Assembly (NCBI GenBank): GCA_964057225.1
Contig: OZ059894.1
Location: forward strand, 16,616,001 to 16,680,000
Source of the DNA: Auanema rhodensis
Lineage: Eukaryota; Animalia; Nematoda
Reading direction: 5' to 3'
DNA length: 64,000 nt
Shown: positions 1 through 64,000 of the stretch, piece by piece
Position numbering within the stretch: the first letter of the stretch is position 1
Layout: the number at the start of each line of letters is the position of its first letter
The notes under the pieces: generated by a model
Databases searched by the model: none
Seen by the model: the letters and a program-made list of their open reading frames with translations, nothing else
Told to the model about the DNA's origin: nothing
Position numbers and translations under genes: made by a program

Positions 1-1472
1 AACATAAACATATAAAAAAGAATTGAGTGAATAGCAACTGTGAAAATGAAGAACTGATTTTCATGTCAAGACAACAACTTTTTGACAGAATGGTTATAAG
101 AAACTTGCGAGACTATAAGGAGAGAGGCCTGGATGTTGATATGGCTTGTCCTTGAACTCGATTAGAAATCGATCTCTCGTCTCTTAGTAGTTTCTCAGGT
201 ATTCGGGGATAATATCTGCGGACATGATCAACAGTAGTGATAGTATGTTGACACTAGTTCGCTTCTTCTCTCTCATAAGAAGTGTCGTTCTAAGATAACC
301 GTTAGGAGCTTGATGTAGCAAAATAAAAAAGAGAGAAGAGATGAAAAAAGTTGAGATATCATGAAAAACTCAAAACTATTTTTAACAAAAAGGAAACAAA
401 AAAATCGTCAGTTATATGAATATGAAAAATGTATTGTTTTAAAAATGGTTGAAAGACGAAAAGTCGGGACTAAGTTGTTGAGATGAATAAAAAAGTGTGG
501 TAGTTATCAAGGGCAGGTTATATTAATCCGTTGGTTTGAAAAAATCCGGTTGCAGCCTACCCTTCAATAGTTCTCTACATAAAATACAAAATAAATGTCG
601 AAAATATAATAATGCCATAGTTGTATAAGGAGGTTAAGCATTAAGTTGGAAATGCGGGCAAGATTTTCCAGCTTTCACGGCCGTTTAGGCTTTCTTATAA
701 TCTTCTGATTATAATAGCAGAAGTATAGAAAATAATCTTACCAAATTGCTTCAGAGTCCGTAGTCAGTCAAGCAACGCCTGGCGAAACAATTGATGAGCT
801 AATAGGTCTGTCTGCCTGTTACCCCTTTTTTTAGATGGCAAGAAGAACCGGTGTTAGAAGAACCACAATGTTACACTGATAGGCCTACTGATGAAACTAG
901 GCGCAGTTTGAACATTACTGCATTGCAACTCGCTTAGACAATTAGCAAGATAGTTATCTACCGGTTATAATAAAACAAAAGTAATTGTTTAAATACAATT
1001 TTTTGAAATTTAAAATTGTGGGTTAAGGAGTTGCATGATTGATGTATTGACTATAGGGGGACAAATCTGAGAAATAGTTGAAGTTTTTGCAGTCTTTGTT
1101 TAAGAAAAAACATTAACTAAGAGTGGTGATAATGAGTAGGAGTTGAAGAAGAGAAAGGAGAAAGAAAAAACGAGGAAAACGAACAGAAGATGGATAAAAA
1201 GAGAAAGAGGAAGATGAACAACGAACATGATTGCAAATCAAGTATAGAAATTTTAAAATGAAGTCGCTCAAATACACAGCCATACCTGGGTCATGACCGG
1301 TGTTGATTGAACAATGTTTTGTTATGTCCATCACTCATAGCTCGTATTATGATTGACTATAATAGGCAATGGAGGTCAGCTGAGAAACATAGAGAGGTAT
1401 GGAGGATAATATTTAATTGCATACTAACATTGTAATTTGATTTGATTTATAAGTTACTATACACAGACTTAC

Positions 1473-1532
1473 CAGTTTTGTTTCAGTCGATCCATCAGGA
1501 TTGCTTATTGTTACTGTCTCGGCTCCTTTCAT
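1473..1532 (-). CDS. Possible first coding exon of an unidentified minus-strand gene continuing toward the left edge (MKGAETVTISNPDGSTETKL)
   Basis: Acceptor-like tctag at ~1565, ATG ~30 nt downstream, open frame ending at a GTAAG donor; downstream exons could not be linked. Confidence 0.3.
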
Positions 1533-3149
1533 TGGTATTCGCTTCTTAACACGAGCTACTTGACCTAGAGCAATTTATTGAGAAATTTCATTGAAAAAAA
1601 TTATATAGAAATATATTTATTTAGAAATACTTTAACGGCGTGTTAGTGAAAGAAAGGAAATGATAAGAATTTGACTCTTCTGAAGTTGCGATTAGCGACA
1701 GTCAGAGAGCTGAAGCATGAAACGTTTTACAATGAGCAAGCGCGAACATTGATAGAAAGCTTCTTCCCTCTTCTTCCTTTCTCTTTCTATCTCGCTGTCT
1801 CTTCTTCTTCTTAGAGTATTCATCTACTTCTCTTTTCGAAGAAATGCTTAAACAAACACATAAAAGAACGCAAGTCGGTTGTTCAATAAGTTTTCTTGTA
1901 GTTTTCATTAATCCGATCACAATGGTCGAAAACGCAGTGCAACTCTCGAAACTTGTATTAACTTACATATCGAGACAATACGCAAAACAATCAATCAGGT
2001 AAGATAAATAATAAGGTTGTTTCAACAATTTTGTCAATTTCTTACCAAATAGCCAAATAGGTGTTAATCGACAGATATAGAATTATAAAAAAGAGGTGAA
2101 CTAAGATGAAATTTTGATGAAACTTGCCGATTACAGATTCATTGATGAACGCTTTTATATCAGCCGGCAACTGAATCATATGTTACGTTTATAGAAATTA
2201 GTCAATGTAGTAATGAAATGACAGTGGAACAGCTATTCTTCCCCCTCTCTTTCTCTCGTTTTCTCTGTCGTTTTTCGTAACTGTCTCTATTCGTGTCATT
2301 ACAAGTCGTATTATTTAATAAAGATACTAAAAAAAGAGACAACTAGAAGAAAGCGAACCATAATCAAGTTATTACATTGCGAGTTTCTATCAAATATTAC
2401 CTCCTCTATGTTTTTTCCGTTTAGAGCTTGTAAGTTGTTCATCTTCAGCAAATCCTAGATGTGCTTCATTATGAAGCTCAAGGGAATAATATTTTTCAGA
2501 TTCCATTAATACTTCAGTAAAATAATAGAAGAAATACAGTAAAAAGCATTAGCTATTGTGAGAAAGTTGTAATCAAGGGCAAAACTTTGAATTTTTAAGC
2601 AATGGCATGCACTAGCTATGTGATATGATCAAGATCAGAGGACAGCTGACATCGTTGTGTTAGAATGAATGTGATTGCACGCTTCATAAAGCATGTGGCA
2701 AAGCATGAGCTTAAGAAAAGTGTTGAATTTAAGGAACAAATCGTTATATTATTAGTTTGCTATTATCGCCTAGAAACGATGCTTTTTGGATACGGATAGA
2801 AATGTGACAATACATTCTTAATTATATTCTTTTTGGCAAAAAAAAAGTAACAAAGTCATTTCCTTCCGGTTATTTCCGGCGGTGTTCATTAAGCTCTCAG
2901 TTGTTAACCACAATAACAACCATAACCATTAATTCCTCTCTTTTGCTACCTAATTTGGTCATGAACAGGTGGACAACCTATTGTCTAGCATAGCGATTAC
3001 CCTTTTTGGGATCCATTCGCTCGCTGTAAGATTTGGTCCACAAAATTTACTTCGTTTTCCCCTGTTTTTGATCGATTTTTAACTATTCATTTTCATATAA
3101 TCTCGACAAGTTATTGGAAGATAAGTAGTTGAAGGATTAGAAGGTCTAA

Positions 3150-3330
3150 GCCTTTCCGAGGGCACTGTGCATTCTTTGGACTATCTTTTGCCTATTCACT
3201 GAATGGCAGAAGGCCACGCCCTCAAGGTAAGGGAAATAACATGCCATGAGTGAGGTAGAAGTGTCCCCCACCTGGCCCGGCTCACTACCCGCATCCATGC
3301 CAGACGCCATACATGGTTCCGGAACGACTT
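3150..3330 (-). mobile_element. Possible degenerate 5' remnant of an RTE-clade non-LTR retrotransposon
   Basis: GC-rich island in AT-rich DNA; minus strand reads GTGAGCCGGGCCAGGTGGG...GGCGTGGC (translates GSEPGQVG), resembling my recollection of strongylid RTE 5' regions. No RT or endonuclease ORF present. Confidence 0.3.
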
Positions 3331-3501
3331 GACCTATACATATAATACTTTTCTATTCATTCTTTAGATATTTAATATTCTTATTCCATGCCTTTGATTG
3401 AATCGAAGATTCTCATTTATCATTCGATCATTTCAGATAACAACACCTTTCATATAATTCAAATTTTTGGAGAATTGCTTAAAATCTATATAATTAGATA
3501 A

Positions 3502-6500
3502 ATGAAGTTTAGATGTTTAATATTGCTAGTTCCTTTAGCAACAGCACAAATAAGTAATCAGCTCAAACTTGAACTATCTCAAGTATCTCATTCAGGGTTT
3601 TGTGAAGTTTCTGGATCATGCCGACAATGTCCTGATAAGCGTTATACATACTATAGATGTAACTCCCAGGTGCTAAACACTAAAAGAAAATTGTTATTTT
3701 CAAATTTTAATTTATAGAGAGATTGTTTAAATGGTGAAACATGCACAGAAGGATTTTGTTGTCCAAATATTCAAAACCAACCTCCTATGATGACACAATT
3801 CAATGAAAGTAAGTGAAAGTGTGTGATTAGGTAACCTGTCAGAAAATGTTTTGAATTCTCAACTGTTCAATGTCCTTTATTGTCAGTCAAACACTATTTC
3901 ACAGACAAGCTTCTACTAATCTATGTCCTCGCTTAATGCTTATATAACTTCTCAGCTTTCATCGCTACTACCACATCATCAGCTACAATTCACTTATATA
4001 AACCGGATCCCTTTCCTCTGCCGCCTCTTTTTTTAAAAGATAACTCAATTATTGCTCAAAGTAATGATGTGGATGAAAAATGTGGAGATGGTTCAGACTG
4101 GGTAAATCGTTGTAAGAAAGACTCTGATTGTAATGGCTTATTGATATGCATGGACGGTAAATGTTGTCGAAGTAAGTACTTTTTTCCATCTACACTAAAA
4201 AATCTTTTAAAAAAATGTCTTGTGTACTTCATCGTTCTAAAAATAATCTTTTCGTTTCTTTTTTCTATCGGGCAAACGTACAATCCAATCAACCTTTCTC
4301 ATATACACAACAGATTGACTTACCTTGAACATAATGATGGGCTTTCAGCTCTAATTAAGGTCATGTAAACCCCTTGGGAAAAAATATAAAGTTCGAACTC
4401 AATTTAATTCCTTGTACTAGGTTTTGAGTAAGACTTACATTTAGAGATTTGTCCTATTGAAGCAAATAAAAATTCTTGAAAGTTTGGCATTAAGTGATTT
4501 CACCTAGCCTTAAAATGCCGCATTTTACGATCGCTAGAAACGTTTTGTGCCAAAGTCCTTGGCTAAACTAGTTGCACAGTCAACGTGCAGTAGCTTTTGA
4601 AAGAAGAAATATTTTTCAACATCACAAAATTCCTATAAATAACAAGCTATGGGGTTAGATGATCGCATGAGACTTGAGCTGAAAATAGGAGGTTTCTCGT
4701 TGTTATATAAGAATGTTTCAAACATTAGCTAAACCGGATCATTATGCTACCAACATATAACAATTGAAACTTTTTCAAACGTTAAATTTCATTTCATTTC
4801 TCAAATCATAAATAAATGTATAGAAATTTGAAAAAAGAAATTTGTTTTTACAATACAGGAACAACCTTCTAACACATACTGTTCATCCAAAATAGAATTT
4901 TTTATTTTGAAAACGTAATCTTATAAAGCGGTTGCATCAAGAATTTGGAAAACATTCAAAACACGCAACTGGTATTCCCCTTTTTAACGATATGAATGCT
5001 CAAGAACGTAAAAATGTATTGTGATATAGAATTCTTTAACTATTGTATACAAATATTATTCTGATTATATTAGGTTGTTCGCAGAGAAGACGAGAAATAC
5101 TGGATAAATTGGCAGCGACGGAAATTCTTGGACGAGCAATTCCACAATGTACAGAAGATGGAAAGTACTATAGAAACAAGTAAAATCAATTTTAATTTTC
5201 AGCATAAAAACAAAAACATTTGCATATTTAGACAATGCTTTGCTGGATCAATAGAAAACTGCTGGTGTGTTAACGGATCGGGCAAAAGATTATTGCCATC
5301 AGATATAGAATGCCAAACTAAAATTCGAAGAAAAGAACATAATTGGGCTCGCAAGGCACAGTTACTGCGTGATGAGTTAACTAAAAAACAAAAAGTATAT
5401 TCTTAATGGGATTTCATAATGAAATTTGTTAGTTTTTCAGGATAACTGTACACTTGTAAGAAGAGGAAGTTGTCCAAGAATAAGAGCTGCTGCATCAATA
5501 CCTCCAATCTTATGTAACTGTGATGAAGACTGCTACGGCAATAAGAAATGTTGTGAATATGAAGCTAACCGAGTCTGTATTGAACCAGGTTTTCAATTGT
5601 ATTTTCTTTTAACAATGTCTAGAAAAGCTTTTTTAATATGAATATACAGAATAATTACCTCTTGCAGATTAAAATTTGTCTAGCTCTGGTAATAACCCTT
5701 TATTTGTTATAACTTTTAACATTTTCTGTTATCCTGCTTTTTGTATTAACTTCTCCCGCTTTCTATCCATTTTATCCAATTTATATGAATGTGTTTGCTT
5801 TTACTTGCTTGCAACACTTTATTGTTAGCATCTTCAGCTTTGCTATTTTGCCTAATTCTTTTAATAGATATTTCTTAATTATTCGTTATCTTTCAGTGGC
5901 GTCGAACGACGATATTACACTCCTTTGTGCTTCTAATGAACAATTCTCTGCTTGCCATTCTCCGTGCCAGCCAACTTGTGAAGACCCTACCGTATTACCA
6001 TGCCCATCACCAACATGCCAAGCAGGATGTCATTGCCAACCAGGTTAAAATTGGGAATTATGTTTTTTTTTCTAAAAGTGTTCAATCGTTCGTTCTCGAT
6101 CGCATCCTCTGACCTTAGAGACTATATTCTGAGAACTTAATCCGATGTTCTTTAGAGGATTTTATATGTAATTTTCAACTTTTTGCCTAAATTAGAACGC
6201 ATGTATAGTACTTGGCCTTGCCAAGGTTTTGCAGTCATTTTAATCTCCACTAGGGGACATCGCAAAAAACCCGGGTAGATTCAACTCGTTCTTTCAAAAA
6301 CAGAAATTTAAACAAAGATCAAATAGAAAATTATCTTGAAGGTTTCATTCGACGAGATGGATCTCCACATTCGCCATGTATAGCAAAATCATCTTGTGTT
6401 ATGTACGATGTAACTGCTCAATGCTCAGATCAACGACGAGAATATCAAGGATGTGGTTCGTCATGTCCAATTAGTTGTCAAAATAGAAATTCGCCGAGGC

Positions 6501-9500
6501 ATATTCTAAGAAAAATCTTTTAATATCTCATTGATTTTCAGATGTCATGAGCGTTGCGTCTCAGGCTGTTTCTGTCGTGTTCCTTACATCCTTGAGAACA
6601 GTGAAGATCCTTTGAACTCTAGGTTTACTATCAAAATTGAACGAAGTAAATATTTCAACTGTTTTTAGATGCATTTTGGCTTCCGAATGCACTCCAGCAA
6701 CTCCAGTTGTTGCTACAGTTCAGCATAATATGAGGGATTCCTATTCCCAATTTCCCATAGTGCCAGCTCAGAATGTTTGAATAATATTGATTTTTATTTA
6801 AGTACTTGATATCTTAGGCATTCAATCCTTACTCTCAATATTATCCCACCCCAGGTAGTACGGCTACTGTCATACCAAATACAAATCGTTGTGCTGATTC
6901 CTTAAAAAACTATCTAAGCTGCGGAACAAAGTGTCCAGGTCATTAAGAGTCTACGTTATCACATTGAAATATTTCAAGTTTTAGTTGGTTGTAATGCACT
7001 GTCTCCCTCGGTTAGTTGTACACTTCAATGCGTACCTGGTTGTTTCTGTCATGCTCCTTATATTTTATTAGATTCAAATGTGGGTTTTTTTTTAATTCTA
7101 TCAAACAACTCAATTTCAGGATCCACAATCTGCATGTGTTTTACCTCAGAACTGCCCAAGTAAAGAGTCTTCTCCAAAAACATGTCCTGATCCCAGAAAA
7201 GAATATTCTACATGCGGAGCAGCCAGGTACAGAAATATAGTTTTAAATATGCTTAAAATAATACATTACAGCTGTGCTAGATCTTGTTCAAATCTTTTGG
7301 GACGCTGTGAGAGTGGTCATTGTTCATCAGGATGTATATGCCGCGAACCATACGTGTTACAAGTTAGTTCCAGTTTTTGAACGCAATTTAAAAAAATGAG
7401 GTGTAAAGCCAACCTTATAACCGTAACGATATAAAGACCTGTAACGATTGATTGTACTTGACTTGTCAATATCCGCTCGTAAGAACGCCGCGTCGTACAC
7501 TGAAGTAACGCACGGAGCTGGTGAGCGCACAATATTTTTTCAACTCTGCTCTTTTTATAAGACGCAATTTGTCAAAATCGTATAGCATATGGGTTTCACT
7601 AATTAAAAAATGGCATTTGTATATAATTTTGTAAAATTAGTGTACAGAGTACCTTTCTAATGCTAACCGCTTATATCGGACAGCACCAGTCAGAACCCTG
7701 ATCAATCTCCGCCCGTAAGAACGCCGCTACTGACATTATAGTCAGAACGGAGCTGGTGAGCGAACAGGAGGAGATTAAATCCTCTCATTTTTATATGGAG
7801 AGATTTTACTCTTCCGTATAAAGTATGGGTTTAGTATAAACCCAAAGCTTAAAAAATTGTTTGAATTCTTTATAATACTAACCGCAGAACACGGTGCAGC
7901 ACCGGTAAGAATTCGCCGATAATTTCCGCTCGTAAGAACGCCGCGTCGAACACTGAAGTATCGCACGGAGCTGGTGAGCGAATTAAAAGCTTTGCTAAAC
8001 CATTAACTATATTGTCGCTGATCCCCTTTCCCCGTACTTGATATAGGTTTAAAAAAATAAAATAGCATTGCAATATTTCTTTAAAAAAGGTTGGATGTTG
8101 GTAGGATCATTATAATGCTATCCGAGACAAGCGAATGAGCACCGGTAAGACTATCGTTCAATATCCGCTCGTAAGAACGCCGCGTCGAACACTGAAGTAT
8201 CGCACGGAGCTGGTGAGCGAATTAAAAGCTTTGCTAAACCATTAACTATATTGTCGCTGATCCCCTTTCCCCGTACTTGATATAGGTTTAAAAAAATAAA
8301 ATAGCATTGCAATATTTCTTTAAAAAAGGTTGGATGTTGGTAGGATCATTATAATGCTATCCGAGACAAGCGAATGAGCACCGGTAAGACTATCGTTCAA
8401 TATCCGCTCGTAAGAACGCCGCGTCGAACACTGAAGTATCGCACGGAGCTGGTGAGCGAATTAAAAGCTTTGCTAAACCATTAACTATATTGTCGCTGAT
8501 CCCCTTTCCCCGTACTTGATATAGGTTTAAAAAAATAAAATAGCATTGCAATATTTCTTTAAAAAAGGTTGGATGTTGGTAGGATCATTATAATGCTATC
8601 CGAGACAAGCGAATGAGCACCGGTAAGACTATCGTTCAATATCCGCTCGTAAGAACGCCGCGTCGAACACTGAAGTATCGCACGGAGCTGGTGAGCGAAT
8701 TAAAAGCTTTGCTAAACCATTAACTATATTGTCGCTGATCCCCTTTCCCCGTACTTGATATAGGTTTAAAAAAATAAAATAGCATTGCAATATTTCTTTA
8801 AAAAAGGTTGGATGTTGGTAGGATCATTATAATGCTATCCGAGACAAGCGAATGAGCACCGGTAAGACTATCGTTCAATATCCGCTCGTAAGAACGCCGC
8901 GTCGAACACTGAAGTATCGCACGGAGCTGGTGAGCGAATTAAAAGCTTTGCTAAACCATTAACTATATTGTCGCTGATCCCCTTTCCCCGTACTTGATAT
9001 AGGTTTAAAAAAATAAAATAGCATTGCAATATTTCTTTAAAAAAGGTTGGATGTTGGTAGGATCATTATAATGCTATCCGAGACAAGCGAATGAGCACCG
9101 GTAAGACTATCGTTCAATATCCGCTCGTAAGAACGCCGCGTCGAACATTAAAGTATCGCACGGAGCTGGTGAGCGCTGCAGTTTGAAAAATGGTAGAGAA
9201 CTATATAGGCGGCCTCAAATTTTCGCCGTATTTCGTATGGGTGCTAAAGAAATGAAAGGATGAACATGTTGCTAATACATTCGACAGAAGAGTGAAAGAA
9301 AGTGTACTTATGATTATTGAAATAAACTATCGGTACAAACTGTGATTAGGGAAACGACTGCATTTGAATGTAATTTTTAAAATATGATATAGTAACAGCT
9401 ATTCAAACAGTAGTCCGTTCATTCTTATGTCAAGCACTTTTATGTCTCACATCTGCTGTACTGTTGTGTTCTCATTCTCTGTTTTCTTATTCATGAATAG

Positions 9501-11849
9501 TGAAGATCGGTTAAACATTTAGTATGATGTTAATTGTATGATGAACTACAGAGTACTAATTATATATTAATATTAGTTAAGAAGAAGATATGAAAACAAC
9601 GAAGGCTATATTCTTAAATATCTAATTGGTAAGATTAGTTATAATTGTTTCATAAAGAAACTTAATTATCTTGATTAAATAATGGAACTTAATTAACATT
9701 TCATTTTTAATCATAAGCTTAAAGTGAAATAGCTTATATATTGAAAGATAGTTATCTCCGATATTCGATCTGAAAAAGTAGTTTGGGTTATATCGAGTAA
9801 ACAATGTTGATATAAAGTGATTTTTATTGCTATATCCGTTTTATTTGTTTATAATGGCCTTTATTTTGGGAAGGTAAATGTTTGGTAATCAATAAGAATA
9901 AGATATCAAAATGGCCTAATATACGGATACATAAACATTTGATAAATTTATTACGTAAATTAGAAAAAAACAAATAGCAATATACTAGTTTATAAGTTAA
10001 ATTTTTACAGGATTCAAATGATGTGAACTCCCGTTGTGTCCTGCCGTCTGAATGTGAAAGAAAATGTGATGATCCAATGAAGGTTCGATCAAAATTATTT
10101 GTATAAATTTAACTATTCGCATGCTTATTTCAAGGAATTTGTTACATGTGGCTCATCGTGCCCCATGGCTTGCGACAACCGTCATCCCAAAAGCTGTACT
10201 CCGTGTCAAACAGGTTGTTATTGTAAAAATGGTTGGCAAAATGATGATAATGTACTGTTTTAAATATGAATTATTCAAGGTCTGGTGTTCAAAAACTCAA
10301 CCAACTGGCAAAATTCAATTTGTGTTCGGTTAGAAGATTGTCCACCAATCAAAGAAGAACTAATTCCTGAAACAACACCTATTACTACCACTACAACAAC
10401 TACCAGCACTACAACACCGAGAACAATTGAAACAGAAACGACAACCTTTGAAGAAACAACAACATCTTCTTTCTTAGTATAAACGTCACTATCTATGCCT
10501 TTGAATATAGAAAATATGTTTTAGACTACAACCCAAACACTAACTGGATTAATGATAGAGAAAACATTAGCCATAACTCCACCTATTATTGGTATATTTT
10601 ACTTTTGAATATGTATGTTCATCGTGTATTTATTCCAGGCACAAATGGGCTATCTTCTAGTTGCCCCGTTACGACATTAGATGTAGGGGGTAGAAGCTGC
10701 AATTCGGATGATGATTGTCCTGTTCAACAGGTTGATAGTTTTCTTATTCTCACATTTAATAATTTAATAAAAATGTGGTTATAGTGAACATTTAAAAGTT
10801 TTCCAGCATTGTTGTCGAGCTCTCATTGCATCACTTGGGGTGAATCCACAAAGATGTTCTTGCTCAGATCCTCTAGCAGTTTGGAGTGCCTGTGGAAGTT
10901 TATGCCCAGAGTATTGTGGACAACCCTCGGTACTAACTATTTCAAGCTTATAATTCTCTATTATTCCTTCAGATTCCCGTTTGCTCTTCCACGTGTAACC
11001 CAGGCTGTCAATGTGCTCCTGGATATATACGTGCTCGGAACGATGTAGCTGCTCCTTGTATACCACGTGAAGCTTGTGAAAGTGCTAAAGGTTTAGTTTT
11101 TTATTCATGATCTCTTCTCCTACTCCTATTTTACAGAAGCTTTTCAATTAAACGATACGCCAAGAGCGATAATGAAAGAAATTCCTAGCTTAGTGTCTCC
11201 AACACCAAAAGTAACTCATAGATTGGTAAATACAAAATGATAACATGAACTAGTATATTATTACTTTCTAGGTCGCATCTGCTACTTTGGAAGGTCAAAT
11301 ATTATCAGGACGATTAACGTTCAACAAAGACGAAAATGGCCAGTTGAATATAGAAGGTTTTTATCACAAACGTGACTTAACAATACCATTCAAAAAATGT
11401 AGGTAAACTAGATGGATTAGCACCCGGGCGACATGCTTTGATTTTACACAAATTTGGTGATGCCACAAGAGATTGTTCACGGATAGGACCTCCACATCTG
11501 ATTGGCGGTTCATTAGATCCACCAAATCCAGCTATTATCGATATTGAAGGTTTGCTCATCCACCTCTATATATCCGACGGTAACTGCTGTTTTAATCGTT
11601 CCAGGATCCCATGGCGGATTATCTGAGTTTTCATCAAATGTTAATTGGCCTGCTGAAGAAGTTATCGGCCGCTCTGTAGCTATTTATGGGTAGGTCGCTA
11701 TCTTATTTCTAACCGCTTGAATACCTATGATTGTTAATTCTTCAAGAATTTTTTATGTTTTTTTCAGAATAAGCTTGGATGAATGGCTGCGTAGACCATT
11801 AGAAGAACGTCCACTTGCATGCGGTACTGTAGGATTCACTTACGTATAG
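3502..11849 (+). CDS. Multi-exon secreted Cys-rich protease-inhibitor-like protein: signal peptide, thyroglobulin type-1, WAP, about 6 TIL domains, Thr-rich linker, C-terminal degenerate Cu/Zn-SOD domain
   Basis: MKFRCLILLVPLATA signal; IPQCTEDGKY..QC..CWCV thyroglobulin; GSCP..CNCDEDCYGNKKCC WAP; repeated CG/HSxCPxxC...CxxGCxC TIL units; GLAPGRHALILHKFGD...IGRSVAIY...PLACGTV SOD fold; GT-AG short introns; stop TAG 11847-11849. Confidence 0.85.
7399..7527 (-). ncRNA. H/ACA snoRNA, copy 1 (unique 3' hairpin)
   Basis: Hairpin - H box (AUAUUG) - hairpin - ACA+3 nt, then a T7 run; 5' pocket ACCAGCU/CGUUCUU; 3' pocket GUACAAUC/AUAAGG 14 nt from ACA. Confidence 0.75.
7638..7762 (-). ncRNA. H/ACA snoRNA, copy 2 (divergent)
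   Basis: Same 5' pocket; apical stem replaced by CUGAC/GUCAG; H box AGAUUG; ends ACACUA then UUUU. Confidence 0.72.
7855..7980 (-). ncRNA. H/ACA snoRNA, copy 3
   Basis: Canonical H box AAAUUA; 3' lower stem GAAUUCUU/AAGAAUUC; ACA followed by a U run. Confidence 0.75.
8093..8219 (-). ncRNA. H/ACA snoRNA, copy 4 (amplified type)
   Basis: Same architecture; ACAUCC then T6 four nt later. Confidence 0.7.
8332..8458 (-). ncRNA. H/ACA snoRNA, copy 5 (identical to copy 4)
   Basis: 239-bp period repeat unit. Confidence 0.7.
8571..8697 (-). ncRNA. H/ACA snoRNA, copy 6 (identical to copy 4)
   Basis: 239-bp period repeat unit. Confidence 0.7.
8810..8936 (-). ncRNA. H/ACA snoRNA, copy 7 (identical to copy 4)
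   Basis: 239-bp period repeat unit. Confidence 0.7.
9049..9175 (-). ncRNA. H/ACA snoRNA, copy 8 (two substitutions in the apical loop; distinct upstream region)
   Basis: Plus-strand cattaaag vs cactgaag affects only the loop; upstream sequence is unique but keeps TATA and PSE-like spacing. Confidence 0.7.
9200..9243 (-). promoter_or_regulatory. snRNA-type upstream promoter (PSE-like ACCYATAn4-WRTACGR plus TATA-like box) of snoRNA copy 8; equivalents at 7552-7596, 7788-7832 and 8006-8050 (+239n)
   Basis: Four unrelated spacers all place the motif end 52-53 nt and a TATA-like element about 25-34 nt upstream of the conserved RNA 5' end. Confidence 0.7.
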
Positions 11850-13008
11850 TATCAAAGCATATTGTTATTTTTTTAAAGCATAAAATCTCTCATTGTATGA
11901 ACTGTGGTCTCGATGCTATGTGTTAATCTTTTCCTCGATAATTGTGTTACGTTGCAGTTTTATGAACTAAGACTATTCCATTCATAGAATTGTTTCATTT
12001 TTTATTGAATATGTTTAACATTACAGATCTAACTGATATTCGTCAATTGTTGCACTAGTACTCTCTTTATTGTATCATAGAAATATTATTTTCCAATAAA
12101 AATGCAACTCAATCAATTATATATATATATATGAACCAATGATATCATGATATGTTTGCATGAAAAGAAACTGTAAAATATATGCAAAATTGCCAGCATG
12201 TTGGTCGTTTATACAATCAACATTGATTACTCAGCTGAGCTCTTGCCAAACAACAGATACAAACCTGAAAAACCTTCAAAACCTTTACTATCCAAAGGTG
12301 AAGCTAGTAAAACATTATACTTTATGATACTACTTAGATAACATTAGATACACAACGTATCATAATATTAATAGCTTATCACTCATTATTTGAAACACTG
12401 AAGGATTTTTGTTGAAACACAATGCAAATAGTAATAGATGAATGATAAAGTGATAAGAGCTAAAGTTCTTTCTACTACAACAAACTTTACAGATAAGTTA
12501 TTGAACAAGTCGCTTCTTATTATCTTTACGTAAAACGAAAAACCCCTCAAAAAGGAAAAGGAAATGGCCACATTGGGTTCATGGTCAAATCGCCTAAAAA
12601 AGGGCAAATCAAAAATGATTGAAATATAGGTCAATTGCCGAATACCCAACGAAATATTCTCACCTCTGAAAACTTGTTGAATCAAAGAGTTAAATTTACA
12701 ATTTCTTTCATGTTCGATAGAACATGAACACTTAGAATATGTCGAACAAACACCTAAACATCATTATCTATTTTAACTCGAAGATGAACAACAACGACCC
12801 CATCAGATTAATAAATAAAGGAAAACCTAGGAAATACTGAAACTTCTTTCGCAGTTCACTATATCATTTTTCTTTATTTTCTTACTTATTTGTCCATCTA
12901 TCTCTCTTTTCTATAACATTAACGAAGCGTCTAGTAGATCCTTGTGCTGACTCGACCTAAAAGACTCCGCCCACAAGCGATGGCGTGCTCTCATTGGTTA
13001 ATGGTGGA

Positions 13009-13075
13009 CGTGGCCCAATAACCAAACGCCCTCTCAGCTAGTGCGTTGCTTCCCGATCTTCCATTGCCATATAAA
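13009..13075 (+). promoter_or_regulatory. Calreticulin promoter: ERSE-II (CGTGG-C-CCAAT, i.e. ATTGG-N-CCACG on the minus strand) overlapping a GACGTGG XBP1/ATF6-type core, plus TATAAA at 13070
   Basis: Exact match to the ERSE-II consensus at 13009-13019 upstream of an ER chaperone gene. Confidence 0.65.
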
Positions 13076-13302
13076 TTTAGTATACGTCCTCTGCTTCATC
13101 CTGTCAGCATGTGTGGCTGCGAACCTGGTCTGATATTTGCGACCAGTTTCAAGCTTGAAGTCAGAATGTCAAATATTTTTAACTCTTTTCAATGCTTATG
13201 TATTACTTTTGTGCTCAAATCTCTTAACTATTGTTGAAAATAACTGTTCTTTATATCTTGACACGTTTGTTTCTAGGAATCTACTTGGTTGATTTCTCGA
13301 CC

Positions 13303-14628
13303 ATGAGAACGTTTGTCGTTTTATTGGCCGTTGTTGCCGTAGGATTTTCCGAAGTTCTCTTCAAGGAAGAATTCAATGGTTAGTTGTTAATGCTATGCTT
13401 TGTTCTTATTCTTATTTAATTTAGATGATTCCTGGGAGAAAAGATGGATTCAATCTAAGCATAAGGATGATTACGGAAAGTTCGAGTTGAGCGCTGGAAA
13501 GTTCTTCGGAGACAAGAAGAGAGATCAGGGTATCAAGACTTCTCAAGATGCCAAATTCTACTCTCGCGCCGCATCTTTCCCAAAGGCTTTCTCTAACAAA
13601 GGAAAGAGTGTTGTTATCCAATTCACCGTCAAGCACGAACAAGGAATTGATTGCGGAGGAGGATACGTAAAGGTTATGCGCTCTGACGCTGATCTTTCCG
13701 ACTTCCACGGAGAAACCCCATACAATGTTATGTTCGGTCCCGATATTTGCGGACCAACCAAGAAGGTTCACGTTATCTTCTCATACAAGGGAAAGAACCA
13801 TTTGATCAAGAAGGACATCAGATGCAAGGTATTTTATTTATATTTTTAATCTGTATTAATTACTTTCTTTAAGGATGATGAACTCACTCACTTGTATACC
13901 CTCATCCTCAACCCAGACAACACCTACGAGGTTCAAATCGATGGAGAGAAGGTCGAAGGAGGAGAACTCGAATCTGATTGGGATATGCTTCCAGCTAAGA
14001 AGATCAAGGATCCAGATGCAAAGAAGCCTGAAGATTGGGATGAGCGCGAGTACATTGATGACCCAGAAGACAGCAAGGTAAACATTTACTTTCTGTATTG
14101 ATTGTAATTTTCCTTGTTTAGCCAGAAGATTGGGATAAGCCAGAGCACATTCCTGACCCAGATGCTAAGAAGCCCGATGATTGGGATGATGAGATGGACG
14201 GAGATTGGGAACCACCAATGATCGATAACCCAGAATACAAGGGAGACTGGAAGCCAAAACAAATCAAGAACTCCGAATACAAAGGAAAGTGGATCCACCC
14301 TGAGATCGACAACCCAGAGTACCAGCCAGATGATGAACTCTACCTCTATGAAGACTGGGGAGCAATTGGTTTTGATCTCTGGCAAGTTAAGGCCGGAACC
14401 ATCTTCGGAAACGTTCTTGTCGCTGATTCTGTTGATGATGCCCAAGCTCACGCTGCTGAAACTTTCGACAAGTTGAAGGTTGTTGAAAAGGAGCTTAAGG
14501 AGAAGGCTGATGAAGAAGCCCGTAAGAAGCTCGAGGAAGAGGAGAAGAAGAGAAAGGAGGAAGAAGAGTCCAAGAAGGACAAGGAAGAAGATGAGGAAGA
14601 ATCCGAGGAAGGACACGATGAACTTTAA
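13303..14628 (+). CDS. crt-1: Calreticulin
   Basis: Signal peptide; KHEQGIDCGGGYVK and MFGPDICG motifs; P-domain KPEDWD repeats; acidic tail; C-terminal HDEL; 3 introns. Confidence 0.98.
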
Positions 14629-14985
14629 ACTTATGTGACATTTTCCAATTTTCGGGTCGGGTGACTGCTAAACCCATCTAGTGGTCTCAAACCCTATATT
14701 TATTTTTGTTCAGGTTTTTGTTGTTTACTCTGTTCATTAAAGAACTTAGAGATCATGTAATAAATTATTTGTTCCTAATAACGTTATTATAATAATGCAA
14801 TCTGAGAATTATAATTTATTGTTTAAGTGACTTAGTCTTTCGTTGCGGGAAAAAATTTGAATTTTTAATGGGGCACGCCAATTGGTGCAGTGCCAGGTTT
14901 ATTTTAAAATAATTTTTTTGAGAAGCGGCTGTGCACTTAAGGATTTTTCCACAAACTGGTTTTCTAAAAATTAATTTTTGGGGAA

Positions 14986-17422
14986 ATGGTATACTTCTTC
15001 TGTTATTGTTTTCCACAAAGATTTATAGGTATCCCAAGACGAAGCAGCCATAAAAAGGCGAAGAGTTGATGACTCAATTAACATTACAATTTTCAAGGAA
15101 TTTAAAGATGACGTTGATGATATAGAAAAAAGGTAATAGCTCTACTTACTTCTCCATTTGGAACATTTTTGTTCAGAGCTTCTCTGTGTACCAAATTAAA
15201 CGATAATTTGACAAAATCGTTCTCTTATAATCGTGTAGTCGATGAAGATGGTTTGCAATATTTTTTTGTACAATCAATCTCGATATATATGCTTTTTAGT
15301 CATCCGAGGTTATAAAGAAGTCATTGAAGTTAACAGAGATAATATTAATAATACACTTTCGGAATTGACAAAAAAATTAGAGGCTTTGAATATTCAGAAA
15401 GAGGAAAATTTTGAAACTAGACAGAAAAAAGGTTTGTAGTATATTTTAAATTGTGAAAAGTATGGAATAATTAAGTTATTTCGCAAATCAAGAATATTTC
15501 CATTATTGGTTGTTCGCTAACATCTGCCTATGAACTACTGTTTCGTACTGCCAAAGAGTCTAAGGTAGTAAAAAAGGTTAACTATAGAAAAATTCAAAAA
15601 TTACAGGATACTTTCGATAATCTTGAATATTCCTTGCGTAGAGATTATGATGAATTAAAAATGAAATCGGAAGAACTCAAGCGTAAAGGAAGTAAGCTTT
15701 TTTTTAAATATATTTTACTCTGATATATAAGCATAATCTACTTCAGATCGTATCCAAGAAGACATTTCTAGAATTTCTGTAGATGAACAAAATGAATTAG
15801 AACAAACAGCTATTTATAGAGATTTTACTACTACAGAATCGGTAATTAAAAATTTTAGTTAGTTTTATTGTATACTTGAGTAATTAAGGAACAAATAACA
15901 TATGAAAATAATGCTGAAGCTAGGGCTAAGGAAGAATTTGATACATGTTCGAAAGAGTTGGAAAAAAACGAAATTGCATTAGAAGAATTGCAGAAACGGA
16001 GAGCAGAGTTAATATCTGCGAAATCGGAAATACAAAAAAAAGTTTCCAAGAATAACTTACTTCAATAATTTTTAAACTTAGATAGACGAATTGTGTACAG
16101 ATATCGCTTCAGTGCAGGAACAAATTTTAGAGCAGGAAAACGAATTAAAAAGCTTACCGAATGAAAATACTAATGAAGTGAATTTTATTTTCAATATATA
16201 GAACATTTTTTCTTCTCTTAGGATTTAGAAGAAAACCAAGTGGAGAATGTCATCAAGAAACAAGAGGAAGAAATCATTTCTGTGAAACAGCTTATAGAAC
16301 ACTTGAAGACAGAGTTGGAACTGACAGATAGTACAAATGTTGATGATATTTTGATTCAGTTGGGAGGTATTTTCATAATAACATCATACATTATTGTGAA
16401 TTCTTAAAAGAAACTTATAATGGACTGACCGAAGGTTTAAATGATTTCAAGTCAAATTTAGCTGAACTAGAATTGATAAAGGAGCAAAAAGAGAAAGAGG
16501 TACTGTATTTCGCATTTTTAATTTTCTGAGATTGTTATACCAACCTTTAGGAGAAATTGCTGCTGGATGAACTTCGCAATGAAGAACAGCGAACTACTCA
16601 ACAATTTTCTGAAATAAACGTTTCCCGCCAGAAAATGGAGCAAAGTAGAGATGATGAACTCCTAACTATTCATACTGTACTTACGTAACAATTAATCTCT
16701 CTATATACAAGATTTTAGATCCAGCAAGATGTGGCTGCTTTAAGAAGTAAAATTGAAGTGTTGGAAAAAACCAAATTTGCTAAATTGACTATTTACCAAG
16801 ACAATACCTCAAACAAAAATCTTTCGCATTCGAAAACTATTACGGATTATCATACTCCTGTAACTGCAGAGCCGGTTAAGGAAATAGAAATTCGAGCCAA
16901 GCCTAAATATTCAAGTGATGGTAAGTGCTACATTGTATTTCGATTGAAATATTTTTTCAGAGGAAGATATTTCATCATATGTTCCTGAAGTTGATGGAGT
17001 TATATCATTTTCCCCTAAAACCATGAACAAAAAAAAACGAAAGGAAACGAAACCCCCTCAAAAGAAATCTAGACGAAGTGTAGGTTTTCGAGGCTATCTT
17101 ACCCTGACGGAGTATGCAATCGATTGATTTGACTCCTTTACAGGCCCGTTTAAAAAGTCAGCCTCAAGAAGTGCAAGAAAAGAAAATAAAGAGTGTGTCT
17201 TCAAACAACAGTCTCTCACCTATACAAGCAGATAACCTCATTGAAGAACGCTTTCCTCATGATCTATTCTTCATTCCTTCTGAAGACATAAGTAAGTTCT
17301 ACGTCGTGAATGAGTTTTACGCTTGTCTTTTTTAAGATGATGGAACAAATCCGACAGCAAACGTATCCGGTTTTGATGCTGAAGATGACTTAAATACAAC
17401 ATTCGGGTCAATGTTATTTTGA
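14986..17422 (+). CDS. Uncharacterised multi-exon coiled-coil protein with a basic N-terminal NLS-like motif and a disordered acidic C-terminus
   Basis: ATG-only first coding exon then VSQDEAAIKRRRVDD; E/K/Q/L-rich exons joined by ~45 nt introns; ends DAEDDLNTTFGSMLF*; AATAAA at ~17526. Confidence 0.7.
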
Positions 17423-18829
17423 TAATGAAATTCGTGCAAAAACGCTATATTTTGTAAATTATTACTTTTTCTTTTCTGAAATCTGTATTCCTTCTGTACT
17501 ATATTTGTATTCTTGTTTTGTTTTTAATAAATTTCCTAAATATCCCCTAATTTTCATGTCTAATCTTTGAAATCCCAATGAATCTGACGTTCCCTACGAC
17601 TATCGATATAGTTGAAGTGTTGCAGCGCACTGCGTCAAGCGGCTGCTCTCGACTGCAACATTTTCTTCGAATTATTTGCTTTGGCCGTCCCTCTCAAACA
17701 ATACTGAAGCACACCGGATTAACGCACTTTTCAGTCACCTATCAATGGCCTAATTGAAGAAGTATAGTTTAAAATTTATGGTGTTCCAAAAGGCATCCGA
17801 ATTTTCAACCGTGACATAAGGCCTTAGATACCAAATGCAAAGATCAAGAAACCCCGGGGGTGCGAACACATACAATTCCTCATTGATGTCGTCTCTATGA
17901 TCACCCAGTATACCACCAAATGTCATACAGTCACCACAGCAGCTATACGACCGATATCCTCCCATCACACATGTGTCAGTCGGATTGTCAACGAACATCT
18001 GTCAAGGCTAACTAAGATACCAATCTTCGATTGCTACATAATGGGATCCGACCCCGACCCCATCTTCGGACGGGAGGGGGACGGACGGACGGACGGACGG
18101 ACGGACCGACGGTTTCCACCATCGTCGTGTTCGCCAGCACCACGACATCAACATACTCGCGGCGGCGACCGCGGACCCCGACCTTGCGCAGCGACGATCG
18201 ATGATGACCGCTCTTCGTATTTGAAAAAGGCGCCAAAACTAGTGCGACGTCGAGTTGGCGCCCTTTTCTTTGTGTATGTTGACTGCTGTGCTGTACTGCC
18301 CAACATTTCTCATCGCTGTGCCGCCGTCGACATTTTCTTTTCTTATTTTTCTTAGCAACTGTCTTTTGCTATTCTATTCGAAGATTCCCTCTATTTCTGT
18401 TTAGTGGTGTAGTCCACGATGATGTTTCGTTATTGCTCGTTGCTTTCTATTTGTTTGTTGTGTAATAATGTGGCTGCTCTGCGGTGCTTCTGCGGCTGCC
18501 ATCCCTTTCTCTCATTCGATGATATTTCTCTCTTGTCTAGTCACTGTCTCACGATTTTTGCTTTTCTGATTGTATGGGGCTGTTCTAAGAATTGGCTATC
18601 GGCGGCTGCTGTTTGTTACACTGCGTATAAGACGAATATCCCTCCCCTTGTGTTGTGCTATTATCGTTTTGAGTTTAATTTGCCTTAGGTTTCTCGATTG
18701 CATAACAAAGTTGCAAGGGTGCAATACATTTTATTTGAACCCGGGATAATTGAGAAAGTAAATGCAATAAAAAAAGCGGGAGGGTTGGCTGTAGATTTGT
18801 AGATAGAAGTTTGGCAGTAGGCGATTGCT

Positions 18830-20232
<1,403 letters not shown>

Positions 20233-20532
20233 CTAAAGATACAACGCGTTCTCCGAATTGCTCGAATGCACCCGCTCCGCCTCTTATCGCCGCCCTCGCA
20301 AAAGATGCCAGTTGAGAACACCCTCGTATTTTCCGAGAACCAGCTAGGCATCTGTCGCCTATCCCTTTTTTACAGCTGATAGAGAGATCTCTTTTCTTAC
20401 AATTATATCTCTTCTTTTTGTCTTATCCCTCCTACACTTTATGATGTTTCGCTTTTTCTCTATGATTTCTCTGAATTCTCCTTTGACTGTTTGTATATAT
20501 ACGCCGATAATAACTGTACTGTTCATCATTAA

Positions 20533-21852
<1,320 letters not shown>

Positions 21853-23825
21853 TTCCCAAAATTCACTGCTTATTATTCGTTACGGATTGGCATTTTACTG
21901 TTTAACTTTTCTTGTAAATCCTGAGCATAATAAACCATTCCGATGCTTATATTATTGTTTTTAATTTGTATTGGGGGAGTGTTGATACTCCATTGCTCAT
22001 ATCTTGACGCAGACATGTGGAGTGGGCGTGGCCTATGAACCGTGTTTATGGAAGAGTATATGTAAAGTTGGTTGCCTGTGGCGATCGCTTAGTGTCTTGT
22101 CGAATACTAGGAATAATGTGTAATATCCTGCCAAGCAGATCTGATCCTGTTCTAAGAATTCACAGATGATTTGTTTCGGGTGGAACCGACAAACATCTAT
22201 TACAGCAAACTCTGCCACATGGAGTCTTTTTTCTAATGAAATTCTACGGGGGAGCAAAACGGAGTAGATACTGGGAAAAGCTTGAAAAACCTACAACAAT
22301 AGTTTCTAGGAATAATGTAGGGATGAGGGATGCATTTCTTGATCTAGACCACAGATTAGACAGATGATTGTCATAATTTAACTAGATCAGTCAACGAATA
22401 AGCAGGCTTATATACAACAGATTAACTCTTCTGAAATAAAAGCAATAGAACCCTTTTACATTCTAACGACAATGACTTATCGAAACCTTAACAGAGCTGC
22501 AGACCAAATAGTAGAGTAGATACCGTTTTGCAAACAGATATCTGTTTAAATGTAGCGCTCTGTTCACGGAACAACTACTGAACAACTTCTTAAATAAATT
22601 CGTCCTCATTCCTCTCCAGTCTTCCAGACATTCTGAGAATTGTATCTTACTTTCCACTTGTCATCTTTTTCCAATTTTTCTCTCACACGCAATCATTTTT
22701 TGCTAATCATTCATATGGTTAAATGAAACGTAATATTTATTATATTGCTCTATTTTTAGGAATACTTCAGTTTTTCATAATAAAATATAAATTCATTTTT
22801 TTTCGTATATGTAAGAACACTATATTGATGGCATTTCCAGATTGAACTTTGATATCACATGTTATATACAAGATATTCGTCCTTGTTAAAAACGGAGTGG
22901 GAAAGATGTTTAGGTAAACGTCCCCAATCACTCTTTGTTCGTCCGTTTATTCTTCATGGTAGCTCTGTAATATTTGCCATGAGCGTCTTTTTTCGTTGCG
23001 TTCATGCTTCTCAGAACCTCGCGAGATTATCATTGTTTGTTCGCGGTCTACACACTAGGCTTCCCACTTGCTACTAACATCATCACGAATAATTGAAGAG
23101 GAGTACTTTTTGATTCGTTCTTATACTATACGATATTTTCTTGTATTTCTGTACGAAGTTTATGAATTGGTTCGGTTGTCACAACTGTAGATTTTCTTCC
23201 ACGTAGGACCTAAAATTTGAAACAGTCATGTTGTCGTTTGTGCGGGAGGCTGACGCTTCGTCATACGTGCGCGGTACCACGAAATTGAAAATGATTCATT
23301 CAACAGCGTTCTTGTATTTCGGATAATTTTTCTCTCTTTTGCGATATTAGTCGCATTCATGCCAATGTCAGGCTGATCAGTTAAAGTGATTCCTTAAAGA
23401 CAGGCGCTCACTCGAGCTATCTTTCCTTCTCTTGAACTTCTTTTCTGTTGTATTCTTTGACTATTTTCTAGTGTAAGCTGGGATTGTGGCATCAAAGTGG
23501 GCATGTGTTCTGTGATTGTCTGAGCTCTCCCAAGCAACATCATCACTATACTTCTCCGCTCTCGGTGCCTGTGCTGTGTAAACCCCCCCGGTCCTCCGCC
23601 TACACCCGTCCTAGCCGACCCACTCATGCACCACTCCTTCCGATGCCGGGGACTTAAATGTCGCACCACCCAGCTCCTCTGATTAGTCTTCAGTTGTTAG
23701 TGTTACATGTTCGTCGGTCGTGCGCGGTTCGGCTCAGTTTGACTTAATATTTCGTTATGCTTTGTCTTATTTCTATGTTAGCAATTTTATTTATTATTAC
23801 TGTATAACTGTATAGGAGTCAATAA

Positions 23826-25139
<1,314 letters not shown>

Positions 25140-26572
25140 ACAGCTCACTTTTTATCACTTATCATATTCCTGCCATTCACTTTGTCCATATTGTTTTCTG
25201 AAGAATTCTAGCAGAAGTTCGTATAAACATGTCGGATGTACTTACAATTTCAGTTATGACATATCATTTTTTTACACGATTGGTACAATCTTAAGTAGTT
25301 TACACAGGGGGGAAGGGTATGTTTTCAATGCAAGACTAGGTTTCGAGACAATATTATTCATTAATCTCAGCACTCTGAGCTCTTGCGTTTGTTTAATTGC
25401 GGTTAAAAAAGTTTCTTTGTTTTGAAATCCACTGTGCTACAAACGGTTTCTGATCTTTATCTTGATCATTTCCTAGAAACGGAATATAGAAAAAATTTTG
25501 GATTGCTAATTCAAAAAAAATGATCGGCTATTTAATCTAGAACTGAGGAGATTGATGCGGGTTTGTCCATTTATTTGTGTAAACTGTTAATGTAATTCTG
25601 ATGTTTCAGTTAGAAAAGACTCAATGATATTACATTAATTGTTTTGTAGTATGTATGAATCATATTTCTTCAAATAAGCAAAAATAAACATAAAATTGTG
25701 AAACATAGGATTCATGTGATTCATCCGGAATTCTTGTTTCGTGAGCCATCTCTGTACACTGAATGTTGACATGGTATTGACGTACAAACTGCATAAACTA
25801 TGATTTCTTCATTCCCGAGAAATTTTTCAGAATTTCTAACTTTACATTTTGGGAAACGATTTCAAACATTAGTAAATCAGATCAAGATTATTTTTTTTGT
25901 TTTATTATAGGTCTTCACGAAGGAAAAATTATACAAAAATGTATAGTCATAAAATTTTCTAGTTGGAAGAAAATATATTTAATTTAGAGATAAGACCGTG
26001 TCTTTACATCAAAATCATTTAGAGCATTATACAGACACGACAATTTTCTGAAACATTAATAAAATTGAAAATTAGTCCATGCTTCGTTATTCGACGTACA
26101 GTACTGCAATGTTACCAGGATTGATATAGTCTGATGTTCATATTTTTCTTTGTCACATTCCCTGACTGATCTTGGTTTTGAAAGTGTATGATGCTTTAAA
26201 AAACGTAGTTGAAGTAAGTTAGTCAGTAAAGTATTTTAACATCTTATTCTTCTAGTTTCCTATCCAACCAAATTAATATTAGAGAATTTAATTGATAGTT
26301 AGAACAAGCGAACTTTGATTTTTGATGGTCCATTTAAATATTTAGCACTACTAGTTCCGCCGTTGCACTCATGGTATTAAAAACGATCCTAACAAGCTAT
26401 GTAAAGCTTTTGAACGCCACACAGAAAATGTGTCAATAGCGGGAATGCGCATAGTATGTTAAATTTAAAAGAAATGAAGTAATGCAAATGTAAGTATCGT
26501 TATGCTGTACAAGTTTGATTTAGAATTTCATAATTTGTTTCTGAAAGATTCTTTTAAATATGTTTTCAGAAC

Positions 26573-27643
26573 ATGGATGTCGAAACGCCATCAACGAGTA
26601 ATGAAGAGAATTACGGAGAAGCAACATATGCTATGAGTAGACATAGGAAAAACAAGGTATTTCGTTATTTATTAATCATGTAAATCATTATTTTTATTGT
26701 AGATATTAGTTTGGAAGAGTAAAAAACAAGAAGGAAAAGTATATGAATTCACTCTTGCTACCCGTTTTAAAATGGCAGGGGTTTTCTCTTGGCGTTGCTT
26801 ACAGTGTTCTTTGGTTCGGGACAAAATGAAGCGAATGGTTTGTAATTTTGTTAAATGTTGAAATTAGAGATTTTTTCTGTTTAGGGCCATTCTGTTAAAG
26901 ATAGGAAAGTTCCGCTTCTCTTAGTTGATAATGATATAATTAAAGAAGATCCTGATCGCCCAAACAATGCTGCTCATTTTTGTGATGTAACTTTTCTGTG
27001 TCCAATATACATTCTATAATATATTTAAGGGACGAGACTTAGCTGAATCAGCAGTGTTACGTTCTAAACTTATGTTCTATGAAGCTCACGAAAAAACACA
27101 TTCAGAACCTAAGGATGTAATCGATGAATTTGTTGAAGATGCTCCTAACACTGGTGTGGTATAATACATTACATCTTAATTGAAACCTTTTAAGCTCCTT
27201 TCCAATTAACAGCGATTCAGCGTCGATCAGTTCAACGTTATGTTTCTGAAAAAGTAATTAGAGGCTCCATGAAAAAAACATTATTACGGAGACGGAAATC
27301 TGTAGGATTGGTGTGTAAAGTAGTTTGTAGTGTTCACCACTCTTAATTTTTATTTCTAGAAAAAAACGGAAAAGCCACATATAGTTCATGAAAAATTTGT
27401 TTTTTCTTCTTTTCCTCGTGCTATCCAAAGGGTATTTTTTTGATATTCTAACAATTTCAAAATAAAATTTCAGACATCAAGATCTTCCAATGACTGCAAT
27501 TCTGGTAAATATTCTGATGAAATTGATGAAATAATTGATGTCGAAGGTATTTCATATTCAATACACTACTTTTATCTATACTTTTAGGTGATGCAGAAGC
27601 TATAAATAATGTTGAGAATAGAAAATTCTGTGACTCAGTCTAA
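26573..27643 (+). CDS. Nematode RYYR-CCHC / FLYWCH-like zinc-finger protein
   Basis: ttttcag trans-splice site then ATG; KVYEFTL...FSWRCLQC...EDPDRPNNAAHFC gives CxxC...HxC ligands; acidic tail EIDEIIDVE. Confidence 0.7.
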
Positions 27644-28297
27644 TTAGAAGTAGACGTGGGTTGTAAGCCCCAAATATGGCTTGAAAAATTGCTGCATTCC
27701 AGTTATCTAGTTTTACTTTTTATATTTTTTATACTAATATACATATTGTACATTTATAGGCATACATAGATTTATATGAGCCTTTTTAAAAATTAAACTG
27801 TTTCAAATATAAGACAAATAGCATTTAATGCATTTTCATCGTTTAATTTTATATTTTTTATAAATTGAAATTACTTTATTGTGTTACTGTATGATATACT
27901 GTGATTATAAAGATTTAATAATGAGCTAACACAGCATGTTTCCTCTCTTCCAAGTTCTTAAGATATCACTATTTTTCTAGTTTAATAGTGATTTTGAAAA
28001 TGATCCTTTATAAAATTTAAAGATATAGATAAAATATGTAGCTCTATTCAAAACGTAAATTAGAAATTCGTGCCGAGACCAATTCGCCGATTTAACGAAA
28101 AACTGTTGAAATTTCCATCCTTATTTTCTTATTTTTCGTTTTATTCATTTCTCAATAATTTTTCCTAGCTTTTTTATTTTTTTAATATTTTAATATTCAA
28201 ATATTATGAAGCAAACATATTTTGTTGACAAATTCGTTTATTTTCACGCCAGTTCTTTCACGAATAAGTATAATTTAATCTTCCTAAATTTTTTGAG

Positions 28298-29607
28298 ATG
28301 CCGGAAAGAACTATTTATTGTACAAGAGAAGAAGGCGTTGTAGAATATATAACATCTTTAAGCCCCGATGAATTTTATTGCACTCATGCGGGCAAAATTG
28401 TAAAAGATGTTCCAAGTTTTATTGAAGAAAATAAAAATCGAGATGAATTTTTCCATATTCACTTTAGATTACTTGGAGGAAAAGGAGGTAATTTATTTTT
28501 ACTTTAATCAATTGAATAATAGAAGTGTCTCAGGTTTTGGATCACTCCTTAGGTCTTTCCGTGTTAATAAAAGTACGAATCAGTTAATGTGCCGTGATTT
28601 GAACGGTCGTCGGCTAGCATCTTTGGACGAAGAAAGAAAGCTACGGAAATGGATTGAAAAAGCTGCTCAGCGTGAAAAGGAGAAGAAAGAGAAACAGTAT
28701 GATACCCTTGATGTAACTCTTTATCATTAATCTTTCAGAAATGCAAAGTACGAACGATTAAAAAATGGACCCGCTAAGCATGATTTCAACGACCCCGAGT
28801 ATATGAAATTAAAGGCGGATATTCTTGATAGCACTGAAGATGCATTTGAGCAAGGTAAATAGTTATTATTTTGTTTATATTTCATTTTATTTAGGATTTG
28901 CTCATTTTAAAAAAAAGAAAAATGCCGAGAATACTGTAGAATCATCTTCTGATTCTGATATTGATTTTGACGATTTTGTCAAATTACGTGGGAGTCAGAA
29001 AAGGAAAAGAAAGCAGTTGGACGAAGTTGCTAATAAGAAAAGCAAAAAGTAGATTTATTTTCTGTATTCCGTGTAATTCTGATAACTAATTCATAGAGAT
29101 ACAGAAGAAGATTCTAGTTCCGATGACGAAGAAGACGAGAATGGTGCAGAAGTTTTGGAAGGTTTACAAAAATATTTTGAATCTAAAGGAGCTTGCACGC
29201 CTGGAAACAAACAGGTTTCGAATTGAAATCAATTACTTCATTAGCTAATATATATATATATGTAGAGCAATTCTGGAAGTTCGAGCAATCTACAAAGTGA
29301 GGAAATAAAACACGAGCCCAAGAAAAATCAAAAAAATATTCAAAAAGAAGAAAAAGATTTCGATGAAATTGATTTATCCGATTACGAATCAGTACAGAAT
29401 CTTGAAGCTTTAGGATTAGACTGGTTGAGGCATGCTTTATTAGGTAAGTGTTTCTTAATTTTTGATATTTTGTTTAAACAATTTGCTCCAGCACGTGGAT
29501 TGAAATGTGGAGGTACATTAGATGAGCGAGCTAAGCGATTGTTTTCAGTGAAAGGAATTGATCCTGAAAATTATCCAAAGGCCATACGAGCCGCTAAAAA
29601 ACGTTAA
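28298..29607 (+). CDS. SDE2: SDE2 homolog (ubiquitin-fold-activated splicing/replication-stress factor)
   Basis: RLLGGKGGFGSLLR cleavage motif; CRDLNGRRL; C-terminal SAP-like [29 protein letters not shown]. Confidence 0.93.
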
Positions 29608-29727
29608 TTTAATTTGTAATTTATAAACTATTCTATTATCTTGGTTTTACTTCTTCAATGTTGCGTAATGTCGCTTTGCTATTTGTATTGTTATGCTAAA
29701 TATGATTGTTTATTATTATTTCTGTAG

Positions 29728-31394
29728 ATGGCCAAAAAATCAGATAAAAAAGCATTAGTCAGAAAATGCCCAACGGTGGAAAAGACAAAAGAAGTTCTTA
29801 AGGACGAAGTTGAGGAGAAAAAAGATGTAAAAACTAAAGAGCTCATTCAAATTTCCCCAGAAGATTTATCCAAGAAGCTCCAAACTATTAAAGATCAGGT
29901 ATTTTATTTTAAAGTGTATCTAGATCATTTTGTAATTTTTTATAGTCTTGCGCTGCTCTTGCGGCTATGAGGAAATATTTATCGGAAACAGGTGGAAAAT
30001 CTTTATTCCCAGACATCGATCATGCATTGAATCTTGTTTTCACATATAAAAAGCCAGCTACTGTCTCAACACAATCAAGACATAAAATGTAAGTTATAAG
30101 TTCTTGAATATTTTGACAATATCATTTATAGCAAACTTCCTCATTCTCATCGTACCATTGCAAATACAAGCGTGTGCCTGATTCTTCCCGATTTCGATCA
30201 TTCCGATGCAGCCAAAGTTTGTGACGATTCTGTATATGAATCAAATATAACTTATCTAGGTTGATCCCGATGTTGATAAACAAGCTAGAGAATGGGAAGA
30301 AAAGTTGGAGAAAGATCATGGAATAACTTCGAAGCACGTTGCTAAGGTATCTGATTAGACGTCAACCTTTTAATGTTTTCAATGTATAGATTATGACTAA
30401 AATTCAATTGGAGCGTGAAGCTCACACATACCATGACCGTAGAGCATTGGCCTCACGCTACGATTTCTTCTTAGTAGATGCACAGGTTGAAAAATCTGTC
30501 TGCGCTTTCACTGGAAAAGAATTTGGACGAGTTCACAAGTGTGTTGGTATATCTATAAAGAGAAATAAGTTTTTTTTAGACGCCCTATTCTATTCAAATA
30601 CAGCAAACCATTGGCTACTACTATTGAAGAAACTATTCAAACTGTATTTTTACCATTGGGAAGATACATGACAAGAGCGTAAGCAAAGAAAATGCTCAGA
30701 ATATTAGACGATTAATATTATTTAGTTGTATCAATGTTGGCCATCTCGGTCAAGAATCATCTGATTTACTTGCCAACATAGCTACGGTTTTGGAAGAAAC
30801 AGTAAAAGTGTGTCCAGGTGGTCTTCCAAATATACGCGGCATATTCCTGCAGCCTTCGAATTCCAAGCCAAGCTTGCCTATTTACTCAGATGATGGTTTG
30901 TATTATTAAGAGTTTTTTGTAACTCATTTTTTTAGGAGCTACCTCCGATATTAAGTTGCCCACGGAAAAACGAACTTCTAGAGCTTCACTCAAGAGTGTT
31001 GTTGATGAATGTAATACCTTACCAGATGGTCTTAAGGTATGTTCTTTCTTACATATTAGATATAGCATGGATTATTTAAGATACAAGTTCGTAGAAATGG
31101 AAAGATTAGAGTTCTTAAAGAAGAAGACGGAAAAGCTGTTATATATCCAACTAGTTCGTAGTGTAAATCTGCTTTTAAATAGAATTTTATTATAGTTCAT
31201 GATGAGTGGGATGAAAAAGATATGAGGAACACCAAGCCTACCATTAATCCTGCAAAGTTGGCAAAAAACAAGAAACGAAGAGAAAAATCTCACGTATGTC
31301 ATATTAAAAAACTTGAGTTATTGAATTAATTTAGGCCAAGCGAGTAGCTCAGTTGGTAGATTCTGGAATTTCGCCGAAAAAAACGAAAAATTAA
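29728..31394 (+). CDS. RSL1D1: Ribosomal L1 domain-containing nucleolar protein
   Basis: KLPHSHR..TSVCLILPD; RRALASRYDFFLVD; GKEFGRVHK; INVGHLGQ..L.ANI; PSLPIY. Confidence 0.85.
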
Positions 31395-31607
31395 TTAAAA
31401 ATACGATTTTTGTTGAATTGTTTTTGTTACGAATGTAGAAAAACTATGACTGTTATCAATTGGTTGTTAATCTTTTGTTATTGAATAAATTTGTTTATGT
31501 TATGAATAGTAATATTAACTTTATGAAACAGAAAAGGATAAGTTTTCCTACAATTATATAAATTTTTTTCTAATTTCTCTTTGGAATTGTTGGTATAGAA
31601 TTGTGAT

Positions 31608-32449
31608 ATGCTGGTTCGGTGTTTAACTTTTCCCACATCCAGTACTTTTTGTTCAGTCAGATTAGCTTCATATATTCCTAGGTAGCCATTAATATAAACA
31701 ATATCACTGGTTTATTTATTATAGGAACAAAAATTACTATGATATTTTGGGAGTTAAAAGTGATGCTAGTCCTGAAGAAATCAAAGAAGCTTTTGTGAAA
31801 AAATCTAACGAGGTTTATATGCTCCAAATAGTCTGACAAGTGTTATAACTTAAAGTTGCATCCTGATGGCAATAAGAAGACCATTGATCTTCGGATAGGC
31901 TGGAGTAGACAGAATACAACAGAAAAGTTCATGCTAGTGAAAGAGGTTTTAATAATTTTCATAAATAAGAAATTCTCAAAAATAGGCTTATGATTGCTTA
32001 AGAAAACCTGAAAAGCGGAAAGCATATGATGATGGAAACAGCAAAGAAGGGTTTCTTTTTGAAGTGACTTTATTTATATAACAGACGGTGAATTAATGTT
32101 CAATGTTTAGGTAAAATCTCCAAAGTTCAAAAATGAAAGCGTCATTAATTTGAATAAACATCGATCTGATACTTATATGGGACCTGGAAAAAAACAAAGT
32201 TTTGGTCAGCATTTCAGGTAAGATCTTGGTTTGCTATTGAAAATCTAAACTTCAATTATTCAGAGATCCTGAAAAAGAAATGGAAGCGGAAAGAAAAAAG
32301 AATGATTTTCTGAAATACTTAGGTTTTTCAGTTCTAGCTTTGATAGTTCTTAATATATTATATGTAAAGTAAGTAATTTCATATAATTTTTACAATCCTT
32401 CTTCATAAATTATAGTTGGCTGAAGAAGAAAAAGTTACAAGATCAATAA
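31608..32449 (+). CDS. Small mitochondrial-type DnaJ protein with a C-terminal TM helix (DNAJC4-like)
   Basis: NYYDILGV...LHPD...AYDCLRKPEKRKAYD; hydrophobic LGFSVLALIVLNILYV tail. Confidence 0.85.
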
Positions 32450-32587
32450 GATAGGTTGAATTAGTAATTTATTAATAGGAGAATAAAAGTTTTATTTTGT
32501 TTACATTAAATAGTATTGCCTTCTATGGTTCATATATCTGAAATATCCATCATATATATAGTTGAAATAGTTATATTATTAAGGTTT

Positions 32588-34005
32588 ATGTTTTGGTGGA
32601 GATTTGTGGAATGTAAATCTTTTTCTGGAGTTAAGCCATTCACATTCTTTCGAAGTATTCATTCTTCCAAGTAAATTAATTTTCTTGTAAAAATAGGCTT
32701 ACATTTTCATTTTTCGACGTCTTAATGATTACTACGCCTTATTAGGTTTAAAAAAAAGTGCTACTCAGAGAGAGATAAAAGCTGCTTATTATCAACTCTC
32801 GAAAAAGGTAATTTGTTTGAATATAAGTGAAATTCTATATTTTTAGTTCCACCCCGATGTTGCTGGATCAAGTAAAGACGCAGCACAAAAATTTTTGGAT
32901 ATCAGTGAGGCTTATGAATGCTTAAGAGATCCAAATCGGTACTGTTTCGTCTCTTAATTTTCTTCATTTCTTTAATAACTATTATAGTAGACGAGTTTAC
33001 GATAACCAAACTACTGGTGGTGGAGGACGCTACACAGGAGATTATGGGCAGGATCCATTTGGGGTTCTGAGCTTTTGGTTTTTCTGCTGATAGTAATAAT
33101 TTAGAATTATACTTCTCGACCATTTGATAGACGATACGGAAATCCTTTTCATAGTCGACAATTTACACAAGAAGAATATGAAAGGGTAACTTTTATATTA
33201 ATTGAGCTTTCAAGACTAAACACTTGCTAGATATGGAGAGAGTTCAATCGTTTAAAGAATGAAAGATCTAATTATGATGAGAGGATAAACTCCGAAAGGC
33301 AGAGAATGTGGGCTGAATTCAATCGAAATAGGGCAGCTCGCTGGAATGAGTTCCACAAACGGTATGAAATACATATGTGGTGATACTACTAATTTTTTCA
33401 TAGATATCCTGAAGGTCCTCCGGGATCTTTCAGGTTCGAATGGCGCTTTCATAATAACAATTCTGAGCAACAGCGTTTATATAATGGATGGGAATTACTT
33501 AGGTAAATTTGTAAAACATGAATAGTTCAGAACTAATTATTACAGAAAAATAATGATGATATATTTCGTATCGTTCTTCGTCATATCGCTTGTGAAAATT
33601 GTTCTACAATCTGCGTAAGTGCTATACTAACCAATTTAAAAAAAAGATGTTTTCAGGGGTAATGCTCGAGACAATTTTATACCATCTGAAGCAAATAAAA
33701 TTCCCCTAACAGAGAAAGAAAAGCTAGCTAACATCATGAATACGATGCCTATAAGTGATAAGGAGAAAATTAATGCAGTTATGGAAAAGGTGCCAATATC
33801 AAAATATCCAGTTAATTCATCGGAAAATGGGCTGAACATAACCTATGTTCCTTCCAATGAAATTGCTTCCGGACACTCTGAAATTGGACAAAACATTAGT
33901 TATGTTCCGCAATCCTCTCCAAGCTTGAATTCTGGATACACAAACTCGGAAAACAATTCAGAGTTCTCTATGTACCAAAATGAAACATCAAGAAAAACGT
34001 ATTAA
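32588..34005 (+). CDS. DnaJ-domain protein with a predicted mitochondrial presequence and TM segment (DNAJC30-like)
   Basis: DYYALLGL..ATQREIKAAYYQLSKKFHPD..FLDISEAYECL; IMMIYFVSFFVISLV TM segment. Confidence 0.8.
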
Positions 34006-34289
34006 AGAATAATCTTTTTTATTCAAAATTACAAGTTTCCTACCGGTTTAGGATAAAGCAATATAAATTATTTAAGTTGTAATGATTGGAATTAAAGCAA
34101 TAAAACATCGTCTACTTATTAAGGATGTGTAAATGTGGGAAATAAGTTCTTAACAAGATACTGTTTAAAACATTTTATTAAGCAATATTCTCTATTTAAA
34201 CATTGACCGCTTCGAGAGGCAAATATTAAGGATTTAAATTTACATACAAATGAGAAGATAAGACAATATGACACTAAGATTACATAAAA

Positions 34290-36649
34290 TCATAATTTGA
34301 GCACTATTTCTTGCTTCAAAACACCTATTTCTGTCCATTCTGAAGAATTTTCAGTTCCATTTAAGCCAGCAAATGCAGATCTGTCGTTAACTCTCAGTTG
34401 TACTGGGTGTTCCTCACACAAACCTGCACTTCGCACAAATTGTACAGCCTGAAAAAAAAAATCAAATAGATGTGATTTTATAAAAAATACCAAATGAACG
34501 GTTTCAGACATTATAGGACCACTTTCTAACTCTGCTACATACTCCATTGCATGACCTGCACGTTTGATTACTTGTGAAGATTTCTTAAATACTAATTTCT
34601 GATTTACAATACACAATTATAGACCTTGAGAGATTTCAGTTGGCCATATAAAAACGGTTTTGAAGCGACTAGAGTAGGAGGTAGATTTGCATGTGGTCCA
34701 GCAATACTTCGACAAACTTTTTCGGTTTGTATAAAGTTGTATAAGGTTTGTACTGATGACCCCTAGATGAAAATTTGAAATATTAAACCTTCCAAATATC
34801 GTACCGAAACCAAAACAGCGGATGTTTCATCGGTCTCCTCCGTTTTACTAGAAGAAGATGTAGATATCATGGATTTACTAAAAATATATTTACTTTTCGA
34901 TAATTTGAGATCACACTCACTGTCTTCTAAACTTCAAGGTATTTTTGGGAGAAACTCCCATATCGTGAAGCCAATCATGATCCTCTCCATTTTTCATTTT
35001 TGTCGGACTATCATCACTGTCAGAAGACAATGGCTTCTCACAATTTTCTTTGTCCTCATTTAAGGAAGCACGGCTGCCTTTATTGAAGTCTAAATATTTT
35101 ATCTAAAATCATTTGAAAACCACAACATTACCACAGGAATCTTCAGATAACAGACTCAATTCATCGCCGTCAGCAGCATCATCAAACTTAAGAGTAGTCT
35201 TAGATAATCGTTTTTTTCTCCATTGACAAAGTTGGAACTCAATACCTATAAATAAAAAAAATATACCAATATAAAATTTTAAAACACTAACCTTCGTTTT
35301 TAAGATATCTACGAAATCCTAAAGTCGTCGGTGTTATGATAGCTACATGACGACTGCCATCAGGACATTGGAAACAAGACATAGAGTCTTCGCCAATATT
35401 TTCTAATTACATTTTTGAAAAAATAGAATTAAAAAATAATGAACCTTGAAAATCGACATCATTTGTCTTGGTAAATAGGGCCGTGAACGAAGAGCATAGT
35501 ACATAAAAAGATTTTCTTTCACCCTTTTTCCAAGAAAGAAAGAGTTGCTCAAAACATTCTGTCCTAAAATAAACTATATTTGCATTATTATGACTAATAT
35601 GAATACCATTCTCCATTCAAATCGTCAAGCATAGATGGAGCCAACGGTGGAACAGATTGTTTAGGCAAAAATTTAAGTAGCGAATCTATCCGAGGATAGA
35701 ATGACATCCAGGGAAACGATGGAAACTGCCAGTACAGGGACGCAGCTTCATAAAGGGCCAGTGGATTAGATGTTTGAACAGGCTAGATTTAAAAAATTAA
35801 ATTAAAACTGAGAGAAATAGCACCTTATCAGAACCATCAAAAGACAGAAAAGATTTCATGCCTGCAGCTCGATCGTTACCGGTTAGCCTCACAGGACAAG
35901 TACCTAAATCTTTGTAAGTCAAAATTTTACATTAAAAAAAACCTGATAAATTAGTACTCTTCATCCAGGGAAATGGAACACGCGAAGTAAGTCGAAGCTT
36001 AGTACCAAGACGTAAATCAGAAGGAATTCTTTCCGAACGTCTCTCTTCCTTTACAGAAATTTTCACAGGATCATTTGAAGAGCCAGGAGAAAATATTTCA
36101 TCCATACTGGAGAAATCAAGAACAGGAGATTGCATCTAACAAATTTTATAATAAATTCAAAAAACAACACCCTTTCTACCATGCTTTTGGATCTTCCAAA
36201 TGACGACCTTTTTATTTTTACCACTTGATGATGTGCAGCAGGTCTACAATCAGAATGGGGTTGAATATCAAAATTTGAAAGCTAACATCATAGCGGAAAA
36301 TGGGTCATTCGCAGTGGTATCATCAGCATCCAAAAACATTTCGTCATCATTCCTTTTGAAGCGCTTGACTTCTGGAGATCTCTTGAAAACATGATGATGC
36401 AAGATAGCCAAAATTGATAGGATACCTTGAAAGGATTGGCAGGTCGCCCTTCACCAGGTGTCATAGGCGGACAGCTTTCGGTGTTAATATCATCTATACA
36501 TGTTAAACCACCAATAGAAACATTGAGACAGCGACTTTAATACAAAAAGTTGGCATATAGAGTGAACAATCAAACCTGCTTCTCCTTTTTAAATGCTTGG
36601 TCATACGCTCTCTTGGATTTTTCCATGCTGGTGATTGCGGCGTTGACAT
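34290..36649 (-). CDS. DONSON: DONSON (downstream neighbour of SON) replisome factor
   Basis: NPF motif; PSDLRLGTKLRLTSRVPFPW; YWQFPSFPW..YPR; FYVLCSSFTALF; TPTTLGFRRYL; LPPTLVASKPF; GPIM. Confidence 0.9.
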
Positions 36650-36756
36650 AATTAAATAAAACAGATAAATACGAATATAGTTAATTATGGCTTTTACAAA
36701 TCTTGAACGTAAGCATAAGTTAATTTGTTAATGACTAGGGCTTCAATAAAATTGCC

Positions 36757-36765
36757 TTTCGCGCC
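36757..36765. promoter_or_regulatory. E2F (EFL-1/DPL-1) site TTTCGCGCC in the ~210-bp bidirectional DONSON/COX16 promoter
   Basis: Exact nematode E2F motif upstream of a replication gene. Confidence 0.55.
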
Positions 36766-36857
36766 ATAATCTATAGTTATCTCGACGACGATTTGCGTAT
36801 TTCCCTAGAGAAATCGACTATTTTCAGCCCATTAATAATTATTCATGTTTCTGCTTG

Positions 36858-37356
36858 ATGAGCAATAGGAATCTTAAATTCTTCCGTGTTGGGCTTCCCT
36901 TTTTTACTATAATCTTTGGAGGGGCATACGGTCTTCATTATTTTCAACAAGTTCGCTACGATTTTCGACGAATTAAGCAGCAAGATAATAATCTTTCTTC
37001 TCTTGTAAGTTTCCTAAATATATTACTAATTACCGTTTCCCACATTGAAGAAAACTAATTTGAGTGAAGGTGGTTTAAAACTAAGAGAAAACGTCACAGT
37101 TGATTCTGTATACAAGGTTTCTTTTTCGTTTTTTTTTACAACAATTATGAGGTCATTATAGGAAATTTCAAATATTGATACAGATAATTGGTCTAATATC
37201 CGTGGACCAAGAGAATTCGAAGATAATTCGGAATATTTAACTGCGAAGTTTGCTTCGTAAAAAAGAGAAAGTATAATATGTTGTTTCTTCAGAGCTGAGC
37301 AGCAAAATCGTAATCAAAAAGAACGAGAAGAAAAGCTACGAAATTTAAATGAGTGA
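36858..37356 (+). CDS. cox-16: Cytochrome c oxidase assembly factor COX16
   Basis: FFRVGLPFFTIIFGGAYGLHYFQQVRYD ... DNWSNIRGPREFE; 3 introns; TGA at 37354-37356. Confidence 0.92.
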
Positions 37357-38668
37357 AGACGCCCCTACACATACAGGTCGCCTTTCTGAATTAGTGTAAG
37401 TTTGTAGTTTTGTTGATTTTAAATATTGTATTTGTTTAGGCTCGAAATAAACGAGGGTTCAGGTGAACCAGACGACAGTGCGTCTATTAGAGCTGAAAGA
37501 GGTTTTTAATGCATTTTATTATAAAATCATATTTTTGTTTTAAATAGGTTCTCCAACTCCTTCTTGTGTAACTCTTGACGCTACTCAGAGTTCTCCTTAT
37601 CCTGTTTTCAAAACATCGGATAGTGATGTAAGAAAATGTTAAAGATTTTCATGGATACTTTTTTTATAGCCTGCTATTTCGACAGAAATAAACACCGTAA
37701 CTGTTCCTACAGTATCTGTTACCGGAGCAACTTCTGATTTTACTGTTAGTGATGAAATTTCTTATACAATTCAGTTTCCAAATTGCAGCCTAATCAGGAG
37801 TTTTTGAAAGTACTTCTTTCTTTGGGATTCGACGAATTTATTTCTGTTCTCGCTCTGAAAAGAACCCAGAATCAAGGAGTCGAACAGGTGATATTTGATA
37901 ATTGTTTTAATTAGTTAGTTGCTAAAGGCTGTTGATTGGATTGTGGAACATTCTAACCCATCTGATTTTGAAGAAGAGGATAGTTCATCTGACGAGTCTG
38001 AGTCTGAGCCTGAGGGTGAGGTTGAGGTTGAATCTAAATTAGAATCAGAAATGGGAGGTAAATGATTAGAGGAGGTGCGCTCCTCAATGAACACATTCTA
38101 GTTGCAAGTTCGGCTGTTTCTGGTACCGGGGCTGCTGGTATTCAGGACTCTATAATGAAAGCTGCAATGGCTGTTCAAAAAAGTAAAGGAATTTTGTTAA
38201 CGTTTGTCTAATTCGTAGTTTTAGGTGCGAGAACTCATAAGATGGTACTAGTTGCCAATATGGGGCTGAAAATGGGTACTGGAAAACTAGCTGCTCAAGT
38301 AGGGCATGCAACTCTGGCAGTATATCGGATGGTATAAACTTGGTATTATGTTTACATTTCTATTATCTTCCAGGCGGATTCTTCTGAAAATGGCAAAGTT
38401 GGTTTGGATTCTTGGTTTCGCCGTGGGCAGGTGAAAATTGTACTTAAAGGAAAGGATACAGAGGAACTTATGGATTTATTCAAATCCGCAAAAGATGCGG
38501 TACTGTGTGTTAAATTATTGAGTTAATGTTCTTTTATAGGGTCTCTTTGCTTACTTAGTGCAAGATGCAGGATACACACAAATACCCCCGGGATCTCGTA
38601 CAGTTCTGGCTGTTTTTGGAGAAAAGGACAAAGTTGATTCCATTACTGGGCATTTGCGTTTACTTTAA
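37349..38668 (+). CDS. UBA-domain peptidyl-tRNA hydrolase 2 (PTH2 family)
   Basis: UBA LLSLGF...ALKRTQNQGVEQAVDWI; PTH2 KMVLVANMGLKMGTGKLAAQVGHA...GQVKIVLK...DAGYTQIPPGSRTVLAVFG...ITGHLRLL*; frame continuous back to ATG 37349. Confidence 0.88.
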
Positions 38669-38869
38669 AATTTCCTATTTGTTTTAAACTGCAATGATCG
38701 GATATTAGTTCATTAGAATGTTATTTTTTCTACAATTTTAAAAATAAAGTTCAATTCTGAAGAGTGTAAATGGTGAATATTGTGTAGTCAACGTGAAGTC
38801 GGAAAAGCTGATAACGCATTGGTCTTTTTAAAATTTCTACAAAGTCTAGAATATGATCATCCAACCCGT

Positions 38870-38889
38870 GCTTCCGTGGCGCAATAGGC

Positions 38890-38925
<36 letters not shown>

Positions 38926-38942
38926 GAGCCCACCCGGGAGCG
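38870..38942 (+). tRNA. tRNA-Asn(GTT)
   Basis: GCTTCCG/CGGGAGC acceptor stem; TTCGG-CTGTTAA-CCGAA anticodon arm; GGTTCGAGCC B box; downstream T run. Confidence 0.97.
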
Positions 38943-39023
38943 AAATATTTTTTTCAGTTTTACAATATTATTTTTTAGTATTTAAGTTTCTTCTGTCTCG
39001 TTTATAGATTCTTAGAACTTTTT

Positions 39024-39949
39024 AGTAGTATGTCATAAGTTTTCGCTGGACGGTCATTTTGTCCATTTTCCAGTTTTCAACACTTTTTGACTATTTTAAT
39101 GCACAAAATCATCAAAAATCTGTCTTAACTCATCGAAAAACCGTCATTTCTGAAAAAAATGATAGTTTTAGTCCTTTGGTCATTCTGTAAAAACACAGTA
39201 GTTTCAAAGAATAAATACAGTAATAAATGACGAAGCTAAAAAAAGTTCTCTCTTTCTTCTTTAAAAATGGAGGTGTTAGTTCGCACCGGACGCATGCCGC
39301 ATTTTTTTGTGGCTCGTACTGAAACAAAGCAATTAAACCAATTCTCTGATTGAATTAACTTACTCGGTCATCTGGACACGCGATTCCTGATATCGCCAAT
39401 ATGCAGTCGTAACTGATAATCTTCGTATCCGGATAATGATCAGCTACTTCGGCGATTGGCATGTTCTGGGGATCATTGAAGGCGAAGCTTTTCTTGGCAA
39501 CCGGCACCCCGAGGAAGTGGCCAGCATAGTTAAATGAGTGCGTTTACCTTCAGAAGAATCTAGATTGACAATACCTATTTCTCTTTTCTTAATTAGTGGT
39601 GGCAAAGTGAATCTCATAAAGATTCCTCCGAAATTCTTGATTTCTAGCTTTTCTGCAAGATTCATAAGACCGAGATTTGTTAGTGGTTTCAGATTCTTAC
39701 TTAACTTGTTCATTTATTAGGATTAATTTATTCGAAAATGTGAAAAATCTTGAATTTGAGAAAAGAGAGGTACAGGGCAAAATGACCAAAGGACTGGACA
39801 GTCCAAAATTATCATTTTTTCAGAAATGACGGTATTTCGATGAGTTAAGACAGATTTTTGATGATTTTGTGCATTAAAATAATCAAAAAGTGTTGAAAAG
39901 TGGAAAATGGACAAAATGACCGTTCAGCGACAACTTTTTACATACTTCT
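39024..39949 (-). mobile_element. Non-autonomous mini-Maverick/Polinton (926 bp)
   Basis: About 160-bp TIRs starting AGTAGTATGT / ending ACATACTTCT; 6-bp TSD CTTTTT (39018-39023 and 39950-39955); internal adenain-like protease fragment. Confidence 0.85.
39533..39713 (-). pseudogene. Truncated Maverick adenovirus-type cysteine protease (N-terminal ~60 aa, ending at the catalytic His)
   Basis: LTNLGLMNLAEKLEIKNFGGIFMRFTLP...EIGIVNLDSSEGKRTH matches the Polinton PRO pattern F.G.F....LP...I.NLD.S...GTHW. Confidence 0.8.
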
Positions 39950-40472
39950 CTTTTTCAGCTTCAATTGTAAGAAATATGAAACATTTACTTCTTGAACAGG
40001 TAATCACTATATTTTTTTTTCCGATTAATATTAAACTTATGATGGGAAAGTTTCATTTTAATAATTTGAAATGAATTATTTTAAAAGTGTTTTGTGATTA
40101 GTTCATATTTCAGAACTTTATATTTAGTTGGACTATGTTTCATATAATTTTTACAAGCTTTTTAAAATAAATCTTCATTGACAACAGTGATCTGTAAGAG
40201 CTCATGCAAACTAACTGACTATAATTCTCTTTGGAAACCACTTTTCAAGTACTATATGTATAACTTTTACCAGATAACTGGATCAGGTGTTTTGTTCCCG
40301 AAAGTTAGTGTTTTAGAATATAATCGTTCTTCTCGATAGTTTGGATTCTATGATGGTTCGCATAATGTAATCAGCTTATTCAGATTACAGACAAATTCTA
40401 TTGGACAGTTGAGCACTTTTTGGTTAACCCAGTCACTTCTATCGTCCAATGAAAAATTGAAAAGCCGTAAAA

Positions 40473-46322
<5,850 letters not shown>

Positions 46323-48066
46323 TTTGAATAAAATATTTAAATTGCCTTGTATACCGCGCCACTATTGGCTTTTCTTATATACGAATATGTGGAAATGATT
46401 ATCTATTTATATAATTCTATCATTTAAAGAAAAGAAATCTTTCAAAGTTCAAAAATGACCAATTTCTTCTAATTAAGGGTAAAAAATAGATTTGAATTTC
46501 CGACAATAAACTATGTTGATAGTGATTACAGGCATTGACTACTCTCGTCTTCGGCGATAACACGATTTATCTTACACAAAATAACCAAATCATCATTGTG
46601 ATATCAGTTTTGTATGAGAGCATTATGTTTAGATTGTAATTGTTTTCTGGCTATCTCTAGTCTGTAGTAGATAGTTAACATGATAGACATTCCGATTGAC
46701 AAACAAAAACTCTTTTCCGTTTCTTGTTTGATTCCATTTTTTTTGCGATTTTTTGTATTTTAAGAACATCATATTTGTCCTTGAATGATGTACTTTATCA
46801 TGATAACAGAATAGAATTGCTCATTCTTTTTATAGAATTTTAATAGTTTGTTCATATTAATATTCATGTTCCTTTTTGTAATTATATATATGATTCTCTC
46901 ACTCACTCACTCACTCATTCTCTCTTTCTCTCTCTCTATAAATATTTTATTATTATATAGTTAACTAATACTTTAGATAATCGAAAAAATCAAGAAACAG
47001 TTTTGTAACGGTTGTCAACATTATGCGATCAGCTAAATCAGCTGATAAGGGAAATGATGAGGTAACATTACTCACTTAAAATATTTTATTTATGATTAAT
47101 ATCATTATACCATATAATATTTAAAAGATTTCGGGTTATATTTAACATCTATAAATGGGAAATTAGTTAAATATCATATAGACTAATGGCAACTTCAAAG
47201 CAAATTACGTTTATGTTTGCAAAAGAATTTATTGGAAAGATATGAAAAGGTTTTAAGCTTCTAATCCAATGTACATAAGGCTATTCATTGTCTTTAATTC
47301 GAAAACCAAACCGTTGTTGTTCCGTTAATGATTATCGTAAATCTTCACTTCAACAACTACTGTTTTGAATTGTACTTCATGCCCTCTTCACACTATATAA
47401 CTTGGAGTTGTTTAAACATTTTTTTAATAAGATTATATACATATGTATTATGGAAATGATATAATATTTGTTATAAATTTTGTAAAAAAGTCCTTCATTT
47501 TACTTTTTTTTATATTTTATTTCAAATTTTCATAGTAAGTTTGACAACTAAGTTGTTAAGTTTTTCATTTTGCAGTTGTGCTGAAATATGATTCAGTAGT
47601 TCGCCTATTGAATGTGTCTTTTTCATTTCTAAAAATTATTAAAAGATCAATAAAATATTTTTTGTCTCATATATATATATATCATTTCAATTTTTCTTAC
47701 AATCAAAGAAATGGAATTTATCTGTTGACCTTCAAAAGCAAAATATTCTTTTTGGCAATTTACAATCCAAGATATTAGATTGAGTATTACAACGTTTTCT
47801 AAACTGATCGCTTGCTTGTCTTTCACTAACGATTTTCTTCCTTTTTTTTATATTTTGCACTTTTCTCCGAACTTTAAATATCTTCAAGCATATAATGCTT
47901 TTTTTTCTTTTCTCGAAGGGTTCTTGTTGTAATTTGCTGCTCCATGGTTTAAGGGGAATATGCCTATGGCAAGACATGCTTCCGGCAGGGTCTGTGAACT
48001 TTAGGCAACAAATATGTCTCCTTTGATTTATGTTTATTATATATTATAAAATATAAAATATATAGT

Positions 48067-48069
<3 letters not shown>

Positions 48070-48097
<28 letters not shown>
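48070..48097. repeat. (TA)n microsatellite
   Basis: Direct reading. Confidence 0.95.
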
Positions 48098-48102
<5 letters not shown>

Positions 48103-48187
48103 TTCATTAACTTTATCTTTTTTTATTTGGATTATACGATATTTTCTTTCATTTTTCAAATATATTAAATCTATATTTTAGAGCTGT

Positions 48188-51100
48188 ATGTTGAATACTG
48201 AAAGGTTAGAGAATACTACTAAAAATGGAGCTATTGAAATTCCAGAAAATCATTTAGATTCGGGTTTGTATAAGTAAATTGCTTCTTTCAGTTAAATCTT
48301 TTTTTAAGAAAGAAAAACTGACTCTAAATGGTTAATTAAGAAATTTAAATATATATTATTCTTATTAACTATAATTAGTATTATATCATTATTAGTACTT
48401 TGTATAACTTTATATATTTTACTTCAATTCAATCAGGTTTGAAATCTTTTTTTTTTTGGTTTTTTTAAAAAATGTTTATATTAGTCACGTGTATTACCCC
48501 AAACATCTCCAAAGACTTCATCAGATACAGACGTTCCTATAGACGTTCATACGGTACAACCATTATAAACTTTCATTTCTTATTTTTCTTTTATTAGAAT
48601 GGGAATTCCACAAGCAAAGCATCGTTTAATGAATATCCATGGCATGACTCTACATGTAATTCTGTGGGAAAATGCAAAAAATCTGGGTTTGTCATTTATA
48701 ATTTTAATATTTTAAAATATTTTTTCGTTAGATATGAAAAACCACCATTATTAATCATAAGTTTTGATGGCTTTTCATATAAATATATGGAAAAGAATAT
48801 CATGAAATCATTGGAATATTTCTCAAGTTGTGGAGTAAAAGCCGAGGTAGAAATATTATTTTATGAGTTTCCTTTTACATGATGTTGTTGTTTAGAAAGT
48901 AATTCCTTGTTTTCCTTCTCGAACTTTTCCTAATCATTATGCCATTGCAACTGGATTATATCCAGAATCCCATGGAATAGGCATGTTTCTATCATACAGT
49001 TTAGTAATTTTTTGATTTTAAAATAATTTAGTTGATAACAATATCTATGATCCTACTATATCTCCTCAGCCAGAAAGCACAAAAACAACAAAACATAATA
49101 ATTTCTGGATGGGAACACCGGTAAAAGGAGAATCTTGAATAGGTTTTTATCAAATTTATAGATTTGGAAAGCATATCATGATCAAACCAAAAGAAAAACA
49201 TCTTGTTTATTTTGGCCAGGCTGTGCATATAACATATCAGGTTTGAAATTACAAAAACAAAGCTTAAATAGGAATAAAATATTTTAGGTTATAAGCCTGA
49301 AAATTCCCCACCTTATGATAAATCATTAAAGTTGGAAAATCGCTTTGAGATGGTTCATAAATGGTTGGCTGATGAAGATCATCCAGAGCTTGTATTAGCT
49401 TATTTTGAACAACCAGATACAGCTGGACATCATCAGAAATCTGAGAAAGATGTTATATCTACTTAGTTTTCTTCAAGAAATAAATATTTTTTTCAGATTG
49501 AAGATGCTCTGATAGAAATTGATGGATTATTGAACACATTTTTGACGGATCTTCATAAGGATGGTCTTTTAGATTGTATAAACATAGCTATTGTTTCAGA
49601 TCATGGTAATTTAAAGTTTTATCAATATTTAATTATTTTTTGTATTATAGGAATGCAATTGCTTAATAATCTTGTATATATTCCTGATTATGTTGATTCT
49701 AAAAATGTTGTTGCAACTCAAGGAGTTATAGGACGTTTATTCTCAGGTTAACTCACTTTTCAAAATATTTATAACATAATCTTATAATATTTAGCAAATA
49801 TTACCATTGAAGAATTAGCTGAACCATTTTCATGTCAAAAAGTTGATGGAGTTCGTCTTTTCACTCGAGGTTCGATGCCTGTTCGAAAGCATCATGCTAA
49901 GATTCCGAGAGTAGGAGATGTAATTTTGCAAGGAGAACCTGGAACTACATTTGAGTTAGATTGTTTCATATAATTAAAATTGAAAACAATACTTGTAGTA
50001 TAAAACGAAGAGGAATGCTAGCAGCTGATCATGGATATGATATTATTCATGATAACATGCACACAATTTTTTTCGCTCGAGGTCCAGCTTTCAAGCAAAA
50101 CTTCACACTTCCGCCTTTTCAACACATTGAATATATGAATTTATGGACAGGTTTTCATTTTTTAAATTCGTATTTATCCAAAACATAAGTTACAGAACTT
50201 TTAAACTTGAAACCTGTACCCAACAATGGCTCAATTGGTTTTATGGATCAAATTCTGGTTAAGCCTCCTTCACGAAAATCTTTCGAAGAATCAAACATCA
50301 GGTTGCTTCTATTTGCTTCATTTGATTTGAATAACTGTTTGAATCTTTAGTGAATGTGAGCTGAACCAACAATCATATTTTGTTAATCCGTGTAAGACAT
50401 GTAGACAATCAGTTGAGGTATATATCAAGAACAATTAAGAAAAATAGAATTTTTTTATTATTTGAAGAATAGTATGAATGAAGCTATATCATCATGTTCT
50501 TCAATTAGTAATGATTATCTTCAATTCAAAACTCCATTAACAACATGTTCTAAGAACTATTGTAATACAACAATTTGGAAAATGAATAGTAAGTATAAGA
50601 TAATTATATAATAAATTAAAATTATTTTAGAATCAAATATAGTTTTGGAAGAAATTGCCAGGAATGATCTACTGAAACATTTTGATTGTCCAGCCAATGT
50701 TAAAAAATATATTGAAACATCTACATGTGTTCCACCTTCTGATAACCAAGCTTATCTTTCTTCGTCACCTTACTCACGTATTTTGCTCTTATTTGATATT
50801 TGATGCTGAAGATTTAAATTTTTAGTTTTCGGACAAGTATCTGGTACTGAGTTTAATGCTACTGGAGGTTTTCAAAAATGTATGTTTCAAAACACGTTAA
50901 CTATATAATTTTTATAAATTTATAGTTGTGTTGGAGCCACTTAATATCTTAACATTGAATTATGCTAGAAAGTTTGAAAAGATTTGGACAATTAGTGGAT
51001 TAGCATCAGATGAGAATATAGATGGTGTAGCTGACATAGAACAGTAAATATTCAGTTTTTTAATGAAATGATTGTTTATTTCTGTACTTCAGATCAAGTT

Positions 51101-51519
51101 TAACACATTTCTACAGAAGTATTTTCTATTGTTCATCACATATAAACTCTGAATGTACAAAAATGGATGTAATATCATTTATATTTCCTTTAATTGACAC
51201 AGATATTAACTGTTTGGTAAGAATATTCAAATATATTTGGTGTGCGCAAAAGTTTCTGGCCTTCCTTTCGGCCACATGCATTCATCCACCTCATCTTTTT
51301 TCAAATGTGTGTCCAGAAACTTTTGCACACATCTAATATTTTGGAAGATGTAAAACTAAAATACTTTTTTTCTTTTAGAAATCAGATGATTTTTTGATGG
51401 AATATTCTGCACGATTGATGGATGTTGAACTAATCAGTGGTTTAGTATGGACACCTAGAAGTATTTCAAATGAAGAATACCATCGTATACGAATACATAT
51501 TAATATGAAATTAATATAA
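48188..51519 (+). CDS. Type II membrane ectonucleotide pyrophosphatase/phosphodiesterase (ENPP1/3-like)
   Basis: N-terminal TM; [11 protein letters not shown]; [23 protein letters not shown]; QPDTAGH; VSDHGM; DHGYD; PNNGS; C-terminal nuclease-like region. Confidence 0.92.
51236..51336. mobile_element. Mariner-derived MITE (~101 bp) in the last ENPP intron
   Basis: About 24-bp TIRs TTTGGTGTGCGCAAAAGTTTCTGG / CCAGAAACTTTTGCACACATCTAA flanked by TA; TIR resembles mariner TTAGGT..GTGCAAAAGT ends. Confidence 0.8.
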
Positions 51520-52058
51520 ATGATTTAATATTCACTTAAGAATATATATGATTGTATATATATATTTATATAAACATTTATTTATATTTTAAAATCAATA
51601 TTCAGTTCTTCTGCAGTTGCTGCCACTGCCACTAAGCATAAGCATAAGCCTAAGCATCTCAAATCTTCAGGTAGTGGATAAGTCTGAAATATAGTAAAAT
51701 ATATATTTTTTTCTATTTATTAAATAAAAATCTTATAAAATGATCTCAATACTATTATGACAGAAATGTTTCATGTCTTTCTTACATTTCTAACAAGAAA
51801 ACTTGTGTAAATAACAGGAAATCTAATAATTACCAGATATTTATTCAATTAAGATTATTGATGTTCAACAAATATTTTGAAGTTTGATCTATTTATGAAA
51901 ATATATTTATAAGTTATATTAGAAACTAATGTAGATGAAACATCAGTCAGGAAGAGAAGCACTTATGTTATCAATTTAGAGGATTTCCTCTTAATGTTTC
52001 AAAGAAGAAACTAAAAATATATATAATAAATAAAATAAAAATAAAGGAAAAGCTTAAT

Positions 52059-53328
52059 TTATTTCAAATATGGATTGATAATGTATTTTATAAATTCATC
52101 AGTTGATATTTGAAGATGATCACCATCAATTGCAACCATTTTAACTTTTCCAGCTTCATTTAATTGTTTCAAACCAATTAAATCCTTAAATAAAATATCT
52201 TTATATATATTTAAATAATTTTATTTTCTAACCTCTTGGTATAATCGAGTTTCATTTAAAGTTTGAAGAATAGTAGTACCTGGAGCATAGAATTGAAACC
52301 ACTGTAAAGAGGAAAAGATTAGATTGATGATAATAGTTGAATAGATTCTTACAGATGATTCTCGCGGTACAATCATATGATCATTTGAAAATTTGATTAA
52401 TAAAATATTTTTTAATTTCATAAAATTCTTTTTATAATTCATATTGATTTTCTATAAATATTATTATAATTATAAATAATTTAATATTATTACTTACTCC
52501 TTCATTATTGATATCAGCTAAGAATATATTTTTCTTTTGATATCCATTTTCATCATATGGATCATGCCAATATTGTGCTTGTACTGATCTTTATAATTAT
52601 ATTTATTTTTTAAAATAAAAATAGTTTATAAACCTTGTTTGTACAAATGATGTATATGCTCCATAATCCAGCATTTTACTCATTAATAAGCAAAACTTAT
52701 GTTGATCTGTTGCACAGTAAGGTATTCCAAATATTCCTTGTTGTTGTCCTCCAACTAAAACTAAAATATATTAACTATATTGTGATAGTTTATACCTGAT
52801 ATATAATTTTTCATAGGTGGATTTGGACATCTTTCAGCAACAGCTCGTCTATAATATCTCAAAAGATTATTCATATTAATAAGTTAAATTAACAGAAATT
52901 GTGCTCCTTGAGAGAAACCTATAGCATTATATCCTTGACTTAATTTAGGATCTTCAGCTATTTGAGTACAAGCAGATTCAACTAGTTCATTCATATTTGC
53001 AAAAAATCCATGTTCAGTATCCTATATATTTGATAATTTTGAAAATTTCAAGAATTTGAAAGACTTACAGCTACAACATTTCCTCCAAACATTAAGCTTT
53101 TAACATAAACTCCTTCAACATTTGATTCAATCAGTCGTTTTATACGACCCATAGATAAAGGATTACAACATGTATCACCTATATATAATATTAATTAATT
53201 AAAATATATATTATTCTTTAAAACTTATTACCCATTCCATGCCATATTACTACAGGAACAGCACTTAATGCTTTTTCACAAAAGCATAATTGAATACAAA
53301 GTATAAGAAGAAATATAAAATTCTTCAT
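52059..53328 (-). CDS. ppt-1: Palmitoyl-protein thioesterase 1
   Basis: Signal peptide; [19 protein letters not shown]; GFSQGAQF nucleophile elbow; QAQYWHDP; DGDHLQ. Confidence 0.95.
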
Positions 53329-53690
53329 ATCTTAAAAATATTAAAAGTAATAAATAAAATAAAAACTAATAATAAAAGAAAGAAATCTTTATACTATTGT
53401 TAGAGAGATATTTGAATCAATATATTGACCTATGGAACTTAACAGATGATTATAGAGACAATTGGTCATTTTTCTTAAGATCTCTTGAGATACATAGTTT
53501 GTTTTTCAATTTCTTTTAAAAAATAATTGAACAAACAAATAATTATTATGAAGATCTTTATTAAGGTTGGCAATTAATAAATTTAAATGAACACGTATTC
53601 GAATAACAGTTCAAATAATATTATAATTAAATTTTTTTTGTTTAAATGAGAATTAATTGATTAGTTGACAATTTGTTCTATTTGAAATAA

Positions 53691-56477
53691 CTAGATCTTC
53701 TTGAAATCATCTAAGAAATCTCCGTTTATTTCTTTCTCAATGGTCCATGGGTCAGCTGCAACAGCGGTAAAGTGCTCCTCTGTGGAAAAGCAATTTTGCA
53801 CCTGGAACAAGATCATGTAAAGGTTTGAATTGAGAGATAGAGAGAGAGAGAGAGAAAGAGAGATAGAGAGAGAGAGATTGAACAGTAATGTGATTCACAA
53901 CTCACTTCCTTGTTTGGTCCGTGGCAGACAATCTTGAAGCCAGGTCTCTTTGATACGCATGTTCTGACACGGCTTCTTTCTCCGTTAACACATCCACTCC
54001 ATACAGTCCATGGAGTATATTCTCCGAAGACAACTCCTGAAAGAATTTTTCTTTACTCTATTTCATAGATTTTTTAAAATTATTTTCAATATGTTGAATT
54101 TACGTGAATGCTTTCAATTTGTCGTTCCATACTACTGCTTTCCTCTTCTTGTATGTATATCATATCCACTTTCTCTATCTCTCCCCCCCCTCTCTCTCCC
54201 CCCTCTTTCTCTCTCCCTTTCTCTTTTTCTCTTTCTCTTTCGCTTGCTCTTCCTACTTGGTTTTAGCTTACTTTTGCACTCTCTGTTCACCTGATTCCTC
54301 TCTAATAATTCTTATAATGATGTTGAGAGCATCGAGATATGCGCATTTCCGATTAGATGAGAAAGACTTTGATTTCCATATACTTAGCAATTTATAATTC
54401 GTCTTCATATGAACATTTGAGAATTTTCCAACAGCTCTCAACAGTTTCATTTGATTTGATTTTTATTTTTTATTTTTCTTACTCATTTTTGAATAATTTA
54501 ATTGATTGTTGATATATCTTTTACTTAGTAAATGTTTAGTTTTTGAATTGTTAATTGGAATTTGATTTGAAAGCTTAGTTAGGCACATTCTTCAAATCCT
54601 GGATGACATATGAAAAGTTGTCAATGAAAGAAATTAATTTGAAGAACCCAAAACATGAATGGACATCCAATGACTCAATTAGATGTTCGGATTCGAATCA
54701 GTTGAAAAAGAGATAGAACGAGAGAGAGAGAATTGGAAACACAAAAGCAATTGGCCTGAAAGAGAAAAAGCTGTTCCATGATTGGGTATTGGAAAAATCC
54801 GTAGTTTCTATATAAGACATTTGAAACATAAATAAAAGGGAAGGGTAATGAAGAGAGATGAAGAGAGAAAGAGAATAAAGACTCGGCCTCCCTTGTCTTA
54901 TAATTGGACCAACCGGGAAAGCACAAAACTAAGTGCGAGAGAGGATAGTACAGAGGGAGTAGTGCGGATTGTACAGAGCATGCGGCAAATTGAAAAAGAA
55001 AAGAGAGTTGGATATAATGATTGTGAAAAAGAAAGAGAGAGAGAGAGAATGAGAGAGAAAATTTTATCTTCAGTCAGACTCCTTCTGAAGAGCTAGAGAG
55101 TAAAATTTGTGGATTGAGTATAAAATAAAACAATGAAAGGAGTCCTGTTAGTTGAGCATGTTTCTATAGCTCTTTTAGATTCAGTTGTAACTGACCACAT
55201 GACCTAAATATGGAGCTGCTGCTCCTCAACCTCTCTTGTTTTAACTCGTTTTCCCTTCAGCTAAAATTATCGTTCTCCTACACACTACCTTGCTTCCTTT
55301 TTTGAATTTCACGCTTCATATCTCAAAAGTTCTGATTCCGTTTAGTGGAATCGATGTTATTTCTTTCTTACTTTATACAAAACACAATTTTGTGTTGGCA
55401 AAACAAGAAAAATGTCATTTTTCTGGTATTCAAGTTATTTTTTTTCATAAAAATATGACATCTTGTTGAATTTATAAACGTTTTAAAAAAATATTCAAAA
55501 ATCTAATATGTTTTATTAAGTTTATCTTCAAATATTCACTAATATTAGTCTATATTTAATTATATTTATATAATTAATTATCTATTTATCTATATTTAGA
55601 TATTAAACTATTATATATTTTACTATTTTTTTATATTTTTATATATGTATAGAGATAAATAGACTATGTATTATAACTAAAAATGTTTTTGTTCTCTTTC
55701 TATGCTCATTATTTTTCGAATATTTTAAGTTTCAAACTTTGACACTCACGTTCTTGTTCCTGAGGTTGGGCAGCATGAAGGAGTACTTCACCATCCTTGG
55801 CTGGAGCCTCGTTTCCTACTTGTCCAGTCACAACCTTGACTCCTTGAGCTTTCTGTCTGAGCTGAGCAATCTGTTCAGCTGAAGTCGGATGTTTGCTTCC
55901 ATATGATATTCCGCTTTGACTTACCCTTAGCTACTGAGGCAGTTTGGAGAGGGTGGAAGGTTTCAACCAGATCAAAACGAGTTCTGTCATAGGGTCCAAG
56001 ATATAAAGACTAAAAGCATTTTGTCAACATTCAACTTCAACTTAAGCTTATTAAAATAATTAAGAAATATTCATTCTTGTCATAACATTTAAACAAACCT
56101 TTGAAGCATCAGTGTCAACTGTTACAAGAATTGGCGAATCATGAATCTTAGAATCATGAACTGGAGCTGAAAGAGTGACTCTTAGTGAAGCCTCATTGTC
56201 TTTTATTTTAAGTTTGAATCAAATATTTTGAGAATTTCCTCCTATGATCCGAAATATAAAGTTTATTTTATCATATCTTGGGAACACGCTCTTATATCTC
56301 TTTATCTGTTATTTTGAAATAAAAGCAAATCAGTTCATGTTCAAACTTCAATGTTTGAAATTATTTAAAAAAAATTAACAGAACATATTTAAATTCTTAA
56401 GTGTATTTAAATAAAAAATAAGACTTACCGGCATAAGCTGAGCCAATAATCAAAAAAACTGTCGTTAAGTAGAGCAT
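53691..56477 (-). CDS. Small secreted protein with one C-terminal thrombospondin type-1 repeat (6 exons)
   Basis: MLYLTTVFLIIGSAYA signal; in-phase exons leading to YTPWTVWSGCVNGERSRVRTC...C..PNKEVQNC; stop TAG. Confidence 0.8.
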
Positions 56478-58452
56478 AGTAGTAGTATATATCCTAAACT
56501 TTTGAAGAATATGAATAGTAACTGACGAGGCCAAAAGATACGACGAAGGTCACACCAAAGAAAGAAGGAGAAGAAATGAATGGTATGAGAGTCAAAACAG
56601 ATATATGTTTAGATCCCGGATTAGAGATAGTAGGTCCTTTCTCATAAATATAGAGAAAAGACAATGCCTGCCCCTAAATTCGCCCTCCCCTCTTCCGTAC
56701 AGAAAACTGTACAGAAGGAAAAAAAACAAAAATAGTTGTTTATTGTTTTTTTTACAAATTATGAAACAAATAAATAAAAATAGAACAGTTGTTGGTTAAA
56801 AATATATAATTTTAGTTAAAATATTAAAAATAATAAGATTATAAGATAAAATAGTTATGTGAAGTGTTGCTTAGATTAGTACTTATCGGAAAGATCGAAC
56901 AGATTAGTGACTATATGGAAGGTGAAAAGTGACCAGGAGAAAACCCAGACGACCTCTTGAGATGTAAAAGAAAAAGCTAAGTGAGAAAGATCAAGCTGCA
57001 TTGTGACGGTAAGATCTGATCACCTGGGCGGAGCAATGAAATTCCTGGAATGCGGGCTAAAACAGGTCGTTGCCCCCCGGCACTATTATAGCTAGTTTTA
57101 GCTTGTCTGATCTGCGAACGACGGAGGAAGTGATGCATGCGTGGAGCTAGTGAGGATAGAGGTAGTAGAGGCTGTATATAAAGAAAAAACCATGAAGAAA
57201 CCATTACAGTCAAATGAGAGAATACTGAAAGTTCAGAAATTAAATCGGCCGTGTCGAGATAAGGATGGAGGTTAACAATTCCAGAATTTTCTCAATATCG
57301 TGACATGAAACTCAAGCCTTATAATGCAAAAAATAATCCGAAGAAAAAGTATTTATATAATATTAATTGACCCAAATCCTAAAGAATTACTAGTTAGATA
57401 GCAACTTTTATCTAATTGACATTGGTATGAATCATAAATATTTGGTTAATTTACAATATATCTTAATCTCATGTATCGTTAATGTTTTATTAGCTTGTTA
57501 ATTGAAGTTTTTTCAATTAAAACTATTTTCTAAATTCTCTTTTCTTTCATTTTTTTCTCCTCAAAACCCCCCTTCATTTCTCAAACAAAGGTCATGTTTC
57601 CTGTGTTTTTCGTTATCTCTTTGACATGCGATAAGCCTTCTCGCTTAAGAATAACTTGAAATGAAAGCAAATTCATCAGAAAATTCAACGGAACATCATC
57701 TCGTTCCGAACTTTTAAGTTGTCGTCTGAATCTACGTAAACGTCATCTATCTCATATGACAGCAGGATACGCTGTTTCGTCGTAGATGTGATGGTGGTCG
57801 TCGTCTTCAGTTGTTTCATGGGCACCCCCTTCATACCACGCAAGAGTTGGAGAAAATGAAGACGAAAGACAAGAAATGATAGAATGACGGCGATGAGAAT
57901 CAGATTTTCTAATGATAAATTGGACTGAAAGTTCCAGACAAATGACTTCTTTCGTTTTTCAAGATTTAGCAGATGAACAAGAAGCTCGAAAGCTTCATCC
58001 AGGAATACCGAAACCGAGAGATCATGTGACCGATATATGGAGCGATAGACAAGTGAAAAGGATGAAAAATTCAATTACTATTGCTTGTATTTCTTTTTTA
58101 TTTCTGGGACAAAGAATTAGCGAAAATTCAACTAGATGAGTCTTTAAACTGTCCTCATTAGGAATGTGAGGTGTTCCGAAGGCTAGCTGTTTTGTTGTTC
58201 TGTTGTGGCTAGCGTGTCCTTCCAAGGGTCGGCTGTCTGTACCCAGCGAGTAGATGGTTTATGATTTGATTTTCCGTCATCAGACAGGGTGCTAATAGAT
58301 AAGAAAAGTCATGTTAGTGATGAGTGAAGAGAGGGAGAGAATCCGATTGTATAGAGTTCAAGAAAATCATACATGGAGTACAGATTAAGAGAGACAATGA
58401 ATGAGGAATGAGGACGAGGTAGAGATAATATGAATATATTAGAAAAAAGCGC

Positions 58453-58454
<2 letters not shown>

Positions 58455-58500
<46 letters not shown>
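58455..58500. repeat. (GA)n microsatellite; similar GA/CT tracts at ~53833-53877, 54170-54240 and 60100-60195
   Basis: Direct reading. Confidence 0.95.
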
Positions 58501-58507
<7 letters not shown>

Positions 58508-61500
58508 TTATAAGATCGGATGTCATTTGGTTCTAGTATAGATAAGTTGACCAGTCCGCATAAAAGTCAAACACAACTGAGAACTGTCTATTATGATGAA
58601 ACATAGGGTAATCGAAGTCTGTTTTCTGATTATCCTAACCCCCTCTCGAAATGGATAAACTTGCAAAGTTTGTCATGTTATGACTCATCATGACAGAAAA
58701 TTAATCAGTTATTACATACATACATATATAAATCTATTGATACTTCACTTCAAAAGTGAACATAGAAATTCTATGATTATTAGATGGCTTTGAACTTGTT
58801 TATGATAAAACTTTAAAACTTATTGTTTTTCTTCTTTCAAATGAATTTAATAATGATTTATCTATCTATTTCTTCAGCTTTAGATGGTTGAAGCTTTTAG
58901 TGCAACAACAGGAGATATAACTGAAAAATGTGAACCTGAGAATCTGGTCAAATGATCCATAGGCTTGACATCCACTCACCCCACCCTTCCCACTTTGGCT
59001 TGAGCGCCATTCCTCTTTGACATCTAATTGGACAGGATTTTGAAGAAAAGATGAATTGTTGCATCGTGATGACTTAAAATTCACCTAAGGATTCTTTGTA
59101 TCGTAAGACCACGATACCAGGAATCACATACTTGAAATACATTAGGAAACATCTCATATCCGTTTTATTTATTCGAATACAATGTTATCCAATAAACATG
59201 TTGGGTCAATGATTCATGTCAAAAGTTGAAGTTTCAAGAATTTTCATAAAATAAAATACTAAATAAGAATAAATCATTTTATAATTAAGATTTATACATA
59301 TACATATATATACAATAAATATAATTTTTTGTAATTTTAATAGTTAAACTAGTCATTATATATAATTAAAATAAGTTAAATATGTGTATATACATGTTAG
59401 TTAAATACATTTAATAATATTTGAAAATCATTTTTATTTTTTTCCGTCATTGCCTAGGGCAACTACGACAAGTTCAAGCCTGTAGGTTAATTCAGTTATT
59501 CTTCCTTGAAACTGAAATGAAGAATTACATTTATTCAGCAGCTAAGGAACAAACTTTTCATGAAAGTTTACCCACCGAAAAGCATTACGATTTCCATTAA
59601 GTTGTGCTCTTATAAAGGTCTTTTTCTAATTTATATTGAAACACAAATTTTCATATCTATTACACTTAGAAGAAAATGAATATTTATATTTGGCTATTAA
59701 TGCATATAAGTATACATAGGTATACATATAGTTAATTGGATGCATAATCTATGGTATTTATAACTTGTATATCTAAGTAGAAACATTATATTCAAGTCAT
59801 TCTGTCATTCACTTGCCTAATCTAAAGCTAAGCAGTTACCAAATATTTTGTTTCAATCTAACTCCTCTCTTATATAGATTTAACTACTAAAATTTATATT
59901 TTTGTTTAAAATTCTAAATAGATTTTAATATTTTTAATTTTTTTATATATTTATAAATATAAATATTAATCTGCAATTGTTATTTTTCCAGATGTTATCT
60001 TAAACTAAAACGTATTTTTATTTCATTTTTGACTTCTTGAAGATTTGGCTAACACAATCCGAAAAAATTATTTGGTCAAACTGAATCCTCAAATAATTCC
60101 TCTCTTCTCTCTCTGTCTCTTTTTCCCTCTCTCTCCCTCTCTCTCTCTCTCCCTGTCTCTTTCTATCTCTCTCTATCGCTCTCTATCTCTCTCTGTAGAT
60201 ATATAAATATATTTTTATCTGCTCTTTCTCCTTTTTTTCGTTCGTTTCTATCTTATACGCATCCTATCTACTTTTCTTCTTACTTTTCTCTGACCTCTAA
60301 CCTTTCTAGTATTCCCTAACTACGATCGCTTTATGCTTGCAACTTGCTCTATCTTTCTCTACAACTCAGCTAGTCTTTCTCAGTATCTTTTTCATTTTGT
60401 GTTCTTTCTTTCTATGTCTCTTTCTGTCTTTCATATCGTTTTCATTTCTCTCTTACTCGTCCAATACAGAAAATTTATTCACACACACTCATACACACAT
60501 ACACATGTAGAGTAAGTATATATCTACTGTCCTCTACACATCTTTCAATGTCCAAATGTCCATAAGCCTAATGAGTTTAAGATTTTATATTCCTTTCTAT
60601 TCTATTATTATCTTATACAATATTCTTTTCTTCTTAATTATAATGAAAAAGTCATATGAACAATTTTCTAAATGTGAGAATCTTATGAAGTAGATCCATC
60701 CGTTCATTTTCATTTTTCACTGATAAATGCATTTCTTTCGCTTTTTTTCGTGTTCACGTGGTGCTGTGGATTAATTTGTGTATGTAAACCAGATTGCAAT
60801 ATAAATAATACTATATTATTCTCAAGGTATATATATATATCTAAATATACATGTATATACCTAAGAAAATGTGTCAATTTATTCAATCTATATTAACTAT
60901 TACTTGGATTTCTCATATGAAATTCAATATTGTGTATTCTTTTTGTTTTCCTTCAGCGATTTATTCGAGTTTTCCTTTTTATTTTCTCATGTTAATTTTT
61001 TTTTCTTGTTCCAGACTTTTTTCCATTTTACTTGCTGTATTCAGCTGCAAATGCCATTTCCGGATAAAAGTTCTCGTGATGATGGAGGTTCCAGGTTAGT
61101 ATGATATCTTTCAATTATCCTTTAAGTATCTATAAGTTAATTCTTGAAATTACAATCATTGACTTCGTTAGAACTTAGGCTTAGTAAAAGCTATGTTGTA
61201 TCTCCCTGTAATTGATTCTTCTTTTCTTTAATAACTAAGATTTACTATTAAATTATAATTTATTTTGATATAATACAAGAAAACTACTTGTTTTTGATTG
61301 TATATATGAGTACAGTATTGTATGATTATGCTTTCTCTCTTAAATTCACAAAATTTCATATTTTATTCACGAAAAACAAGAAATGGTTTCATTTTTTTTG
61401 ATCACTAATCATATCAATCTAATCATGTTCCTTCAGTATAATAGAAACTGCAAAAAATAAAAAAAATTTCCTTTTTTCATCCGGAAAGATAGAGTTATAT

Positions 61501-64000
61501 CATTCAGTAAACGTTTTTCGGTTCTTCACACAACCTCTTTTGCTCTCAAATATTCATATGGCTTTGTGGTTGCAAAACGACTACTGCCCATCGGGATAGT
61601 CATATTCAATAGCTAATAAAAATATTTTTATAGATTTATAAAAAAAAGTAAAGTGGAATATCTTTGAGTTTTTGAAATTTATCTTCTTTTCTTTTTTTTT
61701 TGAATTTAACAAAAAAAATTGAAAAATAGATATACTCATTACAGTACATTATACTTTGTAACATCATTTACATGAAAATATGATTATTAGATGTTTCTTT
61801 ACTTATTATATATTATTTTTTATAAAAAGAATGAGAAAGATAGTCATTTTAATCAGATGCAAACACATATTTTGCAAAAGTATAATAATATCCGTTTATC
61901 TAATATCTAAAAGTAAAAAAAGAAATCATATATAACATACATACATATGTATTTTTGCTTATTAAAAGATGAAATTCAATTTATCTTATATAAAATAATT
62001 ATTTTGTTGCAAAAGGTTTAATATATGTAGATTATAAGTAAAATATTATGTTTTCTTCAAACTAATTAATGTTTGATCAAATATAAAACTATTAAAATTA
62101 TTATAATATCTGATGAAAAGCAACTTATTTGACAATAAAAAAGAAAAAAAGAAGAAGACTTGAAGTTATTGCCGATTTGTATGAAATGCAACCGTTCGTG
62201 ACCACTACGTAATGAGAAAATGAAAAAAAAGCATTTTTCCTAGAATCTTACGTCATCTACGTGAATTAATCTAAGAAAGAAAATATTCAGTTAAACCATA
62301 TGTACGTATATTATATTTTTTTGAATCAAATAATCGTAAAAATCACATTGAAAATGATTAGCATATATACATACATTAGTTAGTAGCCAGGCGGACATTT
62401 TTAAGAGCATTTTTACAAACTTTATATGAAATACTGTATTAAAATTTCAATTTTTCTTTTTTCATTTAACAAGTCGTTGGCATATCTTCTCAACATTGCC
62501 AGTATGAGTACGCATGTATATCATCCAAAAAAAAAAATTCATCTTTGACCAAAATATATAGGCAGATCATTCCAAATATGGCTTTATTTTGCTGACTAAT
62601 TGCATCTGTTTTACGGCTTTTTTAATTAATATTTTATAAATATATTTTCCCTTTTTTTTTTAATCACAAATGATAACAATCTGTAGTCTTTTGATAGATA
62701 GTTTATATATAATTTGATCTGAAAAAAGAAAAGATGATTTTATCCTTTTTCAAATAGAAATTTATAATAAATTCCTCTTTTTACTTTTTATCAAACAAAA
62801 AATATATAATGAGATATATATATTATAAGTTAAAAATATAAAATTCATATGTTTATATTATGTTTGAGAATAAAGTTCAAAATCACATTGTCATGTGGTT
62901 TGTAAATAAATTTTATTGAAGAATTTTATATTTTACTTTACTTTTGAATGAAACGTTTGAATACATCGTCCGTAAATTCGATTACAAATCATATGCAAAA
63001 TATTTCGATCATTTGAGCTGAAACGGTTAAGTATGCAAGCCAGTTAACAACATCAGAAACTTAAGATGTTCAACTAAAGCTAACATGTACCCAACTAACA
63101 GATAAAGTCTGAAAAATGAGTGAAAGAACCTGATAGTTCTACAGATTCGCATCTGTAATCAACGTTTAAATAATATTTATATAAGAAACCAGACCGAAAA
63201 TAGGAGTTAAACTACTGTACAACAATTTATTTCAAATTCTTATGTCTATTTTATCTCTTTTAAGATAATGTGAAGAATCTTAAAGATGTTGAAACAACTT
63301 GAATTACAGTTTTCGTAGATATGTGAGTAATGCATAACACGACGAAGAGACAAGGCTTGTTTAGAAAAATGAATGAACGACAAAGAAAATGAAAAAAGAA
63401 GCAAAAGATAGAGATGAAGTAAAGAGAGTTTGACAGAAAGAGAAATATATGAAAAGAGGTATACAGAGAGACAGATAGAGAGATAGAGAGATACTGATGG
63501 ATGGTAGGTATAGGTGAGGATACTGATTGGAAGAAACAAGCTACCGTCTGTCAGGTCATGTAATTCAATACGTTGAGTCTTTAGCAACTGCAAAGTCTTA
63601 ATGAATAGTCTCTTCATTTTGCTTTGTATCTTTTCAGCTATTTCACCTGTTCTCTCTTAGTTTCATCTTCTCTTTCAGTACATCCCTTTACTCGGAATAT
63701 TTCTAGTTCACTTTGTCTTTCTTTATCGTTTGTCTATTCATTTGCCAACAAATGTTTTTATGCTCGCTTTCTCAGCATTTCTCAAAAAATTCTAAAAAGT
63801 TCTCAAACACATCTTTACCTACTGACTAGAAAATACCTGTGAAATCTCTGTTCCTACTCTTTATCTCCTTAGTAACGCCCTCCCCCCGATCACCCAATAA
63901 CATTGAGATAATTCAGTTCAACACTCATCATTCTACCTTTAGTATATTTGAAATATACAAATGAAAATAGTATAGAGATCATTCACAAACAGCTTTTTCA

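What the first reader, a model, noticed from the sequence alone, without database searches (positions are those of the whole stretch)
7399..9243. Intronic 'satellite' reads as an antisense array of eight H/ACA snoRNA genes with an invariant 5' guide for the LSU peptidyl-transferase region
Seen: on the minus strand all eight units give 125-129 nt RNAs with hairpin - ANANNR box - hairpin - ACA+3 nt, then oligo-T. Hairpin 1 (GCUC/GAGC, CCG/CGG) shows a compensatory change (A-U to U-A in copy 1), a GU wobble and a fully replaced apical stem in copy 2, while the internal loop ACCAGCU / CGUUCUU is invariant and starts 15 nt before the H box. Established: that spacing defines a pseudouridylation pocket. 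Its complement GGGAACG-U-G-AGCUGG is the conserved LSU rRNA sequence whose U is yeast Psi2944 (snR37) and human 28S Psi4491 (ACA10/SNORA10); these assignments are recalled from memory. Inference: functional guide RNAs that repeat masking would hide, antisense to the host gene and therefore not processed from its intron.
Basis: partly seen in the sequence, partly recalled or inferred. Interest (0 to 1): 0.88.

Follow-up and report, generated by a model that had tools for sequence, protein, structure and literature searches.

The report
Antisense snoRNA gene array in intron
What looks like a 239-base satellite in a nematode intron is a row of eight small nucleolar RNA genes on the opposite strand, each with its own promoter-like element and predicted to modify a conserved ribosomal RNA site; it is a known kind of gene in an uncommon layout that a related worm shares.

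Summary
Confirmed. Eight minus-strand H/ACA-type genes (7399-9175) lie in intron 7363-10010 of a + strand TIL/WAP/SOD-like gene, spliced out in two probable RNA runs. They resemble C. elegans ceN36-1 (Rfam E 4e-6, but 43 bits against a cut-off of 48). The invariant 5' pocket pairs 7+6 bp with a proxy nematode LSU at the U equal to human Psi4491 / yeast Psi2944.

New here: (1) every unit has a PSE-like box at -67/-68, a TATA-like box near -32 and a T run, so the genes are probably independent U6-type Pol III units; (2) Auanema sp. JU1783 carries a larger array in the same intron, with compensatory stem changes; (3) six copies carry a second guide, conserved in JU1783, for the yeast U990-equivalent site; (4) four identical inner copies look like unequal-crossover chimaeras of two neighbours.

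Corrections: the H box is ANANNG in 7 of 8; ACA lies 1-7 nt before the T run; only four distinct 3' halves exist. Expression and polymerase are unproven. Scan notes on this stretch had flagged the promoter and varied 3' hairpins; notes elsewhere in this genome describe U3, U6, U1 and other snoRNA arrays. Verdict: uncommon variant of a known kind.

The parts
7363..10010 (+). Host intron (2648 bp, GT..AG) of a WAP/thyroglobulin/multi-TIL gene with a C-terminal SOD-like domain
   Evidence: frame continuity; splice joint 7362 to 10011 in runs X12 and X14; Pfam; orthologue annotation
9227..9242 (-). PSE-like element of gene A1 (consensus ACCYATA-N5-TACG), at -67
9201..9207 (-). TATA box of gene A1 (TATATAG), at -32
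9049..9175 (-). snoRNA gene A1: H box 9120-9115, ACA 9054-9052, T6 from 9044; predicted guides for LSU U2944-equivalent (5' pocket) and U990-equivalent (3' pocket)
8810..9004 (-). Inner copy A2: PSE-like 9004-8989, weak TATA (ATATAG) at -32, RNA 8936-8810; chimaera of B's promoter and 5' end with A1's 3' half
8571..8765 (-). Inner copy A3 (identical 239-bp unit), RNA 8697-8571
8332..8526 (-). Inner copy A4 (identical 239-bp unit), RNA 8458-8332
8093..8287 (-). Inner copy A5 (identical 239-bp unit), RNA 8219-8093
7855..8048 (-). Gene B: PSE-like 8048-8033, RNA 7980-7855, canonical H box AAAUUA, both guides kept
7638..7830 (-). Gene C: PSE-like 7830-7815, TATAAAA at -33, RNA 7762-7638; replaced apical stem; 3' pocket changed at three positions, no target found
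7399..7594 (-). Gene D: PSE-like 7594-7579, TATAAAA at -32, RNA 7527-7399, T7 from 7396; best ceN36-1 match (43.1 bits); distinct 3' hairpin, no target found

Best explanation
A cluster of independently transcribed ceN36-like box H/ACA snoRNA genes sits antisense in the intron. Shown: anatomy, antisense position, conserved locus and covariation. Inferred: SNAPc and TBP bind the PSE-like and TATA boxes, Pol III starts about 30 nt below TATA and stops at the T run, the 3' end is trimmed to ACA+3, and the RNA assembles with dyskerin/NOP10/NHP2/GAR1. The 5' pocket then directs pseudouridine at the LSU U equal to yeast 2944 / human 4491 (peptidyl-transferase region). The 3' pocket of types A and B directs it at the yeast U990-equivalent (helix 38). 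Four older genes (A1, B, C, D) existed. Unequal crossing-over between the near-identical 5' hairpins of A1 and B, between +29 and +56, made a chimaeric 239-bp unit that was then amplified four times.
For: Rfam ceN36-1 hits, E 3.8e-6 to 1e-3. 9 of 18 hairpin-1 pairs show two-sided changes while the pocket is invariant or stays complementary. LSU duplex 7+6 bp at 15 nt from the H box, top hit in all window types and in both intact-pocket JU1783 types. Second guide is 6+6, 5+6 and 6+10 bp in types A, B and JU1783 copy L006:4923. Promoter motif precedes all 8 units and occurs nowhere else in 64 kb on either strand (about 0.02 expected per strand for a stricter form), and 12 or more units in JU1783. 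Orthologous host gene and intron with the same antisense array in Auanema sp. JU1783, where only the RNA hairpins align and the spacers do not. Inner copies match B at +26 and +28 and A1 from +57 on. In nematodes Pol III snRNA loci have a TATA box and Pol II loci do not (PMC6436959). C. elegans ceN36-1 has no TMG cap (PMC2200864). One 165-nt contig from a probable RNA run covers a whole type A unit, 8785-8949 (weak).
Against: No stranded small-RNA data. The one intronic contig in a probable RNA run is unstranded, of low depth and could be DNA or pre-mRNA. Rfam scores are under the family cut-off. The rRNA is a proxy from an unidentified rhabditid-like contaminant (L003), not this species. The promoter pattern was fitted on these units, and I could not compare it with this species' U6 PSE. 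Type A has a weak 3' lower stem, and its best fold pairs the H box with the ACA box (1.2 kcal/mol better than the open form). Inner copies have a weak TATA. Single-pocket P values are modest.
Confidence: 0.8

Rival explanations
1. Same snoRNA genes, but transcribed by Pol II from a C. elegans UM1/PSE-type promoter, or as one long antisense precursor cut into single RNAs.
For: UM1 (PSE) precedes 11 C. elegans snoRNA loci and is mostly Pol II (PMC2527325). Inner copies have only ATATAG. The X12 contig runs 20 nt past the start of the T run.
Against: A TATA-like box sits at a fixed -32/-33 in all units of both species, and every unit of this window ends in T4-T7. UM1 loci are mostly TATA-less and capped. 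A polycistron would not need a promoter per unit.
Confidence: 0.1
2. Only some copies work. The four identical inner units are neutral or poorly functional products of recent slippage, or their number is an assembly artefact; C and D have a dead or orphan 3' pocket.
For: 100% identity of four units. Type A z = -0.6, with box-sequestering fold. Scan notes report many tandem small-RNA arrays in this genome (unchecked). Contigs cannot give copy number.
Against: The type A 3' pocket is conserved in JU1783. JU1783 amplified a different unit independently. This rival is compatible with the main reading for A1, B, C and D.
Confidence: 0.3
3. A satellite or SINE-like repeat with chance box-like motifs.
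For: Tandem Repeats Finder calls a 239-bp repeat of 5.3 copies at 99% identity. No Rfam hit at gathering level.
Against: Homology to a cloned H/ACA RNA, compensatory changes, conservation of pockets but not spacers across species, and no dispersed copy in the window or in the six non-syntenic nematode loci searched.
Confidence: 0.03

Closest known systems
C. elegans ceN36-1 H/ACA snoRNA (Rfam RF01627)
   Same: About 130 nt, CGCUC/GAGCG lower stem, CCAGCU / CGUUU pocket, same non-canonical H box (model consensus AAAUUg), at least two family members in C. elegans (PMC1474057), no TMG cap (PMC2200864).
   Different: Below the gathering score (43.1 against 48). The 3' hairpins of A, B and C do not align to the model. 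Eight tandem copies. I could not find the promoter class or locus of C. elegans ceN36.
Yeast snR37 (25S Psi2944) and the human guide for 28S Psi4491 (SNORA10/ACA10, name from memory)
   Same: Same predicted target uridine in the peptidyl-transferase region.
   Different: No Rfam match to either family, so these are target-site counterparts only. The second pocket points to the yeast snR49 site U990, which is not listed as modified in human.
C. elegans UM2 (tRNA-like A/B box leader) Pol III snoRNA genes
   Same: Independent, intron-nested, T-terminated snoRNA genes whose expression does not follow the host (PMC2527325, PMC1474057).
   Different: No A/B box leader upstream here. The promoter is an upstream PSE-like box plus TATA.
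U6-type (type 3) Pol III genes; C. elegans UM3 / sbRNA loci
   Same: Upstream bipartite element, TATA-like box near -30, oligo-T end.
   Different: UM3 was reported only at sbRNA loci. I found no report of a guide snoRNA array with this promoter in the searchable literature.

Membership tests
Box H/ACA guide snoRNA | Hairpin-hinge-hairpin-tail fold, 120-150 nt | tested here: met
   clear for B, C and D; for A only when the boxes are held open (1.2 kcal/mol above the best fold)
Box H/ACA guide snoRNA | H box in the hinge (ANANNA, or the ANANNG variant of the cloned ceN36-1 family) | tested here: met
   ANANNA in 1 of 8, ANANNG in 7 of 8; Rfam ceN36-1 consensus reads AAAUUg. Strict ANANNA fails in 7 of 8.
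Box H/ACA guide snoRNA | ACA box 3 nt from the mature 3' end | tested here: inconclusive
   ACA follows hairpin 2 in all copies, 1-7 nt before the T run; the true 3' end was not mapped
Box H/ACA guide snoRNA | Bipartite pocket pairing around an unpaired U-N, 14-16 nt from the box | tested here: met
   7+6 bp at 15 nt (5' pocket); 6+6 at 16 nt and 5+6 at 14 nt (3' pocket of A and B) on proxy LSU L003
Box H/ACA guide snoRNA | Stable RNA bound by dyskerin/NOP10/NHP2/GAR1, and target pseudouridine | not testable with these tools
   only one unstranded 165-nt contig
Rfam RF01627 ceN36-1 | Score at or above the gathering threshold of 48 bits | tested here: not met
   43.1, 40.0, 34.1 and 32.4 bits; filed as ceN36-like homologue, not as a formal member
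SNORA10 / snR37 sequence families | Rfam covariance-model match | tested here: not met
   no such hit at E up to 10 over 7300-8260
Type 3 (U6-like) Pol III gene | TATA box near -30 and T4+ terminator | tested here: met
   -32/-33 in all 8 units (weak ATATAG in five), T4-T7 after ACA
Type 3 (U6-like) Pol III gene | Upstream element identical to the species' snRNA PSE, bound by SNAPc | not testable with these tools
   conserved box at -67/-68; no U6 locus of this species was available
UM2 tRNA-leader snoRNA gene | Box A and box B upstream of the snoRNA | tested here: not met
   no box A or box B match in the 100 nt upstream; only a lone B-like GTTCGA inside hairpin 1
Intron-processed snoRNA | Same strand as the host pre-mRNA | tested here: not met
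   host intron is GT..AG on +, genes are on -

The most novel reading that the evidence does not exclude
The locus is an active nursery for new guides. Each gene has its own compact U6-type promoter, so unequal crossing-over inside the shared 5' hairpin swaps 3' hairpins and promoters, and duplicates then rewrite their pockets. Types C and D here, and three further H/ACA-like genes with other pockets in the JU1783 intron, would then guide new, lineage-specific pseudouridines on rRNA, snRNA or mRNA.
Probability: 0.2. Interest if true: 0.6.

Novelty: new variant of a known kind. Interest (0 to 1): 0.36.

Why it matters
It shows that functional-looking guide RNA genes can be hidden by repeat masking. 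It gives a probable example of H/ACA snoRNAs under a U6-type promoter, whereas the described C. elegans Pol III snoRNAs use a tRNA-like leader. It catches snoRNA duplication, hairpin shuffling and pocket divergence at one locus in two related species, which makes guide evolution testable by one pseudouridine map. The predicted main modification itself is ordinary and conserved from yeast to human.

Tried and rejected
Rfam at gathering level found only two tRNAs in the window. A representative-protein search with one SOD-like exon did not find the host orthologue; synteny came instead from a calreticulin exon in two steps. No synteny was seen around crt-1 in C. bovis, C. auriculariae, two Mesorhabditis species or Pristionchus, and no array there or in the Ostertagia locus. 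The species' own rRNA was not available. Two viral-contig scans for nematode rRNA were blank. An alternative 3' target for type A near yeast U1124 needed a 13-nt distance and is not shared by B or JU1783; rejected. Loose ends in run X10 at 7280, 8105 and 9509 first suggested a mobile copy of the array, but all fall at GATC and fit Hi-C-type ligation junctions; rejected. Run X11 was not a related species. Deng 2006 and Zemann 2006 were not held. The bacterial promoter scan is irrelevant. The host model was searched by exon only.

Full report
Organism and setting. The window holds calreticulin and an actin cluster. Its calreticulin is 89% identical to that of Auanema sp. JU1783, the best of 15 compared, and the order TIL/WAP/SOD gene, calreticulin, unnamed gene, actins is the same there. 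The source is therefore a rhabditid nematode, probably a close relative of Auanema sp. JU1783 (inference). The array lies in intron 7363-10010 of a + strand gene with thyroglobulin, WAP and several TIL domains. The flanking exons join in frame into a TIL domain, and contigs of two runs guessed to be RNA skip exactly 7362 to 10011 with GT..AG ends. The units are on the minus strand, so they cannot be cut from the host pre-mRNA.

Observation. Eight units start at 9175, 8936, 8697, 8458, 8219, 7980, 7762 and 7527; a covariance model of hairpin 1 finds no other copy in the window. They fall into four types by their 3' half: A (five copies), B, C and D, 43-66% identical to one another, while the 5' halves are 79-100% identical. 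Lengths are 125-129 nt. The H box is ANANNG in seven copies and ANANNA in B. ACA lies 7 (A), 1 (B), 4 (C) or 5 (D) nt before a run of 4-7 T. B and C fold better than shuffles (z -2.9, -3.5). A and D do not (z -0.6, -1.1), and the best fold of A pairs the two boxes with each other, 1.2 kcal/mol below the open form.

Family. Rfam at gathering level misses the array. At E-value level the region 7300-8260 gives four hits to RF01627 ceN36-1, a C. elegans H/ACA snoRNA (43.1-32.4 bits, E 3.8e-6 to 1e-3, cut-off 48). The model has the same lower stem, nearly the same pocket and the same H-box variant. I call the units ceN36-like homologues, not formal members. C. elegans ceN36-1 is listed as an H/ACA RNA without a TMG cap (PMC2200864 supplement).

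Targets. The species' rRNA was out of reach, so I used nematode-like rDNA contigs as proxy: L003 for most of the LSU and L001 for the 18S 5' half. The 5' pocket's best site is GGGAACG-U-G-AGCUGG, 7+6 bp with the pocket 15 nt from the H box. P against shuffled rRNA is 0.013-0.02 for the structure-defined pocket in the window types, 0.04 in a freer scan and 0.03-0.10 in the most permissive one. The human RNase T1 fragment 4466-4484 in PMC6182160 matches L003 just upstream and places this U at 4491, a listed pseudouridine. It is 21 nt after the Um-Gm-Psi triplet, which in yeast gives 2923+21 = Psi2944, guided by snR37 and assigned to the peptidyl-transferase centre (PMC5699541, PMC8307265). The name SNORA10 rests on memory only.

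The 3' pockets of A and B (UUACCG / UAUAA) both rank the same LSU site first, CAGUUAUA-U-U-CGGUAA (6+6 and 5+6 bp; P 0.02-0.04 for A and 0.03-0.09 for B). It lies 14 nt before the U that corresponds to human Psi1731, which I take as yeast Psi1004 from sequence context recalled from memory. That makes it yeast U990, a snR49 site in helix 38 that is not conserved in human. This numbering assumes no indel over the 14 nt. The 3' hairpin of C is homologous but has three pocket changes and no site; D has a distinct hairpin and no site among the sequences tested.

Conservation. The orthologous intron of JU1783 carries an antisense array of at least 11 ceN36-like copies. Between the species only hairpin 1 and the 3' pocket region align; the spacers do not. 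Across seven sequences, 9 of 18 predicted pairs of hairpin 1 have two-sided changes, while the 5' pocket strand is invariant and the 3' strand stays complementary. The most upstream JU1783 copy has the A-type 3' pocket and pairs 6+10 bp with the same U990-equivalent site (P 0.01). This is independent support for the second guide. JU1783 amplified a different 278-bp unit and also holds three H/ACA-like genes with other pockets. Six other nematode calreticulin loci showed no array.

Promoter. All eight units have ACCYATA-N5-TACG at -67/-68 and a TATA-like box at -32/-33, although the upstream regions are otherwise only 40-60% alike between types. A pattern of both boxes hits these eight places and nothing else on either strand of the window, and 12 places in the JU1783 intron. 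The pattern was fitted on these units, but a stricter form is expected 0.02 times per strand. No tRNA-like A/B leader is present. In C. elegans, UM2 leaders drive most Pol III snoRNAs, PSE/UM1 loci are mostly TATA-less and capped, and the PSE-B plus GTATA motif UM3 was seen only at sbRNAs (PMC2527325). In Plectus, Pol III snRNA loci have a TATA box and Pol II loci lack it (PMC6436959). The simplest reading is a U6-type Pol III promoter per gene. That is inference: I had no U6 locus of this species to compare.

How the array arose. The four inner units are identical. They share the whole upstream region and positions +26 and +28 with B, and everything from +57 with A1. An unequal crossover between the 5' hairpins of neighbouring A1 and B, between +29 and +56, gives exactly this chimaera, and further slippage multiplies it. 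The 93-97% identity of hairpin 1 among A1, B and D, including an apical stem that varies freely in C and in JU1783, suggests gene conversion as well (inference).

Expression. No run on record as RNA holds the stretch. In run X12, guessed to be RNA, the only intronic contig is 165 nt at 8785-8949 and covers a whole type A unit. It is unstranded and shallow, and a random piece of that length from the repeat would cover the RNA body about one time in six. This is weak support. Copy number cannot be read from contigs.

Comparison and verdict. The genes work like ordinary dual-pocket H/ACA guides, and the main target is conserved from yeast to human. What differs from described cases is the combination: tandem array, antisense intron position, U6-type promoter per copy, and visible hairpin shuffling, kept at one locus in two species. 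I found no paper on Auanema snoRNAs or on such promoters at nematode guide snoRNAs, but two key C. elegans papers were not held, so the promoter may already be known for ceN36. Unchecked scan notes list tandem U3, U6, U1 and other snoRNA arrays in this genome, so amplification of small-RNA genes looks common here. Verdict: real, a new variant of a known kind, interest 0.36.

Noticed in passing
L006 (Auanema sp. JU1783) minus strand 4741-4090 and about 2490-2370: Three further H/ACA-like genes (starts near 4679, 4438, 4211) and a truncated-looking copy near 2424, each behind the same PSE/TATA-like element but with different pockets. The 4679 5' pocket may pair with LSU GGGAAG[U]CGGCAAA (P 0.04-0.11); the others have no convincing target in the proxy rRNA.
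   Followed up: partly
L006 minus strand 129-2233, 3430-3901: At least eight near-identical 278-bp ceN36-like units with an AUA box and another 3' hairpin. The array runs off the locus and spans an assembly gap. The copy at 3838 has a mutated pocket.
   Followed up: partly
window 11403-11549: The host gene's C-terminal SOD-like domain has HALILH where a Cu/Zn SOD has HAFHIH, so one copper-ligand histidine is replaced; probably not a catalytic SOD.
   Followed up: no
window 18829-25140: Actin gene cluster with two copies 99.8% identical over 1.3 kb (20542-21852, 23829-25139) and an inverted third; syntenic with JU1783 downstream of calreticulin.
   Followed up: no
window 38868-38951 and 42072-42155: Two identical tRNA genes (anticodon GUU, Asn), 3.2 kb apart; an inverted repeat 39027-39169 / 39805-39946 lies between them.
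   Followed up: no
window 9703-9743: A 41-nt piece of the intron matches a high-depth contig at about 80%, probably a remnant of a dispersed repeat.
   Followed up: no
L001 3051-3369: A group I intron (Rfam 122.7 bits) in the LSU of a metagenome contig whose downstream part is nematode rDNA. The flanks near the intron differ more from L003 than the rest does, so a chimaeric assembly is likely.
   Followed up: partly
L002, L003, L005: Three bacterial genome assemblies contain eukaryotic LSU rDNA contigs, nematode-like by the probe used: contamination.
   Followed up: no

What the first reader, a model, noticed from the sequence alone, without database searches (positions are those of the whole stretch)
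37293..37460. COX16 stop overlaps the UBA-PTH2 start (ATGAGTGA) with no intergenic space
Seen: COX16 ends AAT GAG TGA (37356), and the in-frame start that keeps the PTH2 N-terminal exons and UBA domain is ATG 37349, giving an 8-nt overlap. There is no room for the usual ~100-nt operon spacer. That ATG is the first one after the acceptor of COX16's last intron (ttcttcag, 37292), and an AATAAA lies inside PTH2 exon 2 (37446). Inference: either that acceptor is used alternatively for cis-splicing (COX16) or SL trans-splicing (PTH2), making the two mRNAs mutually exclusive, or a true dicistronic mRNA is read by stop-restart reinitiation or leaky scanning.
Basis: partly seen in the sequence, partly recalled or inferred. 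Interest (0 to 1): 0.7.

Follow-up and report, generated by a model that had tools for sequence, protein, structure and literature searches.

The report
COX16 and PTH2 share one mRNA
In this roundworm, and apparently across the phylum, a mitochondrial assembly factor (COX16) and a ubiquitin-binding peptidyl-tRNA hydrolase (UBA-PTH2) lie stop-on-start on one spliced RNA that is almost free of extra start codons. This suggests ribosomes reach the second protein, and probably a third shorter one, by skipping weak start codons rather than by the usual worm trick of cutting the RNA apart.

Summary
COX16 (4 exons, stop TGA 37354-56) and UBA-PTH2 (10 exons, ATG 37349) overlap in ATGAGTGA.

In four runs of one study, a single fully spliced contig (36808/22 to 38702/61) carries both ORFs. 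All 12 introns are removed, including 37248-37292.

The layout is conserved:
- RNA contigs of seven other nematode species and genomic loci of four more show COX16 stop and PTH2 start -8, -1, 0 or +25 nt apart.
- Dozens of nematode annotations merge the two genes into a "fusion".

The new evidence is an ATG desert in the mature mRNA.
- No ATG in any frame lies between the COX16 AUG and the PTH2 AUG: 1 seen against 15 expected over 8 species.
- None lies between the PTH2 AUG and its first internal Met: 0 against 28.
- ATGs are normal after that point (31 against 26) and in the window's introns.
- AUG1 and AUG2 have a pyrimidine at -3. AUG3 (38051) reads G..ATGG and opens MGxxxS, an N-myristoylation consensus found in 67 of 72 nematode homologues.

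Best reading: a true dicistronic mRNA read by leaky scanning, probably with three products. SL trans-splicing at 37293 gets no support but is not excluded. This scan has noted similar dicistrons elsewhere in this genome.

The parts
36808..38761 (+). Span of the mature dicistronic RNA, as far as the contigs reach
   Evidence: one contig per run (1375-1428 nt), starting at 36808, 36815 or 36822 and ending at 38702, 38727 or 38761, with 12 GT..AG introns removed and no mismatches.
36845..36868 (+). Short upstream ORF (MFLLDEQ*), out of frame, whose stop lies beyond the COX16 AUG
   Evidence: It lies within the contigs' 5' part. It is not conserved as such: L012 and L018 have different mini-uORFs.
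36858..37356 (+). COX16 gene: exons 36858-37004, 37051-37116, 37162-37247, 37293-37356. The product is 120 aa with Met only at position 1. AUG1 context is ttgATGa (T at -3).
   Evidence: model; PF14138; joints; context.
37248..37292 (+). Last COX16 intron (45 nt, a multiple of 3, with an in-frame TAA if retained).
   Evidence: In one search it is cis-spliced (37247 to 37293) in all four runs.
37349..37356 (+). ATGAGTGA: the PTH2 start codon (37349-51) overlapping the COX16 stop codon (37354-56). AUG2 context is taaATGa (T at -3).
   Evidence: Equivalents are ATGGCTGA (L007), ATGAATGA (Auanema L008), ATGTCTGA (L012, C. remanei L019), TGATG (L009, L010), and stop directly followed by ATG (L013, L014, L015, L018).
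37349..38668 (+). UBA-PTH2 gene: exons 37349-37395, 37440-37501, 37548-37627, 37670-37744, 37789-37887, 37928-38057, 38102-38182, 38225-38331, 38374-38499, 38540-38668. The product is 311 aa, with no Met between residues 1 and 163.
   Evidence: model; UBA_7 in exons 5-6, PTH2 in exons 8-10; joints.
38051..38053 (+). AUG3: the first ATG of any frame after AUG2. Context is gaaATGg (G at -3, G at +4). It opens MGVASS..., which fits the N-myristoylation consensus, and would give a 149-aa product holding the whole PTH2 domain.
37446..37451 (+).
   Evidence: Present. It has no counterpart in six of the seven other transcripts, and no contig ends there.
38743..38748 (+). AATAAA poly(A) signal of the dicistronic RNA
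   Evidence: The longest contig ends at 38761.

Best explanation
COX16 and UBA-PTH2 are two cistrons of one mature, fully spliced mRNA, transcribed from a start near 36808 and polyadenylated near 38761. The RNA is probably not resolved by SL trans-splicing. Instead, scanning 40S subunits partly bypass the COX16 AUG, which has a weak context with T at -3. They meet no other AUG for 355 nt and initiate at the PTH2 AUG, which is also weak with T at -3. Those that bypass it too meet no AUG for a further 486 nt, until a strong AUG (G at -3, G at +4) at 38051. That AUG would give a short PTH2-domain protein starting MGxxxS, a candidate for N-myristoylation. The stop/start overlap is a by-product of extreme compaction of the junction, not the mechanism itself. 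Shown: the co-linear spliced contig, the conservation, the ATG desert and the start contexts. Inferred: that single molecules carry both ORFs, that ribosomes use leaky scanning, and that AUG3 is used and its product is lipidated.
For: (1): in four runs, one spliced contig spans both ORFs. The acceptor at 37293 is joined to 37247, and exon 37293-37395 is continuous.
(2): RNA contigs from seven other species carry both ORFs on one contig. Genomic loci of Auanema sp. JU1783, Angiostrongylus costaricensis, Parelaphostrongylus tenuis and Caenorhabditis remanei show the same junction.
(3): COX16+UBA+PTH2 is annotated as one protein in dozens of nematodes of several orders. PMC12964723 shows the same pairing in Trichinella britovi.
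(4): with the proteins held fixed and synonymous codons resampled, out-of-frame ATGs are 1 observed against 15.3 expected between AUG1 and AUG2, 0 against 27.8 between AUG2 and AUG3, and 31 against 25.8 after AUG3. There are no Met codons in the first two regions in 8 species. C. remanei is the same.
(5): the window's eight introns between AUG1 and AUG3 hold 7 ATGs in 352 nt, while the exons hold 0 in 834 nt. The depletion therefore applies to the spliced RNA.
(6): -3 is T at AUG1 in 8 of 8 species. At AUG2 it is T in 9 and C in 1 of 10. At AUG3 it is G with +4 G in 10 of 10.
(7): every nematode COX16 listed has Met only at its start codon (the few other Mets lie in upstream extensions or fused tails of the annotations). 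67 of 72 nematode UBA-PTH2 entries carry M-G-{not EDRKHPFYW}-x-x-[STAGCN]-{not P} just upstream of the PTH2 core. Non-nematode UBA-PTH2 proteins lack this motif and have Met in the UBA region.
(8) The frame relation of the two ORFs varies between species (0, +1, +2), which argues against a conserved readthrough or frameshift fusion.
Against: Only assembled contigs were available, and a de Bruijn contig can join two overlapping transcripts, so a single molecule is not proven (tool caveat). All four runs belong to one study. No ribosome or protein data were seen. Pure leaky scanning does not itself require stop and start to stay within -8 to +25 nt, so termination-reinitiation may contribute. 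G at -3 of AUG3 may partly reflect the acidic (GAN-rich) linker just before it. The species are related, so the per-species tests are not fully independent. One species (L015) has one out-of-frame ATG in COX16, opening a 9-codon ORF. The window has a uORF across AUG1, whose role is unknown.
Confidence: 0.72

Rival explanations
1. Alternative cis/trans-splicing: the acceptor at 37292 is sometimes used for SL trans-splicing. This would give a monocistronic PTH2 mRNA starting at 37293 as the main template for PTH2, with the dicistronic RNA serving only COX16.
For: The genome has canonical SL1 genes. ttcttcag is a good nematode acceptor 56 nt upstream of the ATG, and an intron sits at this distance in Auanema, Angiostrongylus, Parelaphostrongylus and C. 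remanei too. Contigs drop rare or tip-like variants, so SL forms could be hidden (caveats).
Against: A 5' splice site lies 45 nt upstream, so cis-splicing should win, and all contigs show it. No SL-like loose end was seen in four runs, or at the 5' end of any of the ten contigs of other species. ATG depletion of COX16 exons 1-3 and the weak AUG1 context would be unexplained.
Confidence: 0.1
2. Termination-reinitiation: ribosomes that finish COX16 stay on the RNA and restart at the overlapping or abutting AUG, as in calicivirus or influenza B stop-start sites. This would be the main route to PTH2.
For: Stop and start lie within -8 to 0 nt in 11 of 12 species, a tightness that leaky scanning alone does not demand.
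Against: One species has a 25-nt spacer (L011). No conserved UGGGA-type (TURBS motif 1) element lies within 120 nt upstream; it occurs in 2 of 8 species, inside the W-E codons. Reinitiation after a 120-codon ORF is normally inefficient (established knowledge). It does not explain the ATG desert inside COX16, the weak AUG1, or the second desert up to AUG3.
Confidence: 0.1
3. A COX16-UBA-PTH2 fusion protein is the real product, made by skipping exon 37293-37395 or by recoding. The separate ORFs would then be a minor form.
For: Skipping 37293-37395 keeps the frame, because both exon ends are in phase 2. Many genome annotations predict fusions of 394-462 aa, for example C. briggsae P0035.
Against: No contig in four runs, or in seven other species, shows a skipped form; all carry the stop/start junction. 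The frame relation of the ORFs differs between species, so readthrough or frameshift cannot be the conserved route. PMC12964723 lists the T. britovi COX16+PTH2 model as an annotation artefact.
Confidence: 0.04
4. Assembly artefact: two independent mRNAs overlap by at least 31 nt (a COX16 3' UTR running into PTH2, and a PTH2 5' UTR starting inside COX16) and are merged by the assembler.
For: The tool's own caveat is that a contig across two genes shows no single transcript.
Against: The same merged contig arises in 4 runs here and in independent runs of 7 other species. There is no conserved poly(A) signal after the COX16 stop. The sequence signatures do not depend on assembly.
Confidence: 0.04

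Closest known systems
Eukaryotic polycistronic mRNAs read by context-dependent leaky scanning, for example the silkworm tricistronic paralytic-peptide mRNA (PMC2978622, listed). The polycistronic loci of green algae and human MOCS2 are cited from my own knowledge.
   Same: Several ORFs sit on one capped mRNA. The upstream AUGs are in weak context, there are no intervening AUGs, and the last AUG is strong. The ORFs abut or overlap.
   Different: Here the arrangement sits in a phylum that normally resolves polycistronic precursors by SL trans-splicing. It is interrupted by 12 introns, so the ATG desert exists only after splicing. It is conserved phylum-wide, and the third start is internal to the second ORF, giving an N-terminally truncated isoform.
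Nematode SL2-type and SL1-type operons (C. elegans; own knowledge, Blumenthal and colleagues)
   Same: Two unrelated genes are co-transcribed from one promoter in a nematode that has SL1 genes.
   Different: There is no intercistronic spacer of about 100 nt and no poly(A) signal for the upstream gene before the downstream start. The downstream start lies inside the upstream gene's last coding exon, and no SL junction was seen. SL1-type operons have adjacent cleavage and trans-splice sites, but not overlapping coding regions.
Viral termination-reinitiation sites (calicivirus VP1/VP2, influenza B M1/BM2; own knowledge)
   Same: Stop and start codons overlap or abut (AUGnnUGA, UGAUG, UGA-AUG).
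   Different: There is no conserved 18S-complementary motif upstream. The spacing is not invariant. The sequence signatures point to bypass of the upstream AUG, not to restart.
Other candidate leaky-scanning dicistrons noted by this scan in the same genome (COX14-SMIM4, LYRM4-MAT1, TMEM242-PIG-L, rpb-11-IWR1, MED9-RABIF; AI notes, not checked here)
   Same: The organism and the kind of layout are the same: a small, often mitochondrial, first ORF that is ATG-poor, with a weak first start.
   Different: This is a different locus. It has the added second desert and a conserved third start with a myristoylation consensus.

Membership tests
Leaky-scanning polycistronic mRNA | Both ORFs present on one mature (spliced) mRNA | tested here: inconclusive
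   One spliced contig carries both ORFs in 4 runs and in 7 other species. Contigs cannot prove single molecules.
Leaky-scanning polycistronic mRNA | No AUG in any frame between the upstream and downstream start codons | tested here: met
   There are 0 in the window (355 nt). Over 8 species, 1 was observed against 15.3 expected from synonymous resampling, and about 53 by base composition. C. remanei also has 0.
Leaky-scanning polycistronic mRNA | Upstream start codon in suboptimal context | tested here: met
   T at -3 of AUG1 in 8 of 8 species, with +4 A or T. That a purine at -3 is optimal comes from established knowledge.
Leaky-scanning polycistronic mRNA | Downstream ORF output depends on bypass of the upstream AUG | not testable with these tools
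   This needs reporter or CRISPR edits, or initiation-site ribosome profiling.
Nematode SL-resolved operon | Upstream gene has its own 3' end signal, followed by an intercistronic region before the downstream trans-splice site | tested here: not met
   The coding regions overlap by 8 nt. There is no AATAAA between 37017 and 37446, and the one at 37446 is not conserved.
Nematode SL-resolved operon | Downstream mRNA carries SL2 or SL1 at its 5' end | tested here: inconclusive
   No SL-like loose ends appear in the contigs. Raw reads were not available, and contigs drop minor forms.
Termination-reinitiation (TURBS type) | Stop and restart codons overlapping or within a few nt | tested here: met
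   -8, -1 or 0 nt in 11 of 12 species, and +25 in L011.
Termination-reinitiation (TURBS type) | Conserved upstream element (UGGGA motif) that tethers the 40S subunit | tested here: not met
   Motif present in 2 of 8 transcripts only, about 110 nt upstream. Only the core pentamer was searched.
COX16 (PF14138) | Match to the family profile above the curated cut-off | tested here: met
   Exon 1 scores 40.6 bits against a cut-off of 27. Homologues named COX16 appear.
PTH2 peptidyl-tRNA hydrolase (PF01981) with a UBA-like domain | Match to the PTH2 profile over its whole length, plus a UBA_7/UBA match upstream | tested here: met
   Exons 8, 9 and 10 cover profile positions 2-31, 41-71 and 73-115, each above 23 bits. 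UBA_7 matches exons 5 and 6 but below the cut-off when tested exon by exon. Full-length relatives carry both domains.
N-myristoylated proteins | N-terminal M-G-{not EDRKHPFYW}-x-x-[STAGCN]-{not P} (PROSITE-type consensus, own knowledge), exposed by initiation at that Met | tested here: inconclusive
   The pattern is met at AUG3 in the window and in 67 of 72 nematode homologues. Whether translation starts there, and whether the Gly is acylated, cannot be tested here.

The most novel reading that the evidence does not exclude
One intron-rich nematode mRNA encodes three proteins by graded leaky scanning, conserved across the phylum. They are COX16, full-length UBA-PTH2, and a short N-myristoylated PTH2 enzyme started at a strong third AUG. 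If so, worms keep a hidden class of truly polycistronic mRNAs alongside SL-resolved operons. Nematode PTH2 would also gain membrane targeting through a lipid anchor instead of the transmembrane helix of vertebrate PTRH2.
Probability: 0.45. Interest if true: 0.75.

Novelty: new member of a known kind. Interest (0 to 1): 0.62.

Why it matters
Nematodes are the textbook case of eukaryotic operons resolved by trans-splicing, so a conserved mRNA that stays polycistronic and is decoded by leaky scanning runs against the usual expectation.

It also explains a recurrent annotation problem. COX16 and PTH2 are fused, truncated or missed in dozens of helminth genomes (PMC12964723).

It fixes the ratio of a mitochondrial assembly factor to a ribosome-rescue and ubiquitin-linked hydrolase at the level of translation.

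It predicts an unannotated short, possibly lipid-anchored PTH2 isoform. That prediction can be tested directly in C. elegans (C24G6.8 region).

Tried and rejected
- SL evidence. Only Logan contigs could be laid. They show no SL loose ends, which neither proves nor excludes trans-splicing.
- AATAAA at 37446 as a COX16 poly(A) signal. Rejected as a conserved feature.
- TURBS-like UGGGA motif upstream of the junction. Not conserved.
- Readthrough or frameshift fusion. Rejected because the ORF frame relation differs between species.
- Exon-skipping fusion. It stays in frame in the window but is seen in no contig.
- Literature. Searches for COX16 with PTH2, bicistronic, polycistronic, cox-16 and C24G6.8 found no description of this dicistron. 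The only hit is a Trichinella "fusion artefact" example.
- Non-nematode COX16 control. The second COX16 word search returned nematode proteins only, so there was no outgroup for Met content. Non-nematode UBA-PTH2 proteins served as outgroup instead.
- Joined models. Joined (spliced) protein models of the window were not sent to any search tool. Searches used single exons by reference, or contiguous RNA contigs of other species (L007). Joining was done only inside scripts, for frame and ATG counting.

Full report
**Anatomy of the locus**

The window is from a 181-Mb nematode genome with canonical SL1 RNA genes, GGTTTAATTACCCAAGTTTGAG followed by GT, in a tandem array on another contig. On the + strand I modelled two genes.
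- COX16: exons 36858-37004, 37051-37116, 37162-37247 and 37293-37356, giving 120 aa.
- UBA-PTH2: ten exons from 37349 to 38668, giving 311 aa.

Pfam, run exon by exon by reference, confirms COX16 (PF14138), a UBA-like domain and PTH2 (PF01981). The COX16 stop (TGA, 37354-56) and the PTH2 start (ATG, 37349-51) overlap as ATGAGTGA.

A divergent minus-strand gene starts near 36626. COX16 is therefore the first gene of its transcription unit.

**RNA evidence**

The run search found four runs of one study that hold about half the sampled words, as expected for spliced RNA. When laid on 36600-38900, each run gives one contig of 1375-1428 nt. The contigs start at 36808, 36815 or 36822 and end at 38702, 38727 or 38761. 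They have no mismatches, and all 12 predicted GT..AG introns are removed.

The disputed acceptor at 37292 is cis-spliced to 37247, and the exon 37293-37395, which holds the stop/start overlap, is continuous. No loose ends such as an SL were reported. AATAAA at 38743 fits the 38761 end.

There are two caveats. These are assembled contigs from one study, and a contig across two genes does not prove a single molecule.

**Conservation**

The stop-free frame around COX16 exon 1 (given by reference) found homologues in Auanema and strongylids. One hit lies on a 1722-nt Logan RNA contig (L007) on which COX16 (6-368) and UBA-PTH2 (361-1314) overlap by 8 nt as ATGGCTGA. Because L007 is contiguous, its PTH2 ORF could serve as a legitimate full-length query.

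That search gave two results.
- Dozens of nematode annotations carry COX16+UBA+PTH2 as one "fusion" protein. They include Haemonchus, Ancylostoma, several Caenorhabditis, Pristionchus, Panagrellus, Bursaphelenchus, Strongyloides, Toxocara, Brugia and Loa.
- Non-nematode UBA-PTH2 proteins carry no COX16 domain.

A 2026 paper shows the same pairing in Trichinella britovi as an example of a fusion artefact (PMC12964723).

Six more species' RNA contigs all carry both ORFs on one contig (L011, L012, L013, L014, L015-17 and L018). Genomic loci show the same junction in Auanema sp. JU1783, Angiostrongylus costaricensis, Parelaphostrongylus tenuis and C. remanei.

| Stop/start spacing | Where |
|---|---|
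| -8 nt | window, L007, L012, Auanema, C. remanei |
| -1 nt (TGATG) | the two metastrongyles (L009, L010) |
| 0 nt | L013, L014, L015, L018 |
| +25 nt | L011 |

The relative frame of the two ORFs therefore varies between species. This argues against a conserved readthrough or frameshift fusion.

**The decisive signature**

In the spliced RNA of the window, the only ATGs in the first 890 nt are a uORF ATG, the COX16 ATG and the PTH2 ATG. The next ATG is the first internal Met of PTH2, at genomic 38051. The same holds in all eight species with transcripts and in C. remanei.

I held each protein sequence fixed and resampled synonymous codons from the locus's own usage.

| Region | Out-of-frame ATGs observed | Expected | Met codons |
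|---|---|---|---|
| AUG1 to AUG2 | 1 | 15.3 | 0 |
| AUG2 to AUG3 | 0 | 27.8 | 0 |
| After AUG3 (control) | 31 | 25.8 | 4-7 per species |

In the window itself, the eight introns between AUG1 and AUG3 hold 7 ATGs in 352 nt, while the exons hold none in 834 nt. The purge therefore acts on the mature RNA.

The start contexts are graded.
- AUG1 has T at -3 in 8 of 8 species.
- AUG2 has T in 9 and C in 1 of 10.
- AUG3 has G at -3 and G at +4 in 10 of 10.

At the protein level, every nematode COX16 retrieved has Met only at its start codon; the few other Mets lie in upstream extensions or fused tails of the annotations. In addition, 67 of 72 nematode UBA-PTH2 entries have the PROSITE-type myristoylation pattern, mostly MG[AG]xxS, just upstream of the PTH2 core, in most of them at the first internal Met. 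Snake, fish, beetle and sea-urchin UBA-PTH2 proteins lack that motif and have Met inside the UBA region.

**Interpretation**

These are the classic marks of leaky scanning: a weak AUG1, an AUG-free run, a weak AUG2, a second AUG-free run, then a strong AUG3.

The signature is hard to reconcile with PTH2 being read mainly from an SL-trans-spliced RNA that starts at 37293. In that case nothing would select against ATGs in COX16 exons 1-3, or for a weak COX16 start.

Termination-reinitiation would explain the tight junction, but not the deserts. No conserved UGGGA element lies upstream, and one species has a 25-nt spacer. It may still contribute.

The AATAAA at 37446 is not conserved.

I therefore commit to a true dicistronic mRNA decoded by leaky scanning (about 0.7). 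A third, short, possibly N-myristoylated PTH2 product is a further inference (about 0.45-0.5).

**What is known**

Searches of the held literature found no description of this dicistron. The closest published kind is the insect tricistronic mRNA read by context-dependent scanning (PMC2978622).

This scan's own notes list several other candidate leaky-scanning dicistrons in the same genome, including COX14-SMIM4, LYRM4-MAT1 and TMEM242-PIG-L. I saw those notes after my own analysis and did not check them. They suggest this locus is one member of a class.

**Limits**

- There are no raw reads, long reads, ribosome data or protein data.
- The source species of the Logan runs are unnamed.
- The species are related, so the combined statistics overstate independence.
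- Joined exon models of the window were used only inside scripts and were not sent to search tools.

Noticed in passing
window 38869-38943 and 42073-42147: Two tRNA-Asn(GUU) genes on the + strand. The first lies about 110 nt downstream of the PTH2 poly(A) site.
   Followed up: no
window 36600-36735 (minus strand): A divergent gene starts at about 36626 (ATGGAAAAATCC on the minus strand). Its RNA contigs reach 36708-36735, leaving only about 70-100 nt to the COX16 RNA start at 36808. This looks like a very compact bidirectional promoter.
   Followed up: partly
window 36845-36868: An out-of-frame 7-codon uORF whose stop lies 8 nt past the COX16 AUG. L012 has a 3-codon uORF whose stop overlaps AUG1 (TGATG), and L018 has an ATG-TGA start-stop. 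These might further divert ribosomes past AUG1.
   Followed up: partly
window 36821-36828: ttttcag, a good candidate SL1 acceptor, lies 30 nt upstream of the COX16 AUG. Yet the contigs extend 6-20 nt upstream of it, colinear with the genome.
   Followed up: no
L008 (Auanema sp. JU1783) 4543-5770: The UBA-PTH2 gene is not annotated at all in this public assembly. The COX16 model also starts at an upstream ATG (138 aa) that is probably wrong.
   Followed up: partly
L019 (C. remanei) 2003-2510: The public COX16 model (98 aa) stops in the retained last intron. With the intron spliced, COX16 ends SNV* and overlaps the PTH2 ATG as ATGTCTGA. A Logan protein (P0098, 115 aa) matches the spliced form.
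   Followed up: yes
G000 contig C3, about 6.74-7.10 Mb (L001-L006): A large tandem array of SL1 RNA genes with a spacing of about 252 or 504 nt. All score just below the Rfam gathering cut-off (54-62 against 75 bits) despite a perfect 22-nt SL1.
   Followed up: no
window 37293-37395: The exon holding the stop/start overlap is flanked by phase-2 boundaries on both sides. Skipping it would fuse COX16 exons 1-3 in frame to PTH2 exons 2-10 (395 aa). This was not seen in any contig.
   Followed up: partly
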